A stretch of DNA of 64,000 bases, from assembly GCA_036170915.1 (NCBI GenBank), contig JAVHQC010000010.1, forward strand, positions 1 to 64,000. Direction: 5' to 3'. The notes under the pieces were generated by a model. That model was not told the DNA's origin. It searched no databases and worked only from the letters and a program-made list of their open reading frames with translations. Both the position numbers and the translations under genes were made by a program. Numbering within the stretch: the stretch's first letter is position 1; every line of letters begins with the position of its first letter. The stretch is from Cyanobacteria bacterium auto_48_18 (GTDB taxonomy: Bacteria; Cyanobacteriota; Vampirovibrionia; Obscuribacterales; Obscuribacteraceae). This document shows, piece by piece, positions 1-64,000 of this stretch.

Positions 1-160
1 TCGCGCGATTTAAACTTGCCACTTCAAAAGACGCTGTTTTAAACGGCTGCTAACATGCAGAGCCGATGGTGAAAACCATTCGGTAAGGCACGGCGGCATC
101 CCAACGCAGGAGAACCGCTAAGTAACGCGGTAAAATGATTCTCGTAAAGGAGGCGCAGCC

Positions 161-541
161 ATGAGTTGGATTCTGCCAGGAGAATATGAAAGCGCCGAGC
201 GATTCGAGCGCGAGCTGGAGCGCGATAGAGATGCAGCGCGTAAGATCCTTATGGGTTCGGGCTTGGTAGAGAAAGTCGTTTTCACGGATTGCATGATTCC
301 ACTACAGATAGCAGCGATTCTTCTCACCGCAGAAATGTGCTATGGACGCAATTCACGAGTCGGGGGCAACGTTACGATGTGGGTTTTCGAGCAGGAGTGT
401 GAACTGTCGAAAGGCTGGCCACCAACGTTGTTTAAGGGAGAGAGAACGTCAGACGCCACGACATACTCAATATTGGCTCAAGAAATGATTCTTCTGATCA
501 ACCAATACCTGAAGAAGCAAAACGAGCACTCTCTCATCTGA
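161..541 (+). CDS. hypothetical protein (126 aa)
   Basis: ORF with strong SD (aaggagg) upstream of ATG; no recognisable motif. Confidence 0.6.
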   Translation: MSWILPGEYESAERFERELERDRDAARKILMGSGLVEKVVFTDCMIPLQIAAILLTAEMCYGRNSRVGGNVTMWVFEQECELSKGWPPTLFKGERTSDATTYSILAQEMILLINQYLKKQNEHSLI

Positions 542-1721
542 CCAGACGCAGGCGGGCTTCTTTGTTCGATCCCGCGGCAACATCTTCCAACTCTTCGGCA
601 AAAGCATCGACAAAGCCTGCTTCAGTATGGACTTCCAAGGAAAGGCGGGATATTTCTTCAGGACGATGATCGGTCGGAACTGATGTACCTAACTCTACAA
701 AACAAGCAAGATGCCTCGAATTGTTGTTGGGATAGAATCGCAGTTTGAGTGAGCCGATGCCTTCGCCTCCAGCTTCAAAGGACGCACTTCCATCAAATTG
801 CTTAGCGAACATTTTCAGAGTTTTTGCAAATTCAGCCAGCTGCGGACGTTGCGTATATGCGCGCGATTCAGCGGCCCAAGTACCCGCACGGACTGTGCAT
901 TCTACTTCGATCATATGGTCGTCTTCCCAGACAATCTTGACTGAAAGCGACTGTTCATAACTGTCAGCCAAATCATTCACGGGATTAAAAACAGGTTCGT
1001 ACCAGTAAGCATCTGGATTCTTGAACCAATGTTCGTTCTGCGGTTTGAGCTGCGTTTGCAATGCAACCATCGGCATACTGTATCGATGCAACAATCCGAT
1101 CAAATCGCGCAGCGCCGAATCTGATAGATATGGAACGCACAAATAGACCGTCAAATCAGTGAGATGCCCGCGCACTTCCTTTACACCTTCAATATCTTGC
1201 AGCCACTTGAAGAAGTGATCTTCGTCAAGCTGGCAAGAAAAATGTGTTGGCTCAGGTATCGTTAGCGTCGACGAGTGTTCGGGCTCTGTCCAAACCGTCT
1301 GCTCAGGCGGATTGAACCAAACAGTAATTCCAATGCCCATAGCGCCCAGCCGCGACAACATCTGAGATTCAACAAAAAAGTTATCCTCATACACGCGCAC
1401 GTCGAGATAGCCGCCCAGATTTTCGGCACTCAGCGCCTTCAGTTGCGCATGCACTTTTTCCAAATGGGCAACCCAATGCGGCAGTTGTGTTTCTACTTGG
1501 TAAGCCTTATCCAAACACAGCTCCCAAAACAAGACGGCTCGTTCTTGCTTGGCTTCTGCGGCAAATAGAACATCTTCCCGCGACGGCTGCACGCCGAGAA
1601 TATCAGCAATCTGAGCAGGGTCAATCCGCTGATTCGAAAATGCAAGCCTGATTGATGTGGATGTCACTAACTTTTTACCAACTCTACTTGGTGACGACTG
1701 ACCACATTGTACGACGCACAA
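534..1721 (-). CDS. multi-domain hypothetical protein: DUF4279-like N-terminus plus two small immunity-like domains (true start probably ~1667-1685)
   Basis: N-terminal IDPAQIADILGVQPS motif typical of DUF4279; two further compact domains that resemble stand-alone immunity-type proteins. Confidence 0.6.
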   Translation of the reverse strand: MCVVQCGQSSPSRVGKKLVTSTSIRLAFSNQRIDPAQIADILGVQPSREDVLFAAEAKQERAVLFWELCLDKAYQVETQLPHWVAHLEKVHAQLKALSAENLGGYLDVRVYEDNFFVESQMLSRLGAMGIGITVWFNPPEQTVWTEPEHSSTLTIPEPTHFSCQLDEDHFFKWLQDIEGVKEVRGHLTDLTVYLCVPYLSDSALRDLIGLLHRYSMPMVALQTQLKPQNEHWFKNPDAYWYEPVFNPVNDLADSYEQSLSVKIVWEDDHMIEVECTVRAGTWAAESRAYTQRPQLAEFAKTLKMFAKQFDGSASFEAGGEGIGSLKLRFYPNNNSRHLACFVELGTSVPTDHRPEEISRLSLEVHTEAGFVDAFAEELEDVAAGSNKEARLRLVR

Positions 1722-1791
1722 ATTCGTGGGTTACTTTTTGCGGAGAACGAACTTCTCAGTCATAAAATGACCAGTTCTAATATACTAAATC

Positions 1792-1824
1792 AAAAAGCCC
1801 CGACCCAATACAGGCCGAGGCTTT
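1792..1824 (-). terminator. intrinsic terminator of ssrA
   Basis: Minus strand AAAGCCUCGGCC-loop-GGUCGGGGCUUUUU; the G-U pairs work only on the minus strand; lies ~30 nt after the tmRNA CCA end. Confidence 0.8.
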
Positions 1825-1855
1825 CAGGAGATTATCCAGGAACAATCAATAAAAA

Positions 1856-2241
1856 TGGTGGAGGCGGCGAGAATTGCACTCGCGTCCAAAATCATCGAGA
1901 AATAAGTATCTACAAGCTTAGTCTGCTATTTCCCCAGTTACCTTGCGGCCCGCTGAGATTGGCACAAACAGCCAACCGGGATCGCGATTATGTCTTAACT
2001 GAAACTAGCAATCGCTAACTTTGTTTCAGTGCAACCACCGTGTCTTACCCTAAAGCGACGGGTAGTCAAGTCGCTTTCGAGTCCTAGAAGCCTAAGTTAA
2101 GTTAGGCAACCGCAGCGAGGCTGCGGCTAGGGAATTTGATGACATTATTTGCATCTGTGTTTTGCTTACTTGTTAACGAAGGATCAAGCTCCCCGACCTG
2201 CAACTCATGACCCTATAACCCTGTCGAATCTGAACGCCCCC
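1856..2241 (-). ncRNA. ssrA: tmRNA (386 nt); tag reading frame 2152-2102 encodes ANNVIKFPSRSLAAVA*
   Basis: 5' GGGGGCGTTCAGATTCGACAGG and 3' GACGCGAGTGCAATTCTCGCCGCCTCCACCA form a tRNA-Ala-like acceptor with G3-U70; internal tag ORF starts GCA AAT AAT. Confidence 0.97.
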
Positions 2242-2405
2242 ATGGGTGAACAACGAACAAGAATGATCGTGAATAAATCTCAGATAGCTAATTTTCAGGG
2301 TGCAAGGCGGAAATTTGAATGTCCACTAAAACCATTATACACAGAGCGTTCCAAGTAGAAACTCAATCACCAATTTGATTAAGCATTAGCTGAACGGTAC
2401 CCCCG

Positions 2406-3341
2406 TTATGCCTTTTGCAGAACCAGGCCAACCCATTGGCCCACTGTTTCAGATTGAATAATGCGCAAGGGGTGACCCACCAGCGCCTTTTCCAGTAGCG
2501 GCAAGCGTTCAGCTAAAATTCCGGCACAGAGAACAACCGCTTCAGAGTTAAGCAATGCGCTGTAATCAGGCAGCAAAGCGACTATATCTTCGCAGGTCAA
2601 ATTTGACAGCAGTACATCAAAGCGACGCCCCTTAACTGTTTCAGTGCTGCCTTCAATAAGTTCGATTCGTCCGTCTACGCCATTGAGCTCAAAGTCGCGA
2701 CGAGCATAATCTACGGCAACTGGGTCGGTGTCTACGGCAACAATCTCACTTGACGGCTGCAGCATACAGGCGGCGATGGCTAAGATACCGCTGCCTGTGC
2801 CCACGTCTAATACTTTTCCTTTTGGTGGAAAAGATTCCATCGCTCGCAGACAAAATTGAGTAGTGGCATGCAAACCTGTGCCGAAAGCCATTCCAGGATC
2901 AATAAATATTTTCAATCGGCCAGCTGAAAGATCGGCATCAATAGGCGGAAGTTTGGGGTCAATTGCTTTATCTAGATCGTGATACCACGATGGGCAAATC
3001 AAAAACTTGGTGCCCACGCGAAACGGTTCGAAGCCTTCTTTCCACTTAGCCAACCAGTCTTCTTCAGGAACATCTTTGCGCTTGAGCGTCTTCAAACTTT
3101 CGCCCAAACCGTACTCTTCAAGCGAACTTTTGATTTTGTCCCAGGTTTCGTCAGCCAAATGGGGGCTATCAAAAGTAGCTTTGATTCTCACCAGTGAACC
3201 ATTGAGCATGTCAACTTCGCAACCCTGCGCACCACATTGCATGAGCAGCCATGAAGCTAAATCTTCTTGATCGCTGTGGGCTTCGATAACCACAGCCGCC
3301 CAAGATCTTGCAGCAGTCTCTAAAGGAGAATTTTCTTTCAT
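2406..3341 (-). CDS. prmA: ribosomal protein L11 methyltransferase
   Basis: EEDWLAKWK, IDPGMAFGTGLHATT and VLDVGTGSGILAI motifs. Confidence 0.93.
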   Translation of the reverse strand: MKENSPLETAARSWAAVVIEAHSDQEDLASWLLMQCGAQGCEVDMLNGSLVRIKATFDSPHLADETWDKIKSSLEEYGLGESLKTLKRKDVPEEDWLAKWKEGFEPFRVGTKFLICPSWYHDLDKAIDPKLPPIDADLSAGRLKIFIDPGMAFGTGLHATTQFCLRAMESFPPKGKVLDVGTGSGILAIAACMLQPSSEIVAVDTDPVAVDYARRDFELNGVDGRIELIEGSTETVKGRRFDVLLSNLTCEDIVALLPDYSALLNSEAVVLCAGILAERLPLLEKALVGHPLRIIQSETVGQWVGLVLQKA

Positions 3342-4213
3342 TGATTGACTGGCCTCTCACTAGTTTCAGTTTTTAGTTGTCCGGCTTTCCAGCGCAGGTA
3401 GTCGGCGTTGCGACCAGGAGGTGCTGTAACTTCATACTCACGAGTAGTTTCGTTTAAATTGGCATCGAGCGCGACGCGGCGATCAAAGACAAAGCACTCA
3501 CCATTAAAGTGAGTGTCGCCTACTTCTTCGAAATAACGCAAAATGCCACCATCTAATTGAAACACATTGGTTAAGCCAATTTCAGGCTCTTGCAAAAATA
3601 GTGCCGCCTTCTCACAACGAATGCCACCAGTGCAAAACGATACTATCGTTTTGTCTTGCCACTTTGCGCGGGCATCATCTACGGTGCCTCGAAACGCTTG
3701 CGGAAACTGACTAAATTTATCTATGCCATAGCTGACAGAGCCGTCAAACGTACCTATCTGCACTTCATAATCATTGCGGGTATCAAGTAAAACAATTTTA
3801 CGACCATTATCATCGTGACCTTGATCAAGCCATTTCTTTAAAGTCAACGGTTCTACCGCCGGCGCGCGACTATCAGTGTCGGCACCAAGTGGGTAGACCA
3901 GAGGATGCTTCATGGTGATAATTTCTTCTTTAATGCGTACCACTATGCGCCTGAAAGGCTGATGATCAGACAAGCTTTCTTTAACTGGAATATTGGTAAA
4001 ACAACCACCAAACAAATCGTCGGTGCGCAGATATGCGAGAAATTTATCAACCGGGCCGCGCTCACCGGCGACAAAGAGGTTGATACCTTCGTGAGCCAAT
4101 AAGATGTTACCCATCACCCCAATTTGTTCGCAATGCGCCTTGATGAGCGGCCGCCAGCGGGCCGGCTCAGCAACGCCCACGAACTTGTACGCGGCGATAT
4201 TAACAATTTCCAT
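3338..4213 (-). CDS. TrhO/YceA-family rhodanese-domain protein (tRNA U34 hydroxylase-like, short form)
   Basis: NIAAYKF, EGIN, LLDTRNDYE.IGTF, FCTGGIRCEKA, QLDGGILRYFE, CFVFDRR; ATGA overlap with prmA. Confidence 0.85.
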   Translation of the reverse strand: MEIVNIAAYKFVGVAEPARWRPLIKAHCEQIGVMGNILLAHEGINLFVAGERGPVDKFLAYLRTDDLFGGCFTNIPVKESLSDHQPFRRIVVRIKEEIITMKHPLVYPLGADTDSRAPAVEPLTLKKWLDQGHDDNGRKIVLLDTRNDYEVQIGTFDGSVSYGIDKFSQFPQAFRGTVDDARAKWQDKTIVSFCTGGIRCEKAALFLQEPEIGLTNVFQLDGGILRYFEEVGDTHFNGECFVFDRRVALDANLNETTREYEVTAPPGRNADYLRWKAGQLKTETSERPVNQ

Positions 4214-4351
4214 AGCCAACCATTATAGCGACCCAGACTCGCCAGCCTGTGCTCCTGAGGGAATAATCACGAGATTTTCACACGTGGGCGACTAAATTGG
4301 GGTCACTGAAGGCAAGCAAATGCCGTCACCCCCACAAACTGGCAGGAAAAA

Positions 4352-4657
4352 ATGAACGTTTCGATGCAATCCAACTATGTAGATGCCCTTGAATTGTGCC
4401 GTTTAGGTTGCAAGGCGATAAATATTGAAAAGTTTGACTCTGCCCGCCAATACTTCTTGCTGGCGGCTGAAATGGGGTCGGTTGAAGCAGCCGTGAGCCT
4501 TGAGCTGATGTACAACCAGGGTTTCTTTGCTACTCTCAATTTCGACGATTTTGATCCTCGGCCAGCGCAAGTTGATTTAGAAGTCACCCACCCGCTCATG
4601 GTGCGCGAAGAATTAAAATTTCTGCCCACAATTAAAACCAGCATGTATAAGCATTAG
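4352..4657 (+). CDS. small SEL1/TPR-like repeat protein
   Basis: ARQYFLLAAEMGSVEAAVSLELMY resembles one SEL1 repeat; SD-like aggaaaaa before ATG. Confidence 0.6.
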   Translation: MNVSMQSNYVDALELCRLGCKAINIEKFDSARQYFLLAAEMGSVEAAVSLELMYNQGFFATLNFDDFDPRPAQVDLEVTHPLMVREELKFLPTIKTSMYKH

Positions 4658-4717
4658 AAATTCATTCAGACAACAGGCGGCGGTAAATAGTAAACTGCGC
4701 AAGTATTACAGAAAGTT

Positions 4718-6220
4718 TTGCGCATGACTCCCGACAACGAAATTGATTTTCGAGTAATTCTCGAATCTATGCCAGGGCTGTTTCTTGCTCTGAACAGCTC
4801 GTTTGAAATAATGGCAGCCGGCGATGAGTGTCTTAAGGTGATGACTTCAGACAGCTCGCAAGTGATAGGGCGATCAATATTTGAAATTTACGAACAAAGT
4901 CAGTGCAATGAAACATTTGCCGATAGCTTGCGCATGTCTTTAAACCGCGTGCTCGAAACAGGTGAAAGCCACAGTTTGCAAGCTCCTTTCACGGCAACTT
5001 TTGGCCACGACGCTGCTCGAAAAGTGCGCCGCATTGACAACAGACCAGTGTTAAATGCCGATAAAAAAGTTTCTCATATCATCCACAGACTTGAACTCGA
5101 AGATACTCACGAACAAAACCAATCTTCACCAATTGACGAAGAAAAGCTAATGCGCGCCATTCTTGACCGTGCGTACAATAGTTTCATAGCCATTGACAGC
5201 GATGGCATTATCACTGATTGGAACCACCAGGCTGAGTTGACTTTCGGCTGGACAAGAGAAGAAATCATCGGGAAGTCACTGGCCGAGACGATTATTCCGC
5301 CAGAATATAGAGAAGCCCACAATCGTGGAATGGCGCATTACAAAGTTAGCGGCGAAGGCCCGGTGCTCAACCGACGCATAGAGATACAAAGTTTGCGCCG
5401 CGACGGCTCGACCTTTCCAATTGAGTTAGGAATCTTTCCGGTGCATCTCGGAAGCAAATATAGTTTTTGCGCATTCATCGCCGACATCAGCGAGCGCAAA
5501 GCCATGCTTAAGAAGCTCGAAGAGCAAAGTGAAGAATTGGTGCGGTCGAACAGCGAATTGCAACGCTTTGCCTATGTGGCTGCTCACGACTTGCGAGAGC
5601 CGCTGAGAACAATCGTCAGCTTTACTGGCTTGCTTGCTGCCGACAAAACCATTAACTTCAACGAAGAAGCTCAAGAAAACATGAGCTTTATAATTGAAGC
5701 CGGAAAGCGGATGCAACAACTAATTACCGATTTACTTACTTACTCGCGCGTTGAATCAGCGGCTAAAGCCTCTGTTTTGACTTCAAGCGAATCTATTTTT
5801 GATCAGACTGTCGCCGAAATGAAAGTCTCCATTGAAGAAGCAGGTGGCTCCATAACGCACGGTCCATTGCCGGAAGTAATGGCTGACCCATCTCAGTTGT
5901 CGCAACTGTTTTTAAATCTAGTTGGCAACGCCTTAAAGTTCAGGGGTGAAAAGCCACCGGTAATAACCGTCAGCGCAGTAAGGCAAGATGCAGACTGGCT
6001 ATTTTCGGTTAAAGATAATGGTATCGGCATCGACATGAAATTTGCTGAGCGGGTTTTTCAAATGTTTCAGAGGTTGCACGGTGTGGCGGAATATCCAGGC
6101 ACGGGCATTGGTCTAGCGCTCTGCAAGAAAATTGTAGAACGGCATGGCGGAACAATTACTTTTCAATCAGAACCTGGTGAGGGAACTGAATTTCTATTCA
6201 CGCTGCCGGTGATCAAATAG
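4718..6220 (+). CDS. cytoplasmic PAS-PAS sensor histidine kinase (Cph1/BphP-type kinase core)
   Basis: PAS (WNHQAELTFGW...IIPPEYRE), H-box AAHDLREPLR, N-box NLVGNALKF, G-boxes DNGIGI and GTGIGLALC. Confidence 0.9.
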   Translation: MRMTPDNEIDFRVILESMPGLFLALNSSFEIMAAGDECLKVMTSDSSQVIGRSIFEIYEQSQCNETFADSLRMSLNRVLETGESHSLQAPFTATFGHDAARKVRRIDNRPVLNADKKVSHIIHRLELEDTHEQNQSSPIDEEKLMRAILDRAYNSFIAIDSDGIITDWNHQAELTFGWTREEIIGKSLAETIIPPEYREAHNRGMAHYKVSGEGPVLNRRIEIQSLRRDGSTFPIELGIFPVHLGSKYSFCAFIADISERKAMLKKLEEQSEELVRSNSELQRFAYVAAHDLREPLRTIVSFTGLLAADKTINFNEEAQENMSFIIEAGKRMQQLITDLLTYSRVESAAKASVLTSSESIFDQTVAEMKVSIEEAGGSITHGPLPEVMADPSQLSQLFLNLVGNALKFRGEKPPVITVSAVRQDADWLFSVKDNGIGIDMKFAERVFQMFQRLHGVAEYPGTGIGLALCKKIVERHGGTITFQSEPGEGTEFLFTLPVIK

Positions 6221-6223
6221 TAT

Positions 6224-8323
6224 TTAGGTGCCTTTAGCAGGTGCCAATATCGACCATCTTTTAAGCAATCCATGTAAATCTTCATTCGAGATGGGCTTTG
6301 TCGCATATTCGTTCATTCCGGCTGCCAAACAGTCCTGTTTGCTTTGCCCGGGTGCTCCAGCACTGACGGCAACAATTGGCGTACTCCCAGCGCTTGTGGT
6401 CATGGCCCGGATCGTTTTTGTCGCTTCTATTCCTGACATTAACGGCATCTGGCAGTCCATGAGAATGAGTGAATACTGATTCTGCACCACCGCATCAACT
6501 GCTTCAAGCCCATTCGTGACAGCATCAGATGCGATACCAAGCTTATGCAACTGCAAAACAAGCAAAGTGCGCATAATCGGATTATCTTCCACGACCAGCA
6601 CTTTGTGCTCGACTGTCTTCTCGAGCGAATCTGCAACAGCATCAACATCGACACTACTGTGGGCAATTTGGCTGATACTGTCAAGCAAACTCCATTGCTT
6701 GACTGGGCGCGTAAGGTAAGCACAAAAGCCTGCCGACCAAGCCTGTTCACCCCTTATGCGCTGATCAATTTTTGTTAAAAACACTAGCTTTGTAGCCGAC
6801 AAAACCGGATCTTCTTCGATCATTTGCGCCAGTTCAAAACTATTAGGCGAGCTGGCATCCAGATCAATCACTGCCACTTCGTAATGTTCGCCCATGGCTT
6901 CAGCGTGAAGCAAAAGTTCCATTGCCTCAGCCGCTGTGGCGGCCTTACCGTTAGAAGACCAACCAGCAGCTTCGAGATAATTTTGCAGAATGTCACGCTC
7001 AACACTATTGTCATCAACGATAATTACTCGCACAGGTTTTTTGTAATCTGATAAGCGGCGGCTGTCGCCAGAGCGCGCACCACCATCGGTGCCTCGCTTT
7101 AGACGCAGCGAAAACCAAAAAGTAGAACCTTTTCCTTCAACCGATTCGCAACCGATTTGTCCACCCATTAAATCAACCAGGCCTCGGCAAATTGAAAGGC
7201 CCAGGCCGCTGCCGCCAAAATTTCCACCTGAGTGCCCTGGTGCCTGCACAAAGGGCTCAAATAGATTTTTGCGATCAATCTCTGAAACGCCTATGCCTGA
7301 GTCTGAGACAGAAAATCGCACAGTCACAATACCGCTGTCTTCTGCCTCTTTGGTGGCACGTAAAACTACGTTGCCTGCTGGGGTAAACTTGATCGCATTA
7401 TTAGTCAGGTTAGTGAGAATCTCACGCAACAAACCGGGATCACCAATTAACAAAGGCTGCAGCTTTGAGTCGACATAGGTAAGTAAAGAAATGCCTTTGC
7501 CAGCTGCGGCGGCGGCAAACAATTCAGCGGTATCTTCAACCAGAGATACGGGGCAAAATTCGATGTAGCTGAGCTCGACTTTTCCAGCTTCGACTTTGGA
7601 GAAATCGAGAATTTCACTTAAAAGTGATAGCTGAGAACGAGCAGAATCATCAATCAATCGAATCAGTCGCTTTACTTCTTCGGGATCTCGAGTGTCGCCG
7701 TCTAACATCAAGAGCTCTGTAATCGCCAGAACAGCGCTTATGGGTGAGCGAATGTCATGGCTCACTCGCGCCACAAATTTTGATTTAAAACTAGACGCCT
7801 GCAAGGCATGCTCGCAAGATAAAGCCAGAGACTTGCCCATTTTGTCGAGTTCTTGATTAGCGGTGGCCAGCTGTATTACACGGCGCTCGAGCGAATCATT
7901 GAGCCGCTTCATTTTCAAATCAGATTGGTGGCGCTCAACTGCATACTTAATTGAACGGCCGAGCAACCCAGGTAAAACCTGACCTTTCACAAGATAGTCT
8001 TGAGCGCCTACCTGCACGGCTTCGCTGCCTACGGCCTCATCTTCTAATCCAGTGAGTACGATTACAGGAATTTGCGGTGCATGACAGTGAATCTGATAAA
8101 AAGTTTCGATGCCTTGCGAATCTGGCAGCGAAAGATCAAGCAAAATCAGGTCGACCTTGACGTGCTCAATCTTTTCTATACCTGCCGAAAGTCGCCCGGC
8201 AGAATCAATATCGAATGGCCAATCTGCCAGCATCTTTTGCAGTAGACGCACATCGGCCGGATTGTCTTCTATAACCAGGATTTTTAGACGCTGAGAATCT
8301 GCCGGCTGCAAACCATCACCCAC
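6224..8323 (-). CDS. hybrid histidine kinase REC-HisKA-HATPase-REC-REC
   Basis: N-terminal ILVIEDN/LLDLSLPD receiver, SHDIRSP H-box, NLTNNAIKFT, GSGLGLSI, two C-terminal receivers (ILMDCQMP). Confidence 0.9.
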   Translation of the reverse strand: MGDGLQPADSQRLKILVIEDNPADVRLLQKMLADWPFDIDSAGRLSAGIEKIEHVKVDLILLDLSLPDSQGIETFYQIHCHAPQIPVIVLTGLEDEAVGSEAVQVGAQDYLVKGQVLPGLLGRSIKYAVERHQSDLKMKRLNDSLERRVIQLATANQELDKMGKSLALSCEHALQASSFKSKFVARVSHDIRSPISAVLAITELLMLDGDTRDPEEVKRLIRLIDDSARSQLSLLSEILDFSKVEAGKVELSYIEFCPVSLVEDTAELFAAAAAGKGISLLTYVDSKLQPLLIGDPGLLREILTNLTNNAIKFTPAGNVVLRATKEAEDSGIVTVRFSVSDSGIGVSEIDRKNLFEPFVQAPGHSGGNFGGSGLGLSICRGLVDLMGGQIGCESVEGKGSTFWFSLRLKRGTDGGARSGDSRRLSDYKKPVRVIIVDDNSVERDILQNYLEAAGWSSNGKAATAAEAMELLLHAEAMGEHYEVAVIDLDASSPNSFELAQMIEEDPVLSATKLVFLTKIDQRIRGEQAWSAGFCAYLTRPVKQWSLLDSISQIAHSSVDVDAVADSLEKTVEHKVLVVEDNPIMRTLLVLQLHKLGIASDAVTNGLEAVDAVVQNQYSLILMDCQMPLMSGIEATKTIRAMTTSAGSTPIVAVSAGAPGQSKQDCLAAGMNEYATKPISNEDLHGLLKRWSILAPAKGT

Positions 8324-8452
8324 ATAAACTATATCTCAGTTTTACCATACCACCTGTGCCAAGGGGCTGAGTATGGACAGGGCTATAAAGTTTTATGGGC
8401 TGTAGAGCTAGGCCTGTAGGCAGTCTTGTCTGGTGCACCAGGTGACGCCTAC

Positions 8453-8484
8453 AAGAAAACCTACCCTTTTGAGGTAGGTTTCTT
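8453..8484 (-). terminator. intrinsic terminator after tRNA-Leu
   Basis: AAGAAACCTACC-loop-GGTAGGTTTTCTT immediately 3' of the tRNA. Confidence 0.75.
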
Positions 8485-8491
8485 AAAAAAC

Positions 8492-8574
8492 TGCCGAAGA
8501 TCGGACTTGAACCGATACACCCTTGCGGGCGGTTGATTTTGAGTCAACTGCGTCTGCCATTTCGCCACTTCGGC
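8492..8574 (-). tRNA. tRNA-Leu(CAA), CCA not encoded
   Basis: GCCGAAG/CTTCGGC-A acceptor, TGGCGAAATGGCAGACGC D-arm, GTTGA-CTCAAAA-TCAAC anticodon arm, long variable arm CCCGCAAGGG, GGTTCAAGTCC T-arm. Confidence 0.96.
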
Positions 8575-8649
8575 TTGCGAGGCAGAAAACATTCTACACT
8601 ATTGTTTCGCCCTCAGTGCCCGCGCGCACCGGTTATAGAGGTACATTTC

Positions 8650-9360
8650 TTGGCATCGAAGCCGCTAACCTGCCTGCTGACGGGCTTTGATGCCTTCGGC
8701 GAACACTTGAGCAATCCTAGCCAAACTCTGGTAAATACTTTTCCTGACATGGTAAAAGTTCAGCCTGGTGGCCGTTTGCAGCCAGAAAAACTAATTCACA
8801 TTAGGAAACTTATTCTTCCTACAGCAGGTGTCGCCGGCTGGAAAAAACTACAAAAAAACCTCAATGATATGACAGAGAATGATGAAAAGCCAATTGTCAT
8901 TATGACCGGATTTGCCAGCAAACGTGAATATCTTAGCGTTGAGCGTTTTGCCTTGAACTGCAGAGACTATCGCATCGCCGACAATAGTGGCGCTCAGCCG
9001 TTAGACAAGCCAATAGACAAAAACGCTGCCGATTTGCTACGCACAAAAATCGACCTGTTAGCCATGAACAAAACTCTAAAGGCCGCAGGATATGCGTGCG
9101 AAATTTCCAATCATGCGGGCACTTTCGTATGCAATGAGCTATATTTTCGCGCTTTGAATTATGCTGCCATTAACAATGAGCTCAAAGCAGTAGTTTTTAT
9201 TCACCTGCCTGAGCCTGCCGCCTTTGTAGAATCACTGAAAAAATCAAGAAAAAAAAGCCTGTCTGCTCAGGCGAAAAAGGCCACTACTGCCGCAAAGCAA
9301 ATGGTACTGTTAACAGATGCTGTTGTAGCAGTGATGTCCTGGATAGCCGGCAAAAAGTGA
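8650..9360 (+). CDS. pcp: pyroglutamyl-peptidase I (peptidase C15)
   Basis: LLTGFDAFG..SNPS, VERFALN (Glu), SNHAGTFVCN (Cys), FIHLP (His); start moved to TTG 8650 (GAGG upstream) because 8533 lies inside the tRNA. Confidence 0.85.
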   Translation: MASKPLTCLLTGFDAFGEHLSNPSQTLVNTFPDMVKVQPGGRLQPEKLIHIRKLILPTAGVAGWKKLQKNLNDMTENDEKPIVIMTGFASKREYLSVERFALNCRDYRIADNSGAQPLDKPIDKNAADLLRTKIDLLAMNKTLKAAGYACEISNHAGTFVCNELYFRALNYAAINNELKAVVFIHLPEPAAFVESLKKSRKKSLSAQAKKATTAAKQMVLLTDAVVAVMSWIAGKK

Positions 9361-9392
9361 TGCAACTCTATTTTCAATCTCCAAAGGAGCCT

Positions 9393-10088
9393 GTGGTGCA
9401 AAGTAAAAGATTTATTCTCAAACTAGCTATGTCAATTTGTGCACTATCAATGGTGGCAGGTAATAATTTAGCCCTCGCCTGCGGGGATGATGGTTGCGAC
9501 CACAATAAAAATAAGAATATTGAGAAAGTAGAGAAAGTCAGCGTGCAAGCCGAACCGGGCACGAATGTCAGCAGTGGAGCGGGCACCACCACCTTGCAAA
9601 AACCACAAGAAGGCTTTAATCAATTTGCCGTGTTGGCAAAACTCGGTGAAGTTAAAATTGTGGTTGGCGAACTTGATGCTGCTTCAGGTGATGGCACGTT
9701 AGATAAAGACCAGCTCAAAAAAATTATGAGCACCGAACTGGCAAAGACTTCTGCCACCATTTGTGGTGAAACAGGTGATTGTTGCGCAAAAGGTAGTGGC
9801 AAGGGTTGCGACCCAGCCACCGTGCCAATTATGTATCTCAAGTTAAAAAGCGTACCCATGGTTTCTGATGCCAACCGATCGGCATTCACAATCAATCTTT
9901 CACTTGTAGAGAAAGCGAAAGTGGCTCGCAACGGCGTAGAGTTGATGGTTCCCGTATGGTCGAGAATTGTTTCAGGCACCATGGACAAAAACGACCACAG
10001 CGAAATTGACAAAAAATTGAAAATCGCTTTGACCGATTTCAGCACAGATCTGGCTCTAGCAAATGCGGCGTCCACTCCGATATTTTAA
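9393..10088 (+). CDS. secreted Cys-rich hypothetical protein
   Basis: aaggag SD before GTG; signal peptide ending ALA; Cys clusters CGDDGCDH and CGETGDCC...C. Confidence 0.7.
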   Translation: MVQSKRFILKLAMSICALSMVAGNNLALACGDDGCDHNKNKNIEKVEKVSVQAEPGTNVSSGAGTTTLQKPQEGFNQFAVLAKLGEVKIVVGELDAASGDGTLDKDQLKKIMSTELAKTSATICGETGDCCAKGSGKGCDPATVPIMYLKLKSVPMVSDANRSAFTINLSLVEKAKVARNGVELMVPVWSRIVSGTMDKNDHSEIDKKLKIALTDFSTDLALANAASTPIF

Positions 10089-10682
10089 ATGAAGCGATTT
10101 TCTCAGAGCTTCTACGTTCTGTGCGCACTGCTCGTGTCTCTACAGTCAGTTGGTGCCGAAGAAATAGTGGCTGTGACCAAACTTGCTTCAGGCCGCGAAA
10201 TGATGAAACTTTATGGCGTCAAAAAGCTATGCGTTGGTGTTCACCCGCTACCCGCAAAGCTTAAGTCGAAAGCCATTACTGAAGAGAGTTTGGTAGAAAT
10301 TATGAGCGAGCGTGTAAGCGCGCTCGGCGTAGATATTGATCACAAAACCGCATCCCATCTGCTTTCTTTGCAATTAAACGAAGACGGCGAAAATACATAC
10401 GATTTGCTTTTAACAGTGACGTCTGTAGCTGGTCCAATTTGGTCGCTGAAGATGAAAGCAAGCATGTCTGGGCACCACCCCCAGCACATCAAAGAGTTGG
10501 TAAAAAGAGGAACTCTGATTTTCTGTCGCAATTATCAAATTGCCAATAGCAATATCAGTAAGGAGAAAGCTTATCCAGATTCGACCCTGCCAGGTAAGAA
10601 AACACAATTTAAGAATCAGCTTCGCACCGACGGGATACCGCTTAAAGATACTCAGTTCAAAACGATTAAACGCTACAGGTAG
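10089..10682 (+). CDS. secreted hypothetical protein, probable paralog of the upstream gene
   Basis: Signal peptide ending VGA; start abuts the upstream stop; shared pattern ending in P[VI]WS. Confidence 0.7.
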   Translation: MKRFSQSFYVLCALLVSLQSVGAEEIVAVTKLASGREMMKLYGVKKLCVGVHPLPAKLKSKAITEESLVEIMSERVSALGVDIDHKTASHLLSLQLNEDGENTYDLLLTVTSVAGPIWSLKMKASMSGHHPQHIKELVKRGTLIFCRNYQIANSNISKEKAYPDSTLPGKKTQFKNQLRTDGIPLKDTQFKTIKRYR

Positions 10683-10783
10683 CGGCAAAGCTAAATAACC
10701 AAATTAAGGATCGAACGAAACCAAGACCATATGATCTCTGATTAGCTAGTCATGTCAAGCTACAGCAATTAAACGGGCAGAAA

Positions 10784-12259
10784 ATGAAAAACTACATTCT
10801 CAGTATTGACCAGGGCACAACCAGCTGCCGCGCCATTGTTTTCGACAAAACCGGCAAAACAATCGGCCTCGGTCAAAAAGAATTCGAGCAATTTTTCCCC
10901 AGGCCAAGCTGGGTTGAGCATGATGCCAGCGAGATTCTGGCCACTCAAATTGAATGCATTAAAACCGCAGTGAAAAACGCCGGTATTCAAGGCGATGAAA
11001 TAGCTTGCGTAGCGATTACCAATCAGCGCGAAACTACTGTTGTCTGGGATAAAGAAACCGGTAAACCAATTCATCATGCCATTGTCTGGCAGTGCCGGCG
11101 CACGCAAGATTTAGCAGATAAATTACGCAAAGACACTGAGCTATTTCGCCAAAAAACCGGCTTGATTCCCGATGCTTATTTTTCCGGGCCGAAGGTCGCC
11201 TGGATCTTAGACAATGTTCCAGGCGCGCGTGACAAGGCTAATGCCGGCAAGCTGTGCTTTGGTACCATCGACAGTTGGTTAATCTGGAATTTAACGGAAG
11301 AAAAATTGCACGCCACTGAAGGCAGTAACGCTTCGCGCACCATGCTCTTCAATATTAATACGATGACCTGGGATGACGAGCTGCTAAAACTTGTAGATGT
11401 GCCCTTGCAAGTGCTGCCGAAAGTGCAACCGTCTGACTCTAAGTTTGGTACCACAAGAGCTGATCTATTAGGATTTTCTGCCCCAATTCTAGCGGTGCTG
11501 GGTGATCAGCAAGCCGCTTTATTTGGCCAGGCGTGCCTTGAAGAAGGCATGGCCAAATGCACATACGGTACAGGCGGCTTCCTGCTTGCCAATATTGGCC
11601 ACAAGCCGAGGTTGGCATCAGGCTTACTGACTACGGTGGGCTGGCAACAAGAAGGAAAAGATCCGATTTATGCTTTTGAAGGGGCAATTTTCGTTGCCGG
11701 TGCCGCCATTCAATGGCTGCGAGATGGCCTGGGTATCATCGAATCGAGCAGCGACACAGAAGAGCTGGCATTGTCGCTCGACTCAAATGAAGGCGTCTAT
11801 TTTGTACCCGCGCTCGTAGGTTTAGGCTCTCCCTGGTGGAATTCAGACGTGCGCGGCACCATGGTCGGCCTAACCAGAGGCACAGGGCGAGCTCACCTTG
11901 TGCGGGCGGCACTGGAGGCCATGGCTTACCAAATTGGTGACGTTGTGGAGGACATGAAGAAAAACGGCATTACGATTAAAGAGTTGCGTGTAGACGGTGG
12001 TGCTACGCAAAACAAATTCATGGTGCAATTCCAGGCTGATATTGCCGGAGTACCTGTTTTGCGAGCATCGCAATCTGAATCGACTGCCTGGGGAGTGGCG
12101 GCTATGGCGGCGCTAAAACTTGGCTTGATCAAAAGCAAAAAAGATTTTTCCAGTGGCTGGCAGAGCGATTCAAAATTTATGCCATCGGCCGATCGACGAA
12201 AAGATTATGCAGGCTGGCAGGCCGCTCTGCGAGGCGCTTTCGCTTGCGCCGCCAAGTAA
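10784..12259 (+). CDS. glpK: glycerol kinase
   Basis: YILSIDQGTTSCR, ITNQRETT, AIVWQCRRT, DAYFSGPK, GDQQAALFGQ, KCTYGTG, LRVDGGA. Confidence 0.96.
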   Translation: MKNYILSIDQGTTSCRAIVFDKTGKTIGLGQKEFEQFFPRPSWVEHDASEILATQIECIKTAVKNAGIQGDEIACVAITNQRETTVVWDKETGKPIHHAIVWQCRRTQDLADKLRKDTELFRQKTGLIPDAYFSGPKVAWILDNVPGARDKANAGKLCFGTIDSWLIWNLTEEKLHATEGSNASRTMLFNINTMTWDDELLKLVDVPLQVLPKVQPSDSKFGTTRADLLGFSAPILAVLGDQQAALFGQACLEEGMAKCTYGTGGFLLANIGHKPRLASGLLTTVGWQQEGKDPIYAFEGAIFVAGAAIQWLRDGLGIIESSSDTEELALSLDSNEGVYFVPALVGLGSPWWNSDVRGTMVGLTRGTGRAHLVRAALEAMAYQIGDVVEDMKKNGITIKELRVDGGATQNKFMVQFQADIAGVPVLRASQSESTAWGVAAMAALKLGLIKSKKDFSSGWQSDSKFMPSADRRKDYAGWQAALRGAFACAAK

Positions 12260-12266
12260 ATAGCAA

Positions 12267-15212
12267 TTAAACCCGGCCATCAAGCACACTAAGCTGGTCT
12301 AGAATTTCTTGCACGCTACGAACAAATTCTTGTGGTGAAACGCGACCTTTATTTAGATATTTAGTTAAGCCCAAAGTGAGCTTTCTTCGGTCTTTATCGT
12401 CTAACTCCTGACCAGAATACACCAGCAGTGGTACCAGCGCAAAAGGGCCTTTTTGCAAAGCACTGATTACCTCAAAACCACTTAGCTTGGGCAAACCCAC
12501 GTCTAAGATAATCAAATCAGGCTGAAAACTCTCGGTCAGTGTCAGCGCTTCTGCACCATCATGCGCTTCCATACAAATAGCCCCGATCGATCGTAACTGC
12601 GCCGCAATTACACTGCGGGACTCTACGTCATCTTCAACAAGCAGCACTCGACGAGAGGTCGATTTAACGATCGCTTTCTCGATGGTAGCCAGTAATTGAT
12701 TTATCTCGAGTGGTTTAAAGAAGCAATCAAGCAGCACGGGATAAGACAAAGAGAGTTGGTCTAGATTCTGACCGGTAGTAACAATCACCGGTACATTAGC
12801 GTCGGGATGTTTATCTTTCAAAAATTGCAGAATCTCCAACCCGGTGCCGTCTGGTAAACGTAAATCGAGCAATATTAAACTGGGCACGTGGTTGGTAATT
12901 GATTCAATTGCTTCTTGAATACCGGTGGCGTGAATTGTTTGATAGCCGGCCTTACGTAAAACCAAACGCATAAATTGAGCCAAATTATCGTCGTCCTCGA
13001 CTAATAAAATGGTGGACGATCCGGCATGAGGGTTAGCAATTATGCGTTTAGCAACATCTACAGTCGGAAGATCGAACCAGAACGTACTGCCGGTAATCTC
13101 TGAGCTGTGAAGACCGATTAAACCTTTATGCTCTTCAACAATTGCTTTGCACAGAGCTAGACCTAGCCCTGTACCTTCTTTGGCACGAGTGTCAGAAGAA
13201 TCGACCTGCTGAAAGCGCTGGAACAATTTCGATTGCAGTGGCAACGGAATGCCCTCACCCTCGTCTGTGACACTGAAGCGCAAGCTGCCGTCTGACCTAA
13301 TAGCCAACGCTACGTTGACAGAATGATTTGGTTTACTGAACTTAATAGCATTAGAGATCAAGTTGGTCAAAACCTGAAGAATGCGGTCAACATCAACTTC
13401 TACAGTAGCACCATGATCAGTATCCTTGAGTAAATGAACATTGTTTGCTAGCGCCATGCCTTCCATCGCTGACACCGCTCGCGATACCAGACTTGTAGCG
13501 TCGATTTTCTCCAGACGCAGTTCAAGTTTCCCGGCTTCGATTTTCTTGATATCAAGAATGTCATTAATCAGACGCACCAGTCGCTCCGAGCTGCTGCGCG
13601 CCACTTTGATCATTTCAGCACATTCTTCAGAGCCCATCTCAATAATTTCGTCGTCAATCAGGCCAAGGGCACCCCGGATGGAAGTTAACGGGGTTCGAAG
13701 CTCGTGAGAAATTGTGGAATAAAACTCACTCAATCGTTTCTCAACTTCTTTACGTTGAGAAATATCGCGATAAATTGAAGAAGCACCAAAAGGAATTCCC
13801 TTTTCATCAACCATCAAAGAATAGGTCAAAGCCACATCAACACACGTGCCGTCCTTACGCATGCGCACCGTTTCAAAATCGTCAACTTTCATACCGCTGC
13901 GAACGCGATCATCAATCACACCGTCTTCCGAAGCTCTAGAGTCAGGAAGGATTATTGTAATTTTCTTGCCGATCATTTCTTCGCTGCTATAGCCAAACAA
14001 CCGCTCGGCAGCAGGGTTCCAGCTTACGACCGTGCCATCATTGTTTTTTCCGATAATAGAATCGTTAGAGTGTCTGACAATTGAGGCAAGCTGCGCGTGC
14101 ACTAGTTCTTTTTCACGTTGCTCCTGCTCTGCCAATACCCGCTCAGTAATCACTTCTGCTGTGCCCACAAATGTATTTTGATCAGAGCCATCTTCGGATC
14201 TCACTCTTGTGGCCACTACGTGTACCCAGCAGACTTTATCGCCCTTTAGTCGATATTGAACGTCAAAAATTCCGTTGCCGCCAACTGCGTTCAGCCATGA
14301 CGCTTTGACATAGTCAAAGTCAACCTCGGCAACAACATCGGCCCACCCCTCTTCTGTGGCCTGCTCAGCAGTAATATTGTAAATCTCGCAGAATCGATTG
14401 TTGACATAGACACAGTCTCCGTCCTGAGAAGTAAGAAAAATTCCTACCGGTGCAGTCTCACAAAGCGCACGGTAGCGACTTTCACTTCTGCTCAGCTCTT
14501 CAGTTCGCTGAGTAACAATCTCTTCCACACGTGCTCTGGTTTCTCGCAACTCAGCCTGCTCATTAGCCGAGTTCACCATCGAATGGATACTCTGATGGCC
14601 GGCGTTCAAGAGGAAAACATCCTCGAAAATTACCCACCAAACGTGCTCTAAAGTGCGCCACGGACTGGCGACAGCAACGCCATAGATTGACTCAGGTATG
14701 AGCATGCCTCTTAGAGCATGGTCAACCATCGTGACACCAGATGCGGTGAGCAGAACGCGCCAGTCACGATAAAAAGATAAGAAGGCAAGCGAGCCAAAGA
14801 TATGAAAGTGCGTTTCGATTCTTCCACCAGTGAGGTGAATCAAAAGTCCTGAATACAGCATTTGACAGGCTGCAATTGTATGCCTTGTTAGCGGTTCACC
14901 ACTATGCCGAAAGGCCAGGTATGCCGGAAACAAAGTAATCAATGAACCCAAAATGGTGGCGAAATAAATATGGGGATGAATGTATGAATCGCGACCGGCC
15001 CAGGCAAGCGGAGAGACTGTAGCTGCGATCAAGATCGCGGCCAAACATTGGATAATCATCAACCAGCCAAAAAGATAATCAGTGCTTCTATAGACTGCTA
15101 GCCTCTCCACTTCAAAAATACTTCTTGCCAGCTCAGAATTTAAAGGCAAAGTCTTCCAGCTGGTCAACCAACGGTCAAGAGATGAAGGAACCGGCTCAGC
15201 ATTTTCAGTCAC
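12267..15212 (-). CDS. membrane hybrid histidine kinase: multi-TM His-rich sensor, 2 PAS, HisKA/HATPase, 2 REC
   Basis: TM region with HLTGGRIETHFHIFGSLAFL.FYRDWR; SHELRTPLTSI; GTGLGLALC; start probably GTG 15212 overlapping the upstream TGA. Confidence 0.88.
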   Translation of the reverse strand: MTENAEPVPSSLDRWLTSWKTLPLNSELARSIFEVERLAVYRSTDYLFGWLMIIQCLAAILIAATVSPLAWAGRDSYIHPHIYFATILGSLITLFPAYLAFRHSGEPLTRHTIAACQMLYSGLLIHLTGGRIETHFHIFGSLAFLSFYRDWRVLLTASGVTMVDHALRGMLIPESIYGVAVASPWRTLEHVWWVIFEDVFLLNAGHQSIHSMVNSANEQAELRETRARVEEIVTQRTEELSRSESRYRALCETAPVGIFLTSQDGDCVYVNNRFCEIYNITAEQATEEGWADVVAEVDFDYVKASWLNAVGGNGIFDVQYRLKGDKVCWVHVVATRVRSEDGSDQNTFVGTAEVITERVLAEQEQREKELVHAQLASIVRHSNDSIIGKNNDGTVVSWNPAAERLFGYSSEEMIGKKITIILPDSRASEDGVIDDRVRSGMKVDDFETVRMRKDGTCVDVALTYSLMVDEKGIPFGASSIYRDISQRKEVEKRLSEFYSTISHELRTPLTSIRGALGLIDDEIIEMGSEECAEMIKVARSSSERLVRLINDILDIKKIEAGKLELRLEKIDATSLVSRAVSAMEGMALANNVHLLKDTDHGATVEVDVDRILQVLTNLISNAIKFSKPNHSVNVALAIRSDGSLRFSVTDEGEGIPLPLQSKLFQRFQQVDSSDTRAKEGTGLGLALCKAIVEEHKGLIGLHSSEITGSTFWFDLPTVDVAKRIIANPHAGSSTILLVEDDDNLAQFMRLVLRKAGYQTIHATGIQEAIESITNHVPSLILLDLRLPDGTGLEILQFLKDKHPDANVPVIVTTGQNLDQLSLSYPVLLDCFFKPLEINQLLATIEKAIVKSTSRRVLLVEDDVESRSVIAAQLRSIGAICMEAHDGAEALTLTESFQPDLIILDVGLPKLSGFEVISALQKGPFALVPLLVYSGQELDDKDRRKLTLGLTKYLNKGRVSPQEFVRSVQEILDQLSVLDGRV

Positions 15213-15814
15213 TGACTCGACTCCATTGAACATCCAAATACCGGTGCAGTTTTTAATGCAGTTTGCTGTCCATTGATGTGACTGCTCAACGCGTCTCCAC
15301 CACTACTTTCGCCTTCGTGACCGCGTTCAGCGGTAATGCCACCACTGAATAATTTCTCGCCCTGTTGGTTGAACAATAAAATTTGACCTGAGGCCTGCGC
15401 GCCAAACTGACGCGACTGCTCATCGTTATCATCGATTACAACCTGTACACCCTTCATAGCTTCAAGTGCCGATACCAGACTGCTTCTAACAAATGAAGCG
15501 TCTGTGCCGGCTGGTTTAGAGATTACGGCATAAACCTTTAGGTTAGTACGTGTCTTGAAAATATTTTGACGAGTCAAAACTCTACTTAGCTCGGCAACTG
15601 TAGCCCTGGAGCAAGGACATTGCGGATGAAAAAATGCAATTAGCGTTTGGCCATTTTTGTTTAACTCGAGTGTCTGTGATTCTGACTGTGGAAAATGCGA
15701 CGGACCTGAAGTGGTTACAGCCGGTTTAGACGAGTAATTGAGAAGGCAACCGTAACCTAGGCTTACCGCTGCTATCCAGATTGCGAAGACTGACTTGTTC
15801 AATTTACTCTTCAT
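15209..15814 (-). CDS. RedB-like membrane-anchored thioredoxin-fold protein
   Basis: N-terminal TM, FFHPQCPCSRAT, FSGGIT.ERGHEG, C-terminal PVFGC. Confidence 0.75.
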   Translation of the reverse strand: MKSKLNKSVFAIWIAAVSLGYGCLLNYSSKPAVTTSGPSHFPQSESQTLELNKNGQTLIAFFHPQCPCSRATVAELSRVLTRQNIFKTRTNLKVYAVISKPAGTDASFVRSSLVSALEAMKGVQVVIDDNDEQSRQFGAQASGQILLFNQQGEKLFSGGITAERGHEGESSGGDALSSHINGQQTALKTAPVFGCSMESSQ

Positions 15815-16206
15815 GCGTTTTTCTTTGCCGTCCAGTCATCGCAAATTTTGCGCACTTCAGTGGCCAAATCTTTCGGGCTAAAAGGCTTGCAAATTACCCC
15901 CGCTGCTCCGAGATTCATATATTCATCTACTTCGGTGGTCATTACCTTGGCGGTCATGAAAATTACCGGACAGTCAAAATCAGGAAACTGTTCTCGTACC
16001 AAATTAAGTGTAGTGGGGCCGTCCATTCCAGGCATCATTACATCGAGTATAAGCACGTCCGGATGACCGTTAGCCAGAACGGCAAGTGCTTCAGGGCCGG
16101 AGGCCGCCAGCTCAACTTGCCAGGGTCCTAATTTCACCAGACTAATCTGGGCGATTCTCCTGATACTCGCATCATCATCAACGAGCATAACTTTCTCAAT
16201 TTGCAT
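15811..16206 (-). CDS. single-domain response regulator
   Basis: VMLVDDD, LILDVMMPGMDG, PVIFMTAK, ICKPF; ATGA overlap with the next gene. Confidence 0.9.
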   Translation of the reverse strand: MQIEKVMLVDDDASIRRIAQISLVKLGPWQVELAASGPEALAVLANGHPDVLILDVMMPGMDGPTTLNLVREQFPDFDCPVIFMTAKVMTTEVDEYMNLGAAGVICKPFSPKDLATEVRKICDDWTAKKNA

Positions 16207-16297
16207 TCAACACCCTTAGTGCCCTCTTTGCTTATTCCCAGGTGCATTAGGTTGCGTCGAATCTAATTTGAAGCACATTACAATTAAAGATAGATTT

Positions 16298-17509
16298 TTA
16301 ACGGGTGGCATCAACGAGCGCTCGAGGTAAACCTTCTATTGCCACTCTGGCAAAGGGTTCTACCTTGACTATATCGAAGCGCGCACCTTCAGAAAACATG
16401 TCGTTGTCGAGCTTTGCTAAAGTACGCGCACCGTCTTGCTCATTGCCAATCTGCAAAAAATTGACAGTAATTTCGCCTTGAGATTTTATCTGTTGCGTAG
16501 CACGCACAATCGAATCAATCAAAATTCCTTTATCGCTGGGATCTCCGTCGGTGACTACCTGCACAAGCAATCTGCGGGTGGCAGCCGGATTGCTGCTGCG
16601 TCTGGCAAAATAGTCATTTAAGACGGCATCCACTGTTTTACCAGTGAAAGTGGCCCCCGACGGATTATGCTCTCCGAATATTCTCGTTACATAGTTCAGG
16701 TCGACATTGCGAAAAATCTCATAGTCAGAAGAATAGAGCGCCACAGTAATTCCGTTTCTGAAAACAGCGGAGATTTGCGACGTGAGCGAAAACATCTGAT
16801 CGCGGCACCAGTCCCAACGGCTCATACCACCCGGGCAGTCATGCTCGTCCATTGACCCCGACTTATCGAGCACTAAGACCACATCATAGGTTGACAGGAC
16901 ACTGAGTTCTTGGGCCGTCAGTGGCTTACTGAACTTGCTGACAAATGCAGGCTGAGCCAGCCCGACGGCGCCTCGAATCAAACTCTGGTTAGCAGGACTG
17001 CGCCCGTAAAATCTTCCTACCTGATTAGCTATATTTGCGCCCAACTGTAAGGCTTTGATTGCATCAAAACTGGAGGTACTTTCTAATGTTGGGCTAGATG
17101 CTGCTGTGTGAGGAGTGACTACAGGAGTGGGTGCGGGCTGTTGCACCTGGCTAAAGGCGGCCTGGTCGGCTGCTGATACCAGCGGGCTAGTGTCGATTCT
17201 CTGCGGCGCTGCCGGTACGGCAAAATTATTGTTAACCCCGGCAAAACTGTTGAGACCCGCATTGACTGATGGAGGACGACTGAGTCGAGAGGCACCAAGA
17301 GTGGTTGCACTGCTGACAGAGCCGTTTAAAGTTGGTTGTGCAGACTGAGCTTGTGTTGACAGCGGTGCAGTTAATCTATAAGACTTTCTCGTTGGCGCTA
17401 AAGGCGGATTTTCCTGACCATGGACAGGCAACAGACTGAGGGCCAACAATCCTGCCATTGAAGCGCCGACAACGACTTTACAAACTAACTTGGCTGCTGA
17501 AATTGTCAT
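16298..17509 (-). CDS. secreted vWA-domain protein
   Basis: Signal peptide, low-complexity linker, MIDAS DKSGS, VVTDGDP, FLQIG. Confidence 0.82.
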   Translation of the reverse strand: MTISAAKLVCKVVVGASMAGLLALSLLPVHGQENPPLAPTRKSYRLTAPLSTQAQSAQPTLNGSVSSATTLGASRLSRPPSVNAGLNSFAGVNNNFAVPAAPQRIDTSPLVSAADQAAFSQVQQPAPTPVVTPHTAASSPTLESTSSFDAIKALQLGANIANQVGRFYGRSPANQSLIRGAVGLAQPAFVSKFSKPLTAQELSVLSTYDVVLVLDKSGSMDEHDCPGGMSRWDWCRDQMFSLTSQISAVFRNGITVALYSSDYEIFRNVDLNYVTRIFGEHNPSGATFTGKTVDAVLNDYFARRSSNPAATRRLLVQVVTDGDPSDKGILIDSIVRATQQIKSQGEITVNFLQIGNEQDGARTLAKLDNDMFSEGARFDIVKVEPFARVAIEGLPRALVDATR

Positions 17510-17602
17510 TTTTTCTCGTTCTGTGCCTACTAGTCAAAGACGAGTCAGCCAGAGCGATGTTCCCCTGGGACGGACGCAGCGTTTAAAGTGTGACTAAGAC
17601 TA

Positions 17603-18778
17603 TTATCGCAAAAGCACTGGCTTTGCATCGACCTTAACACGAAACAGTACGTAGGGTTTTTGACGCTTGTCGATACCACCATGAAACTGCGCCTGCCTGT
17701 GTAATTGGTTAGCTATGAAATAGAGATAGCCATCAGTAGCCAGCGAAAGCGTGTCGGGCCAGAGGGCACGGGGATCGCACACCAATGTCTGATGTTTTCC
17801 AGACAACCACAAACGGTGAATGGCGTTGTGCTCATAGTCAGTGGCATAAATGCAACCGGAAGCATCGCTTTCGAGGCCATCGGAAGCACCTTTGGTGACT
17901 ACCTCGCACACGGTATCAGCCACGCCACCGTCGGAAATAACGCGATTACACAGGGCGTCGACGCTGACACTATAAAGCTTACGACTGGAGAGTGGACAGT
18001 AAAATAGCTGTTTGCCATCGGCACCAATGGCGATACCATCGCAACCGACATGGATTGATTCCCTTTCACCCTTGGCACTCTCTATAAGCAAAGGAGCGCC
18101 TTCAATTATTGGCAAGAAACCGGCTAAAGGACGCACTGAATAATGGTCATTAAGTTTGCGCCAACTTTCGCCCGAAGCCAGGTCAACGACAATAATGCCG
18201 TTAGGACCCACCGAAGACGAATCGGTGATAAATGCCATGCCTGCTTTGCCACGACTGAGATCAAAGCGTACATCGTTTAAGTAAGTGTTTTTGTGCGCAA
18301 CGTTATCTGGAATAAAAATTGTCTGCACAACTTTATTGGTCTTTAAATCGACGCAGACGAGTTTTGGCGCGCCTGCAATTACCGGCCCCATTTTCGGCGC
18401 ACCGGTATCTACAATCCATAGCCGGTCTTTAGCGTCTACCACTACGCTCTGCACTGAAAGCAAGTGATCTTTGACCGATTGCAAATCTTGCCGATTAATT
18501 TCGGCATTTGGAAAGGCCAAGGTTTTTCCACCAACAATTTCAGCCACCGTAAAGTCGACCACGTCACCCCAGCGGGGGAAATTGACAAACTTTCGACCGC
18601 TGGACGACACAGTAATGCCCGTAGGCATGGCATTTTCAAACAGAGCAACAACTTCCAAATTGCCAACTGATTTTTGCGAGGGTAAAGCCAGCTTATCTGT
18701 GGCGCAGGCCGGCGCACAACAAGTCAGGAATATTTGGAATGTTAGGACCAAAAGTCGCCAACCTGATTTCATATGCAC
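17603..18778 (-). CDS. major royal jelly/yellow-family (L-dopachrome tautomerase-related) beta-propeller protein
   Basis: PTGITVS, FVNFPRWGD, SVQSVVVD, LWIVDTG, YLNDVRFD, WPDTLS, NQLHRQ. Confidence 0.88.
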   Translation of the reverse strand: MHMKSGWRLLVLTFQIFLTCCAPACATDKLALPSQKSVGNLEVVALFENAMPTGITVSSSGRKFVNFPRWGDVVDFTVAEIVGGKTLAFPNAEINRQDLQSVKDHLLSVQSVVVDAKDRLWIVDTGAPKMGPVIAGAPKLVCVDLKTNKVVQTIFIPDNVAHKNTYLNDVRFDLSRGKAGMAFITDSSSVGPNGIIVVDLASGESWRKLNDHYSVRPLAGFLPIIEGAPLLIESAKGERESIHVGCDGIAIGADGKQLFYCPLSSRKLYSVSVDALCNRVISDGGVADTVCEVVTKGASDGLESDASGCIYATDYEHNAIHRLWLSGKHQTLVCDPRALWPDTLSLATDGYLYFIANQLHRQAQFHGGIDKRQKPYVLFRVKVDAKPVLLR

Positions 18779-18913
18779 TCCTGCGCGGGCTTTGTATTGA
18801 CCGATTTTACGAGGTTTCGAGGCTCCATGGGGAAGTCAAAAGTATCAAATAAAGTATTGGGTGGTATTTTCAGATGTTTTTCTGACTAATATTAAGTGCC
18901 TTATCAGCGCAAC

Positions 18914-18942
18914 TTGATTTCACTAGACGAGCGGTCTATTAT
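18914..18942 (+). promoter_or_regulatory. sigma70-type promoter TTGATT-17-TATTAT with TAGAC-N5-GTCTA palindrome in the spacer
   Basis: Read directly, 24 nt upstream of the oxidoreductase ATG. Confidence 0.6.
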
Positions 18943-18966
18943 TTTACTAGTTAACCCGAGGTAGTC

Positions 18967-20115
18967 ATGTCTAATACCGCTAATAAACCAGCCGAGGCCA
19001 CTCTGTCGCTGCAAGATTCGACGCCCAATTTATTCAGCCCGCTGACTATTGGCAAAGTGACTTTGCGCAATCGTATAGGCGTGTCGCCCATGTGCCAGTA
19101 TGCCAGCGTCGACGGTTTTGCCAATGATTGGCATCTGGTACATCTTGGCTCAAGAGCGATTGGCGGCGCAGGTCTGGTTATCGTAGAAGCAAGCGGCGTC
19201 GAAGCCCGTGGCAGAATTTGCCCTGACGACATGGGCATCTATAAAGACGAGCATATCGACATGCTTAAAAAAATTGCCGAATTTATGGAGCAGTATGGTG
19301 CCGTGCCTGGTATTCAAATTGCCCACGCTGGTCGTAAGGCTTCGACTAAAAATCCGTGGAAAATCGGCAACCGGCATGAGAAGCAGGAATTGAGCGACGA
19401 AGAGGGCGGTTGGCAGCCCGTTGCACCATCAGCGGTGCCATTTACACCAGGCGGCCGTGTGCCGCATGAGTTAACGACTGCTGAAATCAAAGAAATTCAG
19501 CTAGCTTTCCAGAGCGCAGCGAAGCGAGCTCTCAAAGCTGGTTTTAAATGGCTGGAAATTCACGGTGCTCATGGCTATTTACTCAACAGTTTTTATTCAC
19601 CTCTGGCGAATTTCCGCACTGACGACTATGGCGGCAGTTTCGAAAATCGCATTCGCATGATTGTAGAAACCACTAAGCTGGTACGCGAAGTATGGCCCGC
19701 CGACCTCCCTCTTGCTGTGCGCCTCTCAGCCTCTGACTGGGTCGAGGGCGGATGGACGGTTGATGATTCGGCTGAACTGGCTAAAATTTTGAAAGACCTG
19801 GGCGTCGACTTGATCGACTGCAGCAGTGCCTATGTGCGTTCTGGTGATCATTATGCATACGGGCCGGGCTGGCAAGTTCCGCTGGCTGAGACTGTGCGCA
19901 AGGAGGCAGGAATCGCTACTGCGGCAGTGGGTATGATTACTGACGCGAAGCAAGCCGATGATATTATTCGCCAGGGCAAAGCCGATATTGTATTGCTGGC
20001 CCGCGAATTAATGCGCGACCCTTACTGGCCATATCACGCAGCCCAGGCTCTAGAAGCCGATCTCGGCATCAATGCTAAAAAAGTATTGCCGCCCAACTAT
20101 TCTTATGCAATTTAG
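18967..20115 (+). CDS. NADH:flavin oxidoreductase, Old Yellow Enzyme YqjM/NamA type
   Basis: RNRIGVSPMCQY, QIAHAGRKAS, EIHGAHGYLL, RTDDYGGSFENR, RELMRDPYWP. Confidence 0.92.
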   Translation: MSNTANKPAEATLSLQDSTPNLFSPLTIGKVTLRNRIGVSPMCQYASVDGFANDWHLVHLGSRAIGGAGLVIVEASGVEARGRICPDDMGIYKDEHIDMLKKIAEFMEQYGAVPGIQIAHAGRKASTKNPWKIGNRHEKQELSDEEGGWQPVAPSAVPFTPGGRVPHELTTAEIKEIQLAFQSAAKRALKAGFKWLEIHGAHGYLLNSFYSPLANFRTDDYGGSFENRIRMIVETTKLVREVWPADLPLAVRLSASDWVEGGWTVDDSAELAKILKDLGVDLIDCSSAYVRSGDHYAYGPGWQVPLAETVRKEAGIATAAVGMITDAKQADDIIRQGKADIVLLARELMRDPYWPYHAAQALEADLGINAKKVLPPNYSYAI

Positions 20116-20180
20116 GGTGCAATCTAGGGTGCAATTTAAAAGTGTAATTCAAGAGTCCAATTTACAAGGGCAATATACAA
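20106..20180. repeat. degenerate 12-13 bp tandem repeat, ~6 units (tgcaatttaggg-like)
   Basis: tgcaatttaggg/tgcaatctaggg/tgcaatttaaaag/tgtaattcaagag/tccaatttacaag/ggcaatatacaa. Confidence 0.6.
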
Positions 20181-20193
20181 AGAGGACAACGCT

Positions 20194-21243
20194 GTGACCG
20201 ACACCACATCTGGTACCACAACCGCTGCTAGTGCTGCTACTTACAAAGCCTTTCAGTTGGGCAGCTTTAAGCTCGCAGACATTAATGCCTGCGAAAAACC
20301 GAAACTAAAGCCTCACGGAACCCAGGTGCTAATGCGGGTCAAAGCAGTTTCGCTGAACTTCCGTGACACTATGATAGCGAACGGAATTTATAGCAAGGCA
20401 ATACCTCTGCCTATCGTACCCTTGTCTGACGGCGCCGGCGAAGTGGTAGAGATTGGAGGTTCGGTCACTCGCGTTAAAATTGGCGACCGCGTGTCGCCTA
20501 ATTTTATGACCGCATGGCATGCGGGCAAAGTAAACAACGAAATCGCCAAAACCGCTCTTGGCGGGTTTATAGACGGCATGTTACAAGAGTATGTTCTGGT
20601 AGATCAAAATGCGCTGGTGAAAATTCCTGAGCATTTGAGCTTTGAAGAAGCCGCCACTCTTCCCTGTGCAGCGGTGACCGCCTGGCATGGCCTGGTGGTA
20701 AACGGCAAAGTTAAAGCTGGTGATACCGTGCTTGTAATGGGCACCGGCGGCGTATCAATTTTCGCCCTGCAACTGGCTCACCTGGCCGGAGCTACAGTAA
20801 TTGCAACTTCGAGCTCTGACGCTAAATTAGCCCGGTTGAAAGAGATGGGTGCAGCACACACCATTAACTACAAGACTCATGAAAATTGGGATGAGCAGGT
20901 GCTTGCATTTACCGGTGGTGAAGGCGTAGACCATATTATTGAAGTCGGCGGTGCCGGCACACTAGACCGATCACTGAAGGCAATCCGCATGGGTGGTCAT
21001 ATTGCGCTCATTGGCGTGCTCGCCAGCGGGCAAGTCAACCCTATTCCCATTTTAATGAAATCAGTCAATGTTCATGGTGTTTTTGTTGGCTCTCGCGCCA
21101 TGTTTGAAGACATGAACCGAGCCATCAGTGCAGGCGGATTAAAACCTGTTATCGATAAAGTATTCAAAGCCGATCAGATCGTAGAAGCGCTCGAATACAT
21201 GGAAAGCGGCAAACACTTCGGCAAAATCGTGCTCACATTTTAG
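20194..21243 (+). CDS. MDR-superfamily NAD(P)-dependent alcohol dehydrogenase/quinone reductase-like protein
   Basis: AVSLNFRD, PLSDGAGEV, EAATLPCAAVTAW, GTGGVSIFALQ, HFGKIV. Confidence 0.9.
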   Translation: MTDTTSGTTTAASAATYKAFQLGSFKLADINACEKPKLKPHGTQVLMRVKAVSLNFRDTMIANGIYSKAIPLPIVPLSDGAGEVVEIGGSVTRVKIGDRVSPNFMTAWHAGKVNNEIAKTALGGFIDGMLQEYVLVDQNALVKIPEHLSFEEAATLPCAAVTAWHGLVVNGKVKAGDTVLVMGTGGVSIFALQLAHLAGATVIATSSSDAKLARLKEMGAAHTINYKTHENWDEQVLAFTGGEGVDHIIEVGGAGTLDRSLKAIRMGGHIALIGVLASGQVNPIPILMKSVNVHGVFVGSRAMFEDMNRAISAGGLKPVIDKVFKADQIVEALEYMESGKHFGKIVLTF

Positions 21244-21258
21244 AGTGCTGGAAGCAAA

Positions 21259-21777
21259 CTAGTAAGACATCAATTTGGCGCGGCACTGTTTATCAGATGA
21301 TGTGGTGTTGGATACCGGTGAAGCCACGCGACCATAACTGTTGCCATAATTATATGCATACATGGCTGGTGCAGTGCGTGCCTGAGCCAATTGCAATGGT
21401 CTTACTCGACCGCTGACATCGTTATTGCTTCCGCGAATCTCGGTGGAAATATTTTTATTGCCATGAGGTGGCAATACCACAGGCTTGCTGCTGGCGGTGT
21501 GAGTAACTGTGTTGTATCTGGTAGCGGCGCGATTAATGACTTTGTAAGCAGCTTTGTTTCTATCGATTTCTGTCCAGTAGAAATGTTTGAGGTTGTGATC
21601 TTTTTGCACCAGTGGTTGTTCCCAACCTGAGCGGCTACCGTGATACTCGGCAACTGCTTGCACATGTTGGTCGGCCTGTACTTCGTCGATCATTTGAGCC
21701 TGCGCAGGGCTGGCCATAACTGCGGCGACTGTCAGGGCCGAAGCGACTATTAATGAGGAAGCAATTTTATTAATCAT
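21259..21777 (-). CDS. secreted hypothetical protein
   Basis: Signal peptide ending AQA; gagg SD. Confidence 0.7.
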   Translation of the reverse strand: MINKIASSLIVASALTVAAVMASPAQAQMIDEVQADQHVQAVAEYHGSRSGWEQPLVQKDHNLKHFYWTEIDRNKAAYKVINRAATRYNTVTHTASSKPVVLPPHGNKNISTEIRGSNNDVSGRVRPLQLAQARTAPAMYAYNYGNSYGRVASPVSNTTSSDKQCRAKLMSY

Positions 21778-21969
21778 AGAAACCTCGACAGCGGGTCAAG
21801 AAAGGAATATCAGGGGAATCAGTGGTAAATCGGGCAAAACTCGGTTCTTTACTATTAATAGCGTTTATTTGTTATCGAGTTGTAAACGGGGCAGGAAAAT
21901 TGAAAAATATTTGAAAGTAGGCGGTCAAGGCCCATACTATGAGGATTATTAAACAAGCGGGCGGATTTT

Positions 21970-22800
21970 ATGTCAGGACTGCCAATCGTAATAGCCATAT
22001 GCCTGGGTTCAGCTGTTTTGGCCCTGGTGGGCTTCAGCGTCAGCCGCAGGCTTATGAAACCTATAGATATGAGCGAGCATCAGCAGTTTCTTGATGCCAT
22101 GTTCAGCATTGTCGGCACGCTCGTCTCATTAATCTTGGGCCTGCTGGTAGCTGCCGCCCTGGATCATTATCAGAACCTCGAAAGCATTGTTGATGCCGAA
22201 GCTTCAGGCGTGGCTGAGATTTACAGATTTTCGCGTGGCATGCCGCAGCCCACCAGAGGCAAAATCCAGGCGCTCTGCGGTAGATACGTCAATCTTGTAG
22301 TCAATGAGGAATGGCCAGCCATGGCCAAAGGAATTATCTGCCCCGAGCTGCTGTACACCCTATTGCAGCTCAATGACGAGGTTGTAAGAATTCATCCTCA
22401 GCATGACGGCGAGAGCAATTTGCAGGCTGCGATGTTGCAGAGTCTCGACACTATTGCCACGGGAAGGCGGGAGCGCATCTTGACTCTATACAGCAGTCGC
22501 AATGAGCTGATTGGCCCCATGCTGATTATTGGCTCCTTGATTGTGCTGGCCTTTTCCTACTTTTATGTCAAACGCATTTCTATGTTTCACACAGTGGTGC
22601 TGATAGGCGTGATCGTGGCCCTGGGAGGCAATCTCGCCCTTGTTTACTGGCTGAATAAACCTTTTGAGGGTCACTGGCGCATTCAGCCCCGGTCGTTCAT
22701 TTTAAATATGCACGTAGTTAAAGAGTTGCATGACGCCGGCATGGCTGAACCCGCGGTAAAGCTTTCGCCGCCCGTCAAAACAGTCGCACCGCTTAAATAA
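21970..22800 (+). CDS. DUF4239 (bestrophin-like) membrane protein
   Basis: Four hydrophobic segments; VNEEWPAM, RRER, L.KPFEG motifs. Confidence 0.75.
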   Translation: MSGLPIVIAICLGSAVLALVGFSVSRRLMKPIDMSEHQQFLDAMFSIVGTLVSLILGLLVAAALDHYQNLESIVDAEASGVAEIYRFSRGMPQPTRGKIQALCGRYVNLVVNEEWPAMAKGIICPELLYTLLQLNDEVVRIHPQHDGESNLQAAMLQSLDTIATGRRERILTLYSSRNELIGPMLIIGSLIVLAFSYFYVKRISMFHTVVLIGVIVALGGNLALVYWLNKPFEGHWRIQPRSFILNMHVVKELHDAGMAEPAVKLSPPVKTVAPLK

Positions 22801-22801
22801 G

Positions 22802-23476
22802 CTAATCTTGGTCGAGAATATAGCCGCTGCCGTGAACAGTGCGAATCAGCGACGGCAATCCTTCCCTGTCGATTTTCTTGCGCAATTTATTGACGTGCAC
22901 GCGAACGGTATCATTGGCGGTGTCTTTTTCATTCGACCAGACTTTGTCGAGAATCTCATCCGAGCTAAATACTCGATTAGGATGCCGCATGAAAAATTCC
23001 AGCAATGCAAATTCTTGAGGCAAAAGCTTGATTTCGTCGCCCTGTACCAACACCCGGCGGGCGCCAGTATCCATGTTCACATAGCTGCTGGTCAGGTGTT
23101 CTGACAACAACTGACTCGGTCTGCGCATTAAGGCTTTGATGCGCACGTTGAGCTCTTTTGGGTGGAATGGTTTGGTCAAATAGTCGTCAGCGCCAGCGTC
23201 AAAACCTTCCGTCTTATCATTTATATTGGCCTTGCCGGTGAGCATCAAAACAGGCAACATGCCGCCTGCCGTTCGATAGCGGCGACACACTTCAAAACCA
23301 TTAATGTCGGGCATGCCCACGTCTAAAACTACTAAATCGTACTGATAAAGCTTGAGGCGCGAGAGCCCGTCTTCACCACAATTGGCGCACTCGACAATGT
23401 TGCCTTCACCAGCAAGCCATTCAGACAAAACTGAGGTTAGCTCTTCATCATCGTCTACTAATAAAAGCTTGGCCAT
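22802..23476 (-). CDS. OmpR/PhoB-family response regulator (orphan)
   Basis: REC (VLDVGMP, GADDYLTKPF) plus winged helix (TVRVHVNKLRKKI, IRTVHGSGY). Confidence 0.92.
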   Translation of the reverse strand: MAKLLLVDDDEELTSVLSEWLAGEGNIVECANCGEDGLSRLKLYQYDLVVLDVGMPDINGFEVCRRYRTAGGMLPVLMLTGKANINDKTEGFDAGADDYLTKPFHPKELNVRIKALMRRPSQLLSEHLTSSYVNMDTGARRVLVQGDEIKLLPQEFALLEFFMRHPNRVFSSDEILDKVWSNEKDTANDTVRVHVNKLRKKIDREGLPSLIRTVHGSGYILDQD

Positions 23477-23672
23477 GGAGCAGCGACTTCCTACTGTGCT
23501 GAGAACATATTATCAAGGAATAAAAGCTGTTTTTGGGTTCTCGGGGCACTTGATTTTCCGCGCCTATGACTTTTTACAACCTCTAGGTTGTGAAAAAGTA
23601 CAACTCAAGGGTTGTAAAATTTCTTAGGCTTTTGAAAATCGCTATCTCCCACCGAACCACCGGCAACAACAG

Positions 23673-23716
23673 ATTACCACCTGAGTCACCGGCAAAGGCA
23701 TATCTCAGGTGGTAAT
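23673..23716 (-). terminator. 13-bp inverted repeat downstream of nrdB (probable terminator)
   Basis: ATTACCACCTGAG-N18-CTCAGGTGGTAAT. Confidence 0.6.
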
Positions 23717-23761
23717 AAACTGCTTGGAATTATCCGCTTGGAATTGTCCTAAATGGAACGC

Positions 23762-24994
23762 TTAGTCCCAGCTCAAGGCTCCGCCGGTTTGATAGTCGAT
23801 GACACGAGTTTCAAAGAAATTCTTTTCTTTCTTCAAATCGATCATCTCGCTCATCCATGGGAATGGGTTCTTGGCACCAGGATATTGCTCAGGCAAACCA
23901 ATTTGTTTGAGGCGACGATTGGCAACGAAGCGCAGATATTCAGAGAACATCTGAGCATTGAGGCCAAGTACTCCACGAGGCATGGTGTCAACGGCATAGG
24001 CATACTCAAGTTCAACACCCTGTTTAACCAGATCAATAATTTCTTGTTGGAAATCATTGGTCCACAAGTGTGGATTCTCAAGTTTGATTGAATTGATCAT
24101 GTCGATGCCAAAGTTCAGGTGCATAGACTCATCGCGCATGATGTACTGGAACTGCTCGGAAGCACCCGTCATTTTGTTCTGACGGCCGAAGCTGAGCATT
24201 TGCACGAAGCCAACATAGAAGAACAAGCCTTCCATAATGATGTAATAGCCAATCAGATTGCGTAAGAATCTGCGGTCGGTCGCTTCAGTGCCAGTCTTAA
24301 AATTAGGATCGGCCAGCTCTTGAGTGAACTGCAGCTGGAATACGTCTTTCTCGTAAATCGAAGGAATCTCGCGGTACATGTTGAAGATTTCGCCTTCATC
24401 AAGGGCCAGGCTTTCGACAACATATTGATAAGCGTGTGTATGTACGGCTTCTTCAAAAGCCTGACGCAAGAGATATTGACGACATTCAGGGTTAGTGATG
24501 TGGCGATAAATTGCCAGCACCAGATTGTTTGCTACCAGAGAATCCGCAGTAGAGAAGAATCCGAGATTGCGCTTGATGATGGTGCGCTCGTCATCTGTTA
24601 AACCGTTTGGATCTTTCCAGAGCGCAATGTCACGGCTCATGCTTATTTCTTGCGGCATCCAGTGGTTAGCGCAGCCGTCTAAATACTTCTGCCAGGCCCA
24701 TTCATACTTGAATGGCACCAGTTGATTAAGATCAGCGCGGCAATTGATGATGTTCTTTTCGTCAACTGTAATTCGTTTTTGGGTAATTTCGATTTGTTCG
24801 ACGCCAGTGGCGCCCGCACCAGATTCGGTGGCAGGCATAACACTGACGCTAGACACTGTTTGTGTGGTGCCTATAGTTGAACTTGCAGTTGCAGCAGTGG
24901 GTGTGAAGTCTAGAGCAGGGGCAGTTGCAGTGAACAATGGAGTTGCGGTTGCTGTCTCTGCTTTAGCAGCTGGTACATCGTCGAAGCTAAGCAT
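23762..24994 (-). CDS. nrdB: ribonucleotide reductase class Ia beta subunit
   Basis: FFSTADSLV (Asp ligand), EEAVHTHAY (radical Tyr), [22 protein letters not shown]. Confidence 0.96.
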
Positions 24995-25075
24995 GTTTTG
25001 TTTCCTTTTCTAAGTTAAGAAAATTCGATTGCAAGGGTGGAGATTTCAATTGGCTTTAGGGCCAGTAACTATCAG

Positions 25076-27955
25076 CTACTGGCAGGCTTCACATTCAGGG
25101 TCAATAATTGAGCAAACTTTCGGAGCGGCGGTAGTTCCTTTAACAGGAATTGATTTAGCACCAGAGCTATTAACCGCGTTAAGCACACCAATTTGAGTGG
25201 TTGATTTCTCTGGAGCGGTAGCAGCCGCAGTGCGCAGGTAATAGGTGGTTTTGAGACCTTTTGTCCAGGCCATTTTGTAGATTTCGTCCATCTTCTTGCC
25301 GCTTGGTTCGGCCATGTAGAGATTCAAGCTCTGGGCCTGATCAATCCATTTCTGGCGGCGGGAAGCAGCTTCAATTAACCAGCGAGTATCAATCTCAAAG
25401 GCAGTGGCGTAAAGAGTTTTGATTTCTTCAGGAATGCGCTCAATAGGTTGCAGAGTGCCATCAAAGTATTTGAGGTCATGCACCATCACTTCATCCCACA
25501 AGCCAAGCTTCTTCAGCTCATCAACCAGGTAAGTGTTTACCACGGTAAATTCACCGGAGAGATTAGACTTGACGTATAGATTCTGGAAAGTTGGCTCGAT
25601 AGATTGGCTGACACCAATGATATTAGATATGGTGGCAGTCGGAGCTATGGCCAGGCAGTTGCTATTGCGCATGCCGTATTTAGCAACGCTCTCACGCACA
25701 TGCGTCCAGTCAAGCCTGCCGCCGCGCTCGAGGTCAAGAATTTGACCACCAGCTGCCACTCGAGCTTCGTCAACTAAGGCCAGTGAATCTTGAGGGAAGA
25801 TGCCTTTGTCCCAGAGTGATCCTTTATATGAGGCGTAAGCACCGCGCTCGCGTGCCAGTTCGCTGGAGGCGAAAATAGCATTTAAGCTCACTGCTTCCTG
25901 ACAGTAATCGGCAAAATCAACGGCTTGTTGCGAGGCATATGGAATGCGCAATGTTAGCAGTGCATCTTGGAAGCCCATGACGCCAAGACCCACTGGACGG
26001 TGACGCACGTTTGATTGTCTGGCTTTAGGCACGCTGTAATAGTTGATATCCACAACATTATCGAGCATGCGCATGGCGATGCGGCAGGTGTTTTTCAACT
26101 TAGCCAGATCAAGGGCACCATCGATGATGTGTGCCACCAGGTTGATAGAGCCAAGATTGCAGACAGCTGTTTCAGTCTCTGAAGTGTTGAGTGTAATTTC
26201 AGTGCAAAGATTGGAGCTGTGAACTACACCAACATGTTGTTGCGGGCTTCTTAGATTGCATGGGTCTTTGAAGGTCATCCATGGATGACCGGTCTCAAAC
26301 AACATGGTGAGCATTTTTCTCCAGAGAGAAACTGCAGGTATGGTTTTGAAAAGTTTGATCTGTCCATTGGCGGCTTTTTGCTCGTAGGCTTCGTAAGCAG
26401 TTTTGAAAGGAATGCCAAAGAGATTGTGCAGATCAGGTGTTTCTTCAGGGCTAAAGAGAGTCCAGTTGCCATTTTCCAGAACGCGCTGCATGAACAAATC
26501 GGGAATCCAGTTAGCGCTATTCATGTCGTGAGTGCGGCGGCGATCGTCACCAGTATTTTTGCGCAGCTCTAAGAACTCTTCGATGTCCATGTGCCATGTC
26601 TCTAAATAACAGCACACGGCGCCTTTGCGTTTGCCACCTTGATTTACTGCTACAGCTGTGTCGTTTACAACTTTCAAGAAAGGCACAACACCCTGGCTTT
26701 TGCCGTTGGTGCCGGCAATGTGCGAACCAAGAGCGCGCACTGGTGTCCAGTCATTGCCGAGGCCACCACTAAATTTAGACAACAAAGCATTTTCTTTCAT
26801 CGCATCATATATAGAACCCAGATCGTCAGAGACGGTGGTGAGGAAACAAGATGAAAGTTGCGGACGATGAGTGCCTGAATTAAACAAAGTTGGTGTGGAA
26901 GAAACAAAATCGAAACTAGAGAGCAAATTGTAGAACTCAATTGCTTTGTTTTCGCGCTCGATTTCATTTAGCGCCAGGCCCATAGAAACGCGCATCCAGA
27001 AGGCTTGCGGCATTTCAAAGCGGGAACCATCAGTGTGCAGTAAATAACGATCGTAGAGAGTCTGCAAACCGAGATACTGGAATTTAAAATCACGATCGCC
27101 GACAATCGCCGCACCGATTTTTTCTAAATCAAATGTGGCCAATCTTGGGTCTAATAATCCCGCTGTAATGCCTTTAGCTACATACTCAGGGAAATAAGTC
27201 TGGTAGCGAGTTTTCATATCACTCTGGCTGACTGCTTCGCCGAGAATTTCTAAACGCATCTGGTGCAATAGCAAGTGCGAAGTGACAAAGCTGTAGGCCG
27301 GATCAGTCTCAATCAAAGCACGAGCACTCATGATCGCTGAGCGAATCACTTCACCTTCTGGTACGCCTTCATATAATGATTGCAGAGTCGCTTCCATGAT
27401 TTTGCGGAAGTCAACTACATCGCCATGACCAGCACAGGCTTCTTGCAAAATTGCCTCAAGGCCAAGATCGTTAAAGGCAACTGTGGTGCCATCAAGTCTG
27501 GTGACGTTTGGACCACTCATGGTTTGCACTGATGCAGGAAGCGCAGCCTCACGCTCGGCACGTTCTCTTGAACGAGCTTCGCGATAAAGTACATAGCCAC
27601 GAGCAACTTCTTGTTCGCCCGCGCGCATAAGCGCCAGTTCGACCTGGTCTTGTACATGCTCGATATGCAGCACGCCGCCTTCGGGCAAACGACGCATCAA
27701 TGTTTCGGTGACTTGACCGGTCAGCTTGTTGACGAGATCTCTGACTTTAGAACTGTCGGAGCCATGAGTGCCTTCTACCGCGAGAAAAGCTTTTGTCAGT
27801 GCTACAGCGATTTTAGATGGATTGAATTCCACCACATTGCCATTGCGCCTCAACACTTTATAGAGCACAAACTGGCTCACCAGCGTCTCGTTCAAACCGA
27901 AGTTTGCACCGGCAGACTCTGCGTGTGTGGTGGCAGCTGTAAGCACTTGACTCAT
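25076..27955 (-). CDS. nrdA: ribonucleotide reductase class Ia alpha subunit with N-terminal ATP-cone(s)
   Basis: VLRRNG ATP cone, TPTLFNSG, QLSSCF, SSNLCTEI, APTATIS, KTTYYLR, C-terminal CEACQ. Confidence 0.96.
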   Translation of the reverse strand: MSQVLTAATTHAESAGANFGLNETLVSQFVLYKVLRRNGNVVEFNPSKIAVALTKAFLAVEGTHGSDSSKVRDLVNKLTGQVTETLMRRLPEGGVLHIEHVQDQVELALMRAGEQEVARGYVLYREARSRERAEREAALPASVQTMSGPNVTRLDGTTVAFNDLGLEAILQEACAGHGDVVDFRKIMEATLQSLYEGVPEGEVIRSAIMSARALIETDPAYSFVTSHLLLHQMRLEILGEAVSQSDMKTRYQTYFPEYVAKGITAGLLDPRLATFDLEKIGAAIVGDRDFKFQYLGLQTLYDRYLLHTDGSRFEMPQAFWMRVSMGLALNEIERENKAIEFYNLLSSFDFVSSTPTLFNSGTHRPQLSSCFLTTVSDDLGSIYDAMKENALLSKFSGGLGNDWTPVRALGSHIAGTNGKSQGVVPFLKVVNDTAVAVNQGGKRKGAVCCYLETWHMDIEEFLELRKNTGDDRRRTHDMNSANWIPDLFMQRVLENGNWTLFSPEETPDLHNLFGIPFKTAYEAYEQKAANGQIKLFKTIPAVSLWRKMLTMLFETGHPWMTFKDPCNLRSPQQHVGVVHSSNLCTEITLNTSETETAVCNLGSINLVAHIIDGALDLAKLKNTCRIAMRMLDNVVDINYYSVPKARQSNVRHRPVGLGVMGFQDALLTLRIPYASQQAVDFADYCQEAVSLNAIFASSELARERGAYASYKGSLWDKGIFPQDSLALVDEARVAAGGQILDLERGGRLDWTHVRESVAKYGMRNSNCLAIAPTATISNIIGVSQSIEPTFQNLYVKSNLSGEFTVVNTYLVDELKKLGLWDEVMVHDLKYFDGTLQPIERIPEEIKTLYATAFEIDTRWLIEAASRRQKWIDQAQSLNLYMAEPSGKKMDEIYKMAWTKGLKTTYYLRTAAATAPEKSTTQIGVLNAVNSSGAKSIPVKGTTAAPKVCSIIDPECEACQ

Positions 27956-28009
27956 TCTTGTCTTTCTCCTGGTTTACCAATGTGGCGTTTCTGCATTTAA
28001 GATTCGTCG

Positions 28010-28047
28010 AAAAATAAACCCTCTTAGTGGTTTTCAACCAAGAGGGT
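28010..28047 (-). terminator. intrinsic terminator in the nrdA leader (riboswitch expression platform)
   Basis: Minus strand ACCCUCUU-GGUUGAAAACCACU-AAGAGGGU followed by UUAUUUUU. Confidence 0.75.
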
Positions 28048-28099
28048 CGATAGTGCAAAGTCTGGGTAGACTTCGCCTTCAACACGTACCCCTCTTACT

Positions 28100-28206
28100 C
28101 CACGAAGATGGTGTCCGATGTGCCCTGGTGGGTAGCCTGACTGAGGATTCTCATCCTATTACAGTTGCGGGACAGCGATGGATTTGCACCATTCTTCCCC
28201 CACCAG
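28100..28206 (-). promoter_or_regulatory. cobalamin riboswitch (compact, no P8-P12 extension) upstream of nrdAB
   Basis: CUGGUGGG...CCCACCAG closing stem, GGGAAG, UGGUGCAAAUCCA T-loop, GCUGUCCCGCAACUGUAA, B12-box AGUCAG; downstream GGACA complementary to the L5 loop UGUCC. Confidence 0.9.
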
Positions 28207-28739
28207 ATTAGTTCAGTACTCTTCGCAAGCCGATCGAACTTTTCAAATACGCTTTCTAGTAAAAAGAAGCGATTAAAATCGCCTCTCTCAGGTCCACAAG
28301 AAACTTGCTTCACTAAGGGAGTATTCGTTTTTGTATTGTTCAACCGACTTAAAAGGAGCTTTGAACTGATCCCTGTTCTTCAGGGCACTCAGTTAAATTT
28401 TGCGATAAATCTCCTGTAGTCGATTCGCATTGACAGCAAGGTAACACTTGCAAAAAAACAATACAATAGCTACCCCAAAACGATCAAAAAAAGAACTCAA
28501 AGCGCCGAGCCTATCGAGCTTAGACCATGGGAGACTAGGCAAATGGAGATCCCAGTAATCACCAAAGATGACACCACTGCGTATATCTTTCCAGGCTAAG
28601 TGCGTATGCATTAGCTGTGTAGCCTTGACCATATTCACCAATTAAATTTGCAGAAAGGCGATGATAAAAGAAGAATTCATTGTTTTTTCGCCGATATATA
28701 AGCGCCGGCAAAGCCTATATACTTTTCCTTAAGCGCCTC

Positions 28740-29522
28740 TTAAACTGGCCGAGGATGAGCCTTTACAAGATCAACTAGCGAAGGTAGAACATCTCCACTC
28801 CTGCCTTGCAAAAAGGCATCTACATTTTCTGAAAGGGCAGTGCGCTCAAGATTGATTTCCACTAATTTTGCTCCTTGCTCCCGTGCTATATACGGAAGAG
28901 ATGCAGCAGGTTGCACCAGAGCTGAAGTGCCGATGGCGAGAAAAAGGTCGCATTGCCTGGCTGCGGCCATGGCCGCATTGAGCACTGCCGGGTTTAGTGA
29001 CTCGCCAAACCAAACAACATTCGGTCGCAGTTTGGAGTGACATTGACCGTCATTGCAGCGAGGTGGCGACTGCAAATTTCGCTCGACTTCAGCAGCTTGA
29101 TGATGGTGGTCGAAACAGCGGAAGCTGACAATATTGCCGTGCATTTCCAAAATATTTTGAGACTCTGCCCGGTGGTGCAATCGGTCTACATTTTGCGTTA
29201 TAAGAGTAAACGTTCGCGGAGCATGGAGCTTTTCTAGAGTAGCAAGAGCATGATGACCAGCATTTGGAGACACATTCTCGACCAAATTGCGACGCCAGTC
29301 GTACCATTGCCATACCAGGTCTGGATGCCTCTTAAATCCGCTTGCGCTGGCGAGTTCAGAGGGATCATACTTTTCCCACAGTGGTGCCTGCGCTGATTTG
29401 CTCTGACCGTGAGCGCGAAAAGTTGGCACACCACTTTCGGCTGATATGCCAGCACCAGTGAGCACCGCAATTTTGCGGCTATTGGCAATGTAATCGGCTA
29501 CCAGTTCAAGAGTGACGTTCAC
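28740..29522 (-). CDS. cobB: NAD-dependent protein deacylase, class III sirtuin
   Basis: GAGISAESGVPTFR, WYDWRR (YxxR), TQNVD.LH, HG, RPNVVWFGE, GTSALVQPAA. Confidence 0.92.
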   Translation of the reverse strand: MNVTLELVADYIANSRKIAVLTGAGISAESGVPTFRAHGQSKSAQAPLWEKYDPSELASASGFKRHPDLVWQWYDWRRNLVENVSPNAGHHALATLEKLHAPRTFTLITQNVDRLHHRAESQNILEMHGNIVSFRCFDHHHQAAEVERNLQSPPRCNDGQCHSKLRPNVVWFGESLNPAVLNAAMAAARQCDLFLAIGTSALVQPAASLPYIAREQGAKLVEINLERTALSENVDAFLQGRSGDVLPSLVDLVKAHPRPV

Positions 29523-29537
29523 AAGCTCTCTGATTTC

Positions 29538-31268
29538 CTAACGACGTTGCTGCATCTCGTTTCTTACACGTTCGAAATCGCTACGCACCTTACTTCTAAT
29601 TTCTTCGCTTTTGCGCAAATGCTCAGCTCTCAAAGAATCGAAATCAACTTTCGAATTGCCGCCGGCTCTGTAGGCTGGCGAAGTTGACCTCGAAGCGCCT
29701 TGCCAATTAATCTGGAAGTCAGCTGGCGACGTCCGCAAAGAAGAAGAAGAAGAAGAAGCGGGCTTTCTTTGACTCCAACCTGGTGCCGAAGCGGTGGCAA
29801 AACCTTGTTCGGGAATAATCTCAAGGGAATTTTCAAACTGACTGTACAGACGCGACTTGAAAAAATCTGCAGTGCCCTGACCGCCAACCAAATAAAGTCT
29901 ACGACCGCTGAGAATCATGCAGCATCGCAAATATTGATCCTGCTTAGCAATGCCGGCCTTAGTGGGAAGTTTGAAGCTCAGTTCCATAGCACCAGGTTTC
30001 TTCTGACTGGGCACAAAACTAACATTAGTACCCTGAGACTTTTTCACCACCGCCGAGGCTATTATTTGCATAAACTGTTTTTGTTTATCAGCACTGCTAA
30101 TCGCTGCCGGCATAATGATGTAAGAGACAGTCATAGCGCCAGCTAGATTGGAATAGGCGTAATCAACCATGCGAATATTATTGAGGGTTTCATACTTTAC
30201 TTCTGGGTCACCAGGAAGCTGAATTCTAAAAAGGCCTTCCGGGAAATAGAGCGGCTTGAGATTGCGAGCACCAAAATTGATGCTGTTGGCTTTCTTCGCC
30301 AATGTCGTATGAACTTGCTCAACTGTGTAGTCTTGCTCTTTCAGTTTTGCCACCAGGCCATGATCGCCTACCAGGTGAGCCGCACCAACAGCCACCATAA
30401 CACTTCCTTGTGAGGGCAAATGCTTGTTTAACTCAGCAAGCATTGCGCTATTGCGTTTATCGAGCAAAGCTACCTTTGCATTTTGAATATCTTTGTCGGC
30501 GTCAACGTCATTAATGCCCAATGATGCAAGAGCAGAAGCATCGCCGTTTTTCCAGCTGTTCTCAATCTTCTCCATATCAGACTTAGAATCACGCAGCGAG
30601 ATAATACTTCCAAGCAGCTGTTTTTCCTGAGTGGTCTTATCAAAGCTACTAACCAAATTAAGCTGAGACTCGAGCGATTCTAAAGCAATAATCTTTTTTG
30701 CCGAAGCGTGAGCTTTACTGAGCAAGTGCCTATCGATGCCGAGCTCAGGTTTGTAACCTGCTTTGCGAATGGCACCACTGGAGAGAATTTGTGAAACTAC
30801 CCAAGGTTTGTACGGTTGGTACATCGACAATGACTCACCTGACCACTCAATGTATTGATTAAGTGCATCAGCTGTTGATGGAGAAAGATTGTCGGTAAGA
30901 GTTGCCGGAGGAGTATAGAGACCGATGCGCCTGAGAGTATCGTTGACTTTTCCACTATCCTGCAGCACATCTGCCTCGACAAAAAGAATGCTGCTATCGT
31001 TCAGTGCTGACTCCATTTCACGCGGCAAAGGATAAAAGCCTGGACGAGCCACGTGAATGGTTCCAAGAAGATAAATTACCTGGTTACCTTTCTTGCACTT
31101 CCAAAGGAAAATTGGCTTAGTATCTGCAGCAGCAGCGGTCACTGCCGCGATTTTTTCTGGCTGGGTGACGGCGACTTCGTCAGCCAGAGCAGCGGAACAA
31201 GAGTAAAAAAATAAGGAGCCGGCTAAGCACATTATTGTCAAACTTTCTTTTGGCACATCATCAATCAT
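29538..31268 (-). CDS. secreted TraB/GumN-family protein with C-terminal extension
   Basis: LWK, YLLGTIH, GID, LESLESQL, RN..M, VAVGAAHLVG. Confidence 0.85.
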   Translation of the reverse strand: MIDDVPKESLTIMCLAGSLFFYSCSAALADEVAVTQPEKIAAVTAAAADTKPIFLWKCKKGNQVIYLLGTIHVARPGFYPLPREMESALNDSSILFVEADVLQDSGKVNDTLRRIGLYTPPATLTDNLSPSTADALNQYIEWSGESLSMYQPYKPWVVSQILSSGAIRKAGYKPELGIDRHLLSKAHASAKKIIALESLESQLNLVSSFDKTTQEKQLLGSIISLRDSKSDMEKIENSWKNGDASALASLGINDVDADKDIQNAKVALLDKRNSAMLAELNKHLPSQGSVMVAVGAAHLVGDHGLVAKLKEQDYTVEQVHTTLAKKANSINFGARNLKPLYFPEGLFRIQLPGDPEVKYETLNNIRMVDYAYSNLAGAMTVSYIIMPAAISSADKQKQFMQIIASAVVKKSQGTNVSFVPSQKKPGAMELSFKLPTKAGIAKQDQYLRCCMILSGRRLYLVGGQGTADFFKSRLYSQFENSLEIIPEQGFATASAPGWSQRKPASSSSSSLRTSPADFQINWQGASRSTSPAYRAGGNSKVDFDSLRAEHLRKSEEIRSKVRSDFERVRNEMQQRR

Positions 31269-31350
31269 AAAATCACCGGTAGCTGCAGAACTTAAGAACG
31301 ACGGATGCCATCCATAAAATACCCGGCGGTTTGGGTGACAAAACCTTAAA

Positions 31351-33039
31351 ATGTTTGCTGACCAAAAGGCACTGCTGACTATAGGGCAGTGCTTTCTTCC
31401 GTTAATGCAGTCAAGCAGCTACAATAGCCCAAGGCCCCGGGAATCAGCCACATTGCAAATTAAAAGACTACAGTTTCATCTAATCGGCTTAGTGGTGCTT
31501 AACGCGGCATTCGGTCTAAACGCCAATGCCAGCACCCACGATGATCCTCTTGGTCGTGAACCAGTTGAGACCAATCACGGTCCGCGTCGTGCCTTCCACC
31601 ATGGTGGATACAATATCGTGGCAAGTTCATCGCAAGATCTAGAACACAGAGTTTCTGCGCTCGTTCGAGAATTACAGGGCAAGAAGCACAAAGTTGCCAC
31701 CAGCCGCGATGGCACCTCGACGGTGATAATAGATCAGACCACCCGTCAAATTTTCAGGATCCACGAAGCTTCGGATACAGTTTCTAACAACGCGACAGTA
31801 GAGGTACTTGCTCAACTATTTCCTAAAAATGCGCGGATTCTTTATGCCACCAGTGAAGAATTTGAAGCAATAGGAAACTGGGCCAAAGCGCTGGAATATT
31901 TCAAACGCAACAGTCTTGTGGGCTATAAATCAGACTTGATTGACCCCAATGAGCCTCGGGAGCCCCTGGCGAAAAACAACCGATATAATTCTACCTGTGC
32001 CTTTTACGAAAGCATGTTGGGTCGCAACGTAGAAGCGCTAAAATACTACGAACGCGCCATCGCACTAGCACCCACTTACAGCATCAACTATTCTAACCGG
32101 GCTCAACTTTACAAAAAGATGGGCAAGCTTGATCTCGCTGCCAAAGACTCTGCCAAAGCAAAAGAGTTGCGCAAAAATGACCCCGACTCTGACGTCTCCA
32201 TGCGCCGTGGTCGCGAAAGACATCGCGGCGGCCAACGTGGTCATTACGTGTCGTATGCGCCGAACAACTACGAATATGAATTGCAGAATCTTTCAAATGA
32301 ATTGAAAGCACTTGAGAAAGCGCCAATGAATTTGGCCAAAGCAAATTTGTATTTGCAACGTGCTCGAGTGCAAAAGCAAATGGGTCACTACAAAGAATCG
32401 CTTAGTGACTATCAGGCGATCGCAAAATACGAGCAACACAATAGTAATCTGGTTAAAGAGCGCACGTTAGCGCAAGAGCTTTTGCGTACAGGAGCGCCGC
32501 CGTACGGAGACATCAAATCTATTGGCGACGCAAAATATTATGGTGGCGAACCAGTTAAAGAAACGAGCATAGCGACACTGACTTCAAAAAAAGGAGATAC
32601 CAGAGTTTACTTCGCCATCGCTGAGGGTTTGTCAAAAGCACATAAACTCAAAGAGTGTGCAGCTGAAGTAGACAAGTTATTGAAAATTGCTCCAGACAGC
32701 CAGGGTTATATCACAGCAAAAATTGCTGTGTCAGAATCGCTGAACGACTCAAACAATGTGGTCAAGTATTGTTCGCTGCTGATCGATAAACTAACCACTG
32801 GTGATGCCAGTGTTGACCTAGCCTACGCTCGACGACTCTATGATTTTAGAGCAAAAGCAAATTATGCGCTTGCTCACTTCGACAAAGCTGTGGCCGACTA
32901 CTCCACATTGCTTAAGCTTGACCCGAAGTCGCCTGAAGCTTATCGCGGACGTGCTGACTGCTATACCAAGCTCAATAAGTTTGACCTGGCTAAAGCCGAC
33001 TTGGACATGGCTAAAAAGTTCGATTCGCCAGGGCAATGA
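31351..33039 (+). CDS. secreted TPR-repeat protein (start probably ~31453)
   Basis: Several TPR units (ALKYYERAIALAP, AVADYSTLLKLDP..AYRGRA); signal-like segment ending ANA. Confidence 0.8.
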   Translation: MFADQKALLTIGQCFLPLMQSSSYNSPRPRESATLQIKRLQFHLIGLVVLNAAFGLNANASTHDDPLGREPVETNHGPRRAFHHGGYNIVASSSQDLEHRVSALVRELQGKKHKVATSRDGTSTVIIDQTTRQIFRIHEASDTVSNNATVEVLAQLFPKNARILYATSEEFEAIGNWAKALEYFKRNSLVGYKSDLIDPNEPREPLAKNNRYNSTCAFYESMLGRNVEALKYYERAIALAPTYSINYSNRAQLYKKMGKLDLAAKDSAKAKELRKNDPDSDVSMRRGRERHRGGQRGHYVSYAPNNYEYELQNLSNELKALEKAPMNLAKANLYLQRARVQKQMGHYKESLSDYQAIAKYEQHNSNLVKERTLAQELLRTGAPPYGDIKSIGDAKYYGGEPVKETSIATLTSKKGDTRVYFAIAEGLSKAHKLKECAAEVDKLLKIAPDSQGYITAKIAVSESLNDSNNVVKYCSLLIDKLTTGDASVDLAYARRLYDFRAKANYALAHFDKAVADYSTLLKLDPKSPEAYRGRADCYTKLNKFDLAKADLDMAKKFDSPGQ

Positions 33040-33193
33040 TTTAGTTTAAGGGCGACAGTTGTCAGGGGATTCGGCCAATTAGGTGAACTAATCGCCGAAA
33101 AGGGTATATACCTGACAGGCGTTGAATCTTGGCCGAGCGGCTGGGGGGATTTTCCATGGTTTTTCTGACAATTATTAAAAGGGTTGAAAAGCT

Positions 33194-34108
33194 ATGGAGG
33201 TTGAATCCACTGCAATTTTGACTATTTCACTTTTGGCCCTGCTTAACTTCAGCGCGGCCAGCGCGTGCCCTCTTCGGCCTGAAGTGGCCATAACACCAGC
33301 TCACCGCCAAGCCGAGGCTTTGCGCTTGGTACGAAGTGGAGATGTAGAAGCGCGTGGCGGCTACTATGAGTTCGCCGTCAATTGTTACTTTGCCTCCACT
33401 TTAAGCGAACCATCGTTCGGCAGACCTTATCGAAGCGCTGAAGAAACAATTCTCGCCGGTACAAATAAGCAGGAAGCCCTTCGTAATTTAGATAATGCGG
33501 TGCAAAAAAATCCGAATGATCCCTATGCTCTCGCCGTTCGCGCGACAATCAAATGCGACCTGGGCGACAGACAAGGTGCTGAAGAAGACTTCTCTCGCTC
33601 AATTGCGCTGAAGAGCGATTTACTTTTCAGCCGCCAGGCGCGGGCAGAAAACCGAATCTTTGCCGGTATGAATCTTGATGCGCTAGAAGATTGCAACATG
33701 CTTCTAAAAATCACTCGAAATAATCCACGAACGCTTTTAGATCGCGGCATATTTTTAGCAAGGCACAATCAACCTGCGGCTGCCATCGCAGACTATGACC
33801 TGGCGCTAAAAGTACGGCCCGGCTGGTCACGACCACACATAATGAAAAGTGAACTATACGCCGATCAAGGTGATCATCTATCTGCCAGAAAATGCTTGGA
33901 TCTGGCAATTCAATCTGAGCCTGATTTAGGAGCTTCGTACCGAAAAAGAGCCATCGAACGCCGCTGTCTGGGTGATTTGGAAGGTGCCGTTGACGACCTC
34001 ACTTTGGCAATTTTATATCAGCCAGAACAGAGCGATTTCATCGATCGAGCCTTTCTCAAATTTCAGCTGAGAGATTATAAAGGTGCGCTTGCTGATCTAA
34101 GGCAATAG
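33194..34108 (+). CDS. secreted TPR-repeat protein
   Basis: Signal peptide; repeated A..D...A...P TPR units. Confidence 0.8.
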   Translation: MEVESTAILTISLLALLNFSAASACPLRPEVAITPAHRQAEALRLVRSGDVEARGGYYEFAVNCYFASTLSEPSFGRPYRSAEETILAGTNKQEALRNLDNAVQKNPNDPYALAVRATIKCDLGDRQGAEEDFSRSIALKSDLLFSRQARAENRIFAGMNLDALEDCNMLLKITRNNPRTLLDRGIFLARHNQPAAAIADYDLALKVRPGWSRPHIMKSELYADQGDHLSARKCLDLAIQSEPDLGASYRKRAIERRCLGDLEGAVDDLTLAILYQPEQSDFIDRAFLKFQLRDYKGALADLRQ

Positions 34109-34124
34109 GCTCGAACGCACTCTC

Positions 34125-34796
34125 CTATTTAGCCGGAGTCGGTTTACTTGGCGCAAACAATTGTTCTTCACCAATGACCTGCCGAATAATTTGCATCATC
34201 GGGCTAACTGAAGTCATCATCATTGCATTTGCAATCTCTTTGTCTATGGCTGGCTGTTGTTTGCAAATCTTCTCACCTACAGGCGTGTGGTAAAAAGCTA
34301 TCATCTCGCGCAGATCCTGCTCTGTAAAATACTTGTCGTATACCTTTAGGCTAACTTCTTCCGTTATCTTATCCAGATCAACATTCTGACCAAGTAGCTC
34401 TGTGGTGCGAACAGCCATGCGGTTTGCATCGTTATTTACGTCTTCAAGAATAGCTTTCTTCTGCATAGAGGTCATCGAAACTCCTGGCGGAGTAATTTGT
34501 GTCATCAGCGACGGCATCTGCGGACGAATCAATCCCATCATCTTGCGTATATCCGGAGATTCTGGTTTTGAAGTTCTGCGCGTTAGCCTCAAATATTCCA
34601 ACAGAAGTGCCCGTTTCTCTGGTGAAATAGCAGATTCAGGCAGGGGCTGCGTCAATGGTTCAGCTGGAGCGCCAATATCAAAGTTTTTTATGTCGGTTAG
34701 CGCCGGCGGCGCACCCATTGGCGGCATTTGGGCAAGACACGGTGACACTGTGAAAATCATTAGCATCACAGGTAGTACCACTCTAAATTGGCGCAT
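34125..34796 (-). CDS. DUF2059-domain secreted protein
   Basis: Signal peptide; YDKYFTEQDLREMIAFYHTPVGEK signature. Confidence 0.8.
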   Translation of the reverse strand: MRQFRVVLPVMLMIFTVSPCLAQMPPMGAPPALTDIKNFDIGAPAEPLTQPLPESAISPEKRALLLEYLRLTRRTSKPESPDIRKMMGLIRPQMPSLMTQITPPGVSMTSMQKKAILEDVNNDANRMAVRTTELLGQNVDLDKITEEVSLKVYDKYFTEQDLREMIAFYHTPVGEKICKQQPAIDKEIANAMMMTSVSPMMQIIRQVIGEEQLFAPSKPTPAK

Positions 34797-34824
34797 CTCG
34801 ATTTCCTTGTGTGTCGTTGCTCAC

Positions 34825-36624
34825 TTACTTTGCCTTGGTTGCTTGGCCTTCAAAATATGGATTCTCCAAATACGGTGGCTTTTCAGTGGTGTGCAATGGC
34901 TTTGCGAAATCTACGTCGGCTAGAAGCACTGAAGGAGTGACCATACCAATTGTTGTCGAGCTATTATCAGTAGGATAATTAACGATGTAGACATCAGCAT
35001 CATCACTGGCAGCTTGCATGGTGAGCAAATTTTTCTTCGAGATAGTCTTTAATCGGGCCCCGCGCAAAAGCTGCTCGCTACCGGTTTTCACATCTACTTT
35101 GTAAACTTGATTGAGGCTCATACTGGAGCCATTGAATCTTTCCACATCAACTATTTGACCACCAGCAGAAAACGATGGTCTGATTCGTCTAACAATCAAA
35201 ACATGGTCTAGCCCTTCTTTTTTGCCAGCCTCTATAAGCTTTTGTCGCAAGGCATTGAAAGATGTGCCGGCATCACTGCTAACAAATAGATGTCCTGGGC
35301 TGGCCATTCCGCCGCGGTTATGTCCATTGCTGACTTTGACAACACGATTTGGAGTACGGGTACTGCAGAGCGTTTTGAGGATACCCTTATCGATAAGAGT
35401 TAGCCTTTTTGCAGCCACCCCCTCATAGTCAATGTTCCACCCGCTCTTTAAAAATTTGCCCTTGTATTCTTTCTGAGTTGGGTCGTCAATCACCGTAATA
35501 CTGCTTCCTAAAATTGGTTTATTGAGCTTGTGAATTTCATCCGCTCCGACATTACCCATCTCATGTCGAGCGCAAACAAGCGCTGGAAGCATTGACGAAA
35601 GTAGCTCTGCGGCCGCCTCTTTTTCAAACAAGACAGGACCTGAGTATTCTTGAGCGCGTTGCGCAACCACTAAAGCCCCCACACGATCGCAGAGCTTGCG
35701 CACTATTTTTTCCATCTCTGCCTGAGAGGGTAAGGAAACCTCTGTTTCTCCTGCTAAAAAGTCGCCATCAGAAACAGTCATGCCATCTTTGTTTTGGCTG
35801 CTGGCGCCAAAGAAAATAAGAGTGCCGGTCTCACCATATTTAACAATGGTGCCTTCACTATTAATCAAACGTGTGGTGCGCGCCCTAATATTCATGTAGA
35901 CGGTAGAGTCTTTGATATTTTTATACTCTTTAAAAATGGCAGAAAGGGCCTTGACTCGCCCGGCCCATTCATCGATGTTAGCTGTTAAATGCGCATCACT
36001 TTTTACACTGACAATAGCCGGAGCATCAGAAAATGCGTCAGGCTTGTCCTCAACGTCAACATAATTCATCTGCGCCCGAGCACTGGTGAGAGACTCTATG
36101 GCTTGTTTATAGCTGCGATCAGCCTGTGTCCATAAATCGCGACGTATAGCATCATAATTGTCTTCTTGCACTAATCGACTTTGAAGACCAAGCAGAGCGC
36201 GCAGACCGCCGCCACCAGCCGTAGTATTATCGAGCTGTTTATCACCCACGCGCAAAGTAAAGTCTGAATGACGATCACGAGAGACATCTTTGATTGACAG
36301 AGCGCCAAATGATGCGCTAATGCGCGCGAATTCTTCATCAGTGACGGTGCATGAGCCAAAATATGGCAGTGGATAATTTGGCAATTTCAAACTTTTCATG
36401 GAGCGATCAAGTTCGTCTTTCATGGCGCGCATCACAACATCATTCTGGTATGTTGCAGCTTCTGAATTTTGCGGAGCAGCCGGCGCGGCTGATGGCACAA
36501 CAGTGGACGAATCAACTGAGGCAGCCACAGTCGGCAGATTTGAACCTGTCACAAACCACAGCGAAAGCGCAGTGGCTATGATCGATTGTTTACTGAAATT
36601 GGCTTTAATCAAATGCTTTTTCAC
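34825..36624 (-). CDS. TldE/PmbA-like (non-catalytic) subunit with signal peptide
   Basis: AMKDELDRSM, YSGPVLF, DDPT, D.EGV, SNGH; lacks HExxGH. Confidence 0.8.
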   Translation of the reverse strand: MKKHLIKANFSKQSIIATALSLWFVTGSNLPTVAASVDSSTVVPSAAPAAPQNSEAATYQNDVVMRAMKDELDRSMKSLKLPNYPLPYFGSCTVTDEEFARISASFGALSIKDVSRDRHSDFTLRVGDKQLDNTTAGGGGLRALLGLQSRLVQEDNYDAIRRDLWTQADRSYKQAIESLTSARAQMNYVDVEDKPDAFSDAPAIVSVKSDAHLTANIDEWAGRVKALSAIFKEYKNIKDSTVYMNIRARTTRLINSEGTIVKYGETGTLIFFGASSQNKDGMTVSDGDFLAGETEVSLPSQAEMEKIVRKLCDRVGALVVAQRAQEYSGPVLFEKEAAAELLSSMLPALVCARHEMGNVGADEIHKLNKPILGSSITVIDDPTQKEYKGKFLKSGWNIDYEGVAAKRLTLIDKGILKTLCSTRTPNRVVKVSNGHNRGGMASPGHLFVSSDAGTSFNALRQKLIEAGKKEGLDHVLIVRRIRPSFSAGGQIVDVERFNGSSMSLNQVYKVDVKTGSEQLLRGARLKTISKKNLLTMQAASDDADVYIVNYPTDNSSTTIGMVTPSVLLADVDFAKPLHTTEKPPYLENPYFEGQATKAK

Positions 36625-38420
36625 TTGTTATTCTCAGGGGCTGGTGGTGGCAAAATTGGTGGTTGATCTTGCTGCTTGTATTCTTTTTCTAGTTCGATAG
36701 TGCGAACCAGCAGGCTTGGAGAAGTTGCAGATACAGGCACCCAGCCAGACTCGGCACCACATCTACCGTTAAAGGTGTCATCATCTTTTCCGGCACAAAT
36801 AATTTTTTCTAGCGAACCTAACGGCGTGCCCACAATGTTAACTCCGCGCGATAACTCATCGGGCCTGCCGTCAACGTATACCCGTGTAACTCGCAACGGT
36901 AGCAACGAATAAGATTGCGGCATGAAAGTCTGGGTGATCGTGAAGCCACCTGAAATTTCATCAATTATTAGACCGTAAGGTTTATGTTGCGCTTTCGCTT
37001 CTTGAATAAGCATGGCTCGCAGTTTGGTATTAGCAACTCTATTGTCACTGTCGACAATTAGATTTCCTTGCCTGGCAACCGGCGCGGATCCTTCTGCACT
37101 GCGTCCATGACCATTCGACTTATCAAAGTTGCGAATCGGGCTGCGCCCCATTAAGAAACCACGCAGCACGCCTTTCTCAACCAGCTGAACACGCTGCGCT
37201 GGAACTCCTTCATTGTCAAATTTGTAATAGCCTACCAGTGGATGTTTATCAAAAGTAGCACGGGTAGGGTCATCGGACACAGACATGAATGGTGGCATAA
37301 TTTGTTCGCCAACTTTCTGAGCAAAAGTACGGCCTTCGGTTTCGTCTTTCTGCCTGTGACCTTCTACGCGGTGTCCCAACACTTCGTGGAAAAATACTCC
37401 CGCCGCTTTTGACTTTAAAATAGCGGGCCCCACAAATGGTTGCGCCGGTGGTGCATTGCGTAAGTCGACAACTTCTTTGGCTAATTTCCGCACCATTGCT
37501 TCAATCTTTTCTTGGTCGGGCAAATCGTCGATTCTGGGTACTTCAATGCCGTCATAAAGTCGCACAACCATGCCGTCTTTGGCTACCGCGTTAGCGCGCG
37601 TTGTGATGCGCAAACTCTTGCGATTATCTTCAATTTTGCTACCTTCAGAATTTACAAGATAACGTCGCACTTGCTCGACTTCAAAGTTGACTGAAGAATC
37701 GTCGATTTCAGGGAAGTCTTTGTAGATTGCTGATGCCTTACGTAAACGCTCTATCCAGGCCTTTTTATCGATAGCAATATCACTTACAGGTTCTATATAA
37801 ACCTGTTTATCGGCGTCAGAAAAATCACCGCTGGCATCTTCTTCGGCAATGCGAATGTCGCGATTTGTCTTAATTTGCATGTAATCAGTTTGGGCTCTTT
37901 TAAAGGCCGCATCTGTTGCGTTCCACAAGCGATTGCGAATAGCGTCTTTATCGTCTTCCAACGGGAAGGCACCGCCACCATATCCTCCGCGACCGAACGC
38001 CAACGGAGGGTGCGACGGCAACGCGCCTCTGAGCCGATGCGAATTGTCCATACTTTTGTCACCCACACGCAGCTCGACGTATAGACTGCGATTGTGGCTT
38101 TCTTCATCTTCGGCCATGGCGCCGTATGAAGCTACCAACGATTGACTGGCCACGTCATAAACACTGTAACTAATGAAATAGAGAGGCGCGCTGGCTGCGT
38201 TTTTTAGCTTGGTCATCGAGCGAGTGAGCTCTTCTTCCATTGCCTCGAGCACGACTTTATCGTCAGTCGATTTAATTGGTGAGGCGGCCTCTTCTACCGG
38301 AGACTTTATGGCTGGGGCTTCCGCGGCCGTGGCGTAAACGGCAGAATTGCATAATAGAGAAATGGAAAGTGACAGGCCCACGGTAAATCTTTTGAACAAT
38401 GCGCCTGGCGGTGATTCCAT
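36621..38420 (-). CDS. TldD-family metalloprotease with signal peptide
   Basis: FFHEVLGHRVEGHR (HExxGH), DNEGVPA, SNGHGR, CGAESGWVPVS (Cys ligand). Confidence 0.87.
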   Translation of the reverse strand: MESPPGALFKRFTVGLSLSISLLCNSAVYATAAEAPAIKSPVEEAASPIKSTDDKVVLEAMEEELTRSMTKLKNAASAPLYFISYSVYDVASQSLVASYGAMAEDEESHNRSLYVELRVGDKSMDNSHRLRGALPSHPPLAFGRGGYGGGAFPLEDDKDAIRNRLWNATDAAFKRAQTDYMQIKTNRDIRIAEEDASGDFSDADKQVYIEPVSDIAIDKKAWIERLRKASAIYKDFPEIDDSSVNFEVEQVRRYLVNSEGSKIEDNRKSLRITTRANAVAKDGMVVRLYDGIEVPRIDDLPDQEKIEAMVRKLAKEVVDLRNAPPAQPFVGPAILKSKAAGVFFHEVLGHRVEGHRQKDETEGRTFAQKVGEQIMPPFMSVSDDPTRATFDKHPLVGYYKFDNEGVPAQRVQLVEKGVLRGFLMGRSPIRNFDKSNGHGRSAEGSAPVARQGNLIVDSDNRVANTKLRAMLIQEAKAQHKPYGLIIDEISGGFTITQTFMPQSYSLLPLRVTRVYVDGRPDELSRGVNIVGTPLGSLEKIICAGKDDDTFNGRCGAESGWVPVSATSPSLLVRTIELEKEYKQQDQPPILPPPAPENNK

Positions 38421-38667
38421 TTAATAATGATCCTTCTAGCAGGTCTGTCTTGTCATTCTATAGCAAAAGGGGGGTGGCCGCGATTTGCCCTAATTTATGG
38501 CTGATAGGTATATTTTCTTTATCATCCCAGCTACATTAAAATTGCTCGCTAATCGATTAAATCGCGCTCTTGAGCTAGCTTTGAGTTGATCAGAACGGTT
38601 ATCAATATTGCAAACTATCTGATCCCAAGAAAACGCATTCACACACTCAGACAGGTTGGTACAAGCC

Positions 38668-39174
38668 ATGAAAACCGAAACGAAAACAACACACCTCTAC
38701 AAAACTCGCATTGATCTTCCTGAAGCGGCACGGATGAAGAGCATAGATCTTCTCAACACAACGCTCGCTGCTGGCCTCGATATTTACACTCAAGCTAAAC
38801 AAGCTCACTGGAACGTCAAAGGCAAAGATTTCTATCAAGTACATTTGCTTTTCGATGATCTGGCCACGACACTATTCGAGCCTATCGACATCCTGGCAGA
38901 GCGCATCACAGCCCTGGGCGGCATTGCTCAAGGCACAGCGCGCATGGCCGCTCAAGTTTCAATCATCCCTGAATATCCAGATACATCAAAAATGAGTGAA
39001 ACAGACCACCTCACAGCCATCGCCGACCGCGTGGCCGTCTTTGCCAAGCACATCCGCCAGGGCATAGAAAAAGCTGGCTCATGGGACGATCAAGTGACAA
39101 ACGACATTTATGTTCAGATTGGCCGCGAAGTAGACAAGAAGCTCTGGTTCATTGAGGCCCACTTGCAAGATTAG
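38668..39174 (+). CDS. dps: DNA starvation/stationary-phase protection protein Dps
   Basis: KQAHWNVKG, HLLFD, DILAERITALGG, DKKLWFIEAHLQ. Confidence 0.94.
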   Translation: MKTETKTTHLYKTRIDLPEAARMKSIDLLNTTLAAGLDIYTQAKQAHWNVKGKDFYQVHLLFDDLATTLFEPIDILAERITALGGIAQGTARMAAQVSIIPEYPDTSKMSETDHLTAIADRVAVFAKHIRQGIEKAGSWDDQVTNDIYVQIGREVDKKLWFIEAHLQD

Positions 39175-39196
39175 ATAACGAAGAACAGCTCTTCAA

Positions 39197-39236
39197 ACGC
39201 CGCCATTGCCAATCCCGGCAGTGGCGGTGTTGTTCT
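39197..39236 (+). terminator. terminator after dps
   Basis: ACGCCGCCATTGCC-aatccc-GGCAGTGGCGGTGT then tgttct. Confidence 0.65.
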
Positions 39237-39341
39237 AACAAACTCTATTAATAGATCAGAAGCAATCTCGAGACTGGCTGCAATTCCTGCTAAATTTTTC
39301 ATAGATCAAATAATCGATTTGACATTGTGGAGGAATTTTTC

Positions 39342-39752
39342 ATGGCAACTGTAGAAGTTAAGGCACGCGCAGACAAAAATTATCGTCAAGAAATCACGTC
39401 TGCCACTCATTCCTTCGCCTCTGACGCCGGCAAAGAACATGGCGGCGAAGACTCCGCACCAAATCCACATGAACTGCTTCTGGGCTCACTGGGCGCATGC
39501 ACAGCCATTACCGTGCAAATGTACGCCAAGCGCAAGGGCTACGATTTGAAAGCTGTCAACGTCAAATGCGAAGAAACGCAAGTTGAGAATGGCGAAGGTC
39601 AAAAATCCACCTTGATCACACGCAACATCGAGATTGAAGGCGACCTGACTCAAGAGCAAGTCGACGGTTTGAAGCTAATTGCCGACAAGTGCCCCATTCA
39701 CAAATTGCTTCAGGGCCCCAAAGAAATCAAAACCGAAGTCTCACGCAAATAG
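39342..39752 (+). CDS. OsmC/YhfA-family protein
   Basis: GGEDSAPNPHELLLGSLGACT, MYAKRKG, IADKCPIH; gagga SD. Confidence 0.9.
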   Translation: MATVEVKARADKNYRQEITSATHSFASDAGKEHGGEDSAPNPHELLLGSLGACTAITVQMYAKRKGYDLKAVNVKCEETQVENGEGQKSTLITRNIEIEGDLTQEQVDGLKLIADKCPIHKLLQGPKEIKTEVSRK

Positions 39753-40571
39753 ATGAACAGCGGCTCTGAGATTCTTTCTCTAGACGTAATTGAAACTTCG
39801 CTGACAACAAAAATAATCGGTAAAGCTCCGGGCGCGAAAAACGAACTGTGGGCTGAAATTGGTTCTACAAACACTCGCGCTGCTGCACTGGCTGCTGAAG
39901 GCTGCCCTGAAGGAGTCATCGTTCTAGCCAGGCAGCAGACAGCTGGCCGTGGTCGTCTTGGTCGCGCCTGGATTTCTCCGCCTGATGCCGGCATCGCATT
40001 TTCAGTTGTTTTGCGTCCACAACTTGAGCTATCACGTTTGCCACTGATTACTCTTGCAACAGGAGTGGCAGTAGCTCAGGCTATCGAAAAAAGTGTCGGT
40101 GTGCGTCCCGGTCTTAAGTGGGTCAATGATTTAACTTTATCAGGCAAAAAACTTGGTGGCATTCTTGCGGAGATGCCTGGGCAAGCGCTAATAATTGGCA
40201 TTGGTATTAATGTCAGATTGGAAGAATCTGAATTGCCACCAGAACTTAAAGACAAAGTGGAATGGTTGGAACGTGCAATGGGCAGGCCGATTGATCCCAA
40301 TTTGATCGTTTTAGAACTAGCGCACAAATTAGAAGCGGCGTACGAACTTTTAAAAGAAGGCCAAACAAAAAAAATAATTTCTTTGTGGAAAGATTATTCA
40401 ATTACCCTGGGCCAATTGATTGAAGCCACCAGCAATAATCAATCTATCAAAGGTCGTGCGGTTGATATCGCCGACAGTGGCGCACTGATTGTTGAAGATG
40501 AGAGTGGAGAGCGCACTGAGATTGTGGCTGGTGAGATTTCAATTCGCTTACAGAATGGTGGCTATTGCTGA
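39753..40571 (+). CDS. birA: biotin-[acetyl-CoA-carboxylase] ligase (no N-terminal HTH evident)
   Basis: STN, QTAGRGRLGRAW, KWVND, KKLGGIL, IGIGINV. Confidence 0.92.
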   Translation: MNSGSEILSLDVIETSLTTKIIGKAPGAKNELWAEIGSTNTRAAALAAEGCPEGVIVLARQQTAGRGRLGRAWISPPDAGIAFSVVLRPQLELSRLPLITLATGVAVAQAIEKSVGVRPGLKWVNDLTLSGKKLGGILAEMPGQALIIGIGINVRLEESELPPELKDKVEWLERAMGRPIDPNLIVLELAHKLEAAYELLKEGQTKKIISLWKDYSITLGQLIEATSNNQSIKGRAVDIADSGALIVEDESGERTEIVAGEISIRLQNGGYC

Positions 40572-40581
40572 TTCGGTCAGC

Positions 40582-41313
40582 TCAGTGCCTATCAATCGCA
40601 AATTCTCGCAGAAGAGACTTTGCTAATTTTTCCTGTTTGTCTTTTCGAAGCAGGTTGCAATATTTTTTCACTACCATTTTTATAAATTGCGGATCATGCA
40701 AAGACTTCTCTTGACGAAGAATATCTACTGCCATTTCGTATGATGCTCGGGCGCTTGTTCTGTCTCCGGCAGTTTCGAATTTCTGAGCTTGCGCATAAGC
40801 GTCTTTCACCTTGGTGGCCGAAAACGGTTCAGGAGTTGTCTTCTGATGCCGCTCCGGCCGACCGTCCACATAGTGCTTTTCATCCACTAATGCGGGTTCT
40901 ACAGACCATCCACCATTCATATCGCGCGGCTGCTCAACCTTCAGGAACTCATCCGGCAAAACCAATTTCTCTTCCGCCCCAAACACCGCAGTGGCATTGA
41001 GAAAAGCAATCAACGAAGCCGCCACCGCGCGCACACGCAACCTGATACCATCGGCGATGCGGCGACCAATAGGACAGTCTTTAGTGATTATGGTGCCATC
41101 ATTGCGCCTATACAATCGCAAGCATCTTTTTCCAGAACTTGCTTGCAAAAAAGCCTCAGCATCCTTGCGAGTCATTTCTGAAATATTGTAGACATCAAGG
41201 CTGCACTGGCCGCAATGACGACGTTGCTCGTCGCCGTCCATATCAGCCCATTTGGCCGAGCACGGCGAAGCAATGGCTACGTTATCCAACAAACTCTTTG
41301 ACTGGCAAAACAT
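40582..41313 (-). CDS. hypothetical protein with Cys-rich N-terminal domain, TM/signal segment and TPR-like C-terminus
   Basis: SPCSAKWADM.GDE.RRHCGQC...VYN..EMT...C.RLYRR.DGTI.T.DCP. Confidence 0.75.
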   Translation of the reverse strand: MFCQSKSLLDNVAIASPCSAKWADMDGDEQRRHCGQCSLDVYNISEMTRKDAEAFLQASSGKRCLRLYRRNDGTIITKDCPIGRRIADGIRLRVRAVAASLIAFLNATAVFGAEEKLVLPDEFLKVEQPRDMNGGWSVEPALVDEKHYVDGRPERHQKTTPEPFSATKVKDAYAQAQKFETAGDRTSARASYEMAVDILRQEKSLHDPQFIKMVVKKYCNLLRKDKQEKLAKSLLREFAIDRH

Positions 41314-41322
41314 GCGACTGAT

Positions 41323-41904
41323 CTAGAAATGAATCACTGAATAAACATCCAGATCTTCGTCTTCAACCAACTTTTTACGACCGTCAAGAAAATCTAGTTC
41401 AACTACAAAACCAGCACCAACGATATTGGCACCAAGCTTACGCAAGAGCTTCTTGGCCGCCAGAGCGGTTCCACCGGTAGCAAGTAAATCGTCGATGATT
41501 ACAACGCGATCTGCAGAAGTGACAGCGTCTTTGTGAATCTCAATTGTGTCTTCACCATACTCGAGAGCGTAAGACATTTTCTCTGTCTGCCATGGCAATT
41601 TACCTGGCTTGCGAATCGGCACAAAACCAACATCTAAATGGTGAGCGATGGCAGGTGCCAAAATAAATCCACGAGCTTCAATACCTACAATTATTGTTGG
41701 CTTCAGAGCCTTGCAAGAATAAGTGAGGGCATTGAGCACCAGCTTAAAAGCGATGGGGTCTTTCATCAAAGTGGTCAAATCTTTGAAGACAATGCCTTTT
41801 TTAGGAAAATCAGGCACATCACGAATGATGCTTTTAATCCAATCCTGTTGTGCTTCAGGCAAGGGCAGACTGAGCACTTCATGCGATTTAACAGTGGCGG
41901 CCAT
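41323..41904 (-). CDS. apt: adenine phosphoribosyltransferase
   Basis: IRDVPDFPKKGIVFKD, GIEARGF, RKPGKLP, LEYG, IIDDLLATGGT. Confidence 0.96.
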   Translation of the reverse strand: MAATVKSHEVLSLPLPEAQQDWIKSIIRDVPDFPKKGIVFKDLTTLMKDPIAFKLVLNALTYSCKALKPTIIVGIEARGFILAPAIAHHLDVGFVPIRKPGKLPWQTEKMSYALEYGEDTIEIHKDAVTSADRVVIIDDLLATGGTALAAKKLLRKLGANIVGAGFVVELDFLDGRKKLVEDEDLDVYSVIHF

Positions 41905-41936
41905 ATAACTCTAATGTCCTCAAGCTGGCAATGTCA

Positions 41937-44567
41937 CTAATACGGTTGCTCGGAGGCCACCGTTACTGCCCGAATGGCAGGCGACACAACTTCAGCTGAA
42001 GCGGCGGGCTCTCCGGGCAGACCCAACTGATTGGGAATGAGAGCTAATTGTAGCTCTTTAATAGTGCATTCTTTGCACCATTGTCTGAATTTTCTCACCT
42101 GGTCAAGAGTTTGACCCAGCTGCTTGTACTCAGGGGTGTCTTCCACACGGGATGCGGGATCACCCAACAAGTCAAGATATATTGTGCCATTCTCTGAGAA
42201 CCAATCAATCAGATGCACTTTTTTAAAAGCAGTCAGGGCGAGTGCCACTGACATCTTACTGGCGCCCATTACCGACACCAATTTATCCCCTTCAACCTGG
42301 CCATCTTTCTGGTTGATCACGTACCGCACCAGACCAAGAAGTCTTTTAAGGAAATTGGCAGGTTCTTCTAATTCATCATCTTCGCACCCGACCAAATAAA
42401 TGTTCGAAGCTCCACTATCGCGCACTAGTTCCTGGAAATTTTTCAGAGATGGTGGGAATTGCCATATCAATAAATGATCGCGACCGGCTAGCTCGGCTCG
42501 ATCGTTAAATGTGATGCCATTCACTTTGGCGCAAGATTCACCAAAGATAGAAAGATCTTTGCCTAACTTTGCCTGAGCTTTTTTGACAACTTCCGGGTTG
42601 CTATTGAACGAACGCAAATCTTTGAAGGTTAGCTTAACTGTAGTTGGTGCGTGAGTTCCAGGCTGACTGGCACCTGCAACGGCCGCAGGTTTACCGGCAT
42701 CATATTCGGTGCCCACAGTGCGAGTAGACTGTGAGTTCGATTGAGGTTTACTCTTTGATTGCTCAGTCTGCTTGTTTAGTTTCGCTTCTTCGTCAGCCTC
42801 TTGCGCGCGGGCTGCTTCACCGTGGCGACGCCAGTCGCAGAGAATTAACTGCAGTCGATCGCGACGATTGTACGAATTAAGTTCGGCATTAAAAGCAACA
42901 TCTATTTCGTCGCCGTCGGCAGGAATGCGCCCGCGAGTATTCCACATTACCGACTCGAACTCTTTGCCAGAGGCATAGTCTTTCATCATAATGCGACTAT
43001 GTTTGTTTTCTTTGCCCAGTGGGCGTGTAGACGTTACTACAACTTTAGTCATGCACAAAACTGGTTTGCGATTTGACATACCGAATGGTGCCATGGCATT
43101 GAGTTCGCGCACCAGATCAAGCGAAAGAACTGCTGGTTCGACAACGCTGTCAATTTCTAGTCGCACTCGCATATTTTTCTCGGCCAGAGCCTTATTACAT
43201 GCAGCAACGATGCCCTTTACAGCAGCTTCAGCTTTGTCAGCTTCAATAGAGAAACCAGCGGCCATTTTGTGACCACCCCATTTGATCAACAAATGTTCGT
43301 TGGCTTTTAAAACTTGATAAAGATCAATTTGCTCTACGCCGCGGGCCGATCCTTTGACTACATTATCTTCCACATCTAACTGCCCAATAAATACTGGGCG
43401 TTGAAAACGCTCTACCAGACGAGAAGCAACAATGCCGACCACACCGTGGTGCCATCCTTCATTGTAAATAGCAATGCCACGGTCAACGTTAAGATCGCAG
43501 GTGGTCAGAACTTTGGCTTCTGCTTCTTGAAAAATGCGCTCGCACAATTCTTGTCTGCGAGCATTGTCTCGTTGCAGTTGCTGGGCGAGTTCTTCAGCTC
43601 GCGCTTCGTCGGTTGTGGTCAGCAGTTCCACCGCCACATTGGCATCAGACAAGCGGCCCACAGCGTTGATGCGCGGCGCCAGACCAAAACCAACGAGATC
43701 AGTATCTTCTTTTCCGCCCACCTGATTAAGTAGTGCGCGAATGCCTGGTCTGGTGGATTGCACGAGTTTTGGCAAACCAATTTTGACCAGGTAACGATTT
43801 TCGTCGACTAAAGGCACCAGGTCAGCAATCATTCCCAGGGTGACAAAATCTTGCAAGGCTTCAATTTCTGAAACCCGATCAAACTTGGTCAGCAGTGCTT
43901 CGCAAACTTTATAGGCAACTCCTACGCCAGGCAGGTGAAAAAGAGGATGCCCTTCTTGAAGCAGCTTTGGATGCACAACCGCGACAGCTGGTGGCATCAT
44001 CTCAGGCATGGTGTGGTGGTCCAAAACTAATGTATCAACGCCAAGCGATTTAGCTAAATTGATTTCTGAAAAATTAGATACGCCACAATCACAAGTAATT
44101 AAAAGCTTGGTGCGATGTTTACTGGCGAGAACACTCACAGCTTTAAGATTGAGACCATAACCTTCTGATGAGCGGTTAGGAATATAAAAATCTACATTGG
44201 CAGACAAACTTTTGAGCACACTGAGCAGCACAGAGGTGCCGGTGATGCCATCTACATCATAGTCACCATATACGGTGATTTTTTCACCCTTTTCTATGGC
44301 AGCGGAGATGCGTTCGACCGCTTTTTCCACCCCTGGCAATTCAAAAGGGTGCGTGGGCACGTATTCGCTTTCATTCAAAAACTGACGCACAATTGCTTTG
44401 CTGGTCAAGCCACGACGAATGAGCACGCGAGCAAGAGTGGCCGAACCGCCACAGGCCTCAAGCAGCTCTTGATCTATGTCAACGCTATCAGGGAAAACCC
44501 ACAACTTAGCCGGGATGACAGTTGTTGAACCTGCACCTGTCTGAATGTCGCCACTGGGTTCGAGCAT
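41937..44567 (-). CDS. recJ: single-stranded-DNA exonuclease RecJ with C-terminal extension
   Basis: YGDYDVDG, DHH, IADLVPL, APRINAVGRL, GGHKMAAG, APFGMSN; adjacent to apt. Confidence 0.95.
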   Translation of the reverse strand: MLEPSGDIQTGAGSTTVIPAKLWVFPDSVDIDQELLEACGGSATLARVLIRRGLTSKAIVRQFLNESEYVPTHPFELPGVEKAVERISAAIEKGEKITVYGDYDVDGITGTSVLLSVLKSLSANVDFYIPNRSSEGYGLNLKAVSVLASKHRTKLLITCDCGVSNFSEINLAKSLGVDTLVLDHHTMPEMMPPAVAVVHPKLLQEGHPLFHLPGVGVAYKVCEALLTKFDRVSEIEALQDFVTLGMIADLVPLVDENRYLVKIGLPKLVQSTRPGIRALLNQVGGKEDTDLVGFGLAPRINAVGRLSDANVAVELLTTTDEARAEELAQQLQRDNARRQELCERIFQEAEAKVLTTCDLNVDRGIAIYNEGWHHGVVGIVASRLVERFQRPVFIGQLDVEDNVVKGSARGVEQIDLYQVLKANEHLLIKWGGHKMAAGFSIEADKAEAAVKGIVAACNKALAEKNMRVRLEIDSVVEPAVLSLDLVRELNAMAPFGMSNRKPVLCMTKVVVTSTRPLGKENKHSRIMMKDYASGKEFESVMWNTRGRIPADGDEIDVAFNAELNSYNRRDRLQLILCDWRRHGEAARAQEADEEAKLNKQTEQSKSKPQSNSQSTRTVGTEYDAGKPAAVAGASQPGTHAPTTVKLTFKDLRSFNSNPEVVKKAQAKLGKDLSIFGESCAKVNGITFNDRAELAGRDHLLIWQFPPSLKNFQELVRDSGASNIYLVGCEDDELEEPANFLKRLLGLVRYVINQKDGQVEGDKLVSVMGASKMSVALALTAFKKVHLIDWFSENGTIYLDLLGDPASRVEDTPEYKQLGQTLDQVRKFRQWCKECTIKELQLALIPNQLGLPGEPAASAEVVSPAIRAVTVASEQPY

Positions 44568-44849
44568 GACCCATGTCCCCGCTGTAAGTTGAGAGTAGAA
44601 GAGATAGAAAATAGATATCTACAAGGCGTATATATTTACGGCTTTTTCGAATATCACGGTTTGCAGTTTGGCACCACGTATGATGCTGCACCGATCTCTA
44701 TCTTTGTGATTGATTATTTTTCAATCGTAACACGAAACCAGCCCCAAACCCAGTGGTGAAGGGGATTGATGCAGACCAAAAGCTATCCATTTACTTATAC
44801 GTTGGCGGGGCCAAAATAGTTCAATTAGATATGCCTACGGAAAAACTAT

Positions 44850-45122
44850 TTACTTATTAAGCTCAGGGTCCATGACATTGATTACCCTTTTGGGTTTTGG
44901 CATATTTGGCCAGCCCCGCAAATCATATTCAATTATGGTTGTGATGATGGGAAATTTTGGCCAGGGTAAGGCCCAACCAATAATCCACATTATCGGCAGC
45001 AGCACCACGTGCAGACTAAGCGCCACTAAAAATGCCTGAATCAGACTGGTCTGATCCTTAACAGCGCCGGCAATATCTCTGCCTAGAGAATTTAAAGTGT
45101 CGCGAAATAGACTCAATTTCAC
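44850..45122 (-). CDS. small single-TM membrane protein (TonB/TolA-anchor-like helix)
   Basis: AFLVALSLHVVLLPIMWIIGW hydrophobic helix with central His, Pro-rich tail. Confidence 0.65.
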   Translation of the reverse strand: MKLSLFRDTLNSLGRDIAGAVKDQTSLIQAFLVALSLHVVLLPIMWIIGWALPWPKFPIITTIIEYDLRGWPNMPKPKRVINVMDPELNK

Positions 45123-45203
45123 TTCTTAAAACGATGGTGTTACTATGTGCCATATTACTTAGCATACACGCTAGACATACGCCACTTGAGCCCCATACCA
45201 TCC

Positions 45204-46124
45204 ATGCCGACTCTACGCAGCATTCTCATTCTATCTATAGCGATCGGTCAGTTGTCATTGCTCGGCCCGAGCATATCGCCTCTGGCTGCTGCGGCTTTCG
45301 GCAAGCAAAAAGAATCTACCAAAGAGACGGCTGAAAAACCTGAGATAGAAGGCAAAGAGACCCTCGGCAAAACACAGGGCAAAGAAGAAGTCAAAGAAAA
45401 GAAAGAGAAAAAAGAAAAGAAAGAAAAGAAGATCGAACTGACTGAAGAAGAAATTGAAGAAGAAAAGGCTTATATGGAACACCAGGCAAAGCTTTCAGCA
45501 CTTCTCAAAGAAATTAAAACGCCATTTGGTTCACCAGGAGTGGCACAGCCAGACGAAAAGCCATCGTTGGTTGCACCAATGACCCTGCCCCCAACTTCCC
45601 TGCGGCGCTCCGGCGCCGGCCGCAGCCTTGGCGACCGGCTATTGGCTTCCAGACTTTATCTGCCCGGCCGCCTGGTAATGGGCCACCCTGCCGAATTTAC
45701 TATTAAAGGACGCCCCGGCCACTGGGCGGCTCTGGCTATGGCCGACCGCGACACCGGCGCCAAGCCCATCGCTGGTCATGCCCTGCGCCTGGGGCCAGAT
45801 CGCAAAGTCGTGGCCCTTGGCAAGATTCCCTCTACCGGAGTGCTTACCTTAAAGATGTATGCACCGGTGGCCGGCGACCTGGTGGGTTCAAGTCTTTACT
45901 TTGAAGCAGTCACCTGGCCAGAAAATGACATCCATACTGTTGAATTTGCTCAGACCGTGACGTCCGAAGGTGGTACCAACACCAGCAGCTCCGCCACCAA
46001 TGCGGTTTTAGTAGCTGAAGAGGCGGTGAGAAAACGCGGTGTGCGTATTGTGCCCGAGGCGGCCATGCCGATTTATCAGCGTGGAAGCGCGGGAGGGGTC
46101 GGTCTTGGCTCTGGCAAACCGTAA
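45204..46124 (+). CDS. secreted hypothetical protein with Lys/Glu-rich linker
   Basis: Signal peptide from MPTLRSILIL; KEK repeats; globular C-terminal half. Confidence 0.75.
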   Translation: MPTLRSILILSIAIGQLSLLGPSISPLAAAAFGKQKESTKETAEKPEIEGKETLGKTQGKEEVKEKKEKKEKKEKKIELTEEEIEEEKAYMEHQAKLSALLKEIKTPFGSPGVAQPDEKPSLVAPMTLPPTSLRRSGAGRSLGDRLLASRLYLPGRLVMGHPAEFTIKGRPGHWAALAMADRDTGAKPIAGHALRLGPDRKVVALGKIPSTGVLTLKMYAPVAGDLVGSSLYFEAVTWPENDIHTVEFAQTVTSEGGTNTSSSATNAVLVAEEAVRKRGVRIVPEAAMPIYQRGSAGGVGLGSGKP

Positions 46125-46127
46125 ATA

Positions 46128-47666
46128 ATGGAAACCCGCATGAAAGTTCTTTTGATTCCCCTGGACGATCGTCCGGTTACTTATGGCTATCCGCAACTTT
46201 TAGCTAGGGCTGCTGGCTGGGAAGCGATTGTGCCACCCCGCAGCGTTATGGGTTCGCTTTCACGCGGCGCACAAATTGAAGAACTCTTTGCTTTCGCTGA
46301 AGGGGCCATTGGACGGCACGAGCCTGATGCAGCGGTGCTTTGTCTCGACAGCTTAATTTATGGTGGGTTGATTACATCGCGCCGCAGCGCCGAGCCTGGT
46401 AAAACATTCGCTGCGCGTTTTGAGCGTTTGAAAAAATGGAAAGATTTGATGGGAAAGAAAATTCCCATTTACGCACAGTCAAGCATCATGCGCATTTCAG
46501 ATAACTACGATAATACGGAAGAGAAAGAATACTGGTCGCGTTTTGGCCGCGAGCTATTCGAATGGTCTGGTTGTCTTCATCGTCTCGCCAGCGGCGAGAA
46601 GCTGACACCAGGCTTGCTCGAGTCTTTAGAGCGCCGCATTCCATCAGATATTCGCCAAGATTATCTCGATACTCGCTTTAGAAACTTCACCATCAACATG
46701 AACATTTTAAAGTCGATGGATGATGGATTTTTTGACCACCTGGTTTTCTCACAAGACGATTCTGGCGCCTGGGGCCTCAATGTGGGAGAAAAAGATAGAC
46801 TGAAAAGCGTCAGTGAGCAAATGGGCCTGACAAACAAAGTCAACGTTTACGCTGGTGCCGACGAAGTGATGTGCACCTTAATGGCACGCTTGATCCTCAA
46901 CACCGAGGGTGATACCAGACCGGAGCTCAAACTACAGTATAGCCCCGAGGCTTGTAGTACAGTGGCAAGCCGCTATGAGGGTCAAGAAATCGGCGCCACG
47001 ATCGAAGCTCAAATTAAAGCCAGCGGCGTCAGTATTAAGGGTGACAGCACTTCAGGTGATGGCACTGTCAACAAGAATGTCATTACCATGATTGCCCATG
47101 GTCCTCACGAAAGGCAGGGCGATCACATTACCTTGCCCGGCCTGCCCGATTTAAGCCATATTGACACCAGCCGAGCCGTGTCGGGAACAATTAAGCTCAT
47201 AGAAGAAGCACCCGGGTTGGTAATTCTGTGCGACATTGTTTATGCCAACGGCAGCGATCCGATGTTGATTGAAGAGTTGATTAAGCGGCCAGAGCTTCTG
47301 AAAAAAGTTTGCTCGTACGCCGGCTGGAACACCACCGGTAATACCGTAGGTAGCGCTATCGCCACAGCTTTGTGTACCTGGCACGGTAATAATGCCAGTG
47401 CTAGAGGTGTCACCAGCTCTGCCATACAAAAGATTGTTAACGATTGCCAAAAGCGCTGTCTGTTCACGAGGTTGGTTGACGATTGGGCTTATCAAACTAA
47501 AGTGCGCAAAAATCTGCAAGGTGAACCATCAATGCAAGTTTTAGCAGAGCTGATTTCGCCATATATAAAGAGAGTCAGTGCGGCTCTATCATTTGAGCCC
47601 AGCGTTAGATTATCCTTTCCCTGGCGCAGAACATTCGAAATCGAAATCGGCTTTGAGGGAGGCTAA
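46128..47666 (+). CDS. DUF4127-family protein
   Basis: LIPLDDRP, DSLIYGGLI.SR, QDDS, GADE, YAGWNTTGN.VG, PWRRTFE. Confidence 0.85.
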   Translation: METRMKVLLIPLDDRPVTYGYPQLLARAAGWEAIVPPRSVMGSLSRGAQIEELFAFAEGAIGRHEPDAAVLCLDSLIYGGLITSRRSAEPGKTFAARFERLKKWKDLMGKKIPIYAQSSIMRISDNYDNTEEKEYWSRFGRELFEWSGCLHRLASGEKLTPGLLESLERRIPSDIRQDYLDTRFRNFTINMNILKSMDDGFFDHLVFSQDDSGAWGLNVGEKDRLKSVSEQMGLTNKVNVYAGADEVMCTLMARLILNTEGDTRPELKLQYSPEACSTVASRYEGQEIGATIEAQIKASGVSIKGDSTSGDGTVNKNVITMIAHGPHERQGDHITLPGLPDLSHIDTSRAVSGTIKLIEEAPGLVILCDIVYANGSDPMLIEELIKRPELLKKVCSYAGWNTTGNTVGSAIATALCTWHGNNASARGVTSSAIQKIVNDCQKRCLFTRLVDDWAYQTKVRKNLQGEPSMQVLAELISPYIKRVSAALSFEPSVRLSFPWRRTFEIEIGFEGG

Positions 47667-47670
47667 AGGC

Positions 47671-48807
47671 TTGTCGAAACACACCAAACTAGCCAGGTCT
47701 CACGCCGTTCTTGCCTTGGCCAGAACAGCACTATCAATGTTTTCAATTTTGTCTTTAACCTCATGCAGTCTAATTTCACCACCGCAAGCCAACGCTCTAG
47801 AGAGTTGGGAAAAATTAGACAAGCGCATGAAAGGTCAGGTGGTGCAAATTAGCGTCGGCCTGAAAATGAAAATAAAAGATACCCTCTGGGCTTCACTGGC
47901 TGATGTTTCACCAAAAAATAAATATCCGGTTTTCAGCGCTTCAGCACGCGACCCTGGTTACCGTGTAGTTTCATTTGGCTCATCGTTTCCCATCAAAACC
48001 AACCTTCACGACAAAGCCTATTTCCTCACCAATGAACATGTGGTCTCTGGGGCCGATCAAATCATCAAAGAAAGTCAGCGATTTTATGCCGGCATGCGCC
48101 TATACTGTGAGCAAACAGCTGCAGGACACGACACCGACGGTCGCTTTCGCGAAATTTTGCAAATCATCAACTTGAGTACGAAAGCCAATCGCTCTACAGC
48201 GGAGCTGAGTACGTATCAGGCGACAGCTGACGCGATCTGGGACACCTACGAGACATACCTTTCAAAAAAAGCTGACCCGAGCCGCGCATTATTCAACCGC
48301 TATTTAAGTCAAGTCAATGTGGCAAGCGAAGTTGGATATTTCTTGCACGCTGCCGGCCCCGTATCGCAACCGCCAATGGTGGCGAAATTATTTAAAGTGG
48401 CAAAGACAGACAAAGATCCGGACATCGCCATTTTGACTGTCGATAAGTCAAATCTGCTGCCCATGGAATTTGATCCACTGCCTGCCAGCGAAGGGCAGGA
48501 GATTCAAGTGATCGGTTATCCGGAAGCATCAGATCAAATCGATACCGACGCCGCCAATCATTATGCTCCTACTTTTACCACAGGCCGGGTTAGTCGCATC
48601 GCACCGCGAATGGTGCAGGTAGATGCACCGATCACTAACGGCAACAGCGGCGGGCCCGTGGTCAGCTTGCGAGGCAAAGTGCTGGGAGTGGTGGCGCGGC
48701 GCGCTCGCGGCGAAGGCGGCCAGGAACTGAAAACTTTTGGCGGGGCCATGACTGTGCAGTCAGTAAAAAGTTTTGCCCCTGAGCTATTCGGAGCACCAGC
48801 GCCCTAA
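47671..48807 (+). CDS. secreted trypsin-like (S1) serine protease, no PDZ domain
   Basis: LTNEHVV (His), DIAIL (Asp), GNSGGP (Ser); TTG start after ggagg. Confidence 0.85.
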   Translation: MSKHTKLARSHAVLALARTALSMFSILSLTSCSLISPPQANALESWEKLDKRMKGQVVQISVGLKMKIKDTLWASLADVSPKNKYPVFSASARDPGYRVVSFGSSFPIKTNLHDKAYFLTNEHVVSGADQIIKESQRFYAGMRLYCEQTAAGHDTDGRFREILQIINLSTKANRSTAELSTYQATADAIWDTYETYLSKKADPSRALFNRYLSQVNVASEVGYFLHAAGPVSQPPMVAKLFKVAKTDKDPDIAILTVDKSNLLPMEFDPLPASEGQEIQVIGYPEASDQIDTDAANHYAPTFTTGRVSRIAPRMVQVDAPITNGNSGGPVVSLRGKVLGVVARRARGEGGQELKTFGGAMTVQSVKSFAPELFGAPAP

Positions 48808-49626
48808 CTATTTTTTCTTGAGAAAATCCATGTCTGGTGCTTCAGAACTGTCGTCGTCGCCCATCAGCAGCTGCATTTCAGACTTAACAGGTTTATAACC
48901 GGTGGGTGGATCAAAGAATGAAGCAGGCTTTTTCATAGCTGTAATTTTTGTAGTTTCGTAGGCGGTCTCGAGCAATTTAAACTGGTTCGGCTTGAGCAAA
49001 TTGAACTTAAGCACCACGCCATCTTTCACATCAACTTTAACCAGGTTTTTCATCACCTCGCTAAACTCACTGGGCGCCGGGAATTTTTCAGCAATCCACA
49101 CTACCCCTGATTTGTAGGGTGTATGGGGTTCACCTGGTCTATAGGGAGGCGCAGGTGTACAAATGAGATCAGCTTTGCGGCATTTAAAGCCGGCAACCTT
49201 TTCGCGCACACCAGTTTCTTTGAGCTTTAGGTCTGGTTCTTTCCTCCCAGCTTTATGGCCACGCATATCAAAGAAACCACTCTTCCAGGTAGCGTGGTCG
49301 CGTACCAAGATCGTCTTTCCTTCTGGGTTATAGCAATAGCTCTGCCACTTAGGCCCTGAAGCCAACCAGACAATACCTAGTTTATCAAGGCTAAATTTGA
49401 CCGCCTGTTTACCAATGGTCATGTTCATTGGGCCAGTCTGAAGTGCTTTCTGTTCCAGCACCATAACTTCGACTGCGGGTCTGGTATCAGATTTTTGACC
49501 ATCTACTTTTTGAGTTTCGTGCTTCTCAGCACCAGCCGGCAGAAAAGACGTAATTAAAAAAGCAGAGGAGCATACGGTCATAGATAGCGCTGCCACCACT
49601 AGTAATGCTCGATTACGTTTATTCAT
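48808..49626 (-). CDS. secreted hypothetical protein (DUF4412-like)
   Basis: Signal peptide; E.VAGFKC, FFDPPTGYK C-terminal motif. Confidence 0.7.
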   Translation of the reverse strand: MNKRNRALLVVAALSMTVCSSAFLITSFLPAGAEKHETQKVDGQKSDTRPAVEVMVLEQKALQTGPMNMTIGKQAVKFSLDKLGIVWLASGPKWQSYCYNPEGKTILVRDHATWKSGFFDMRGHKAGRKEPDLKLKETGVREKVAGFKCRKADLICTPAPPYRPGEPHTPYKSGVVWIAEKFPAPSEFSEVMKNLVKVDVKDGVVLKFNLLKPNQFKLLETAYETTKITAMKKPASFFDPPTGYKPVKSEMQLLMGDDDSSEAPDMDFLKKK

Positions 49627-51149
49627 TTTGGTAATTCCATGGGTGGTGGCTCAAACGACCAGAGAGTAAAAATATGCTTGTTTGGCAAATCAGAAGCCGT
49701 CTGAATAACTTTAACCAGCTCAGGCAGAGATTTTACAGGATTATCGCTAATGACTTCAACTTTGTCTTGCTCGCGTTTGATCTCAGAAATCGCCTTGCTG
49801 GTGGTCACCTTTGCATCATAGATAATGGTAGCAGGAGGATCTTTCGCATCTTGCAGCTGCGCAAAAATCACACCAGGCAGTGCTCGCAACTGAAACTCGA
49901 TTACCGGAATCCGGCATCCGCATTTGATATTGCTCATCACCAGTTTAAGCAAATGCAGAGAGCTGGGCTCCTGATTGTCTAACAACTGACCAGCGTAAGT
50001 TAGTGATTGGGCATAAACATCTTTGTGTCCGTGTTTGGCCTTTCCTGACTTACCATTACTACTACCAGTGCCACTATATTGATTCACCAGCTGGCGCGCT
50101 TCTTCTATATGACCGGCAGAAGCACGATTACCCACCAGCGCAAGCACTTGAGCACTGTCGGCACCAGAATAACTGATAGCCTGCAAGTATGCCTTTTCTG
50201 CCAGGTCAAGGTGGCCACCGCTCTCAAAATTGCGACCAAGTTGATAGAAAAACTTATCGGCGCCCATAAAGTTGCGTTCAGCAATCGCTTCTAATTGGGC
50301 CAACTGTGGTTCTGTTAGTTTGGCAGACGGCAGCGCCAGTGCCAGAGCGACTGACTTATCGTCGAGCATATCGGTAAGACAAGCCGGCAAGAGTTCGGCA
50401 ATAACTTTAGCGTTGTTGGCTGCCAGAGCAGCTTTAAACCTGCCCCGTTTGACTAGATAACTAGAATCGATTTGCAAAGCACGACTGTAGCAGAGCTCTG
50501 CATCGGCAGTCATTTCCATAACCAGATAGGCTGCACCCAGAGCAGTCCACTTCTGACTTTCGTCAGAACCCTTAGTCTGAGCCGCAAGTTTGAGCTCCCG
50601 CTCGGCAATCACCCTGCCGTCAGCACCATCGATAGACAGGCATTGGGCAATACCAAGATGCGGTCGCCAGTCTGTGCCATCAAGTGCAATAGCGGCACGA
50701 TATTTTTCTACAGCGGCACTGCGCTCGCCATTTCGCTGCAAAAGAATGCCCAGATTGCAGTTGGCTACAGCATTTTTGGAATTCAGTTTAACTGCTGCTC
50801 TAGCTTCGGCAAGAGGATAAATTAAGGGCTTGGTTTTAAACAACAGAACAGCAAGATAGCTGTGTGTGCGAAAACTATTGCCCTGCGACTGCTTGATGCC
50901 GTTAATCAGGGAAACCGCCTGCTCAAACTTGCCATCTTTATAGAGAGTTGCAGCCTCGGCGAAGACTGGCGCATTGTCTTCTGTGGTTGCCGACTTCGCT
51001 GGCGCAGGCTTAAACGAGCCACTCTTGACGGTTGTGGCCGCCAACTTTACGGGCAAGCTTTGGTGACCCGCTGCGAGAGCCGCATTATTGAACAGCAATA
51101 GAGCGCCAAGAATAGCTAAGCGAGACACGAGGATTCCCTTCACCTGCAC
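49623..51149 (-). CDS. secreted TPR protein with C-terminal HMA-like domain
   Basis: Signal peptide, TPR units, C-terminal NIKCGC...LRALPGV...IIYD. Confidence 0.75.
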   Translation of the reverse strand: MQVKGILVSRLAILGALLLFNNAALAAGHQSLPVKLAATTVKSGSFKPAPAKSATTEDNAPVFAEAATLYKDGKFEQAVSLINGIKQSQGNSFRTHSYLAVLLFKTKPLIYPLAEARAAVKLNSKNAVANCNLGILLQRNGERSAAVEKYRAAIALDGTDWRPHLGIAQCLSIDGADGRVIAERELKLAAQTKGSDESQKWTALGAAYLVMEMTADAELCYSRALQIDSSYLVKRGRFKAALAANNAKVIAELLPACLTDMLDDKSVALALALPSAKLTEPQLAQLEAIAERNFMGADKFFYQLGRNFESGGHLDLAEKAYLQAISYSGADSAQVLALVGNRASAGHIEEARQLVNQYSGTGSSNGKSGKAKHGHKDVYAQSLTYAGQLLDNQEPSSLHLLKLVMSNIKCGCRIPVIEFQLRALPGVIFAQLQDAKDPPATIIYDAKVTTSKAISEIKREQDKVEVISDNPVKSLPELVKVIQTASDLPNKHIFTLWSFEPPPMELPK

Positions 51150-51228
51150 AGCAAAACTATAACATGAGCTGAAAATGGCCGCTTGCGCGGCCTAGTCACT
51201 AAATGCGGTATTAACGGCCCGCTTAAAA

Positions 51229-51393
51229 CTAATAGTTTTGCTCAGACAAATAGGCAGACTGAAGAGCTTTGTAGGCGATGAAGCCATAAACGAGAAAGAG
51301 TGCGAAGAAGCCAACAAAGTAAAATTTGAAGCCAAATTTCAAAATTGGTCGGACCAGCATATCGATAAAAAGAAAACCGGTGGCAGCGCCCAT
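51229..51393 (-). CDS. 54-aa single-TM small protein (not in ORF track)
   Basis: MGAATGFLFIDMLVRPILKFGFKFYFVGFFALFLVYGFIAYKALQSAYLSEQNY*; GAGG 8 nt before ATG. Confidence 0.6.
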   Translation of the reverse strand: MGAATGFLFIDMLVRPILKFGFKFYFVGFFALFLVYGFIAYKALQSAYLSEQNY

Positions 51394-51665
51394 CTATTTG
51401 GCCTCGTCTACTTTCCCCTGAGCCCCTTCAACATTAATTGCTGAGAGCAGGGCATATCGTATCCCCTAATAGGTGAGGCTGTAGCGATAAAAGAGATTAA
51501 ATATGACCCTTGGCAAGCATGCTTAATCAAAGCACATGACAAGCAAAAGTTATCAAGCAAATTTATGAAATTGCAGAGAAAAAAATCCACTTCAATACAA
51601 ATTACTAAAAACCACTGATTGACAGCAAGGACAGACTAAAATCATATGCTTACACTGCTTATGAA

Positions 51666-53636
51666 ATGGAGAGTTCGATGTCAGGAAGTAATGACGGAAA
51701 AAATACGGGCAAACAACTTCTGGCGAAATTCTCCGCCCTGTCGCTCTCTCTAGTGATGGCGGGATGCACCACTACAACTACCACCACCACAACCACAACT
51801 ACTACCACCTCTAAATCAACTGATGCACCGAGCACAATTCCCAGCCCCACAGGCGCACCCGGCTCAGAGTCTCCTATTCAAAAAGCTGAAAGTGTTTCGC
51901 CTGGACCGTACCAGTCTGTCACCGTAGATGGTGCCGATTTGAGAAAAGGCAGATTTGCCATAGGAAAACCGGGTGGCAATCTGGTGCGCTCAATTGTCTC
52001 GAGCAACCCTGCCACGTTCAACTACTGGGTCGCAGCCGATACTACTTCAAGAGACATGGGTGCGCTCATGTTTGCCGGTTTGCTCGACATTGATCCCTAT
52101 ACCGGCGATGTGGTGCCGGCAATGGCAGAAAGTTTTACTGTAGACCCTGATGGCGTTACTTACACCACCAAACTGCGCAAAGGTTTGAAGTGGTCTGACG
52201 GGCATCCGATTACATCAGCCGATGTAGCGTTTACCTGGAACACACTAGTGGCCGGCGGCTACGGCAATTCGTCCATGCGTGATGTCACTACCATCGAAGG
52301 TAAATCACCAACAGTAACTGTAGTGGACGAATTGACAAATAAATTTGTCACGCCGAAACCCTTTGCACCGTTCGTGCGTCAACTCGGTCTGGTGATTGCA
52401 CCAAAGCACATTGTTGAACCAATCACTAAAAAGAAAGACGGACGCAAATTATTCAACAATTTGTGGAGCACCGAAGCCAAACCAGAAACTTTCGTCACCA
52501 GCGGCATGTTCACTCTCGAGCAATACGTGCCAAGCCAGCGCGTAGTTTTCAAACGGGCCAAGAACTATTTTACAGTCAGCCCAGAGAGCAAACCGCTGCC
52601 CTACCTGGAACGCACCACATTTACGATTGTGCCTGACGTCAATACCAACTTGCTCAAATTTAAAGGAAAAGAAATCGACATCACACCAGTGCGTTGTCGC
52701 GACGCAGGTGATCTGGTGCCTTTAGCAAAAGCTGGCAATTTCAAACTATACGATTTTGGCCCTAGCCAGAGCAGCACCTTTATCATGTTCAACATGAATC
52801 AACGCAAAGATCCAAAAACCGGCAACCCATACGTAGATCCGATCAAGTCAGTCTGGTTCAACGATGTTAATTTCAGACAGGCTATCAGTCACGGTGTGGA
52901 CCGCCAGTCTATTATCGCCAATTATTTCAAAGGCCTGGGAGATCCGTCATTCTCGGCTCAGGTTGCTACCAGTCCATTCTTCAATTCACAGTTGCAGCCC
53001 TATTCGCGTGATGTAACTGTGGCAAAAGAACTGCTGAAAAAATCAGGCTTCACCTGGGATAAAAACGGCAACTTGCTCGACAAGACCGGTCACAAAGTCG
53101 AGTTTGATCTACTGGCTGCGGCTGGTGGAACCTTTGCTGATTTTGTCTGCACCGAATTTCAGAAGAATATGAAAGAGCTCGGTATCAAAGTCAACTTTGC
53201 CCAGGTCAATTTCAATTTGCTGGCAGGTAAAATCAACAGCTCACTAGATTGGCAAGCTGCCTTCTTCTCACTGAGCGGCGGCGATCCACTTGAGCCAAAC
53301 GATAGTGCTAACGTTTATAAGAGCGACAGCCGTCTTCACTTATTTGACCAACGCTTGCCTGATGCTAATGGAAAAACTTCAGTCACCGATGCCAGACCTT
53401 GGGAAAAAGAAATCGATCAACTGATGGATAAAGGCGCCAGCACTCTCGATAAAACTGAGCGCAAAAAAGTATATGATCAGGTGCAACAGATTTTGTACGA
53501 TCAAATGCCCTTCATCTATCTGGTTTCACCGCGCACCATCGTCGGTGTACGCAACACAATTCACAATTTCCAACCTACACCAATTTCACAACCAGCATCT
53601 GGCCTACACAATCTGGAAGAAATCTGGGTGCAGTAG
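51666..53636 (+). CDS. peptide/nickel ABC transporter substrate-binding lipoprotein (family 5)
   Basis: Lipobox MAGC, LRKGLKWSDGHPITSADVAFT, FRQAISHG. Confidence 0.92.
   Translation: MESSMSGSNDGKNTGKQLLAKFSALSLSLVMAGCTTTTTTTTTTTTTTSKSTDAPSTIPSPTGAPGSESPIQKAESVSPGPYQSVTVDGADLRKGRFAIGKPGGNLVRSIVSSNPATFNYWVAADTTSRDMGALMFAGLLDIDPYTGDVVPAMAESFTVDPDGVTYTTKLRKGLKWSDGHPITSADVAFTWNTLVAGGYGNSSMRDVTTIEGKSPTVTVVDELTNKFVTPKPFAPFVRQLGLVIAPKHIVEPITKKKDGRKLFNNLWSTEAKPETFVTSGMFTLEQYVPSQRVVFKRAKNYFTVSPESKPLPYLERTTFTIVPDVNTNLLKFKGKEIDITPVRCRDAGDLVPLAKAGNFKLYDFGPSQSSTFIMFNMNQRKDPKTGNPYVDPIKSVWFNDVNFRQAISHGVDRQSIIANYFKGLGDPSFSAQVATSPFFNSQLQPYSRDVTVAKELLKKSGFTWDKNGNLLDKTGHKVEFDLLAAAGGTFADFVCTEFQKNMKELGIKVNFAQVNFNLLAGKINSSLDWQAAFFSLSGGDPLEPNDSANVYKSDSRLHLFDQRLPDANGKTSVTDARPWEKEIDQLMDKGASTLDKTERKKVYDQVQQILYDQMPFIYLVSPRTIVGVRNTIHNFQPTPISQPASGLHNLEEIWVQ
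51768..51809 (+). repeat. (ACN)14 trinucleotide tract encoding 14 Thr after the lipobox Cys
   Basis: acc/act/aca codons read directly. Confidence 0.9.
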
Positions 53637-55604
53637 TTGATGAAAAAACAACTGCTCACAGCTTTAACGTGTTTGATGGCAACGAGCCTGCTCACAGGCT
53701 GCATTGCCCCGCGCAAAAATACAACCAATCGCGTGGGCATTCCCACGAGTTCGCTAGCCACAGATCCGGCAGATCCTGATGCAGCGAAAACTGCAGAATC
53801 AAATACGCAGCAACCGTCGGGTAAATTGACTTTTCTTTTTCCCAATCCCGGACCACCCAAACTGGTCACCAAAGACGGTGCGGAATACTGGCAATCGCGT
53901 GGCGAAGTGGGACAGTTTGGCGGCTCTCTAAAGCTCGGTAGTTTCGGCGGCGGCCCCAAAACATTCAACCCATGGGAAGCTTCCGACGTAGAAAGTCACG
54001 GCATTGGCATGCTGCAATTTGACTCTCTAGTCGATTTCGATCCATGGAGCGGCAAAGCCATTCCTAAGCTGGCCAAATCGTTTAAGGTCAGCGAAGACGG
54101 GCGCACCATCGACTTTGTCATGCGCAAAGGTTTGAAGTGGTCAGACGGTCATCCACTCACCGCTGACGATGCCGTGTTCACCTATGGCAATCTAATTAAA
54201 AACGGATTTGGCGAAACCAGTTCACGCGACACCATTTCTACACCAGGAGATTATCCTGACGTTGTAAAAGTGGGCGAAGATACTGTTAGCTTTCGCTTCA
54301 AAAAACCTTTTTCACCTTTTCTAGCTAATTTAAATGCCGTGATGGTGGCACCCAAGCATATTTTCGAGCCCATAACAAAAGGCTCGAAGGCAGACTTTCA
54401 TAATTTTTGGAATATCAACAGCGATCCAAAAACGTTTGTGGCATCAGGGGCCATGATTGTAGAAAGATATGTCCCTGGCCAGAGACTTGAGTTTAAGCGC
54501 AATCCTCATTATTCTTTCGTCGATAAAGAAGGCCGCCAGTTGCCTTATTTAGACAAGATGGTAATTGGCATCGTGCCTGATCAAAATACAATGATCATCA
54601 AATTTCTTGGTGAAGAAATTGATTTGCTCGACACTCGATCGGTGCGCGGCATTGACGCAGCGTTGATGAAACAGCGCGAAAGCAGTGGCAATTTCACCAT
54701 GTATAACCTCGGGCCAGACGACGGCACCATGTTCTTGATGTTCAACCTCTGCCAGCGGAAAGATCCAAAAACCGGAAAATTCTACGTGGACCCAATCAAG
54801 CAAAGTTGGTTCAACGACGAAAAATTCAGATGGGCAATCAGTCACGCAGTTGATCGCAAACGCATCATCAACAACGTGCAAAAGGGCGTTGGTTACCCGC
54901 TTTCTACCAATGAAACTGAAGCCTCACTCTATTTCAATAAAGCCTTAAAACAAATCGAATACGACCCTGCCCTGTCGGCAAAACTACTGGCCGAAGCTGG
55001 ATTCGTCAAAAAAGGCAACGACCTTTTTGATGCCAAAGGCAACCGGGTGGAATTCGATTTGCTGACTAATTCGGGTAACACCGGCCGTGATGCCTGTTGC
55101 ATTGCCATCAAAGAAGAACTAAAAAAGCTGGGTATCAAAGTCAATTATCAAGCCATCGAATTTAACACCATGACCAATCGCGTGCATACGAGCCTCGACT
55201 GGCAAGCCATTGTGATGGGCCTCAGTGGCAGCCGTTTTGAGCCCTATGGCGGCGCCAATGTGTGGAAATCAAATGGTCGCATGCACTTGTTTGATACACG
55301 CTTGCCCGACAAAGACGGCACAGTCAAAGCACCTGACGCTCGCCCCTGGGAAATCGAAATCGATAATTTGCTTGATACCGCCGCCGGCACTATGGACGAG
55401 CAAAAACGCATTGAGGCCTACAACCGTTTTCAGAAAATCGCTTACGACAAGCAGCCATTCATCTACATTTACGACATCATGCTGCTCACAGCCGCGCGGA
55501 ATAATCTGGGCAATTACAAACCCACCCCGTACGGCATTTATTACACTCCAAAAGGCACATTGCATAACATCGAAGAAATTTATAAAAAGGGAGCCAAGCA
55601 CTAG
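53637..55604 (+). CDS. second peptide ABC substrate-binding lipoprotein (paralog)
   Basis: Lipobox LTGC, RKGLKWSDGHPLTADDAVFT. Confidence 0.92.
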   Translation: MMKKQLLTALTCLMATSLLTGCIAPRKNTTNRVGIPTSSLATDPADPDAAKTAESNTQQPSGKLTFLFPNPGPPKLVTKDGAEYWQSRGEVGQFGGSLKLGSFGGGPKTFNPWEASDVESHGIGMLQFDSLVDFDPWSGKAIPKLAKSFKVSEDGRTIDFVMRKGLKWSDGHPLTADDAVFTYGNLIKNGFGETSSRDTISTPGDYPDVVKVGEDTVSFRFKKPFSPFLANLNAVMVAPKHIFEPITKGSKADFHNFWNINSDPKTFVASGAMIVERYVPGQRLEFKRNPHYSFVDKEGRQLPYLDKMVIGIVPDQNTMIIKFLGEEIDLLDTRSVRGIDAALMKQRESSGNFTMYNLGPDDGTMFLMFNLCQRKDPKTGKFYVDPIKQSWFNDEKFRWAISHAVDRKRIINNVQKGVGYPLSTNETEASLYFNKALKQIEYDPALSAKLLAEAGFVKKGNDLFDAKGNRVEFDLLTNSGNTGRDACCIAIKEELKKLGIKVNYQAIEFNTMTNRVHTSLDWQAIVMGLSGSRFEPYGGANVWKSNGRMHLFDTRLPDKDGTVKAPDARPWEIEIDNLLDTAAGTMDEQKRIEAYNRFQKIAYDKQPFIYIYDIMLLTAARNNLGNYKPTPYGIYYTPKGTLHNIEEIYKKGAKH

Positions 55605-56572
55605 TGTCGACACCTGTCTACATTTTAAAGCGCATACTGCAAGCATTGCCCTTGCTCTTCTTCATTTCGCTCATGGCATTTACCATGCTCAAACTTTCGC
55701 CCATTGACCCTCTGGCGGCAATGCGTGCTAATCCATCAGTTTCGCAAGCGGCCATCAATGCCGAAGAAGAAAGACTGGGGCTGAACAAACCAGCACCCAT
55801 ACAATATGCAATTTGGTTATCGAGCACACTACAGGGCAATCTTGGTGTTTCCACAACCGGTGGGTCAGTGGCGGCCAGGCTGATGCAACACGCCGGCAAT
55901 ACACTGCTTCTCAATGTGGTGACGCTGTTCTTCACCTGGTTGATTGCTCTGCCCGCAGGCGTCTATGCCGCAGTGCACCGCGGGCGGTTAATCGATAAAT
56001 TATTTGGTTTTCTCACTGCAGTAGGCATGTCGATGCCCACATTTCTACTGAGCTTTCTCTTTCTTATGTTTGCTCTTGCCACACACTGGCTACCAATCGG
56101 CGGCATGACCAGCTCAGACTTTGCCGAGCGTGACACTCTCAGTCAAATTGCCGATATCGCCTACCATTTAATTATTCCTGTATGCGTACTGACATTCGTT
56201 TCACTTGCCGGCATTCAGCGCCAGGTGCGCAGTAATCTCTTAGATGTATTGAGAGCAGATTATGTGCGCAGTGCGCGCGCCAAAGGCTTGTCGGAAGAGA
56301 CGGTAATTTACAAACATGCACTGCGCAACGCCATAAACCCGCTAATCACTTTACTCGGATTTGAATTTGCCGGTCTGCTCAGCGGTGCCGCGTTGACTGA
56401 AATGGTGCTGGCTTACCCTGGCCTAGGACGGCTGACCCTGGAAGGCGTGCTCACCAAAGATATGAATCTAGTTATGGCTTCAATCATGCTTGGAGCGGTA
56501 ATGCTAATTGCAGGCAATTTATTTGCCGACCTCTTGCTCAAATTTACCGACCCCAGAATCACAGTTGAATAA
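55604..56572 (+). CDS. peptide ABC permease (DppB/OppB-like)
   Basis: YILKRILQ, ADYVRSARAKGL (EAA loop), HALRNA, PGLGRL. Confidence 0.92.
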   Translation: MSTPVYILKRILQALPLLFFISLMAFTMLKLSPIDPLAAMRANPSVSQAAINAEEERLGLNKPAPIQYAIWLSSTLQGNLGVSTTGGSVAARLMQHAGNTLLLNVVTLFFTWLIALPAGVYAAVHRGRLIDKLFGFLTAVGMSMPTFLLSFLFLMFALATHWLPIGGMTSSDFAERDTLSQIADIAYHLIIPVCVLTFVSLAGIQRQVRSNLLDVLRADYVRSARAKGLSEETVIYKHALRNAINPLITLLGFEFAGLLSGAALTEMVLAYPGLGRLTLEGVLTKDMNLVMASIMLGAVMLIAGNLFADLLLKFTDPRITVE

Positions 56573-56612
56573 CTTTTGGAAACTTTAGTTGCAATTTTAA
56601 AGGAATCGCTCA

Positions 56613-57764
56613 TTGTCGGCTAACTCGTTATCACCTGCAGAAGCACCAATCAACCCTACACCGGCTCCTCAAAAAGTCAGGGCAGACTTGAAGCACACAG
56701 TTTTGAGTCGTTTGTGGAAAGACAAAGTCTGTCGCGCAGCACTTGTGGGCCTATCATTGCTTTACTTCTGCGCGCTATTTGCCGACATCCTTACGCCTTA
56801 CGCTATGGAATTTAACGATGCCAATGTAGGTAATGCTCCAGCGACGTTGATTCATATTCATGACGATAAAGGTGAGCTTTGCTGGCCCTATGTTTATCAG
56901 GTGCGTCAAGAAAATGATCTGGCCACCTATCGCCAGACTTTTAAAGAAATTGAAACCACCAAATTTCCAATCAAGCTGTTTGTCAAAGGCGACAGCTATT
57001 ATTTACTTGGATTTATACCAATGGACCTGCACCTGTTTGGTGTAGAGCCACCAGCGCGCATCTACTTGCTAGGCGCCGACATGAATGGTCGCGACAATTT
57101 TTCAAGATTGTTCTTTGGCGCTCAGAAAAGTTTGACCATCGGATTTCTTGGCTTATTCATCGCTTTTCCTATTGGTATTCTATATGGTGCCATCGCCGGT
57201 TATGTTGGTGGCGTGGTAGACAACATGATGATGCGTTTTGCTGAAGCAGTTATGTCTATACCGAGTTTCTATTTATTAATCGGACTGGCCGCCGTGTTGC
57301 CACTGGGAATGAGCAGTTCACAGCGTTTTGCTTTGATCACTGTCATTCTTTCATTCATTGGTTGGCCGGGGCTGGCTAGAGTAATTCGCGGTATGGTGCT
57401 GTCGATTCGCGAAGAAGAATTTGTACAGGCCGCTAAGGCCGTAGGCATGTCAGAAATTGCCAACATCGTTCGGCACGTCATTCCTCAGACAGCTAGTTAT
57501 GTCGTTATTGCAGCCACACTGCAGGTGCCTAATTTTATTCTGGCTGAAAGTGGACTGAGCTTAATCGGCCTTGGTATTCAACAACCTGATGCCAGCTGGG
57601 GAAACATGCTTAAAGCGGCCATGGATCAGCCAAACGAGCTGCTCACTCAGCCATGGTTGATAGCGCCAGGCTTCCTTATCTTCTTCACCATTTTGTGTTT
57701 CAACTCTATTGGTGACGTACTGCGCGATGTGCTCGACCCTAAACTTTCTGGCGGTCGCGGCTAA
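56613..57764 (+). CDS. peptide ABC permease (DppC/OppC-like)
   Basis: LLGADMNGRD.FSRL, EEFVQAAKAVG, AESGLS.IGLG, SWG.ML. Confidence 0.92.
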   Translation: MSANSLSPAEAPINPTPAPQKVRADLKHTVLSRLWKDKVCRAALVGLSLLYFCALFADILTPYAMEFNDANVGNAPATLIHIHDDKGELCWPYVYQVRQENDLATYRQTFKEIETTKFPIKLFVKGDSYYLLGFIPMDLHLFGVEPPARIYLLGADMNGRDNFSRLFFGAQKSLTIGFLGLFIAFPIGILYGAIAGYVGGVVDNMMMRFAEAVMSIPSFYLLIGLAAVLPLGMSSSQRFALITVILSFIGWPGLARVIRGMVLSIREEEFVQAAKAVGMSEIANIVRHVIPQTASYVVIAATLQVPNFILAESGLSLIGLGIQQPDASWGNMLKAAMDQPNELLTQPWLIAPGFLIFFTILCFNSIGDVLRDVLDPKLSGGRG

Positions 57765-57985
57765 TGCTGCACTGGATTTTAGTGGTGATTGTCCTGCTGG
57801 CCACTGTGGCTCTGAGCGCTATTGCATTTAAGCATCGCAAAGGTGAGGGCGCGTATCTCTGCGAGGACTGCCGCTTTAACGACCCGGTGAAATGTCTTAA
57901 AGAAGTACGGCCTTATGCTGTGGAGTGCACGAGCTATCGGCAAGGTGTTGTGCAGTTGAGTAGTGACGAGAATAAGTCGGTTTAA
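57764..57985 (+). CDS. small membrane-anchored protein with 4-Cys motif
   Basis: TAATG overlap with the permease; N-terminal TM; C-x2-C-x7-C-x10-C. Confidence 0.7.
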   Translation: MLHWILVVIVLLATVALSAIAFKHRKGEGAYLCEDCRFNDPVKCLKEVRPYAVECTSYRQGVVQLSSDENKSV

Positions 57986-58761
57986 TCAGTGCCTTTGAAT
58001 AGCTGTGTTACCGCTCCAGCCACTACATACAACAAGGGAACCATACATAGCGCATTGATAATGTTGAGTAACTTCGAATTATCTCGACCTTGTTGGGTTA
58101 AAAATTCTCGAAATGAAAAGTAAGTGATGGGCATCCCTATGGCTCCAAGAGCCGCTACTAGCAACAATAAGTAAAAGAAAAATTTTTGCTGATCAGAATC
58201 TGCAGATGAAATTGCCGACAGATAACTATTGGTGAGCGTGAGCATACCAAGCTGGCAAACTAGCAAGTCTTTGTCAAAATCTGATAATTGATCTTTGAAA
58301 ACAACTTTCATGGCCGCAACTACGAGTGTCGGTTTAATGATAGTTGATAACAGTAATAAAACAGCACCCACCAGCAGCAGCTCACAAATGATAAGTGGCC
58401 AGAAAAAGTCTGAGCCAACATACCCTGATAACCATAACAGAGTGATCACTACCGGTAGTAATTTTGCAGTACGGTCCTTCCATTTAGGAGCAATCACATG
58501 AGCCATGACCGCACCAGGCAAAGTTCCAAGTGGTAGTCCAATCATGAGCGCCCCGACAAACTGTTGCGATGGTTCTATTCCATTGATGATTGTGTGCAGC
58601 ACCGCCGAACAGACAAGAATCACAATCGCAAAGAGTAACGTAAAGAACCAACCGGTGTATTGCACAACCGTGAGACAAGCTGGAATTAAAACAATCCAGC
58701 GCAAAACAAATACAATTCTCTCGTGCCGTGCTGGCGCTCTCGCATTATTTTCTGCCATCAC
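57982..58761 (-). CDS. multi-pass membrane hypothetical protein
   Basis: About 7-8 hydrophobic segments; GTGA overlap with the upstream gene. Confidence 0.7.
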   Translation of the reverse strand: MMAENNARAPARHERIVFVLRWIVLIPACLTVVQYTGWFFTLLFAIVILVCSAVLHTIINGIEPSQQFVGALMIGLPLGTLPGAVMAHVIAPKWKDRTAKLLPVVITLLWLSGYVGSDFFWPLIICELLLVGAVLLLLSTIIKPTLVVAAMKVVFKDQLSDFDKDLLVCQLGMLTLTNSYLSAISSADSDQQKFFFYLLLLVAALGAIGMPITYFSFREFLTQQGRDNSKLLNIINALCMVPLLYVVAGAVTQLFKGTD

Positions 58762-59975
58762 AAATTTGCATTACCATGCTGAGCCATCGTTTTAAGTCTG
58801 GCTTCCAGAGCCGTGCGCAGCACATTCGATTGAGTAATGGCATCGGCAATATGCTGAGCCAGTTTGGCACCACCATCAGCGTTTAAGTGCACTGTGTCGC
58901 AAAAATCACCAGCAGTAAAATCAGGGCTATTCGATAGGTCAATGTAACTGGCGTCACCTTGCTTGCAGCGCTCAGCAATTTTGCGCTTGAAACCGTCCCA
59001 GAAAGAATTCGTCAGTAGAGCCCGGTTGGTTGCTGTAAGCGGCATGCCTACTACTAAAACTTTGATGTTGCGACTTTTCATATCTGCCAGAAATTCTTGC
59101 ATGTACTTGAGTTGCACAGCATAAGACGACGGATATGCATTAGAGTATCGATGCATATAATCAACCGTATTATCTACGTAAATTTTTGGCAGATTGGGCC
59201 TGAGCACAGCCTGACCAGGCCTCAAATTACCGCCGTATCCACCAGTGACTAACTTAAGCTGGTCTGCCGCTGTGACCGCTTCGATTTTCTTTGGCGACTG
59301 GTCAGTTTTAACGGCAGGCAAATATTCTGACTTGCTCAGTTCACTCACAACCTGATTGACTGCTGGTACTAATCTGCGCACCGGCAACTCGGTAGAAACG
59401 AAATAAGTGAGGCGCGACCATGGTTCATGAAAGGCCAGGTTGGTGTAGCCAGTCATGTCGTTGTACTGAGAAAAATAACGATATGAATCTGTGGCGCCGG
59501 CGGCGGACAAAGTGTTATCAATAAAATCCCGTGGTGAGACCGTCAACACTAGAACTGACGGCGCACGTCTCTGGTACAGAGCTCGACCAATGACAAAATG
59601 ATCTGAAACCATGGCGCCCGGCAGTGCAGAAAGAAAAACAGAGGGCTTGGCGCCAATACGTTTTGCCAGATCGTTTTCTAGAGTAATGCAAGTTCTATTG
59701 GATGTCAGATCAATAATTTGTCCGCTCGTGTTGGCATCGGCAGCTTGCAGACCGCCAATTTGCGAACTGCCGCAAACCACAACATCAGCTGGTCTTTCAC
59801 TGGTTAGAAATAGACGAGCTAACCACCAGCTGGCGGGTTTGCCCTCAGCCAACGCTTCATTGCTGAGAGCAAAATCGCGCGCATCAAGTGCGGCAATCTT
59901 AACTACGGGCAGTTTGGCTAGAGCCAGATTGACAAAGGCAAAAAGTATTAAAGCGATGAGAAAACGTGGCACCAT
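58758..59975 (-). CDS. SGNH/DUF1574-like (DltD-related) membrane-anchored protein
   Basis: N-terminal TM, VVVCGSS, FCDTVHLNADG (DxxH). Confidence 0.75.
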   Translation of the reverse strand: MVPRFLIALILFAFVNLALAKLPVVKIAALDARDFALSNEALAEGKPASWWLARLFLTSERPADVVVCGSSQIGGLQAADANTSGQIIDLTSNRTCITLENDLAKRIGAKPSVFLSALPGAMVSDHFVIGRALYQRRAPSVLVLTVSPRDFIDNTLSAAGATDSYRYFSQYNDMTGYTNLAFHEPWSRLTYFVSTELPVRRLVPAVNQVVSELSKSEYLPAVKTDQSPKKIEAVTAADQLKLVTGGYGGNLRPGQAVLRPNLPKIYVDNTVDYMHRYSNAYPSSYAVQLKYMQEFLADMKSRNIKVLVVGMPLTATNRALLTNSFWDGFKRKIAERCKQGDASYIDLSNSPDFTAGDFCDTVHLNADGGAKLAQHIADAITQSNVLRTALEARLKTMAQHGNANL

Positions 59976-60037
59976 GCCATAAGGATAAGGCAGGCTCAGG
60001 CGAAATGGGTGAAGTCATTCTCAGAGCCATAATTTTT

Positions 60038-60234
60038 GTGCACTTAAAGCACCAGACCCCTGTGCCGGTTCACACACCGGGCTCACAGGGGCCTGCTCCA
60101 AACAAACTGCCTCACGGCAGCATACCGGGCTTTCACTGTATCGAGACGAGAGCCGCTCCATGTGATTTGAGATTTACTCCGGGATCCATTTCTGGTGGCC
60201 CGCTAACATTGAGAGCATTGGCTTCGTGCGATAT
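60038..60234 (-). ncRNA. candidate structured non-coding RNA (~197 nt), family unassigned (raiA-like?)
   Basis: Nested helices with G-U pairs valid on the minus strand, two GNRA tetraloops, 5'/3' end pairing, dedicated promoter. Confidence 0.65.
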
Positions 60235-60240
60235 GTTTCA

Positions 60241-60268
60241 ATTATAGCAAGATGACAAGAGGGCGCAA
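60241..60268 (-). promoter_or_regulatory. sigma70 promoter TTGCGC-16-TATAAT with extended -10 (TGcTATAAT)
   Basis: Read directly; predicted TSS ~60234. Confidence 0.75.
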
Positions 60269-60381
60269 GTACCCTCAAGCTTAAATTTATCGGTCACAAC
60301 TTCCTAACCGGTTAAGGTAATTTTGCAACAGGCCACAGAGCTACAAACTCGCTAAATCGAAGCAACGCAGCGTCCACAATT

Positions 60382-63300
60382 TTACTTTTCAGCTTGCTTT
60401 TCTTTGTTCAGCAAAGCGACGAAGACCTTGACCAGGCGCGGATCCCACTCTTTGCCTGAACCTTCCATTATCAGTTTCATGGCATCTTCGTGACTGTGCG
60501 CTTCGCGGTAAGGCCTTTCACTGGTCATGGCGGTATAGGCATCTACTAATGAGACGATGCGCGACTCAATTGGAATGACATCACCCTTGATACCATTAGG
60601 ATAACCACTGCCATCCCAATGTTCTTGGTAAGATTCAACAATGGGTGAAATTTTTGCCAACACTTTGGCCGGTTCTAAGAATTTCGCGCCGGTGTGCGGT
60701 ACCTGATTGATATAAACCAAATCTTCGTCAGAGAGTGGGTCTGGGCGTTTCAAAGTTTCTTCAGGCACAGCCATTTTGCCCAAATTACAGAGCACCGCCG
60801 CCAGTGACACAATTTCAGTGTGCTCTTTGGTCAAGTGCAATGATTGAGCAATACGATTGGCATATCCGTACGCCCGTGATGAGCGATCTGGACCGTACGA
60901 AGAACGTTCTTCCACCAGGCGAATCAATTGCGCCAGCATACCCAGCAAGCCCTTCTCACGAATCAGCTCAACGTCAAATTCGGGCACAAGCTCGCCAACA
61001 GGTTTTTCAACTACAGGGCCCATGCGAGTATCAACTTTCATAGCCATCTTGAGCTGTTCTTCACCACCATCAGCCAGGCTCGGAATCAAATCATCAGCCA
61101 CTGTGCAGACCTGGTTACGACCGCGGTGCTTAGCAAGGAAAAGCGCCTGGTCAGCCAGTTCGAACAATCTGTCTTTGTCTTGCGCGTCATTAGGGAAAGT
61201 AGCTACACCTACTGAAGCTGTGACAATACCCCAACCTTCTACCGGCCTCTCGCGCATAGCAGCGCAAGCACGTTCTGCCACCATTTTCGCCCATTTCAAA
61301 TCAGTTTCAGGCAAGAGCACCACAAATTCTTCACCACCAAATCGGCCCACTGTGTCAATTTCGCGCACACTGCGCTTAATTACGTTACCAATGTGAATGA
61401 TGGCGGCGTCACCAACGTGGTGACCTTTGCTGTCGTTAATGCGTTTGAGATAATCGAGGTCGACGATGATAAAGGAGAAGGGGTGACCAAAACGCTGGAA
61501 ACGATCAATTTCTTTGGTCAGCTGTTCTTCAAAATATCTTCTGTTAAACAGACCGGTCATGGGATCGGTAACCGCTTGCCTCTCAACAGTGGCAAACAGT
61601 TCGGCGTGTGAGATCACCACGCCCACCCGGTCTGCCAGGTCGATAATCATACGCATATCTTTATCAGGGAATGGATGGTCACGATCGCGTGCCACCAGCA
61701 TTAGTGCCGCCTTAAAGTTATTACCCTGTCCTAGAGGCACCAAAATGGCTGAGCGATTATTCCATTCAGCAGACAATATGTCTGGCTGAAGACGCTCTTT
61801 GATTTCATCAGGTTTAATAAAAACAGTCTGGCCATCACGCAACAAATCTAGTGAGCCGGCAAAAATGCGATCGGCAATTGTGTGTGCCATGGGCTTGGGC
61901 GGCGGCTCATCGGTAGCGTGGCTGAGTTCTACCGGTTCAGGCTGCGGAAACTCTTCTGAGTTACCGGCAAATTTGCACTTAGTGGCATCATCTGTGGGGC
62001 CATCGTACAAACTGACGATACAAAGATCTAGTTGGAAATAATCTTGCACCGATCGCACAAGCGTATCCATAATTTGATCCGCTTCTTTAAGCGATCGTTT
62101 GATTTCTACAGAAACCTTGTTGATAAGCGCGTCGCGCACCTGGTCGGCGCGAATTTGTTGCACGGCCATATCGGCTCTAATTACGTTTGAAAGGTGACCA
62201 GCAATAGTCAGACCCAGTTCTCTATCTTGTGGTCTGAACTGCGGCCGCTTAGGTTGGCGCTGCCAGAGACCAATAACACCAAGGCGAGTGCCCTCTGAAA
62301 TCAGAGGCAGCACCAGAGCCATATCGTGACCGAAGAAAGGGTCGCCCTTTCTCGAATATTCCATATTTACGACTTTGCCGCGAGCCGATTCGAACACCGC
62401 CACAAACGGATTCTCTTTATTGTCCAGCTCCACATTGGCCACATCAGAATTGATTTGCGGCTCTAGCACACCACTGTCAGGGTTGAATAAATAAATTTGC
62501 GAGTGAATAAAGCCCATGTGATCAGCCACCAGCAAAACTGATCGCACTAGCGAATCTCGGCTGGTCTGGCCTTTTGAATCACGAAAGAGACTGGCAATTT
62601 CATTGATCAGCTTCATTTCCTGGGCGTCCATCTCAATTTTCGATTGGTCGAAAGATTGTTGAACAACCACTGAGAGCATCTCAGCTACTTTCTGTAAAAC
62701 TACGGCATCTTCAGTGCTCCACTCACGTGGTTTACCACACTGTTGCAACTCCAAAAATCCAGAAAAAATACTGCGTGAGCGCAGTTGTACCATCAGACGA
62801 CCACGCACATCACCGAGTTCGAGCAGTGACGATAGAGTGCGTGAGGCTTTGTGCAAATCGGTATCTTGCGCAGTATCAGGAATGCTAATTACACCCGCAC
62901 CTGATTCATCAGGAAAACGTGAGAGAAACTCGAGCACAATCGCCATTGACTCTTGCGAATTGAGTTGATTTTCCACAAAACATGTATGGCCATTGATTGA
63001 ATATTCGTTAGTAACAGCCAGCTGATCGCCCACTACTTTCCATATCAAGCCTCGATCGGCTTTCAATTCTTTGGTCAATACTTCGATGGCATATTGCAAA
63101 ATTGAAGTGAGATCGCTTGAGTGTCTGAGCTGTCCGATAATATCGCTGATGATTGTCTGTGCCGTAGGCGGCATCAATTTTTTGGCATCACCATCGGTGC
63201 CCTTAATAGCCTTAAGATTACTGCGAGTGGCATTCTTGTTAACACTCTTGCGCGCTTCTGGTGGTGTCAAAAGGGCATCGTGATTAGATACCGCCGATCC

Positions 63301-64000
63301 GCCATAGATAGCCGATCCGGGGCTTTCACTGCCATGGCCATTGCCACCTTGCGACAGAACAAAGCTGCCGCTGGCATCACCTTGAAAAACTGCCGTAGTC
63401 GGTTGACTGCTGCGAAAGAAAGTTGCATCAGGCGGCGGCAACCCAGCTGCCAGATGCTGGGCAATAATTTTATCCATCTCGTCTTGACTGTGCGTAGCAC
63501 CAGGCTGAGTCTGAGCATTGGCTGCAGCGGATTGGGCCTGAGATGGCATTCCCATAGCACCCTGCGCAATAACCTGATTTGATCCGGTTTGAACAAATTC
63601 AGCTTCAGGTGTGTCCACGGCAATGGGTGAAATTTTGTTGGGGCCGGTGACACTTTGAGCCGCCTGCAGAACATGTTCGCCGCTGACGGTGACGTCGTAA
63701 TAACTTGGGTCAGTGGTCTCACCCTGCAAAATAAGACCTTGCTGAATTGGCGCTTTAACCACTGGCCATGCCGCTTTCATTCGCTGCACTGAAAGTGGCG
63801 CGCTGCCGCCTGGGCCGAGCGACACACGACAATCTTCTAGACGGTTGCTCTCAGCCAAATTGAGCGACTGCCAAATGGGCAACAACCGGTTGAAAGCTTC
63901 GCGCACAATGGCCGGCTCCATTGAGCCAGTGCACTGATACTTTTCAGCGTTAGGCGACTCCATCGCTTGCTGACCATAAACAACAATGGAGAGCCCAGGA
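60382..64000 (-). CDS. multi-GAF diguanylate cyclase with degenerate HD-GYP domain (frame open to window edge; probably 5'-partial)
   Basis: GAF repeats, DPMTGLFNRR, REID I-site plus GGEEF, then CNLGK and QEHWDGSGYP; no stop between 63963 and 64000. Confidence 0.9.
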   Translation of the reverse strand, partial: PGLSIVVYGQQAMESPNAEKYQCTGSMEPAIVREAFNRLLPIWQSLNLAESNRLEDCRVSLGPGGSAPLSVQRMKAAWPVVKAPIQQGLILQGETTDPSYYDVTVSGEHVLQAAQSVTGPNKISPIAVDTPEAEFVQTGSNQVIAQGAMGMPSQAQSAAANAQTQPGATHSQDEMDKIIAQHLAAGLPPPDATFFRSSQPTTAVFQGDASGSFVLSQGGNGHGSESPGSAIYGGSAVSNHDALLTPPEARKSVNKNATRSNLKAIKGTDGDAKKLMPPTAQTIISDIIGQLRHSSDLTSILQYAIEVLTKELKADRGLIWKVVGDQLAVTNEYSINGHTCFVENQLNSQESMAIVLEFLSRFPDESGAGVISIPDTAQDTDLHKASRTLSSLLELGDVRGRLMVQLRSRSIFSGFLELQQCGKPREWSTEDAVVLQKVAEMLSVVVQQSFDQSKIEMDAQEMKLINEIASLFRDSKGQTSRDSLVRSVLLVADHMGFIHSQIYLFNPDSGVLEPQINSDVANVELDNKENPFVAVFESARGKVVNMEYSRKGDPFFGHDMALVLPLISEGTRLGVIGLWQRQPKRPQFRPQDRELGLTIAGHLSNVIRADMAVQQIRADQVRDALINKVSVEIKRSLKEADQIMDTLVRSVQDYFQLDLCIVSLYDGPTDDATKCKFAGNSEEFPQPEPVELSHATDEPPPKPMAHTIADRIFAGSLDLLRDGQTVFIKPDEIKERLQPDILSAEWNNRSAILVPLGQGNNFKAALMLVARDRDHPFPDKDMRMIIDLADRVGVVISHAELFATVERQAVTDPMTGLFNRRYFEEQLTKEIDRFQRFGHPFSFIIVDLDYLKRINDSKGHHVGDAAIIHIGNVIKRSVREIDTVGRFGGEEFVVLLPETDLKWAKMVAERACAAMRERPVEGWGIVTASVGVATFPNDAQDKDRLFELADQALFLAKHRGRNQVCTVADDLIPSLADGGEEQLKMAMKVDTRMGPVVEKPVGELVPEFDVELIREKGLLGMLAQLIRLVEERSSYGPDRSSRAYGYANRIAQSLHLTKEHTEIVSLAAVLCNLGKMAVPEETLKRPDPLSDEDLVYINQVPHTGAKFLEPAKVLAKISPIVESYQEHWDGSGYPNGIKGDVIPIESRIVSLVDAYTAMTSERPYREAHSHEDAMKLIMEGSGKEWDPRLVKVFVALLNKEKQAEK

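What the first reader, a model, noticed from the sequence alone, without database searches (positions are those of the whole stretch)
60038..60268. Unannotated ~197-nt structured RNA with its own strong promoter, resembling a divergent raiA-motif RNA
Seen (minus strand): promoter TTGCGC-16-TATAAT with an extended TG, and a transcript from ~60234. The ends pair (GCAC-GAAGC with GCUUU-AA-GUGC). GCC-AA-UGCUC can pair with GAGCA-GGC, and CGGGC with GCCCG. There are GNRA hairpins CCA-GAAA-UGG and CUGCC-GUGA-GGCAG, and a 12-bp stem CAGGCCCCUGUG/CACAGGGGUCUG capped by CCGGU/ACCGG whose G-U pair works only on this strand. That stem shares CAGGC with the earlier helix, so alternative folds are possible. 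No convincing ORF covers it. Inference from my memory of raiA RNA (known from Bacillota and Actinomycetota): the motifs AAGYCRAUGC, GCRGGC, GAUCC, CAUGGWGCGGCU, AAGYCC and AGCAGGC occur in the same order here. Alternatives are an atypical 6S RNA (similar size) or a novel riboswitch/leader for the SGNH gene. Any of these would be notable in this lineage.
Basis: partly seen in the sequence, partly recalled or inferred. Interest (0 to 1): 0.8.

Follow-up and report, generated by a model that had tools for sequence, protein, structure and literature searches.

The report
New family-wide bacterial structured RNA
A roughly 190-letter RNA gene with its own promoter is kept in one copy across most genomes of one family of uncultured non-photosynthetic cyanobacteria; it matched no catalogued RNA family, is neither raiA nor 6S RNA, and most likely works by binding a protein through a nearly unchanging hairpin.

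Summary
The RNA is real; the raiA reading is not supported. Window 60234-~60046 (-) folds better than all 200 shuffles (z -3.6). A covariance model finds it in 87 of 103 other genomes of the family (Obscuribacteraceae, by named records), nearly always once. It finds it in 0 of 3 sister-family genomes and in none of 120 other phylum genomes. The promoter is conserved. One metatranscriptome contig spans 60049-60234 and nothing beside it (one study, contig only). Two domains: a variable 5' stem-bubble-short arm, and a near-invariant 3' hairpin with 7 of 17 pairs compensating. 6S: the family's true 6S lies elsewhere. Downstream genes vary and are often convergent, so it is not a riboswitch or leader. 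Best guess (0.45): a trans-acting RNA whose 3' hairpin docks a protein. Rivals: truncated 6S-like polymerase decoy, base-pairing sRNA. Not found in Rfam or the papers searched.

The parts
60282..60300 (-). Position of a conserved upstream element (two AT-rich half-sites, 11-bp period) in the family; degenerate in the window itself
   Evidence: Pattern found in 32 of 71 loci, 27 of them 52-56 nt before the -10; shuffles mean 1.7, max 6; pattern was written after seeing the sequences; the window does not match it
60241..60268 (-). Sigma-70-type promoter: -35 at 60268-60263, 16-nt spacer, extended TG, -10 TATAAT at 60246-60241
   Evidence: Sequence; conservation across 71 loci
60046..60234 (-). 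The ncRNA gene, about 186-189 nt
   Evidence: Fold z -3.61; model R1 140.7 bits; RNA-seq contig 60049-60234
60139..60233 (-). 5' domain: irregular closing stem (median 20 bp) around a bubble that holds a short arm; sequence variable
   Evidence: Predicted in 43 of 48 homologues; covariation modest (12 of 500 shuffles reach the score); not more stable than shuffles on its own (median z -0.6)
60180..60202 (-). Short internal arm (CGGG/CCCG helix plus 2-3 more pairs), the most conserved part of the 5' domain
   Evidence: 93% of cells paired in the 4-bp helix
60106..60121 (-). Optional linker hairpin (GUGA loop); variable or missing in relatives
60053..60099 (-). 3' domain: GGAG, 12-bp stem (60095-60084 with 60064-60053), mostly 3-nt NGN bulge (60083-60081), nearly invariant 5-bp stem, G-(G/A/U)-GUGA hexaloop (60075-60070)
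   Evidence: 7 of 17 pairs compensatory; z below -2 in 48 of 48; loop GGGUGA 36, GAGUGA 7, GUGUGA 4, other 1 of 48
60046..60052 (-). Short U-rich tail, probable 3' end
   Evidence: At least 5 T in 8 nt after the hairpin in 25 of 41 loci; RNA contig stops at 60049
60382..63963 (-). Upstream neighbour: GAF-GAF-GGDEF-HD-GYP protein (1193 aa); conserved context, not shown to be functionally linked
   Evidence: Pfam and NCBIfam; same gene upstream in 34 of 42 loci
58758..59975 (-). Downstream neighbour: DUF1574/DltD-like protein (405 aa, both hits below cut-off); not a constant partner
   Evidence: follows the RNA in 18 of 42 loci

Best explanation
A previously uncatalogued, family-wide, trans-acting structured RNA of Obscuribacteraceae that works as a protein-binding RNA (decoy or scaffold). 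Shown: own conserved promoter, one copy per genome, independence from downstream genes, a covarying 3' hairpin whose bulge, upper stem and loop barely change. Suggested by one RNA-seq contig: it accumulates as a discrete ~186-nt species. Inferred: an upstream element tunes its transcription; the 3' hairpin also ends and protects the transcript; its invariant bulge, upper stem and loop are read by a specific protein; the variable 5' stem and bubble give stability or a second, looser contact. The partner protein is unidentified.
For: Model R1 finds it in 87 of 103 family genomes, one copy in all but one. Promoter conserved. Downstream gene varies in identity and orientation. RNA-seq contig of 187 nt lies at 60049-60234 with no flanking cover, while the other run covers both flanks. 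The lower 3' stem changes in compensating pairs while the upper 5 bp, the bulge G and the loop stay fixed: shape-plus-sequence constraint of this kind is what protein or ligand sites show, and a terminator alone would not need it (established knowledge). A strong U-tract is missing in 16 of 41 loci, so the hairpin is not just a terminator. The conserved letters are mostly paired (mean pairing probability 0.98) and so poorly placed to act as a pairing seed. Hfq was not found in 3 of 3 family genomes (weak, because the cyanobacterial control did not ring either).
Against: No partner was identified. CsrA was found in 0 of 3 family genomes, Ro60 in 1 of 3, and no AcnA/IRP-type aconitase passed the cut-off in 5 of 5. 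Expression rests on one contig of depth 4.4 from one study; contigs cannot prove ends or strand, and DNA can be present in such libraries. The 5' domain fold has only modest covariation. 16 family genomes gave no hit, several of them over 90% complete, so the RNA may be dispensable. A small-molecule ligand would explain the same conservation pattern.
Confidence: 0.45

Rival explanations
1. A second, truncated 6S-like RNA: the 5' domain (closing stem, bubble, short arm) mimics an open promoter and binds sigma-70 RNA polymerase, and the 3' hairpin is an accessory module.
For: The topology of stem-bubble-arm resembles the centre of 6S. B. subtilis 6S-1 cut down to the bubble and two short arms still binds polymerase and templates pRNA at about 10-fold lower affinity (PMC8876501, passages). 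Size is similar and the promoter is strong. R1's best hit among 29 6S loci falls on a 6S gene, but at E 0.68.
Against: The family has a normal 6S elsewhere: on a different contig in 22 of 22 genomes with both. No sequence or profile homology. The arm has a median 7 bp against 32 bp. The ends do not pair with each other. The strongest conservation lies outside the 6S-like part. In E. coli, shortening the arm abolishes binding (same paper).
Confidence: 0.17
2. A base-pairing regulatory sRNA: single-stranded bubble or linker segments pair with mRNAs, and the 3' hairpin serves as terminator and stabiliser.
For: Own promoter with a possible regulator site. Moderately conserved single-stranded words in the bubble and linker. 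U-tail in 25 of 41 loci.
Against: These words are lost in several lineages while the 3' hairpin stays fixed. The loop's 12-mer complement occurs once in the own genome (the gene itself) and shorter complements are under-represented. No pairing with the cognate 6S beyond shuffles (1 of 15 at p<=0.05). No genome-wide target prediction was possible.
Confidence: 0.18
3. A ligand-binding RNA (for example c-di-GMP, given the constant GGDEF/HD-GYP neighbour) acting in trans, or a riboswitch.
For: The GGDEF/HD-GYP gene lies upstream in 34 of 42 loci. Invariant bulge and loop letters.
Against: No Rfam riboswitch hit. No fixed downstream gene. No covarying alternative fold. The sister family has the same GGDEF gene (51-54% identical) with no RNA behind it, so the neighbourhood may be plain inheritance.
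Confidence: 0.12
4. A highly divergent raiA-motif RNA.
For: The window carries six raiA-like words in order. Size is similar and it acts in trans.
Against: RF03072: no hit in 61 family genomes, controls 7 of 7 at 169-201 bits. Words in order in 1 of 48; P1 5' word and the P4/PK words in 0 of 48; PK1 gives 4 of 6 pairs. Profile score 13.8 against null 12.1 +/- 1.5. No terminal P1.
Confidence: 0.02

Closest known systems
raiA motif RNA (RF03072; ModT)
   Same: About 200 nt, one copy per genome, own transcript, trans-acting, function through structure (PMC10861870, PMC12968392)
   Different: No terminal P1 with its two conserved bulges, no PK1/PK2 core, no detectable homology; different phylum
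6S RNA (RF00013), including the family's own 6S
   Same: Size; irregular closing stem, bubble and a G-rich helix beside it; sigma-70 promoter
   Different: Arm 7 vs 32 bp; 5' and 3' ends not paired; extra invariant 3' hairpin; no homology; coexists with a true 6S
Iron-responsive element (geometry only)
   Same: Lower stem, 5' bulge, 5-bp upper stem, 6-nt loop; the GAGUGA loop (7 of 48) equals SIREs motif 17 (PMC12230718, passages)
   Different: The commonest loop GGGUGA is not among the listed motifs seen; bulge C not fixed; stands in its own transcript; no AcnA/IRP-type aconitase above cut-off in 5 family genomes
Protein-decoy sRNAs (CsrB/RsmZ, Y RNA)
   Same: Proposed mode of action: trans RNA read by a protein
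   Different: GGA words sit in stems rather than repeated loops; CsrA 0 of 3 and Ro60 1 of 3 family genomes, Ro60 not adjacent

Membership tests
raiA motif RNA | Scores against RF03072 | tested here: not met
   No hit at the locus; 0 of 61 family genomes at E<=0.1; controls 7 of 7 above cut-off
raiA motif RNA | P1 closing 5' and 3' ends with conserved GU/GGU bulges | tested here: not met
   P1 5' word in 0 of 48 vs 64 of 78 raiA; 5' end pairs with the middle in 43 of 48
raiA motif RNA | PK1: six-pair pseudoknot between P3b loop and linker | tested here: not met
   At most 4 contiguous pairs in the window vs 6 in a control; the linker word is in 1 of 48
raiA motif RNA | Located near comFC and raiA genes (typical, not strict) | tested here: not met
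   Neighbours are a GGDEF/HD-GYP gene and variable genes
raiA motif RNA | Compact P3/P4/PK1/PK2 tertiary core | not testable with these tools
   Needs probing or cryo-EM
6S RNA | Scores against 6S models | tested here: not met
   RF00013 none in own genome; phylum-specific model R2 gives 104.5 bits on a true 6S and nothing on 24 loci of this RNA; cyanobacterial 6S profile hits 22 of 30 Vampirovibrionia 6S candidates at E<0.001 but 0 of 31 of this RNA
6S RNA | Rod closed by pairing of 5' and 3' ends | tested here: not met
6S RNA | Central bubble flanked by helices | tested here: inconclusive
   A bubble is predicted but is smaller and partly paired; covariation modest
6S RNA | Long apical arm with -35-like region | tested here: not met
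   Median 7 bp (4-15) vs 32 bp (21-45)
6S RNA | Binds sigma-70 holoenzyme and templates pRNA | not testable with these tools
   Only contigs were available
Riboswitch or leader | Fixed position 5' of a same-strand gene of one function | tested here: not met
   18 of 42 same gene; 8 loci cluster with a convergent gene; others vary
Riboswitch or leader | Ligand-dependent refolding | not testable with these tools
   Alternative helices lack covariation
tmRNA, SRP RNA, RNase P RNA | Is the missing copy of a housekeeping RNA | tested here: not met
   tmRNA and SRP (5 of 5) lie elsewhere; RNase P in 4 of 4 relatives, missing only from the 86%-complete own assembly
Iron-responsive element | C bulge, 5-bp stem, CAGWGH-type loop and an IRP/AcnA partner | tested here: not met
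   Geometry fits; loop matches a listed motif in 7 of 48; AcnA-type below cut-off in 5 of 5

The most novel reading that the evidence does not exclude
A two-module RNA of independent origin: a miniature promoter mimic that binds RNA polymerase beside the ordinary 6S RNA, joined to an invariant hairpin that docks a protein or ligand (possibly tied to c-di-GMP signalling by the neighbouring cyclase) and so switches polymerase capture on and off.
Probability: 0.12. Interest if true: 0.8.

Novelty: new variant of a known kind. Interest (0 to 1): 0.52.

Why it matters
It is a new RNA family, not a new copy of a known one. It arose on one branch of the non-photosynthetic cyanobacteria, a group for which my searches found no ncRNA paper, and was then kept in one copy in most sampled genomes with a nearly frozen hairpin. 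Lineage-wide structured RNAs of this size (6S, raiA, OLE) have tended to touch core machinery. The two-domain model and the defined invariant site make pull-down and polymerase-binding tests direct. The near-invariant motif is also a family marker. Limits: one family, no cultured member that I know of (recalled), no mechanism shown.

Tried and rejected
1. raiA. 2. 6S orthologue or paralogue. A recalled resemblance to cyanobacterial 6S proved wrong once real 6S loci were fetched. 3. Missing tmRNA, SRP or RNase P. 4. Coding on either strand: the plus-strand frame is frameshifted; an NUG after GGAG has invariant third positions and 1-2 nt indels. 5. Pairing with 6S: net binding 0 to -1.9 kcal/mol, no better than shuffles. 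6. Pho regulation: the upstream element has the 8+3 bp geometry of the cyanobacterial SphR box (PMC1906773), but the matrix scores at p<=0.05 in only 1 of 17 pstS upstream regions, that one probably inside the ORF. The own-genome scan gave no regulon that I could recognise from the translations. 7. IRE/aconitase. 8. CsrB-like or Y RNA. 9. Loop-to-bubble pseudoknot and 5'-3' pairing: no covariation. 10. The first loose raiA-like pattern returned chance matches; its one Melainabacteria row lies in coding-like sequence. 11. Weak hits outside the family were not confirmed: G057, G052 at E 0.02, two at E>0.1. 12. No match in viral contigs. 13. Flank regions without RNA cover prove nothing by themselves. 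14. The look-ups of earlier findings that ran returned nothing.

Full report
1. Observation. On the minus strand the window has TTGCGC, 16 nt, TG and TATAAT (60268-60241), with +1 expected at 60234. The stretch 60234-60046 folds at -77.8 kcal/mol, z -3.61, better than 200 of 200 shuffles. The plus strand folds less well (z -1.98). Rfam gives no match over the element at E<=10 and none over the RNA in 19 homologous loci at E<=5. The only frame of 50 or more codons across it (plus strand, 93 codons) is frameshifted in the closest relatives.

2. Homologues. BLASTN found it in 41 of 48 family genomes and in 1 of 32 others, weakly and unconfirmed. I aligned 31 of 42 loci, leaving out 10 near-identical genus members and one truncated copy, and built model R1. 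R1 finds 87 of 103 family genomes, one copy each except one with two, and 0 of 3 sister-family genomes. It finds 1 weak hit (E 0.02) among 120 other class genomes and no hit at E<0.1 among 120 phylum genomes. These searches score only 16-23 candidates per genome, so distant relatives could be missed. At the sister family's orthologous upstream gene the next ORF starts at once and R1 without filters finds nothing. Exact 3' patterns give 47 and 45 loci in 185,579 genomes. Most are titled Obscuribacterales, Obscuribacteraceae or Melainabacteria, which is my basis for the family name. The few with other labels carry the whole RNA profile, and I take them as mislabelled (inference). All 47 metagenome matches score on the profile, 42 reaching into the 5' domain. 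Viral contigs gave 0.

3. Anatomy. The 3' domain is a 12-bp stem, a mostly 3-nt bulge, a 5-bp stem and a hexaloop. 7 of 17 pairs change on both sides. The whole structure beats 500 of 500 shuffles on covariation score, a control that ignores relatedness. The domain's z is below -2 in 48 of 48 (the 48 are alignment A2 without its 6 weak self-complementary rows). The upper stem, bulge G and loop are nearly fixed. The 5' domain is an irregular stem of about 20 bp around a bubble with a 7-bp arm. It is predicted in 43 of 48, but its covariation is modest (12 of 500 shuffles reach it) and it is no more stable than shuffles (median z -0.6). It is therefore likely, not proven. The alternative helices tested (5' GCUC with 3' GAGC, 5' end with 3' end, loop with bubble) do not covary.

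4. Transcription. TATAAT is exact in 45 of 71 de-duplicated loci and TTG sits at a 16-18 spacer in 53 of 71. A tandem AT-rich element lies 52-56 nt before the -10 in 27 of 71; the pattern is post hoc and the window's own copy is degenerate. It has SphR Pho-box geometry (PMC1906773), but is not enriched at pstS (1 of 17). An UP element or another OmpR-type site is as likely (inference). In one metatranscriptome a single 187-nt contig maps to 60049-60234, from the predicted +1 to just past the base of the terminal hairpin, with no cover on either side; the second run, of unrecorded kind, covers both flanks. This is one study, depth 4.4 and a contig only, so it is a hint that the RNA is discrete and abundant, not proof.

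5. Context. The upstream gene (GAF-GAF-GGDEF-HD-GYP) is shared in 34 of 42 loci. The downstream gene is the DUF1574/DltD-like gene in 18 of 42 (14 from one genus), a convergent gene cluster in 8, and varied in the rest. This excludes a leader or riboswitch for the downstream gene and points to action in trans.

6. raiA test. raiA is defined by terminal P1, P3-P6, two pseudoknots and 51 conserved positions (PMC10861870; PMC12968392). RF03072 finds nothing in 61 family genomes (that call's own controls were silent), whereas 7 of 7 clostridial loci score 169-201 bits and the window locus gives no hit. The P1 5' word is in 0 of 48 against 64 of 78 raiA loci, and PK1 offers 4 pairs against 6. The 78 control loci were selected by three of these words, so those three counts are circular. 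Profile-profile score is 13.8 against a null of 12.1 +/- 1.5 (4 of 40 reach it), while the positive control scores 34.7 against a null maximum of 21.6. The resemblance is a coincidence of this one sequence.

7. 6S test. The own assembly (86% complete) lacks 6S and RNase P RNA. Relatives have a sub-threshold RF00013 hit in 26 of 48 genomes, on a different contig from this RNA in 22 of 22 genomes with both. That RNA has complementary ends and is homologous to cyanobacterial 6S (22 of 30 at E<0.001), whereas this RNA is not (0 of 31). Model R2 scores a genus 6S at 104.5 bits and nothing on this RNA in 24 loci (R2 has only 9 pairs). The arm is 7 bp against 32 bp. Membership fails. Working like a 6S is not excluded, because truncated B. 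subtilis 6S-1 still functions in vitro (PMC8876501).

8. Mechanism. Shown: gene, promoter, distribution, 3' structure, independence from neighbours. Inferred: the pattern of a free lower stem under a frozen bulge, upper stem and loop marks a recognition site, most simply for a protein. I put this at 0.45, against base-pairing sRNA 0.18, truncated 6S-like decoy 0.17, ligand-binding RNA 0.12 and raiA 0.02. Candidate partners checked in 3-5 genomes (CsrA, Ro60, Hfq, AcnA-type aconitase) do not fit, and pairing with 6S is no better than chance.

9. Literature. Searches for Melainabacteria + noncoding RNA (7 papers, none relevant by title and abstract start), Obscuribacter + sRNA (0), Vampirovibrionia + ncRNA (0), Obscuribacterales with transcriptome or small RNA (none of the 10 listed names the order) and the loop words (0) found no description. 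The library lacks most subscription papers, and motif catalogues in supplements were not searched. Seen: PMC12968392, parts 1-4 of 6, supplement unreadable. PMC10861870, parts 1-2 of 7, part 1 of 109 of its alignment with rows cut, and a taxon search of 4 supplements with 0 hits, weak because the alignment rows seen carry accessions only. PMC1906773, PMC6596454, PMC8876501 and PMC12230718, passages only. Remarks on CsrB, Y RNA, UP elements, HD-GYP motifs and OLE are recalled.

10. Verdict. A real, new, family-restricted structured RNA; not raiA, not 6S, not a leader. Interest 0.52.

Noticed in passing
L153-L182, L196 (for example G009:C169:4443-4651): The true 6S RNA of Vampirovibrionia scores below the Rfam cut-off in 37 of 38 genomes with a hit, so it would go unannotated; in Obscuribacterales it has a variable insertion in the apical loop and is homologous to cyanobacterial 6S.
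   Followed up: partly
G000 whole assembly: No 6S and no RNase P RNA in the 86%-complete assembly, though relatives have both; probably unassembled.
   Followed up: partly
window 60382-63963 (-): The cyclase has an intact GGEEF motif, but its HD-GYP domain reads LCNLGK where the HD motif is expected (expected motif recalled), so it may be a degenerate, binding-only domain.
   Followed up: no
window 1856-2241 (-), 8492-8574 (-), 28110-28222 (-): One-piece tmRNA with tag ANNVIKFPSRSLAAVA, tRNA-Leu(CAA) and a cobalamin riboswitch.
   Followed up: no
window 53637-57764 (+): Oligopeptide-type ABC transporter genes (binding protein and two permeases); a similar permease gene lies convergent to the RNA in several relatives, which suggests the ancestral layout.
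   Followed up: partly
L431-L433, G000:C6:240000-242066: Aconitase-like genes of about 770-785 aa match the AcnA model only far below its cut-off in 5 of 5 family genomes; type not determined.
   Followed up: no
L142 and L230: These copies carry an extra hairpin inserted after the 5' domain (RNA 227-241 nt), while L190 is reduced to about 164 nt; the 3' hairpin is unchanged in all three.
   Followed up: no
L135 and L136: Two genus members have a shortened bulge and an altered loop in the otherwise fixed hairpin; natural variants useful for binding tests.
   Followed up: no
G290, G155, G293, G038, G042, G159: Family genomes of 90% or more completeness without an R1 hit; real losses, diverged copies or assembly gaps were not distinguished.
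   Followed up: no
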